From Candidatus Gastranaerophilales bacterium (lineage in GTDB: Bacteria; Cyanobacteriota; Vampirovibrionia; Gastranaerophilales; Gastranaerophilaceae): a DNA stretch of 29,702 nt. Positions 1-29,702 of the stretch are shown in pieces. The notes beneath the pieces were generated by a model. It saw only the letters and a list, made by a program, of their open reading frames with translations. It searched no databases and was not told where the DNA came from. The stretch spans positions 1-29,702 of the forward strand of contig CANQOM010000001.1 of NCBI GenBank assembly GCA_947625445.1. The letters run 5' to 3'. The translations under genes and the position numbers were made by a program. Each line of letters starts with the position of its first letter. Within the stretch, counting starts at the first letter, position 1.

Positions 1-1
1 C

Positions 2-439
2 AAAATAGTTGAAACAGAGGCTTATACACAAGATGAACAGGCATGTCATGCATATAGAGGCATTACTAAACGAAATGAAGCCATGTTTAAAAAACCGGGT
101 ATTACTTATGTATATTTTACTTATGGTATGTATTATTGTTTAAATATAATAACGGAACGTGAAGGTTACGGTTCTGGCGTTTTAATAAGAGCTTTGGAAC
201 CGATTCACTGTGATATTAATAATACTAACGGACCTGCTAAATTGTGTCGTGCTTTTGATATTACAAAAGCATTGAATGAAATTGATGTTTGTTCGGATAA
301 GTCTCCTTTATGGATTGAATATGGTGATAAAATTGAAGATTCAAAGATTATTACTACAAAAAGGATAGGTATTAAACATGCAACAGAATTGCCTTGGAGA
401 TTTTATATAAAGGGAAATAAATTTGTATCAAAACCTTAA
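2..439 (+). CDS. mpg: DNA-3-methyladenine glycosylase (AAG/MPG type), 5' end outside window
   Basis: Frame is open from base 2 (KIVETEAY...ACHAYRG.TKRN.AMF), followed by YVYFTYGMYYCLNI, VLIRALEP, NGPAKLC and RIGI...LPWRFYI motifs of MPG family. The ORF-track start at 83 is internal. Confidence 0.93.
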   Translation, partial: KIVETEAYTQDEQACHAYRGITKRNEAMFKKPGITYVYFTYGMYYCLNIITEREGYGSGVLIRALEPIHCDINNTNGPAKLCRAFDITKALNEIDVCSDKSPLWIEYGDKIEDSKIITTKRIGIKHATELPWRFYIKGNKFVSKP

Positions 440-1248
440 TCTATTGAAAGATTATAAACTTTGTTTTTATTTTCATTGTATAGTTTTGAAATTATTCTTG
501 AAATATCCTTTTGTGAGAATCCTTCTTGTTTTAAAAGGTTAATTTTTTCTTTTATTTCTGTATCTGTAAGAGAATTTTCTTCTTGAGAAAAAATCATAGC
601 AACAATTTCACCTTTTAAAGAATTAGTCTCGTAATAAGAAAGTAATTGTTTAACGCTCATAATTTTAACTTCTTCATAAACTTTTGTAAGTTCTCTTCCC
701 AGAGCCATTTTGGTATTTTCTCCAAATATTTCTGATATATTTTTAAGTGTATCTTTAATTCTGTTAGGTGAATCGTAAAAAACACAGTTTGTATATTTAT
801 ATTTATTAAATATATCAGCTTGTTGTTTGAAAGTTTTAGGCACAAACCCTATAAAAACATATTCTTCATTATTTCTTGGAATAAGACTTAAGAAAACTGA
901 AATAGCACAAGCTCCGGGAATGGAAGTTATTTTTACATTATTTTTATATAATTCTTCTGTTAAAGCTCCTCCCGGGTCAGATATTCCTGGTGTTCCGGCA
1001 TCTGATACAAGCGCAATTGTTTTACCTTCTTCAATTAGTGAAATAATTTTAGTGCTTCTTTGTTTTTCATTAAACTTATGACAATCAAAAAGTTTGGCTT
1101 TTATATTGTATTTATCAATTAATACTTTTGTGGTGCGAGTGTCTTCACATGCAATATAATCAACACTTTTTAACACTTCAAGCGCTCTTAAACTAATATC
1201 AGATAAGTTTCCTATTGGAGTTGCAACTATATAAAATTGTGAATCCAT
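436..1248 (-). CDS. rsmI: 16S rRNA (cytidine1402-2'-O)-methyltransferase RsmI
   Basis: YIVATPIGNLSDIS.RA, IACEDTR, LVSDAGTPGISDPG, IPGACA, YDSPNR, RELTKVYEE, KGEIV. Stop overlaps the mpg stop (TTAA). Confidence 0.95.
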   Translation of the reverse strand: MDSQFYIVATPIGNLSDISLRALEVLKSVDYIACEDTRTTKVLIDKYNIKAKLFDCHKFNEKQRSTKIISLIEEGKTIALVSDAGTPGISDPGGALTEELYKNNVKITSIPGACAISVFLSLIPRNNEEYVFIGFVPKTFKQQADIFNKYKYTNCVFYDSPNRIKDTLKNISEIFGENTKMALGRELTKVYEEVKIMSVKQLLSYYETNSLKGEIVAMIFSQEENSLTDTEIKEKINLLKQEGFSQKDISRIISKLYNENKNKVYNLSID

Positions 1249-1568
1249 TACTTTATTTGCCTTTTTATAGGATTATCAACAATTCCTTGATTTGTATTAT
1301 ATAAATTGCCGTATGACAGATTATCAAATGTTTTATTTAATCCGGTTACATCAAGTATATGATCTATATTGGGATTTACATTGCTTATTGATAACGATTT
1401 GTTGTTTAAAAGAGCAACTTTTTGTAATTTTAACAACATTTTTATTCCGGTTAAATCTATTGATTCTATATTTGAAAAATCCAAATTGATTTTATTTGCT
1501 TTTTCAAATTCTGTATTATCAATATTTATAATATTCTTGAATATTTCTGAAACTTTTAATATTTGCAT
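1248..1568 (-). CDS. STAS-domain protein (anti-sigma-factor antagonist-like)
   Basis: INLDFSNIESIDLTGIKMLL...LSISNVNPNIDHILDVTGL fits the STAS pattern (LD.S.V..IDS.G). Stop overlaps the rsmI ATG (TAATG). Confidence 0.75.
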   Translation of the reverse strand: MQILKVSEIFKNIINIDNTEFEKANKINLDFSNIESIDLTGIKMLLKLQKVALLNNKSLSISNVNPNIDHILDVTGLNKTFDNLSYGNLYNTNQGIVDNPIKRQIK

Positions 1569-1637
1569 GAAATCCGACTATTCATTTATTTGTTGAATAT
1601 TATTATATTAATATTTTATTTAAAATAATGCAAGCTT

Positions 1638-2348
1638 TTAACCTGCTTTTCTTATTTTTTCGGATTCAATCGTATTATAATTATTTATAACAAAATCTTT
1701 TGGAATTGTAGTTGTATTTGAATTATTAAATTTCCCGTTAATTTTATAGTTTATGGAAGGGATTTTTTTAGACTGAATAAGGTTTTTATGTCTTAATGTA
1801 TTTGCATAATTTTTAGATTTAACGGTTTCATAAGTGTTATTTTTAGCATAATGTTTTTCTTTTGGTTTTGAATTTATCATAAGAATAAATAAAAGAATAA
1901 CTCCTAAAACAGAAAATGATATAAATCTGTTATTTAAAATGCTCAAAGTTTCTGAATTTTTATTTATGTCAGCCGGTTTAATGACACCAGATGAAAGTTC
2001 TTGAGTGTAAATATTGGCATTTTCGATATTATCACCTTGCAGAAGAATAATAGTATTATCATTTTTCTTTTGAACAATAACGTTATTTAAATCTGCAGCA
2101 TTGTCATATATTATTTCTAAGGATTCGGAAGGAAGTACAGAAGATAATACAAGAGTCATATTATTTGTATTATCAACATATTTATTAATGTTAACAGATT
2201 TATCAAGTTTAAGTTTTATATTATATTTTCCCTGATTATCTTGATTAACATCAATACCGGCAAGTGAACTTTCAAGTGCAAAAGCACTTGTAGCTCCTGC
2301 TAAAAGTATTAAAACGAATAATACAAATCTAATTGCCGACTTAAACAT
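1638..2348 (-). CDS. Hypothetical single-pass membrane protein with signal peptide and beta-rich (possibly AMIN-like) exported domain
   Basis: N-terminal signal peptide (MFKSAIRFVLFVLILLAGATSAFA), one hydrophobic helix (FISFSVLGVILLFILMI), basic C-terminal tail, GGAGAT RBS upstream. The AMIN resemblance is weak. Confidence 0.6.
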   Translation of the reverse strand: MFKSAIRFVLFVLILLAGATSAFALESSLAGIDVNQDNQGKYNIKLKLDKSVNINKYVDNTNNMTLVLSSVLPSESLEIIYDNAADLNNVIVQKKNDNTIILLQGDNIENANIYTQELSSGVIKPADINKNSETLSILNNRFISFSVLGVILLFILMINSKPKEKHYAKNNTYETVKSKNYANTLRHKNLIQSKKIPSINYKINGKFNNSNTTTIPKDFVINNYNTIESEKIRKAG

Positions 2349-2488
2349 ATATCTCCAACAATTAATATATCCTTAAAAATATTTTATAGATTTTATCTCT
2401 TTAATACATCAATCAAACGGATTATAAAAATATCTAAATCTAAAGATTAATACGTCAGAAATATTACTGTAAAAATAATAATTTTTGC

Positions 2489-2517
2489 TTGCGTAAAACA
2501 ATAAAATCTAATATCAT
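2489..2517 (+). promoter_or_regulatory. Putative sigma70 promoter of the GH13-nagZ operon
   Basis: TTGCGT (2489-2494), 17-nt spacer, TATCAT (2512-2517), 45 nt upstream of the ATG at 2563. Confidence 0.45.
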
Positions 2518-2562
2518 GCAATATAATATGTATGCATTTCATGGTTTTGCGAGGTGAAGAAT

Positions 2563-4851
2563 ATGTTTGATTTTCTATTAAAAAAACAATCAATTAGTAA
2601 ATCGGAGATAATTAAAAAGCAGTATTCTAAAATAAAAGAATTATATTCACAAGAAGATGTTTCATTAAAAAGGAAAGCTGAACTCACAAATTTAATAGAA
2701 AAATACGGATATCTTCCGTATTCACAAGCAAGAGCTTTAAATGAACTGACTAAAGGTGAAGTTATTGTTTGTCTTGAAAAAAAACTTGAAATGAATGATA
2801 CATTTAATAATAATGAGTTTAAAATAGAAAATGATGAAATAAGTGTATTAAAAAGATATGGATACAAAGATGCGGATTGGATTAAACAAGAACAACAGGA
2901 TATAAAATTAGTTAATCTTGCAGCACTGGGTGACGGAACAAAAGATAGTTCTCCCGCTAAGTTCATAGATTGGCTTCGACAAATAATTATACTTCCAACT
3001 GGAAATCAGAAAAGAAATGTACTTTCAACAACAATATATCTTGTTCCGTTTCATCCTCGTGATTTTGGAAATGCTTATTTGACTGCAAGTGCTGAAGAAG
3101 TCAGTAAAAAATTGTCGGATAAAGAATTAGAGAACATTAATATATCAGCAAAAGAACAAATTCAATTGTTTATTGCACTTGCTCAATTATGCGGGCATCC
3201 TGTCATTTATGATGTCTTTCCTCAAACAGGTAGATATTCAAAAACTATTTTAGCTCATCCTGAGATAGTAAGATGGATAGATGTTAAGTTTCTTACAGAA
3301 GAAATTTCTAAATCTTTGAATTATGTAGCTATAAAATTATCATCAGAATTTGATGAAGATGATGTTACTATAGTCAGAAATATATACAAAACAACTTTGA
3401 CCGACGGTTCAGCTGATTTATCACCCGAATTTCAACCTATTTACAAACGATTTACTCAAGAATTAGAAGATAAACAAAAAGAACTTTCTAATTATATGAC
3501 CAAGAAAGAAGAGCAAAAAAAGCTTCAAAAAAGAGTAAGAAATATTGTAGCAAAAGTTATAGGAACTAAACCAAGTAAGATAAAACATGATAGTGATATA
3601 ACGAAACGTGGAGAAATAATAAATACTTTAATAGAGGAAGGTTTGTGGACACTACCTGACGGAGCGTGGTGTTCAAGCGGAATCCCTGTTTTTGAAAAAA
3701 TGGCGGAATGTGGTTCTTATCCAATGTTTAGACATTATGATGCTAAAGGTTGTGATGTTTCTAAATTTGCAGAATCTGATTGCCAATCACCCTTTTATTT
3801 TGTTTTCTTAGAAAACGGAGAATATAATCTTCCCGTTATTAATTTTTATTTGAATTATCTCCAAGATTTGCAAGAAGATTATAATTTTGACGGATTCAGA
3901 ATATCTCATACTGACTTTGTTGTAGATGAAATGAGTGAGAAAAATTTAACTCCTATAAGTTACAGAGCGCCACGATTTTTATTAAAGAAAGCCAATGAAA
4001 TATTAAAGAAAAAAGTACCATATTTTGCATGTATGGCTGAATATAGGCTATGGGGTTCTTTTTATAAAGAATATCATCAGGATATGGGCTTTGATGTACT
4101 TTGGGGAAATGATACCAAGACTGATTATGAAAAAAATCCTGTTGAAGTTATTAATAATAATAGAGAACTGGCTAATTATAATAGTGAAGTTTCAGGAAAT
4201 TCTCTGCTTTCAATTTTAAAAGCATACAATAATCAAGATGGTGAATTTAGAACAGTTAACAGATATTTAGGTTTAATGGACGAAGAAGAAGCGTTATTTA
4301 AATGGTTTAAATTTAGATTCTTACCAGGCGGCAAGTTGGCTCATCGTCCTATTATGTACGTTGACGGGGATGAATCATTTTCTAAAGACGGTATAGAATC
4401 TACTATACAAGAAGAAGTTTCTTTAATAAGAGATTTTGATGAAGATTTTTATAATAAATTTGATGCAATCAGAAGATTTTCTGTTAATAATGAGTTAACT
4501 GTTGATGGTGAGGCTCAAATAATTAACCAAAATAATGATGGCTTTATAAGTTGGATGATTTCAAAAGAAACTGTTAAAGAAAGTTTTATTATAGTTGCAA
4601 ATTACTTGCCTCAAAATGAAAAAATATTAAAACAAAATTCGGAAGGAATAATGGAGTATTCTATAAAATCCAACTATGCTATAGAAAATAAAAAAGTAGA
4701 ATTGCCTTCTGATTATACACTAAGTTGTGAATATATATATGAAAATGATAAAAAAGATTTTATAGAACATTATTTTGGGCAAGATATTAAAACAATAGAT
4801 ATAGAAAAGCTTGAACCCTCTGAATTTAGGATATTTAAAATAAAGAGATAG
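2563..4851 (+). CDS. GH13 (alpha-amylase clan, maltosyltransferase-like) protein with substituted catalytic nucleophile
   Basis: GH13-like regions: TIYLVPFHP, VIYDVFPQTG (region I), FDGFRISH (region II, Ser where Asp is expected), MAEY (III), YNNQDGE (IV). ATG 2563 preferred over GTG 2554 because GAGG lies 8 nt upstream. Confidence 0.65.
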   Translation: MFDFLLKKQSISKSEIIKKQYSKIKELYSQEDVSLKRKAELTNLIEKYGYLPYSQARALNELTKGEVIVCLEKKLEMNDTFNNNEFKIENDEISVLKRYGYKDADWIKQEQQDIKLVNLAALGDGTKDSSPAKFIDWLRQIIILPTGNQKRNVLSTTIYLVPFHPRDFGNAYLTASAEEVSKKLSDKELENINISAKEQIQLFIALAQLCGHPVIYDVFPQTGRYSKTILAHPEIVRWIDVKFLTEEISKSLNYVAIKLSSEFDEDDVTIVRNIYKTTLTDGSADLSPEFQPIYKRFTQELEDKQKELSNYMTKKEEQKKLQKRVRNIVAKVIGTKPSKIKHDSDITKRGEIINTLIEEGLWTLPDGAWCSSGIPVFEKMAECGSYPMFRHYDAKGCDVSKFAESDCQSPFYFVFLENGEYNLPVINFYLNYLQDLQEDYNFDGFRISHTDFVVDEMSEKNLTPISYRAPRFLLKKANEILKKKVPYFACMAEYRLWGSFYKEYHQDMGFDVLWGNDTKTDYEKNPVEVINNNRELANYNSEVSGNSLLSILKAYNNQDGEFRTVNRYLGLMDEEEALFKWFKFRFLPGGKLAHRPIMYVDGDESFSKDGIESTIQEEVSLIRDFDEDFYNKFDAIRRFSVNNELTVDGEAQIINQNNDGFISWMISKETVKESFIIVANYLPQNEKILKQNSEGIMEYSIKSNYAIENKKVELPSDYTLSCEYIYENDKKDFIEHYFGQDIKTIDIEKLEPSEFRIFKIKR

Positions 4852-4854
4852 GCT

Positions 4855-5859
4855 ATGCAAAAATTAACCTTAAAACAAAAAATATCTCAAATGTTTATAT
4901 TGGGTTTTGAGGGAGAAGACTATTCTTCAAACGCTTATTTTAAAGAACTTTTAAAGAATAATTTAGGTGGTGTTATATTTTTTTCACAAAATATAAAAAC
5001 TAAATTACAATTTAAAAATCTTATTTCAGATATAAAAAAGGAATCATTTTCTCAACTGTTTTTTAGTATTGACCAAGAAGGCGGAAGAGTTGAAAGAACA
5101 GAGAATATTCATGGCGGTAAAAAATATTTAAGTGCACAATATGCATATGAAAAGGGTTTGGATTTTTTACAAAATCAAACACATGAAATAGCATCAGAAC
5201 TTAAAAATTATGGAATTAATATGAACTTTGCTCCTGTTCTGGATGTAAATACGAATAAAAATAATCCCATAATAAATGAACGTGCATTTTCAGATAAGCC
5301 TGAGGAAGTTATTAAGGCTGCAAAAATTGTTGTTGATGAATATGAAAAGTACAATATAATAACAGTTGGAAAGCATTTTCCCGGGCATGGAGATGCGAGT
5401 AAAGACTCTCATAAAACTCTGCCGGTTATAGATTTATCTTATGAAGAGATGATAAAAACTCATATAAGACCTTTTAAAGAACTTATTAAATCAGGACTGC
5501 CGGCTATCATGGCAGCTCATGTTTTGTATCCTCATCTTTCAGATGATAATTTACCTGCTTCATTATCAAAAAAAATAATATTTGATTTATTAAGAAAAAA
5601 ATTATCTTTTTCCGGAATAATTATGACTGACGATATGGAAATGAACGGAGTAAAGGGGTTCTCAAAAATTGATGCCTGTACTCTTGCTATTAATGCAGGT
5701 GTTGATATGTTTATTTTTAGAAATACCACAAAAGAAATTTATGATTTAATTTCGTTGATTGAAGATAGAGTTAAAAATGGTATTATTTCTGAAAAAAGAA
5801 TTGATGAGGCTATTAATAACATATTTGAAATAAAGTGCCGATATAAAATAGTAGGGTGA
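4855..5859 (+). CDS. nagZ: Beta-N-acetylhexosaminidase (GH3, NagZ), cytoplasmic
   Basis: SIDQEGGRVER, NFAPVLDV, KHFPGHGDASKDSH (NagZ signature) and TDDMEM nucleophile. No signal peptide. Confidence 0.9.
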   Translation: MQKLTLKQKISQMFILGFEGEDYSSNAYFKELLKNNLGGVIFFSQNIKTKLQFKNLISDIKKESFSQLFFSIDQEGGRVERTENIHGGKKYLSAQYAYEKGLDFLQNQTHEIASELKNYGINMNFAPVLDVNTNKNNPIINERAFSDKPEEVIKAAKIVVDEYEKYNIITVGKHFPGHGDASKDSHKTLPVIDLSYEEMIKTHIRPFKELIKSGLPAIMAAHVLYPHLSDDNLPASLSKKIIFDLLRKKLSFSGIIMTDDMEMNGVKGFSKIDACTLAINAGVDMFIFRNTTKEIYDLISLIEDRVKNGIISEKRIDEAINNIFEIKCRYKIVG

Positions 5860-5909
5860 GTATAACAAATTTTTTCTCTTCGGTTAAAAATTATAAAAAC
5901 GGAGGAAAA

Positions 5910-6152
5910 ATGAAAAAAATTTATATATCTTTAATGATAGTTATATCATCTGTAAACGTATGTTATGCGGACGGATTTGAATTGACTGACGTAATAAAAG
6001 AGGCAAGAGAAGCAAAAAATATGCAGGTAATGAACAGTCAAAAACCTGACAATATAAAACCTGTAACTAATTCAAAAGATAATTCAGTTCAGGAACAAAA
6101 TGCTTGTGAAAAAATAAATCAAAACGAAGTTATTAAACAATCACAAAATTAA
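5910..6152 (+). CDS. Small secreted hypothetical protein (80 aa)
   Basis: GGAGG at 5901-5905 then ATG 5910; MKKIYISLMIVISSVNVCYA is a typical Sec signal peptide. Confidence 0.65.
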   Translation: MKKIYISLMIVISSVNVCYADGFELTDVIKEAREAKNMQVMNSQKPDNIKPVTNSKDNSVQEQNACEKINQNEVIKQSQN

Positions 6153-6216
6153 TTTTTATATTGTTCGAGTAATATATACTGAGTGGGCAGAAGGTGTTAC
6201 AAAACGAACAGTCGAG

Positions 6217-7446
6217 CTATTGTGACACTCGATTATATACTTCTCCTATCATATATAAACTTCCTGTTATTACTGTTAAAATATTTGGATTTATAATTTT
6301 ATAAATATCTTTTTGTTCTATTTTTTTTATGTTGTTTAAGAAATTGATGTTTTTTATATATTCTTCATAAGAAACCGCATTTTTATGGTTAAATTCCATA
6401 AAGTATATTTCATCTTCTTTGTCAAAAAGAATTTTAGCAATTTTTTTATAATCTTTTGTATTAATAGTTGAATATATAAAAATTCTTTTTTGATTTTTAA
6501 AATAATAATCAAGGCTTTTCTTTAATTCTAAAGCGCCATCAGGATTGTGTGCACCATCTATTAATATATTTTTTTCTTTTATATATTCAAGCCTTGCACC
6601 CCATTTTACAGTTTTAAATCCTTTTATTAATGCGATATTATTTATATTAACCCCTAAATTTTCTATAGCACACATTGCCAGTGCAAAGTTATCTTTTTGG
6701 TACGTACCTAAAAGAGAAAGTTCGTATTTTTTTCCTTCATAAATAGCGTAATTTTTATTATTTTCATATAATAATTCAACATTAGAATTACAGACTTTCA
6801 GAGTTGCATTTTTTTCTTTTGCAATTTTTTTTATTACTTCAAATCCCAAATTTTTTTCAGATATTACAACTGTAGAATTGTTTTTAATTATTCCTCCTTT
6901 TTCAAAAGCAATTTGTTCTATGGTATTGCCTAATCTGTCTGTGTGGTCTTCTGATATTGAAGTAATAATTTCAAGAATGGGGTTATTACAAACATTTGTT
7001 GCATCAAATCTTCCGCCTAAACCTGTTTCTATAATAGCAAAGTCTACTTTATTATCATAAAAATATTTATATGCCATTATAGTTAATAGTTCAAATTCTG
7101 TTAAATCTATATTATTATTTTCTGCAAGATTTAGAACTTCGTTTAAATATTTTGTAAAATAATCTTTTGTAATATCAATGAAGTTGATTTTTATACGTTC
7201 TGTATATTCAACCAAGTGAGGACTGGTGTAAAGCCCTGTTTTATATCCTGCACACTTAAGAATATTTGCCAGCATTGAACAAACAGAACCTTTTCCGTTT
7301 GTTCCTGCTATATGTATTACTTTTAATTTATTTTGAGGATTATCGAGTATGTTTAATATCTCCTGAACTCTTTGAGTACCGGGATTTATATAAAATTTAC
7401 TTTGTGATTGTAATAATTCTATAGCTGATTTATAAGATAATTTCAT
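6217..7446 (-). CDS. folC: Folylpolyglutamate synthase/dihydrofolate synthase
   Basis: IHIAGTNGKGSV, GLYTSPHL...ERIKIN, TEFE, ETGLGGRFDATNV, DGAHNPDG, TGSLYMIGEV. Confidence 0.94.
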   Translation of the reverse strand: MKLSYKSAIELLQSQSKFYINPGTQRVQEILNILDNPQNKLKVIHIAGTNGKGSVCSMLANILKCAGYKTGLYTSPHLVEYTERIKINFIDITKDYFTKYLNEVLNLAENNNIDLTEFELLTIMAYKYFYDNKVDFAIIETGLGGRFDATNVCNNPILEIITSISEDHTDRLGNTIEQIAFEKGGIIKNNSTVVISEKNLGFEVIKKIAKEKNATLKVCNSNVELLYENNKNYAIYEGKKYELSLLGTYQKDNFALAMCAIENLGVNINNIALIKGFKTVKWGARLEYIKEKNILIDGAHNPDGALELKKSLDYYFKNQKRIFIYSTINTKDYKKIAKILFDKEDEIYFMEFNHKNAVSYEEYIKNINFLNNIKKIEQKDIYKIINPNILTVITGSLYMIGEVYNRVSQ

Positions 7447-8558
7447 TTTATTGTACTTTTTAATAGGCTAACAATTTCATCTGCGGGATTTTTTTGTGCA
7501 ATTTCCTGTACTTTTTCTTTCATATAAAATAGTTTTTGGGGGTTGTCAATAAGTTCGTTTATTTTTTCTAAGAGTGTATTTTCATTACACTCTGAATCTT
7601 CTAAATATAATGAAACTCCTTTATTAAACATTTCTTTTGCATTTTTTCTCTGATGGTCTTGTGCTGCATATGGATATGGTATTAAAACAGATACAGATTC
7701 GCAGGCTATAATTTCAGATAAACTTACGGAGCCTGCTCTTGAAATTACTACATCAGAAGCTTTTAGAGGGTATACCATTTCATCAAAATATGGTTGTATA
7801 AGTACATTAGGACTACTTTTATATTCCGGAAAAAGTTGTTCCAATTCTGTTATTAACTCTTCATAATTCTTTTTCCCCGTTTGTAAAATTACAAAATAGT
7901 TTTCACTTAAAGGTTTGATTAATTTTATCATTGCAGAATTTATGGTTTTTGCACCCTGAGAACCTCCCATTGCGAATATAACTTGTTTATTACAAGGAAT
8001 ATTTAATTTTGTCTTAGCATCTTCTTTGGAAATATTATAAAAAACTTCTCTTATCGGATTTCCTGTAACAATAATATTATTTGATTTTAATATATGTTTA
8101 GAATTTTCAAAAGCAACAGATACTTTTTGTGCTTTTGGTGCGGAAATTTTAGACACCATTCCCGGAACAGAATCGCAATCATGTATCATATACGGGTGAT
8201 TAATAATTATTGAAGCTAAAACAATAGGAGCAGATACATAACCTCCCGTTGTAAATATACCGTCAGGTTTATATTTATTTAAATAAAAAATTGCTTTAAA
8301 TATTGCAAATACTATTTGTATGCCCCATTTTAAAAGATAGAAGCTAATTTTTCTTGGCATTCCCGAAACATCTATCGGTAAAAAAACCACATCTTTATAC
8401 TGTTTTGCAATATCATATTCGAGGTTTTTAGGGTTTCCTATAAAATATATTTTTTCTGTATCATCTTGTTTTAAAAGTTTTTCAATAATGGTAAAGGCAG
8501 GGTAGATATGACCTCCTGTTCCTCCTCCTGATATAAAATATTTTTTCTTACTGGACAT
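7443..8558 (-). CDS. murG: Undecaprenyl-PP-MurNAc-pentapeptide GlcNAc transferase MurG
   Basis: GGGTGGHIYPA, TGGYVSAP, TGNPIR, GGSQGA, SRAGS, DHQRKNA. Confidence 0.95.
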   Translation of the reverse strand: MSSKKKYFISGGGTGGHIYPAFTIIEKLLKQDDTEKIYFIGNPKNLEYDIAKQYKDVVFLPIDVSGMPRKISFYLLKWGIQIVFAIFKAIFYLNKYKPDGIFTTGGYVSAPIVLASIIINHPYMIHDCDSVPGMVSKISAPKAQKVSVAFENSKHILKSNNIIVTGNPIREVFYNISKEDAKTKLNIPCNKQVIFAMGGSQGAKTINSAMIKLIKPLSENYFVILQTGKKNYEELITELEQLFPEYKSSPNVLIQPYFDEMVYPLKASDVVISRAGSVSLSEIIACESVSVLIPYPYAAQDHQRKNAKEMFNKGVSLYLEDSECNENTLLEKINELIDNPQKLFYMKEKVQEIAQKNPADEIVSLLKSTIK

Positions 8559-9684
8559 TTGGCAACCTTCTTATTCTTTTTTTAGAAATATTTAATAAAA
8601 TACCAATCATACACATAGTTATAAATAAAGAAGTCCCACCATAACTGATAAATGGGAGAGGAACTCCAGTTGCAGGGAGCATAGAGCTTGCAACAGATAT
8701 ATTTATAAATGCTTGGATACATATTGAAATGCAAATACCTGCCGATAAAAGTTTTCCGAAAATATCTTCACATTTTGCCGAAATAATTATTCCACGTTGC
8801 AGAAAAGCAAGAAATAATCCTATTATAATTAAACATCCTATAAATCCAAATTCTTCAGCAAAAACTGCGTAAATAAAATCAGTATGCCCTTCAGGAAGCC
8901 AGCCTAATTTTTGTCGAGAATTTCCGTATCCTTCTCCAAACATTCCTCCTGCAACAAACGCCAACATTGATTGTATTATGTTATATCCTGCTCCATATGG
9001 GTCTGATTCCGGATTTAACCATATCATTATTCTTTGTTTTTGAAATGATTTTATTAGAAAACTTAGTCCGAAAACACCAAGACATATTGCTGATATTATT
9101 AGTTTTATTGATCCTCCAGCCGAGAAATACATTGCCATCGAAGATAATAATAATATTAATACCATACTTAAATTGGGCTGCTTAAATATTAAACCTATCA
9201 TTATTATTATAGGTATAAAATATTTCATTAAATTTTTGTTGAATATATTTGTATCTCTTGAAAAAGCACTGGATAAAAGTAAAATTACCGCTAATTTTGA
9301 GGCTTCTGACGGTTGAAATTGGATAGGACCTATTGTTAACCATCTGGTTGCACCGTTTACAGTCGTTCCGAAAAAGTGTACTCCTATTAATAAAAATATA
9401 ATAATCCATGCAAATGGGATTGATAATTTATCTAGGGCTTTATAATTAATATGGCTTAGTATCATCATCGCAAAACAACCTAAAATAAACCATATAAATT
9501 GTCTTACAACGAAAAATACTGACGATGTTCCTTGGATAATGCACTTTGGAGCACCTGCTGAAAATATCGCCAAAAATCCTATTATTATTAAAAATATTAC
9601 TATAAACGTCAATGTAGAGTCATACGATGACAATATTACAGAACTATTTATATCTTTGGTTTGATTATAACTTGGATTTGACAT
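8548..9684 (-). CDS. ftsW: SEDS family peptidoglycan polymerase FtsW
   Basis: GATRWL.IGPIQFQPSE..K, QPNLS, YNIIQS..A...GG.FG.G, PEGHTDFI.AV.AEE.G, TGVPLPFISYGGTS. Position between murD and murG favours ftsW over rodA. Start trimmed to ATG 9684 (uncertain). Confidence 0.88.
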   Translation of the reverse strand: MSNPSYNQTKDINSSVILSSYDSTLTFIVIFLIIIGFLAIFSAGAPKCIIQGTSSVFFVVRQFIWFILGCFAMMILSHINYKALDKLSIPFAWIIIFLLIGVHFFGTTVNGATRWLTIGPIQFQPSEASKLAVILLLSSAFSRDTNIFNKNLMKYFIPIIIMIGLIFKQPNLSMVLILLLSSMAMYFSAGGSIKLIISAICLGVFGLSFLIKSFQKQRIMIWLNPESDPYGAGYNIIQSMLAFVAGGMFGEGYGNSRQKLGWLPEGHTDFIYAVFAEEFGFIGCLIIIGLFLAFLQRGIIISAKCEDIFGKLLSAGICISICIQAFINISVASSMLPATGVPLPFISYGGTSLFITMCMIGILLNISKKRIRRLPNVQ

Positions 9685-11014
9685 ATTCTTTAAAGACTTC
9701 TCCTCTGTGTTCATAACTGTTAAACATATCATAGCTTGCGCATGCAGGTGATAATAGTACTATTTCATTGTCAAGAGTGAGAGAAATATCAACTGCATTT
9801 TCTAATGATGAGGCTAAAATTATATTTGTGAATCCGTTTTTCTCCATATTCTCTTTAAATCTTTGTGTAGCTTCACCTATTAAAATAACAGTAGTTACAT
9901 ACTTATTAATATATTGAATGCAAAATTCCGTTAAATCTGTATTCTTATCTCTACCGCCTGCAATTAATGTTAATTTTTTGCCTTCAAATGCTTTTATGGC
10001 AACAAAAGATGCTTCGGGATTTGTTGCTTTTGAATCATTATAAAATGATTTTCCGCTAATATCAGCTACGTATTCAATCCTGTGTTCAACAGGTTTAAAT
10101 GATTTAATTTGTTCTTTTATATGTTCATTTGAAATTCCTATTAATTTTGCTATTGTGATTGCGCACATTGTATTTTGATAATTATGTTCGCCAACTAAAG
10201 GAATTTCTTCTAATTTAATTATTTCTTCTTCGTTTTGACGTTTAAAATATATAGCATTATTTTTTATGTAACAACAATTAGAATCTAATTCTTTTGCATA
10301 AATAAATTTTTCACCTGTATATTGCTTTGCAAATTCATAAATTTTTGAATCAACACCTGAAAAGATTGCATACATGGGTTGTTTGTAATCTTTAAAAATA
10401 CTTGTTTTTGCTTCAAAGTAGTTATCAAGCCCGCCATGCCAGTCAATATGGTCAGGCGTAAATGTTAAGAAACAAGCTATTTGCGGTCTGAATGTAGGCG
10501 ATGTTGCAAGTTGAAAAGAGCTTGTTTCACATACAAAGTAATCAGGATTTTCATTTAATAATGATGTTGGAGGTACTCCTATATTTCCGCAAACAGGTGC
10601 TTTATATTCACTTGATAAAATGTGTGATGTTAAATATGTTGTTGTTGTTTTCCCGTTTGTACCGGTTATTGCAATAAAAGGAGATTGTGCTTCTAAATAT
10701 GCCAATTCAACTTCTCCGATTATAGGAATATTTTTTTCTTTTAAACGTTGAAATATTTCACTTTTAGGCGGTATGCCGGGACTTGTTATTGCTATATATG
10801 AATCATTTATAAATTCTTCACTGTGAGAACCTGTTTCAATATTTATTCCTTCTTTTTGAAGTTCTTCTGCCAAAACTTTGTCTTTATCTTGAAGAGGTTT
10901 ATTATCAGTTATATAGCAATCTGCACCTTTTTCACTAAGATATCTTGCAGCAGCTACACCACTTTTGGATAATCCCAATATTAATACCTTTTTATCTGTC
11001 CACTTTCTTTTCAT
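9665..11014 (-). CDS. murD: UDP-MurNAc-L-Ala--D-glutamate ligase MurD
   Basis: TSPGIP, AITGTNGKTTTT, CGNIG, ETSSFQL, PDHIDWH, EHRIE, YNDSKATN, LIAGG.DK, LLSPACASYDMF. Confidence 0.95.
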   Translation of the reverse strand: MKRKWTDKKVLILGLSKSGVAAARYLSEKGADCYITDNKPLQDKDKVLAEELQKEGINIETGSHSEEFINDSYIAITSPGIPPKSEIFQRLKEKNIPIIGEVELAYLEAQSPFIAITGTNGKTTTTYLTSHILSSEYKAPVCGNIGVPPTSLLNENPDYFVCETSSFQLATSPTFRPQIACFLTFTPDHIDWHGGLDNYFEAKTSIFKDYKQPMYAIFSGVDSKIYEFAKQYTGEKFIYAKELDSNCCYIKNNAIYFKRQNEEEIIKLEEIPLVGEHNYQNTMCAITIAKLIGISNEHIKEQIKSFKPVEHRIEYVADISGKSFYNDSKATNPEASFVAIKAFEGKKLTLIAGGRDKNTDLTEFCIQYINKYVTTVILIGEATQRFKENMEKNGFTNIILASSLENAVDISLTLDNEIVLLSPACASYDMFNSYEHRGEVFKEYVKSKL

Positions 11015-11023
11015 ATTGTTCTC

Positions 11024-11998
11024 CTACCAGAGTATATAAAATAAACCTGTTGCAATAATACAGAATATAAGTGTTACAAGTGAAAATACAATAACAATTT
11101 TATTTTCACTCCAACCGCATAGCTCAAAATGATGATGAATAGGGCTCATTTTAAAAATTCTTTTTCCTGTTAATTTGAAACTTGCAACTTGAAGAATTAC
11201 AGAAAGTGTTTCAATACAGAATATTAAACCAATTAAAATAATCCATAATTCAAATTTCCCCATAATTGCTATTGTGCCTAATAAGCCTCCAAGTGCTAAT
11301 GAACCGGTATCACCCATAAATACTTTTGCCGGATGCTTGTTAAAATATAAGAATCCTATACAAGCGCCTACTGTTGCTGCAGAGATTATGGCAAGATTAT
11401 CTTGTCCTGTTATGGCACATATTATTGAACATGCAATCATTGCTATTGCCATATTCGCTGATGCCAGACCGTCAAGTCCGTCTGTTAAATTCACCGCATT
11501 TGATACACCTGTCATAAACAATATGGCAAATATAGGATATATATAATGAATATCAAAACTATACTGTCCCAAACTTAAATAGGTTTGACCTGTTATAGTC
11601 ATGTATATTGAAGGTAATATTGATATTGCAATTTGTAAAAATAATTTATTTCTTGGGGTAAGCCCTGCTTTATTTTCTTTATGTTTTATTTTCCCGATAT
11701 CATCAGTCAAGCCTGCTAGCATAAAGAACAGAAAACTCATTAATGTAATTACGGAAATAGGTGTTAAGCCCTGATTCATAGTTAAAACCGCTAAAGATGT
11801 TATTATTATTGAACCTACAATAAAAACACCTCCTGTTGTAGGAGTTCCCGCTTTTTGAGCATGATTGTCAGGGGCATCTGATAATATATATTGGGTATAC
11901 ATTTTTTTCTTTAGAAAATCTATATATACAACACCTGATAAAAGTGTTAATACAAATGCTACCAACATTGATACTATTATTAATACATTAAAGTCCAT
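11024..11998 (-). CDS. mraY: Phospho-MurNAc-pentapeptide transferase MraY
   Basis: KAGTPTTGG, GLTDD, SNAVNLTDGLDGLA, PAKVFMGDTGSLALG, MSPIHHHFELCGWSE. Confidence 0.96.
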   Translation of the reverse strand: MDFNVLIIVSMLVAFVLTLLSGVVYIDFLKKKMYTQYILSDAPDNHAQKAGTPTTGGVFIVGSIIITSLAVLTMNQGLTPISVITLMSFLFFMLAGLTDDIGKIKHKENKAGLTPRNKLFLQIAISILPSIYMTITGQTYLSLGQYSFDIHYIYPIFAILFMTGVSNAVNLTDGLDGLASANMAIAMIACSIICAITGQDNLAIISAATVGACIGFLYFNKHPAKVFMGDTGSLALGGLLGTIAIMGKFELWIILIGLIFCIETLSVILQVASFKLTGKRIFKMSPIHHHFELCGWSENKIVIVFSLVTLIFCIIATGLFYILW

Positions 11999-13317
11999 TA
12001 ATTTTTTAACTCCTCAATAATTTCTTCAAACTTCATAAACCTTGATGCTTTTAAAAGTATATTTGAATCTTTTGGTAATTTATTTTTGATAAATTCTGCC
12101 ACGTCTTTCTTATTTTCAAAATGTAGAGTTTTTTTATTTGAAGGATTTATAAATTTTGCAAGTTCTCCTACTGTTAATACATAATCACAATTGTAATTTT
12201 CAATGTATTTCCCTGTTTGGATGTGATATTCTTCTTCATTTAAACCTAATTCGCCCATATCTCCTAAAACTAAAGATTTTGGTGATGGAGTATAAGATAA
12301 AAATGTGTTTATTGCAGCTTTTACAGATTCGGGATTTGAATTATAACTGTCGTTTATTATCTTGTATCCCTTTATTTCTTGTATGTCCCATCTTTTTTCT
12401 ATTGGAGTGAATTCTTTTAATCCTTTTGCTATTATTTCTTCTTTTAACCCTGCAAAAAGACCGGCTTCTATTACACTTAGCGCATTTTGTATATTATGTT
12501 CACCTGCCACATTTAACTTATATTCATATCCCTTATAATTAAACTTACAAGAATTTGATGTCATTTCTTCTATCTTAAGATTTTTATCAGCAAGACTAAA
12601 GTATGTTGTTTTATGCTTATTATCATTGACCTGTTTTATTAAGGGATTATCATGGGCTATTAAAATTCCGTTGGGTTTAAGGAATTTAGCTATTTCGAAT
12701 TTTGCTTTTGCGATATTTAAAAGAGAACCCAATCTTCCTATGTGTGCGCTTCCCGAATTAACTATAATAGCTATATCAGGTTGAGCATACTTTGATAATA
12801 GTTCTATTTCACCAAAACCTCTCATCCCCATTTCAACAATTAAATATTTTGTATCTGTTTCAAGAGTTGACAAAGTTTGGCATAAACCTATTTCATTATT
12901 ATGATTTAAAATTGATTTAACTGTGTTACCTGCATTTTTAAATACGGAATACATCATTTCTTTTACTGTTGTTTTTCCGCTGCTTCCTGTTATTGCTATT
13001 GTGTAGGGATTTATTTTATTCTTATAATAATTTGCAAGTTTTAAATAAGCTTCTTTTGTATCTTTAACATATAAAATAATTTTTGCATTATTATAAATTT
13101 TATTTTTATCAGTGGTGAAATATCCTATAGCACCTGATTCTATAGCATTATTTATAAAATTTTCACCGTCAAAAGATTCTCCTTTCAAAGGAATATAGAT
13201 TTCACCTTTACTTATAGTTCTCGTATCTGTCGAAAATCCTAACAAATCATTATTTTGCGATGATTTTATTATTTCGGCTTCTGATGCCTTAATAATCTCA
13301 CTTGTATTAAGTTTCAT
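11998..13317 (-). CDS. murF: UDP-MurNAc-tripeptide--D-Ala-D-Ala ligase MurF
   Basis: STDTR, GESFDG..F, AITGSSGKTTVKEM, NHNNEIG, VEMGM..GEI..L, INDSYNSNPES, VLGDMGELG, LKASRFMKFE. Start trimmed to ATG 13317 (GGGGAT RBS). Confidence 0.94.
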   Translation of the reverse strand: MKLNTSEIIKASEAEIIKSSQNNDLLGFSTDTRTISKGEIYIPLKGESFDGENFINNAIESGAIGYFTTDKNKIYNNAKIILYVKDTKEAYLKLANYYKNKINPYTIAITGSSGKTTVKEMMYSVFKNAGNTVKSILNHNNEIGLCQTLSTLETDTKYLIVEMGMRGFGEIELLSKYAQPDIAIIVNSGSAHIGRLGSLLNIAKAKFEIAKFLKPNGILIAHDNPLIKQVNDNKHKTTYFSLADKNLKIEEMTSNSCKFNYKGYEYKLNVAGEHNIQNALSVIEAGLFAGLKEEIIAKGLKEFTPIEKRWDIQEIKGYKIINDSYNSNPESVKAAINTFLSYTPSPKSLVLGDMGELGLNEEEYHIQTGKYIENYNCDYVLTVGELAKFINPSNKKTLHFENKKDVAEFIKNKLPKDSNILLKASRFMKFEEIIEELKN

Positions 13318-13403
13318 TTTATCCCCAATCAATGTATCAATTTTATCATAAAATCTTATAATATAACTATATTGTGAATATTTTTAAAATCACTTAATAT
13401 TAC

Positions 13404-13434
13404 TTGACTTAGTGTTACTATCAAATATTAAAAT
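13404..13434 (+). promoter_or_regulatory. sigma70 promoter with over-long 19-nt spacer and partial dyad (MerR-type architecture) upstream of the Tat/AKR operon
   Basis: TTGACT (13404-13409), TAGTGTTACTATCAAATAT (19 nt), TAAAAT (13429-13434). Closely similar element at 19124-19154. Confidence 0.55.
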
Positions 13435-13453
13435 GTATAAAAAAGGAGAAAAT

Positions 13454-14682
13454 ATGAAACGTCGTGAATTTATATTAAATTCTATACTCGCAGCAGGAGG
13501 AACAGTATTATTAACAGGCTGCGGAAAAAAAGAACTTATTAAAGCTCAAGGACAAGTTGTAAAGAGAAAATACAAAGATATAGAAGTACCTTTATCGGCT
13601 TTGGTTGTATGAGACTGCCTATGGACGGCAAAAAGGTTGATATGGCAGAACTTGACAGAATGGTAGAGTATGCAATGGCTCATGGAGCTAATTATTTTGA
13701 CACTGCTTATATGTATGTCGATGAAATGAGTGAGATTGCTATTGGTAAAACACTTAAAAAATATGAAAGAGATTCTTTTATACTTGCAGATAAAAGTCCT
13801 ATATATAAAATGAGTTCACGAGAAGATGTAAGAAAAATATTTGATGAACAAAGAAAAAAGTGTCAGGTAGACTATTATGATTTTTATATGTGCCACAATA
13901 TTAACGTAAATACGGTTGATACGTACAGAAATGTCAAAATGTATGATGAACTGTTAAAATTAAAAGAAGAAGGTAAAATAAAATATTTAGGTTTCTCTTT
14001 CCATGGTACACCTGAAATATTGAGAGAAGTTGTAAAAGAACATCAATGGGATTTCGCTCAGCTTCAAGTTAATTATCTGGATTGGGATGTTGTAAAAGCT
14101 CATGAACAGTATGATATTGTTCAAGCTGAAGGTATACCTGTTACTGTAATGGAACCTTTAAGAGGAGGCGGATTAGTTAATTTAAGTGAAAAATCACTTG
14201 CAAAATTAAAAGAACATTATCCTAATGCAACTCCTGCAGAGTTTGGACTAAGATGGGCTGCTTCAAGAGCTAATGTTATTACAGTTTTGAGCGGTATGAG
14301 TAATTTACAACAGATGAAAGAAAATATTGCCACTTTTGAAAACTATATTCCAATGAGTGAAGATGAGATAAAAGTGGCAGATGAGATGGCGAAAATTATT
14401 CAATCACAAGGTGAAATAAATTGTACTGCTTGTAAGTATTGTATGGAAGTTTGCCCTAAAGGTATTAACATTCCTGCTATTTTCTCACTTTATAATCAGT
14501 ATAAAGTAATGAAAAGTCCTTTTCATTTAAAAATATATTATGAAACGCTTGCAGATAGTGAAAAAGCAAATAATTGCATAAAATGCGGTTTATGTAATAA
14601 AAATTGCCCTCAAAATTTACCTATACCTGATTTATTGGCACAGGTTCAAAGTGAGTATGAAAAGGCAAAGGCTAGTTCATAA
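13454..14682 (+). pseudogene. Tat-lipoprotein aldo/keto reductase with C-terminal 2x[4Fe-4S] domain, split by a 1-nt frameshift near 13591-13594 (pseudogene or sequencing error)
   Basis: AGGAG RBS then MKRREFILNSILAAGGTVLLTGC (RR motif + lipobox). Adding one base joins KRKYKDIEVPL to IGFGCMRLP in the second frame. AKR residues DTAYMY, ADK, HN; C-terminal CTACKYCMEVCP and CIKCGLCNKNCP. Repaired length about 409 aa. Confidence 0.85.
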
Positions 14683-15956
14683 TGTTATATAAAATAAGAT
14701 TTTTTATTGCAATTTTAGTATTTTTAATGGCAATAGTCGGCTTATTGGGTATTTTTTACCCTCTGCCGATTTTTGATGTTCAAATTGCTCCTTTAATTCA
14801 AAAAGTAATTATCGATTTTACGGTTATTGCCTTTATAACATTAGTTTTAATCATATTATTAACATTATTATTTGGCAGAATTTATTGTTCCGTTCTGTGT
14901 CCGTTCGGAATTTTTCAAGAATTTATTGCATTGTTAAGGGGAAAAAATAAGGAAAAAACAAGAGCTAATTTGCCGATAAAATACTTTATTTCTGCAATAA
15001 CATTCGGTGCATTAATCGGTGGAAGCGTATTAATTATAAGATATATAGAACCTTATACATATTTTGGTTCTGTTGTTACTTTGTCAATTATCGGAATTGT
15101 TGCGGCTATTATAATTTTAATACTTACTTTATCAAAAAACAGATATTTTTGCACAAATATATGTCCTGTAGGTTGTATTTTGGGACTGATTTCTAAGGTA
15201 TCATTACTTAAAATTCATATTAAAAAGGAAGATTGTGTATCTTGCAGGAAATGTGAAAAAAATTGTCCGTCCGGTTGCATAAGTATAGATACTCAAAATA
15301 TAGAAAATGAAACTTGCATAAAATGTTTAAAATGTATAGGATTGTGCCCTAAAAAAGCAATAAAATATTCTGTAAAACCCAAACAAGAAATAATATTTAG
15401 TCCAAAAAGACGTGAATTATTAATAGCAGGTTCTGCGCTTGTTATTCTTATAGGAGCGCTTAAGGCTGGATATGAATTAAGTAAAAATATGGCTCGTAAT
15501 GTCAGAAATGTAATTCTTCCTCTGGGGGCAATGAATGCAAACAGAATGTATAATAAATGTTTAAATTGTAATTTATGTGTAAAAGCATGCCCGAACAAAA
15601 TTTTAAAAAAAGCTGATAATAATTTTGGTGCTATTCATACAGATTATAATGAAGGTGAAAAATTCTGTAAATTTGACTGTATTGAGTGTTCTAAAGTTTG
15701 TCCTTCAGGTGCAATTAAAAAACTTAGTGTGGAAGAAAAACAGAGAACAAGGATTGCTATGGCGGTAATTAATCCTGAGAAGTGTACAAAATGCGGGATT
15801 TGTGTTTCAGAATGTCCTACAGGCGCAATAACAAAAGAAGAAAATAAAAATGCTATAGTAGATGCTTCAAAATGTATAGGTTGCGGAAAATGCAAAAAAC
15901 ATTGTCCTGCAAGTGCTATTGAAATATTTGCAATAAATGAGCAACAAAGGGTATAA
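14682..15956 (+). CDS. Membrane polyferredoxin (NapH/MauN-like N-half fused to NapG/MauM-like C-half), 5 predicted TM helices, internal twin-arginine motif
   Basis: Four N-terminal hydrophobic helices with CSVLCPFG and CTNICPVG motifs, two CxxCxxCxxxC motifs, SPKRRELL plus a fifth helix, then four more ferredoxin-type Cys motifs. Confidence 0.85.
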
Positions 15957-15976
15957 TCTTTTTAAAGGAGAATAAA

Positions 15977-16192
15977 ATGTCACTTGGAATAACTGAAATT
16001 ACTTTAATTATAGTTGTAATATTGCTCCTGTTTGGAGGTAAAAGAATACCTGAATTGGCAAGAGCTTTAGGTAAAGCATCTTATGAATTTAAAAAAGCTA
16101 AAGAGACTATAAAAAAAGAAACTGATGAATTAAAAGATGCGATAGAAGATGCACAAGAAAAACCTGAAGAATATAAACCTAAAGATGTCTAA
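15977..16192 (+). CDS. tatA: Twin-arginine translocase subunit TatA
   Basis: Short TM ending [25 protein letters not shown], charged tail, AAGGAG RBS. Confidence 0.93.
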
Positions 16193-16194
16193 AA

Positions 16195-16905
16195 ATGCAT
16201 AGTGAAGATGATAATGAAACCCTTATTTCTCACTTGGAAGCTTTAAGAAATACTCTCTTAAAGTGTTTATATTCTATTGCCATAATTTTACCTTTTACTT
16301 TTTTTATTGCACCTAAAGCACTTGATTTGTTAATAAAAATAATTATTGGCTCAAGTAATGTTACTTTGAATTTTTTTTCACCGGCAGAAGTTTTTATAAT
16401 CCAAATAAAAATGGCTTTAGTTTTAGATTTAATAATTAGTTGTCCTTATATTTTTAAACAATTATGGAATTTTCTTCTGCCTGCACTTTATGAACATGAA
16501 AAAAAATTTTTAAAATCCATAGTTTTAATTTCAAGTTCTTTATTTATATTGGGTGTTTTATTTTCTGTTTTTGTTATTCTTCCTTTTGTAATAAAATTCG
16601 GACTCAGTTTTGTTTCAAATAATATTCAAGCGGTTTTTGGAATATCAAATGTAGTAAATCTTGCTTTGTGGTTAAGTATTATTTTTGGTTTAATGTTTCA
16701 ATTACCTCTTATTACTTTTTGGCTGATAAAATCGAACATTGTGTCATATTCAACTATTGCAGATAAAAGACCATATGTTATTGTAGGGTTATTAATTATT
16801 GCAGGCTTTTTGACTCCTCCTGATGTTGTAAGTCAGCTAATGCTCGCCATTCCTTCTTATTTTCTTTTTGAGGCAGGGTTGTTTTTTGCAAAATTTAAAA
16901 AATAG
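16195..16905 (+). CDS. tatC: Twin-arginine translocase subunit TatC
   Basis: LISHLEALR, FSPAEVF..QIK, QLWNFLLPALYEHEKK, FQLPL, AGFLTPPDVVSQLMLAIP; six hydrophobic segments. Confidence 0.94.
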   Translation: MHSEDDNETLISHLEALRNTLLKCLYSIAIILPFTFFIAPKALDLLIKIIIGSSNVTLNFFSPAEVFIIQIKMALVLDLIISCPYIFKQLWNFLLPALYEHEKKFLKSIVLISSSLFILGVLFSVFVILPFVIKFGLSFVSNNIQAVFGISNVVNLALWLSIIFGLMFQLPLITFWLIKSNIVSYSTIADKRPYVIVGLLIIAGFLTPPDVVSQLMLAIPSYFLFEAGLFFAKFKK

Positions 16906-16953
16906 TTAAAGTTATTATATAATTATTTTAAACTAAATTGCTGAGGGATAATT

Positions 16954-18054
16954 ATGAACAGTAATAATATGAGATACTGTAATATTGATTTTCTAAGATT
17001 TATACTTGCTATTATTATTGTATACGGACATTTAACAGGATTTTTAGGAAGTTTTTATGATTCCGAAATCATAAATAAACTTGTAAAAAATGCTATGTTG
17101 TCAGGCTCAAATTCAGTAAGTGCTTTTTTCATAATGAGTGGTTTCTTTTTGGCAGGTGTTTATTTTAAAAATCATTATAATAGTGTATTAGATTTTATAA
17201 TAAACAGATTTATAAGATTATGGCCTGTTATTGCATTTTCCGGTTTAATTCTTCTTATATTCGGGTGTTTTGACAGAAATGACTTGTTAAATTTATTTTT
17301 TGTAAGCAACGGATTGGCTCTTGTAAAAGAAGCTTCGCATAACGCTGCTATTTGGTTTGTATGTGTTTTATTTTTCTTAAGTGCATTTTTTTATTATATA
17401 TTGACAACATTTTCCCAAAGAAATAGTTTGTTTATTATTAGCATTATTACATTTTTTAATTCCGTCTTACTTGTTCAACAGGAAAACTCTATTTATTGCC
17501 ATATTATTACTCCGTTTTATTTAACGGTTGGAATGGTAAAAGGATTGGCTTGTATGGGATTGGGAATTTTAATCGGATTTTTGTATAAAAAATATTCTGT
17601 TAAATTACAAAAAATTAATGTGCTAACTTGTGTTAGTCTTAGTGTTATTGAGGGTATTTTATTATTTAATTACATATATTATAGTGTTTTCCATTCGTCA
17701 AAATATACAAACAGTATTTATTATATTTTGAATTTTTCATTATTATTTATCCTATTTTTATTAAGTAAAGGTATAATATCTCAATTTTTTAATAAAAAAA
17801 TATTTGGATTTCTTGGAAAATATTCATATTCAATATTTGTAATGCATTATGTTATAATAACAATTTTCCAAAAATACTTATGGAAATATATGACGGTAAA
17901 AGAAGCATTTATAATAACTGCAAGTGTATGTCTTGTAGCAGGTATATTAGTAAATATATATATAGAAAAGCCGTTAAATGCTTTAATAAAGGATAAAATA
18001 GCCAAATTAACCCTGGGGGGGGGATTTAGACTTAAATTTTCATGTAATTATTAA
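16954..18054 (+). CDS. Acyltransferase family 3 (OafA-like) membrane O-acyltransferase, no SGNH domain
   Basis: IDFLRFILAIIIVYGH, FFIMSGFF, NRFIRLWP, WFVCV, LGKYSYSIFVMH, YIEKP; about 10 hydrophobic segments. Confidence 0.87.
   Translation: MNSNNMRYCNIDFLRFILAIIIVYGHLTGFLGSFYDSEIINKLVKNAMLSGSNSVSAFFIMSGFFLAGVYFKNHYNSVLDFIINRFIRLWPVIAFSGLILLIFGCFDRNDLLNLFFVSNGLALVKEASHNAAIWFVCVLFFLSAFFYYILTTFSQRNSLFIISIITFFNSVLLVQQENSIYCHIITPFYLTVGMVKGLACMGLGILIGFLYKKYSVKLQKINVLTCVSLSVIEGILLFNYIYYSVFHSSKYTNSIYYILNFSLLFILFLLSKGIISQFFNKKIFGFLGKYSYSIFVMHYVIITIFQKYLWKYMTVKEAFIITASVCLVAGILVNIYIEKPLNALIKDKIAKLTLGGGFRLKFSCNY
18015..18023. repeat. G9 homopolymer in the 3' end of the acyltransferase gene
   Basis: CCCT-GGGGGGGGG-ATTT read directly; improbable by chance in this AT-rich window. 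Confidence 0.9.
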
Positions 18055-18092
18055 AAAATTAGTATGTGATTTATTCACATACTAATTTTTTA
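18052..18092. terminator. Bidirectional intrinsic terminator between convergent genes
   Basis: Perfect 18-bp inverted repeat TAAAAAATTAGTATGTGA / TCACATACTAATTTTTTA with a 5-nt loop; A/T tracts on both sides. Confidence 0.85.
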
Positions 18093-18105
18093 TTTTTGAT
18101 TATAA

Positions 18106-18987
18106 TTATGATTGTTTAATAATTGACTTTAAAGCCGTTAATTCATAATCGTTATAATTGGAATCTTTAAAAATTCCATTTAAGTCGTCTTCAGTTATTT
18201 CTGTGTTTAATCCCATATAATCCATTGTGGCTTTTATATTGATAAATTCTTCTATATTGGAACCGGATTTTGCAAGATCGTTTAAACTTTTTGTATATAT
18301 AGTGTTAATTCTATTGTTATAGCCTGATGTATTTAAATAATCTTTATCAAAGTTTTCGCCAAATTTGTTATATGCCATTTTCAATAATTTTATTTTTGTC
18401 TGACTTTCTGTTTGGTCATAACCACAAATACGAGAAATAATGTTTCCGAATGTATTATCTCCTGGATTAACTGATTTTGTATTAATCATATCATATATTT
18501 CTTTTACTTTGTCGTTTGCTAGTTCTTCATCAGTAAGACTACTATTTGGTTCAAATTTAATATCACCGCCTTTAACTTTAGTAGTTTTAGTTGTTTTTAA
18601 ATCTTCATCATTTTCATATATTTTATTTTTGCTTTCATCATAGGGTGTATTTTTAATGTATAAATCATTATCTTTATAATCATTTGCAAGGTCCATTAAT
18701 CCTGAAAATACTTGTTCTTTTACTGATTCATCATTATAATCTAAATTTATACTACTTAAATATGAATTAAGTGCCCCTTCGTTATGACTGTACCAGGTAT
18801 TAAATTCTTCCTGAGTAATAGTGGCATCATCATCGCTTAAAACATTTTGTAAATGTCCTCTTGAGAAAAAAACAGAAATTTCTTCGTCACTTAAATTTCC
18901 GTCTGTATTGTTCTTACCCGATTCATTATTTGTTAAGTATTGTTCATTTTGAATAAGGTAATCCTTCATGTTAATTCCATCTGTCAT
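18106..18987 (-). CDS. Orphan acidic Asn/Asp-rich hypothetical protein (293 aa) with two degenerate EF-hand-like loops
   Basis: Strong AGGAG RBS 6 nt upstream, long ORF filling the gap, no signal peptide or TM; loops KNNTDGNLSDEE and LSDDDATITQEE. Confidence 0.75.
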   Translation of the reverse strand: MTDGINMKDYLIQNEQYLTNNESGKNNTDGNLSDEEISVFFSRGHLQNVLSDDDATITQEEFNTWYSHNEGALNSYLSSINLDYNDESVKEQVFSGLMDLANDYKDNDLYIKNTPYDESKNKIYENDEDLKTTKTTKVKGGDIKFEPNSSLTDEELANDKVKEIYDMINTKSVNPGDNTFGNIISRICGYDQTESQTKIKLLKMAYNKFGENFDKDYLNTSGYNNRINTIYTKSLNDLAKSGSNIEEFINIKATMDYMGLNTEITEDDLNGIFKDSNYNDYELTALKSIIKQS

Positions 18988-19019
18988 ACTAGTCTCCTTT
19001 TGTTGTTACTACAAGTCTA

Positions 19020-27200: not shown

Positions 27201-27438
27201 TATCAATAATATATGTTAAAGATTCAAGTGTTAAAGGTTCTATATATACTTTATCCGCTATATTTTCATCTGTCATGATAGTTGCAGGATTAGAATTTAC
27301 TAGAATAACTTCTATGTTTTCTTCTTTAAGTGCTCTGCAAGCTTGAACTCCGGCATAATCAAATTCTGCCGCCTGACCTATTACAATTGGTCCCGAACCT
27401 ATTACTAATACTTTTTTTATATCTTTATTTATCGGCAT
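24202..27438 (-). CDS. carB: Carbamoyl-phosphate synthase large subunit
   Basis: [53 protein letters not shown], second ATP-grasp half [16 protein letters not shown]-terminal MGS-like domain. Start trimmed to ATG 27438 ([10 protein letters not shown]). Confidence 0.97.
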   Translation of the reverse strand: [1078 protein letters not shown]

Positions 27439-27454
27439 TTTATTTTTCCTTTTC

Positions 27455-29296
27455 TTATGCAATTACCATTTTTTTTGACTCTTCTACCTCTTTTACCCAT
27501 TGAGTTATTATTTTATTTGAATCATATGGGCCAACAGTCAATTCAGGATGAAATTGTACGGTTTTTATATTATATTTCTCACAACTTATTCCTTCTATTG
27601 TATTATCATTTAAATTTATATACGTAGCTTCAACACCATCAGGAAGTGAATCTGCTTTTACAGCATAACTGTGGTTTTGAGAAGTAACGAAAATTTCACC
27701 CGTTTTTGTATCCATAACAGGGTGATTTCCCCCTCTATGTCCGTATTTTAATTTATATGTTTCGGCTCCTAAAGATAGAGATATTATTTGATGGCCTAAA
27801 CATATTCCATATAATTTTATTTTACCCTTTAAGTCTTTTGCGGTTTTTATTGCAATAGTGGCATCTTCAGGGTTCCCGGGGCCGTTTGATATTAATACTG
27901 CATCAAAATCTTCTTTTAATATATCTTCTGCTTTTGTATCTGCAGGAAATAGGGTTATTGCACAATTAAGAGATTTAAAATTATCAAAAATACTCTTTTT
28001 TATACCCATATCAATTATTGCAAGTTTTATTCCGCTTCCTTGGAATTTTTCTACTTTATATGTCGTTATATCTAAAGTTACATTTTTACTTATTTTATAA
28101 TCTTTTATATTTTTCTTTATTTCAGGTGTTATTTCACCTGTTGTTATTGCACAGTTCATTGCTCCGAAATTTCTTATAATTTGAGTAAGATATCTTGTAT
28201 CTACTCCTTTTATTCCTACAATATTATTTTGTTTAAGATATTCACCTAATGATATTGAACTTTTGTAATGAGATTCATGTTCACATAGATTTTTTACGAC
28301 AAAACCTTTAGCATGAATCCTTCCTGATTCAAAATCATCTTTATTTATACCGTAATTGCCAATTTCAGGATATGTCATAACTATTGTTTGACCGCAATAT
28401 GAAGGGTCTGTTAAAACTTCTTGATAACCTACCATTGAAGTATTAAATACTATTTCTCCATATGAAGTACCTTCTATACCAATTGATTCGCCTTCAAATA
28501 TCATTCCGTTTTCAAGAATAAGTCTTGCTTTATTTGATGATACATATGATTTATTTTGAGTTAAAAGAGCATTTTCAATTTCTTCATAAATCATTTTAAT
28601 AGCTTTAACTCTGTCTTCTGCATTTGTAACTGCTCTGCCTATAACAAGATAATCAGCGCCTTCTTTTATTGCTAAACTTGGAGTAGCAAGTCGTTTTTGG
28701 TCATTTTTATTTGACCAATCAGGTCTTATTCCCGGGCATAAAACTTTGAAATCTTTTCCGCATACTTGTTTAATTTTTTTTGCTTCCCATACACTTGCCA
28801 CTACTCCGTCTAATCCTGCCCTTTTCGCCATTAAAGCCAGATTCAAAGCATATTCTTTTGGTTTATATGGAATTTTTAGTTCATTTTGGAGGCAATCTTC
28901 ACTAATACTGGTTAAAACTGTTACTCCTAAAATAGTAGGATTCTCTCGTCCTAATTCTTTTGCAACTTTTCTTGCAGACTCTTGTGCCATTCTCATCATT
29001 TCTTCTCCGCCTGTTGTATGAAGGTTAAAAAATGATGCTCCGTTTCTTACAATATTTTCTGATGCTTTTGCTACTGTATTTGGTATATCATGCAGTTTTA
29101 CGTCAAAAAAGAATTTTATGTTTTGTTCTTTCATAAAATTAAATATTTCATATCCGTTCCCGGTATACATTTGCAATCCGACTTTAAAGACTCCTACATA
29201 ATCTTTTAATTCCGTTATTAACTGTTTTGCTTCTTGAAGTGTATCAACATCAAGAGCTAAAACTATTTTTTCTTTTATTTCAGGTCTTATTTGCAT
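27455..29296 (-). CDS. pyrF-carA: In-frame fusion: OMP decarboxylase (PyrF, aa ~1-243) + carbamoyl-phosphate synthase small subunit (CarA, aa ~255-613)
   Basis: PyrF: ALDV, KVG, DVKLHDIPNTV, GVTVLTS, PGIRP, DQKR, GADYLVIGR. CarA: LILENG..FEG, GEIVFNTSMVGYQEVLTDPSY, NGPGNP, GICLGHQ, SQNH, QFHPE. No stop or Met at the junction. Confidence 0.92.
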   Translation of the reverse strand: MQIRPEIKEKIVLALDVDTLQEAKQLITELKDYVGVFKVGLQMYTGNGYEIFNFMKEQNIKFFFDVKLHDIPNTVAKASENIVRNGASFFNLHTTGGEEMMRMAQESARKVAKELGRENPTILGVTVLTSISEDCLQNELKIPYKPKEYALNLALMAKRAGLDGVVASVWEAKKIKQVCGKDFKVLCPGIRPDWSNKNDQKRLATPSLAIKEGADYLVIGRAVTNAEDRVKAIKMIYEEIENALLTQNKSYVSSNKARLILENGMIFEGESIGIEGTSYGEIVFNTSMVGYQEVLTDPSYCGQTIVMTYPEIGNYGINKDDFESGRIHAKGFVVKNLCEHESHYKSSISLGEYLKQNNIVGIKGVDTRYLTQIIRNFGAMNCAITTGEITPEIKKNIKDYKISKNVTLDITTYKVEKFQGSGIKLAIIDMGIKKSIFDNFKSLNCAITLFPADTKAEDILKEDFDAVLISNGPGNPEDATIAIKTAKDLKGKIKLYGICLGHQIISLSLGAETYKLKYGHRGGNHPVMDTKTGEIFVTSQNHSYAVKADSLPDGVEATYINLNDNTIEGISCEKYNIKTVQFHPELTVGPYDSNKIITQWVKEVEESKKMVIA

Positions 29297-29301
29297 ATTA
29301 T

Positions 29302-29700
29302 TTATCCTATTTTGTGTATTTTACCTTTTATTATTGTTAATTTAACTTTACCTTTTAATTTATAACCATCGAATGGTGAAATTTTACATTTTGACTTAAA
29401 TTCAGAAGCATTAACTGTCCATTCTTCATTTAAATCAATTACTGTTAAATTTGCTTCATTACCTTTTTCAATGGTTCCTTGATTTTTTAAATTAAGTATT
29501 TCTTTAGGAGCTTGGGTATATTTTCTTATAGCTTCTATTAGACTTAGCTTGCCTGTATGCACAAGATAAGTTAATGTAACCCCTATAGATGTTTCAAATC
29601 CAACCATTCCCATTGGTGCTATTTGAATAGGAGATTGCTTCTCACTTAATGTATGAGGTGCATGATCTGTTGCTATAACATCTATTGTACCGTCTTTTAA
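29302..29700 (-). CDS. pyrC: Dihydroorotase (type I), 5' part outside window
   Basis: Frame open from the window edge: LKDGTIDVIATDHAPH...APMGMVGFETSIG...SKCKISPFDG.KLKGKV. Confidence 0.92.
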   Translation of the reverse strand, partial: LKDGTIDVIATDHAPHTLSEKQSPIQIAPMGMVGFETSIGVTLTYLVHTGKLSLIEAIRKYTQAPKEILNLKNQGTIEKGNEANLTVIDLNEEWTVNASEFKSKCKISPFDGYKLKGKVKLTIIKGKIHKIG

Positions 29701-29702
29701 TC

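Follow-up and report, generated by a model that had tools for sequence, protein, structure and literature searches.

Known users of the nickel-pincer cofactor are few: the LarA racemases, an ornithine cyclodeaminase and soluble AKRs, which joined them in June 2026. Nickel-pincer enzymes with the AKR fold were established with NphT (PDB 9YEB; Semersky et al., Nat Chem 2026, PMC13524815), a soluble enzyme of 291 amino acids, and the paper makes no mention of signal peptides, of a place in the periplasm or of Fe-S clusters. It also describes lar-linked AKRs that are associated with larB, larC and larE without larA, as is the case here. Among membrane proteins, the closest described class is that of the dual Sec/Tat polytopic polyferredoxins, NapH-NapG fusions inserted by Sec and Tat jointly (Tooke 2017, eLife, PMC5449189). 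The portion of that paper considered here treats membrane insertion only, and names neither a redox partner nor a dedicated translocase. NapH-like and NapG-like parts also make up the NapGH quinol dehydrogenase of E. coli and Wolinella succinogenes, which hands electrons to a periplasmic reductase, a further likeness to the arrangement proposed below. The glucose-fructose oxidoreductase of Zymomonas mobilis is exported by Tat with bound NADP. It resembles the enzyme proposed here as a periplasmic sugar/carbonyl oxidoreductase that crosses the membrane already folded and holding a hydride cofactor that it does not exchange, but it has another fold (Rossmann/GFO-IDH-MocA), lacks both Fe-S clusters and a membrane partner, and uses NADP in place of a nickel pincer.

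The window analyzed here is a stretch of 29,702 nucleotides (contig CANQOM010000001.1) from a rabbit-gut Gastranaerophilales MAG, a gut Melainabacterium, whose genome (G000) is 84% complete. It was compared with two 99%-complete genomes (G016 and G029), a family sample of about 116-117 genomes and an order-level sample of 151 genomes. The window holds the core of a conserved Gastranaerophilales block for an apparent membrane-wired extracytoplasmic oxidoreductase. We lean towards reading this module as an exported, Fe-S-wired nickel-pincer AKR, lipid-anchored, linked to a polyferredoxin and served by a private TatAC. Literature searches found no exported or Fe-S-wired nickel-pincer AKR variant, and nothing relevant on the Tat/AKR/4Fe-4S combination or on COG1453.

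The AKR gene and its comparison with NphT

A promoter/operator of the akr operon, read directly from the sequence, was located at 13404..13434 (plus strand) and consists of TTGACT, a 19-nt spacer with an imperfect dyad (TTGACTTAGTGTTACTATCAA) and TAAAAT. The AKR gene that follows is divided into two pieces on the same strand. The first (13454..13594) encodes the Tat/lipoprotein signal peptide (MKRREF...LLTGC) and the first residues of the mature enzyme; the second, in another frame (13597..14682), encodes the AKR TIM barrel, with its D-Y-K-H tetrad and GFSFH motif, and a C-terminal 2x[4Fe-4S] domain. The first-pass annotation had called this gene an RR-lipoprotein AKR with Fe-S motifs. Its signal and domains were borne out, but not a single open frame in the window: the signal-peptide ORF (13454-13612) stops at a TGA and the AKR body resumes in another frame. 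The lesion is one C missing after 13594, at 13594/13595 (CCTTTA-TCGGC versus CCTTTACTCGGC). A 99.58%-identical contig, obtained from another sequencing run and another strain, carries the AKR gene intact, with 409 amino acids. The one-base deletion may be an assembly error or a true strain mutation, which are indistinguishable because the window was assembled at a word depth of about 4x and the rabbit-gut runs, also at about 4x, gave no contig over 13354-13730, so that the deletion site is uncovered in them. Programmed frameshifting was rejected, since the breaks in the window, L004 and L018 differ in site and sequence and most relatives are in frame.

The N-terminal signal, MKRREFILNSILAAGGTVLLTGC, with its twin arginine and lipobox, is kept in 28 relatives. 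Pfam searches matched the AKR domain (PF00248, 2.3e-44) and Fer4_9/Fer4_17 at the C-terminus, and the residues D, Y, K and H of the tetrad are invariant or nearly so across relatives. The AlphaFold model of the intact Candidatus Adamsella ortholog (L002; pLDDT 95.7) shows the AKR fold, with a TM of about 0.8 to solved AKRs, and was closest to NADP-bound AKRs in a Foldseek search of a PDB copy that runs to April 2026 and does not contain 9YEB. The AKR of the module is the sole PF00248 protein in both G000 and G029, and no PF00248 protein was found in the module-less genomes G045 and G066. AKR and polyferredoxin form a conserved pair, divergent lineages included. The earlier remark that AKR plus 4Fe-4S gene pairs are annotated in anaerobes holds, but most of these AKRs are cytoplasmic, an RR signal being present in about 12 of 150 cluster representatives.

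The sequence matched 9YEB with an E value of 5e-8 as a single sequence and 3.5e-15 as a profile, and the two proteins have the AKR TIM-barrel fold and the D-Y-K-H tetrad in common. Both also have a Ser/Thr followed two positions later by a His, spaced as the Ni ligand of NphT is. The GFS-F-H motif is invariant in the AKR-FeS family and lies 36 residues past the catalytic His, compared with 38 for T142-x-H144 of NphT; since this correspondence is one of spacing and not of residue-level alignment with 9YEB, the His is best called a candidate Ni ligand. Its S-x-H context is conserved throughout the family, genomes without LarC included. The cofactor-tethering Lys200 of NphT is missing: its candidate positions are occupied by Glu (MEPL) or Arg (PLRGG), and the latter is Lys in 42 of 135 relatives. 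A His without the Lys is also found in 40% of lar-linked AKRs (PMC13524815). Unlike NphT, the AKR described here ends in a 2x[4Fe-4S] domain and begins with a Tat/lipoprotein signal, is encoded with a polyferredoxin partner in the membrane, a private TatAC and a LarC reduced to LarC1, lacks the tethering Lys and keeps the longer nucleotide-binding motif. For NphT-type AKRs, a small cofactor cavity that leaves no room for the AMP portion of NAD(P) would be expected. Retention of this motif, the C-terminal LSGMS...EN of NAD(P)H-type AKRs, suggests a longer cofactor pocket, and it is possible that the AKR binds a dinucleotide form of the pincer cofactor, an option named in PMC13524815.

The polyferredoxin and its TatAC translocase

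The genes of the module are as tightly packed as first described: the AKR stop and the polyferredoxin start overlap in a TAATG (14680-14684), the polyferredoxin gene (14682..15956, plus strand) is followed after 20 nt by tatA (15977..16192, plus strand), and tatC (16195..16905, plus strand) begins after a 2-nt gap. Pfam agreed with the proposed identities of the four genes, giving an AKR with a 4Fe-4S dicluster, a Fer4_5/NapH-like polyferredoxin, TatA_B_E (PF02416, 9.5e-17, with TIGR01411 above cut-off) and a full-length TatC (PF00902, 3.2e-56).

The polyferredoxin does have five hydrophobic helices and Fe-S motifs on both predicted sides, with two CX3CP and two 4Fe-4S motifs before an internal SPKRRELL and four 4Fe-4S motifs after helix 5. 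By hydropathy, helices 1-4 were placed at residues 7-25, 42-60, 101-119 and 131-149; the NapH part carries CX3CP at 69 and 157 and CxxCxxCxxxCP at 185 and 212. SPKRRELL stands directly ahead of helix 5 (246-264), whose mean KD of 1.93 is the lowest of the five and which is followed by K/R residues, and the outer [4Fe-4S] motifs are located at 293, 329, 368 and 398. The NCBIfam NapH model matched residues 38-234 (2e-31, yet below its equivalog cut-off) and NapG/MauM-type matches span residues 239-415. Based on these matches and on the RR before helix 5, the protein, which had been taken for an unknown conduit, is instead a polytopic NapH-NapG fusion of the dual Sec/Tat 5-TMD class, as the class is set out in the portion of PMC5449189 considered here. 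In that portion, the RR, the weakly hydrophobic helix 5 and the trailing charges are reported as experimentally tested for the protein of delta proteobacterium MLMS-1 (Q1NSB0), which likewise has cytoplasmic Fe-S motifs, four [4Fe-4S] motifs outside and five helices, the last of them weakly hydrophobic, immediately preceded by a twin arginine and followed by positive charges. By analogy, the C-terminal domain of the polyferredoxin is predicted from its sequence to be exported by Tat, with its four clusters outside. Unlike Q1NSB0 as described there, it is encoded alongside an AKR-FeS partner and tatAC, and the number of cytoplasmic clusters may differ, there being two dicluster motifs and two CX3CP here. 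With NapGH it shares the NapH-like four-helix part, with CX3CP motifs and cytoplasmic clusters, and the NapG-like four-cluster part, Tat-exported in NapGH and predicted to be so here; however, both parts are fused here in one chain, there are no nap genes and the partner is an AKR instead of a molybdoenzyme.

The genome G000 has one PF02416 and one PF00902 match, as do G016 and G029, which agrees with a minimal TatAC without tatB; a check of copy number gave a single TatA and a single TatC, with no second TatA/B-family gene. Neither tatA nor tatC was found in the module-less genomes G045 and G066. When co-occurrence was surveyed, about 27 of 30 related loci showed the order AKR-polyferredoxin-tatA-tatC, and such near-uniformity makes this a gene cluster far beyond chance. 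The same order is also kept in the divergent loci L038, L040, L041, L042, L044, L089, L135 and L136. Of the 116 genomes in the family sample, 34 have the polyferredoxin and 35 have TatC; leaving aside a few cases of degradation or of a contig end, the two sets are identical, and the two genes lie no more than a few hundred bases apart. A regex scan of all G000 ORFs yielded no further convincing RR protein, and the one RR look-alike examined in that genome was a PMP-repeat surface protein. The claim that the translocase is encoded with its substrates holds because TatC occurs almost only beside the module in about 117 family genomes and no other convincing Tat substrate is present in G000. TatAC appears to be dedicated to the AKR and the polyferredoxin.

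Linkage to nickel-pincer cofactor genes

A second copy of the operator-promoter (TTGACTGATAGTAACTGTCAA, a 19-nt spacer and TAAAAT; 19124..19154, plus strand) precedes three further genes of the plus strand, 3' of the module. These are larB, encoding the nickel-pincer cofactor carboxylase/hydrolase (19161..19859; NCBIfam NF033503, 283.7 bits, cut-off 175), a short larC with the LarC1 nickel-insertion domain only (19828..20589; PF01969 positions 1-234 of 375; TIGR00299.2 LarC1, 189.5 bits, cut-off 90) and a gene for a CbiM-PDGLE transporter component (20602..21507; PF01891, 7.4e-48, and PF13190, with all NCBIfam CbiM models below their cut-offs), which probably serves nickel uptake and has a CbiM-like counterpart in the same position in relatives. 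The larE gene of G000 lies away from the window, at G000:C66, and no LarC2 domain was found in G000. An enzyme with LarC1 only is nonetheless plausible because LarC converts an AMP-dinucleotide precursor (PMC13510736). In G029 the gene order is fldx4-akr-pfd-tatA-tatC-larB-larC1-cbiM-larE, with larB overlapping tatC. The system is compact, with about nine genes.

The dyad promoter TTGACT-N19-TAAAAT is found ahead of both akr and larB in the window, L002 and L123, and in relatives it precedes akr or flavodoxin-akr, and larB. In G000, copies with the 19-nt spacer also stand ahead of an operon of an FMN reductase and an exported Flavodoxin_4, beside rubrerythrin, and ahead of a DUF362 gene.

Short LarC is present in 27 of the 30 family genomes with an orthologous module and in one of the 87 without; the latter (G057) keeps a 5'-truncated larB. 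Within genus g2, the same seven of 30 genomes carry both. Part of this co-occurrence could come from physical linkage alone. As for other users of the cofactor, Lar_N was above cut-off in none of the 151 order genomes and no ornithine cyclodeaminase was found in the five genomes searched, so LarA and this enzyme were set aside as candidates. The DUF362 protein, with a weak Lar_N-like match and the same operator, was rejected as an obligate user because only 12 of 116 family genomes have one. Outside the order, AKR-FeS genes directly adjoin larBCE in two Firmicutes (L046 and L063). A universal link between AKR-FeS and LarC across phyla found no support: of 50 AKR-FeS genomes, only 28 gave a LarC, and the isolate Oscillibacter sp. 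1-3 lacks one. In addition, a second, divergent AKR-polyferredoxin-TatAC module occurs in five 99%-complete family genomes that have no LarC, so an exported AKR-FeS enzyme need not be accompanied by cofactor synthesis.

The first-pass annotation had seen a paradox in the export of an enzyme type that uses NAD(P)H. This stands as a problem, but the link that most simply resolves it was missing there, namely larB, larC1, larE and cbiM, co-regulated with the AKR and co-operonic with it in relatives, together with the finding of 2026 that AKR-fold enzymes use the pincer cofactor (PMC13524815).

Competing readings and the proposed mechanism

Several features speak against a nickel-pincer enzyme: the absent tethering Lys, the LSGMS...EN motif, the missing LarC2 and the frameshifted akr of the window. 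We also know of no precedent for a pincer cofactor that hands over hydride electrons to one-electron Fe-S clusters. An AKR that carries tightly bound NAD(P)(H) through Tat, as the Zymomonas enzyme does, or that works without a nucleotide cofactor, would fit the retained motif and full tetrad, the NADP-bound AKRs nearest to the L002 model, the 22 of 50 AKR-FeS genomes without LarC, the LarC-less genomes of the divergent module and the family-wide His, which is not specific to lar-carrying genomes. The lar genes would then be linked neighbours serving another, unrecognised enzyme. We consider this unlikely, given that larB overlaps tatC within one operon of G029, akr and larB share an operator in three genomes, the short LarC and the orthologous module are equally patchy within genera (g2), and larB is truncated once the module is gone (G057); there is also no LarA, OCD or constant DUF362 to use the cofactor, and Fe-S clusters need a two-electron/one-electron converter, e.g. 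a flavin, to reduce NAD(P)+.

It is similarly improbable that the module serves mainly in stress response or detoxification, with toxic aldehydes or quinones being reduced on the cell's surface under the control of a MerR-type regulator, and is not an energy-linked electron sink or dehydrogenase. The company that the dyad promoter keeps in G000 (the flavodoxin operon beside rubrerythrin and the DUF362 gene), the RND pump and TolC-like gene directly upstream in G029 and the presence of MerR-family regulators would agree with such a role. However, the dyad operator has no assigned regulator, MerR genes occur in module-less genomes too, and the proposal concerns the physiological role, not the mechanism, and is compatible with a nickel-pincer enzyme. 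Poorer still are the chances that the module of the G000 strain is a recently inactivated remnant, in which the deletion severs the signal peptide from the enzyme and nothing functional is exported. Besides the break at 13594/13595, independent AKR frameshifts in L004, L018 and L033, broken polyferredoxins in G068, G097, G136 and G140, the restriction of the module to roughly one in four genomes of the order and the two inserted genes that interrupt the block in the window would all suit decay. Yet the lesion stands alone within an otherwise intact, fully conserved AKR ORF, every other gene is intact and the 99.58%-identical strain has the whole AKR gene; indel errors are plausible as the assembly is at about 4x, and the similarly lesioned relative L005 comes from a 4.6x contig.

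If the module is a nickel-pincer system, the AKR-2x[4Fe-4S] protein would fold in the cytoplasm, gain its Fe-S clusters there and most probably also be loaded there with the nickel-pincer nucleotide, made by LarB, LarE and the LarC1-only LarC with nickel supplied through the CbiM-like transporter. The folded enzyme would then be exported by the adjoining TatA/TatC and lipid-anchored at the outer face of the inner membrane. Helices 1-4 of the polyferredoxin would be inserted by Sec, and the TatA/TatC pair that exports the AKR would also take out helix 5 and the outer four-cluster domain. Diffusible NAD(P)H would be replaced by the bound pincer cofactor, which would carry out the hydride reaction with a carbonyl or alcohol substrate in the active site of the AKR, and electrons would move between this cofactor, the two AKR clusters, the outer NapG-like clusters of a presumed contact partner and its NapH-like membrane part, and from the latter to quinone or the two cytoplasmic clusters. 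The quinone branch is unsupported: searches of family genomes turned up no MenB or MqnA, Rnf or NuoH, and menaquinone synthesis, Rnf and complex I were therefore discarded as electron source. For the classical and futalosine routes, the five genomes searched gave neither MenB nor MqnA, MenG was above cut-off in four relatives and a UbiA-like gene was below cut-off; salvage of a naphthoate precursor is possible. More doubtful than the nickel-pincer assignment itself is the further proposal that, with neither flavin nor NAD involved, the cofactor links hydride chemistry, a two-electron process, to one-electron transfer through Fe-S clusters. The enzyme would then be an extracytoplasmic dehydrogenase or reductase of a new kind, feeding or draining a membrane electron path, and the module a respiration-like outlet, and the sole reason for Tat, in supposedly fermentative gut Melainabacteria.

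If true, the nickel-pincer reading would extend pincer chemistry to electron-transfer-coupled redox outside the cytoplasm, through an exported, lipid-anchored and Fe-S-wired member, and would give a function to a large, uncharacterised family of AKR-plus-ferredoxin proteins. The dual Sec/Tat polyferredoxins would gain a physiological partner, and the module would represent a clean natural case of a Tat system kept for only two substrates. The view of the Gastranaerophilales as bacteria without membrane electron transport would then need revising.

The four-gene cluster and other features of the window

The genome of the window is a metagenome-assembled genome (84% complete, 229 contigs, the window being contig C1) whose source sequencing runs are rabbit gut metagenomes, and close homologues carry the names Candidatus Gastranaerophilales or Ca. 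Adamsella. Based on ORFs and profile matches, four genes lie on the forward strand at 13454-16905: an aldo-keto reductase (AKR) with a C-terminal 4Fe-4S dicluster domain, a polyferredoxin (pfd, 424 aa), tatA (71 aa) and tatC (236 aa). When the junctions were re-read, the tight packing described in the first-pass annotation was found as claimed, with a TAATG overlap between akr and pfd (14680-14684), 20 nt between pfd and tatA and 2 nt between tatA and tatC. The genes and junctions are real, but the AKR cannot be read as one gene, since that annotation overlooked a frameshift: in the window the signal-peptide ORF meets a stop codon at 13610-13612, after which the enzyme body is read in another frame. 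A contig from a separate sequencing run, with 99.58% identity to the window over 7.8 kb (31 mismatches and 2 indels), has one extra C (CCTTTACTCGGC) at 13594/13595 and an intact akr of 409 aa. Therefore, the species has the whole gene. The assembly of the window has a depth of about 4x and the sequencing runs examined gave no coverage at this site, so the lesion either arose by mutation in the strain or was introduced during assembly. Separate lesions of the akr locus occur in three relatives (L004, L018 and L033); programmed frameshifting is unsupported because these lesions are independent and located at different sites elsewhere in the gene.

Two poly-G tracts in the window are candidates for slipped-strand variation. 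One (18006-18023), near the 3' end of an Acyl_transf_3 gene (16954-18054), is G9 in the window versus G10 in the 99.6%-identical strain, a difference that alters the C-terminus of the protein (366 versus 358 aa). The other, a G9 tract at 19031-19039, is intergenic and precedes a minus-strand orphan gene (18106-18987). On the minus strand at 27455-29296, a single 612-aa ORF joins OMP decarboxylase (PyrF) to the carbamoyl-phosphate synthase small chain with glutamine amidotransferase (CarA), directly upstream of carB (24202-27462).

A Tat translocase and its predicted clients

The AKR N-terminus (MKRREFILNSILAAGGTVLLTGC) shows a twin-arginine signal with a lipobox, kept in 28/28 relatives inspected. 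In a structure model of the Ca. Adamsella ortholog (locus L002, pLDDT 95.7), a canonical AKR barrel is joined to a helical Fe-S domain, for which structure comparison found no solved counterpart. The polyferredoxin matches the NCBIfam profiles of NapH at residues 38-234 and of NapG-type ferredoxins at 239-415. According to hydropathy, its N-terminal part has four strongly hydrophobic helices; two CX3CP and two 4Fe-4S motifs precede an internal SPKRRELL, helix 5 is the least hydrophobic of the five and is followed by Lys/Arg residues, and four further 4Fe-4S motifs lie past it in the C-terminal part. By these features it belongs to the NapH-NapG fusion class, which Tooke et al. (eLife 2017, PMC5449189) showed is inserted into the membrane by Sec and Tat jointly. 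The RR motifs reported earlier on both upstream proteins were recovered. The RR/lipobox signal of the AKR and the dual Sec/Tat class of the polyferredoxin thus make both of them predicted Tat clients, the former as a soluble lipoprotein and the latter as a membrane protein whose final helix and outer domain would depend on Tat.

The first-pass annotation proposed that the translocase is encoded together with its substrates and recommended counting tatAC copies, listing RR substrates and surveying co-occurrence; all three bear it out. TatA and TatC are each single-copy in the 84%-complete genome, and a scan of all its ORFs revealed no other convincing RR signal, the one look-alike checked being a PMP-repeat surface protein. 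Of the 151 genomes sampled from the order, 38 have the polyferredoxin and 50 have TatC. In the family of the window the counts are 34/116 and 35/116, the positive genomes coincide save for a small number where genes are degraded or lie at contig ends, and in nearly every case tatC adjoins the polyferredoxin gene. Both tatA and tatC are absent from G045 and G066, two 99%-complete relatives that lack the module. Therefore, joint encoding of translocase and substrates is well supported, and a private Tat system serving two redox clients is supported.

Nickel-pincer genes and a shared operator

Downstream of tatC the window carries larB (NF033503, score above cut-off), a short larC (19828-20589) with the LarC1 nickel-insertion domain only and, after it, a CbiM-PDGLE transporter gene identified by profile match; larE is located outside the window on contig C66 of the same genome. 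In relatives the lar/cbiM genes are directly 3' of tatC. The order in the related genome G029 is flavodoxin_4-akr-pfd-tatA-tatC-larB-larC1-cbiM-larE, with larB overlapping tatC, and Ca. Adamsella shows the same arrangement minus the flavodoxin gene. A YkgJ-type CxxCxxCC protein (21579-22145), encoded downstream of lar/cbiM both in the window and in Ca. Adamsella (L002), might also belong to the block. Short LarC was found in 27/30 family genomes with the orthologous module versus 1/87 without it. The sole exception, G057, keeps a remnant on its contig C13 (L137) in which larB is truncated at its 5' end and larC1, cbiM and larE come after it; the AKR-PFD-Tat part has been lost, consistent with stepwise loss of the whole block.

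A promoter-operator composed of TTGACTGATAGTAACTATCA, a 19-nt spacer and TAAAAT precedes both akr (13404) and larB (19124) in the window, and the same promoter-operator precedes both genes in L002 and in the relative locus L123. Outside the window, the same operator-promoter (TTGACTGATAGTAACT...) was located before an operon of FMN_red and signal-peptide Flavodoxin_4 genes (contig C12, 7495-8721, minus strand), which adjoins rubrerythrin, and before a DUF362 gene (C39, 6791-7675, plus strand) whose product has a weak Lar_N-like match. This suggests a small regulon shared by that operon, DUF362, akr and larB. The Flavodoxin_4 gene of this genome is placed on C12 and not beside akr. Many relatives have such a gene within the akr operon, immediately 5' of akr, and its 190-aa product has a Sec-type signal or anchor (L124:3031-3600, L123:3826-4395). 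Such an exported flavodoxin-like partner could act as a two-electron/one-electron converter.

LarC in the window, like that of every family genome in which one was detected, is limited to Pfam positions 1-235 of 375 (LarC1), and no LarC2 (CTP-binding) domain was detected anywhere in those genomes; in other families of the order LarC is full-length or split. LarC converts an AMP-dinucleotide precursor (PMC13510736), so CTP activation would be unneeded for such a precursor and the missing LarC2 would be less of a problem.

Probable cofactor and possible electron partners of the AKR

No established user of the pincer cofactor was found. Lar_N was above cut-off in 0/151 genomes of the order, ornithine cyclodeaminase was missing from the 5 genomes searched, and the DUF362 protein with the same operator occurs in only 12/116 family genomes. 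Apart from the AKR, neither the genome of the window nor G029 has a PF00248 protein. An AKR-fold enzyme, NphT (PDB 9YEB), uses nickel-pincer mononucleotide (Semersky et al., June 2026, PMC13524815). That paper counts hundreds of lar-linked AKRs, of which 40% have the Ni-binding His and no tethering Lys, and makes no mention of Fe-S domains, Tat signals or periplasmic location; the combination of a private Tat system, a polyferredoxin link and a nickel-pincer AKR was not found in the literature searched. The AKR family of the window matches 9YEB by sequence and carries an S-x-H that is invariant and agrees with NphT in spacing, a correspondence of spacing and not of residue alignment, but lacks the tethering Lys of NphT. 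As a speculation, its retained long nucleotide motif would suit a cofactor in dinucleotide form.

Several observations limit the nickel-pincer link. The S-x-H motif is present throughout the AKR-FeS family, many of whose members are cytoplasmic, and LarC accompanies only 28/50 AKR-FeS genomes of other phyla. A second, divergent AKR-PFD-TatA-TatC module (45-47% AKR identity) exists in relatives (L135 in G117, L136 in G056, and L038), and no LarC was found in five complete family genomes that carry it. In G117 the flanking genes encode a protein with a DUF1893 (TM1506) domain and a phosphoesterase of the 5'-nucleotidase type, and in L038 DUF1893 follows tatC; these neighbours may reflect cofactor salvage or a different cofactor.

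Concerning the electron source or sink, MenB, MqnA, Rnf and NuoH were all missing from the family genomes searched. A MenG/UbiE methyltransferase above cut-off and a UbiA-like prenyltransferase are present in G016, G029, G045 and G066, that is, in relatives both with and without the module. Their presence without MenB or MqnA suggests that menaquinone may be completed in these gut Melainabacteria from a salvaged naphthoate precursor. As for the exported AKR itself, judging from gene content and operators, the co-regulated nickel-pincer pathway would be the best answer to the paradox of an NAD(P)H-type enzyme outside the cytoplasm.
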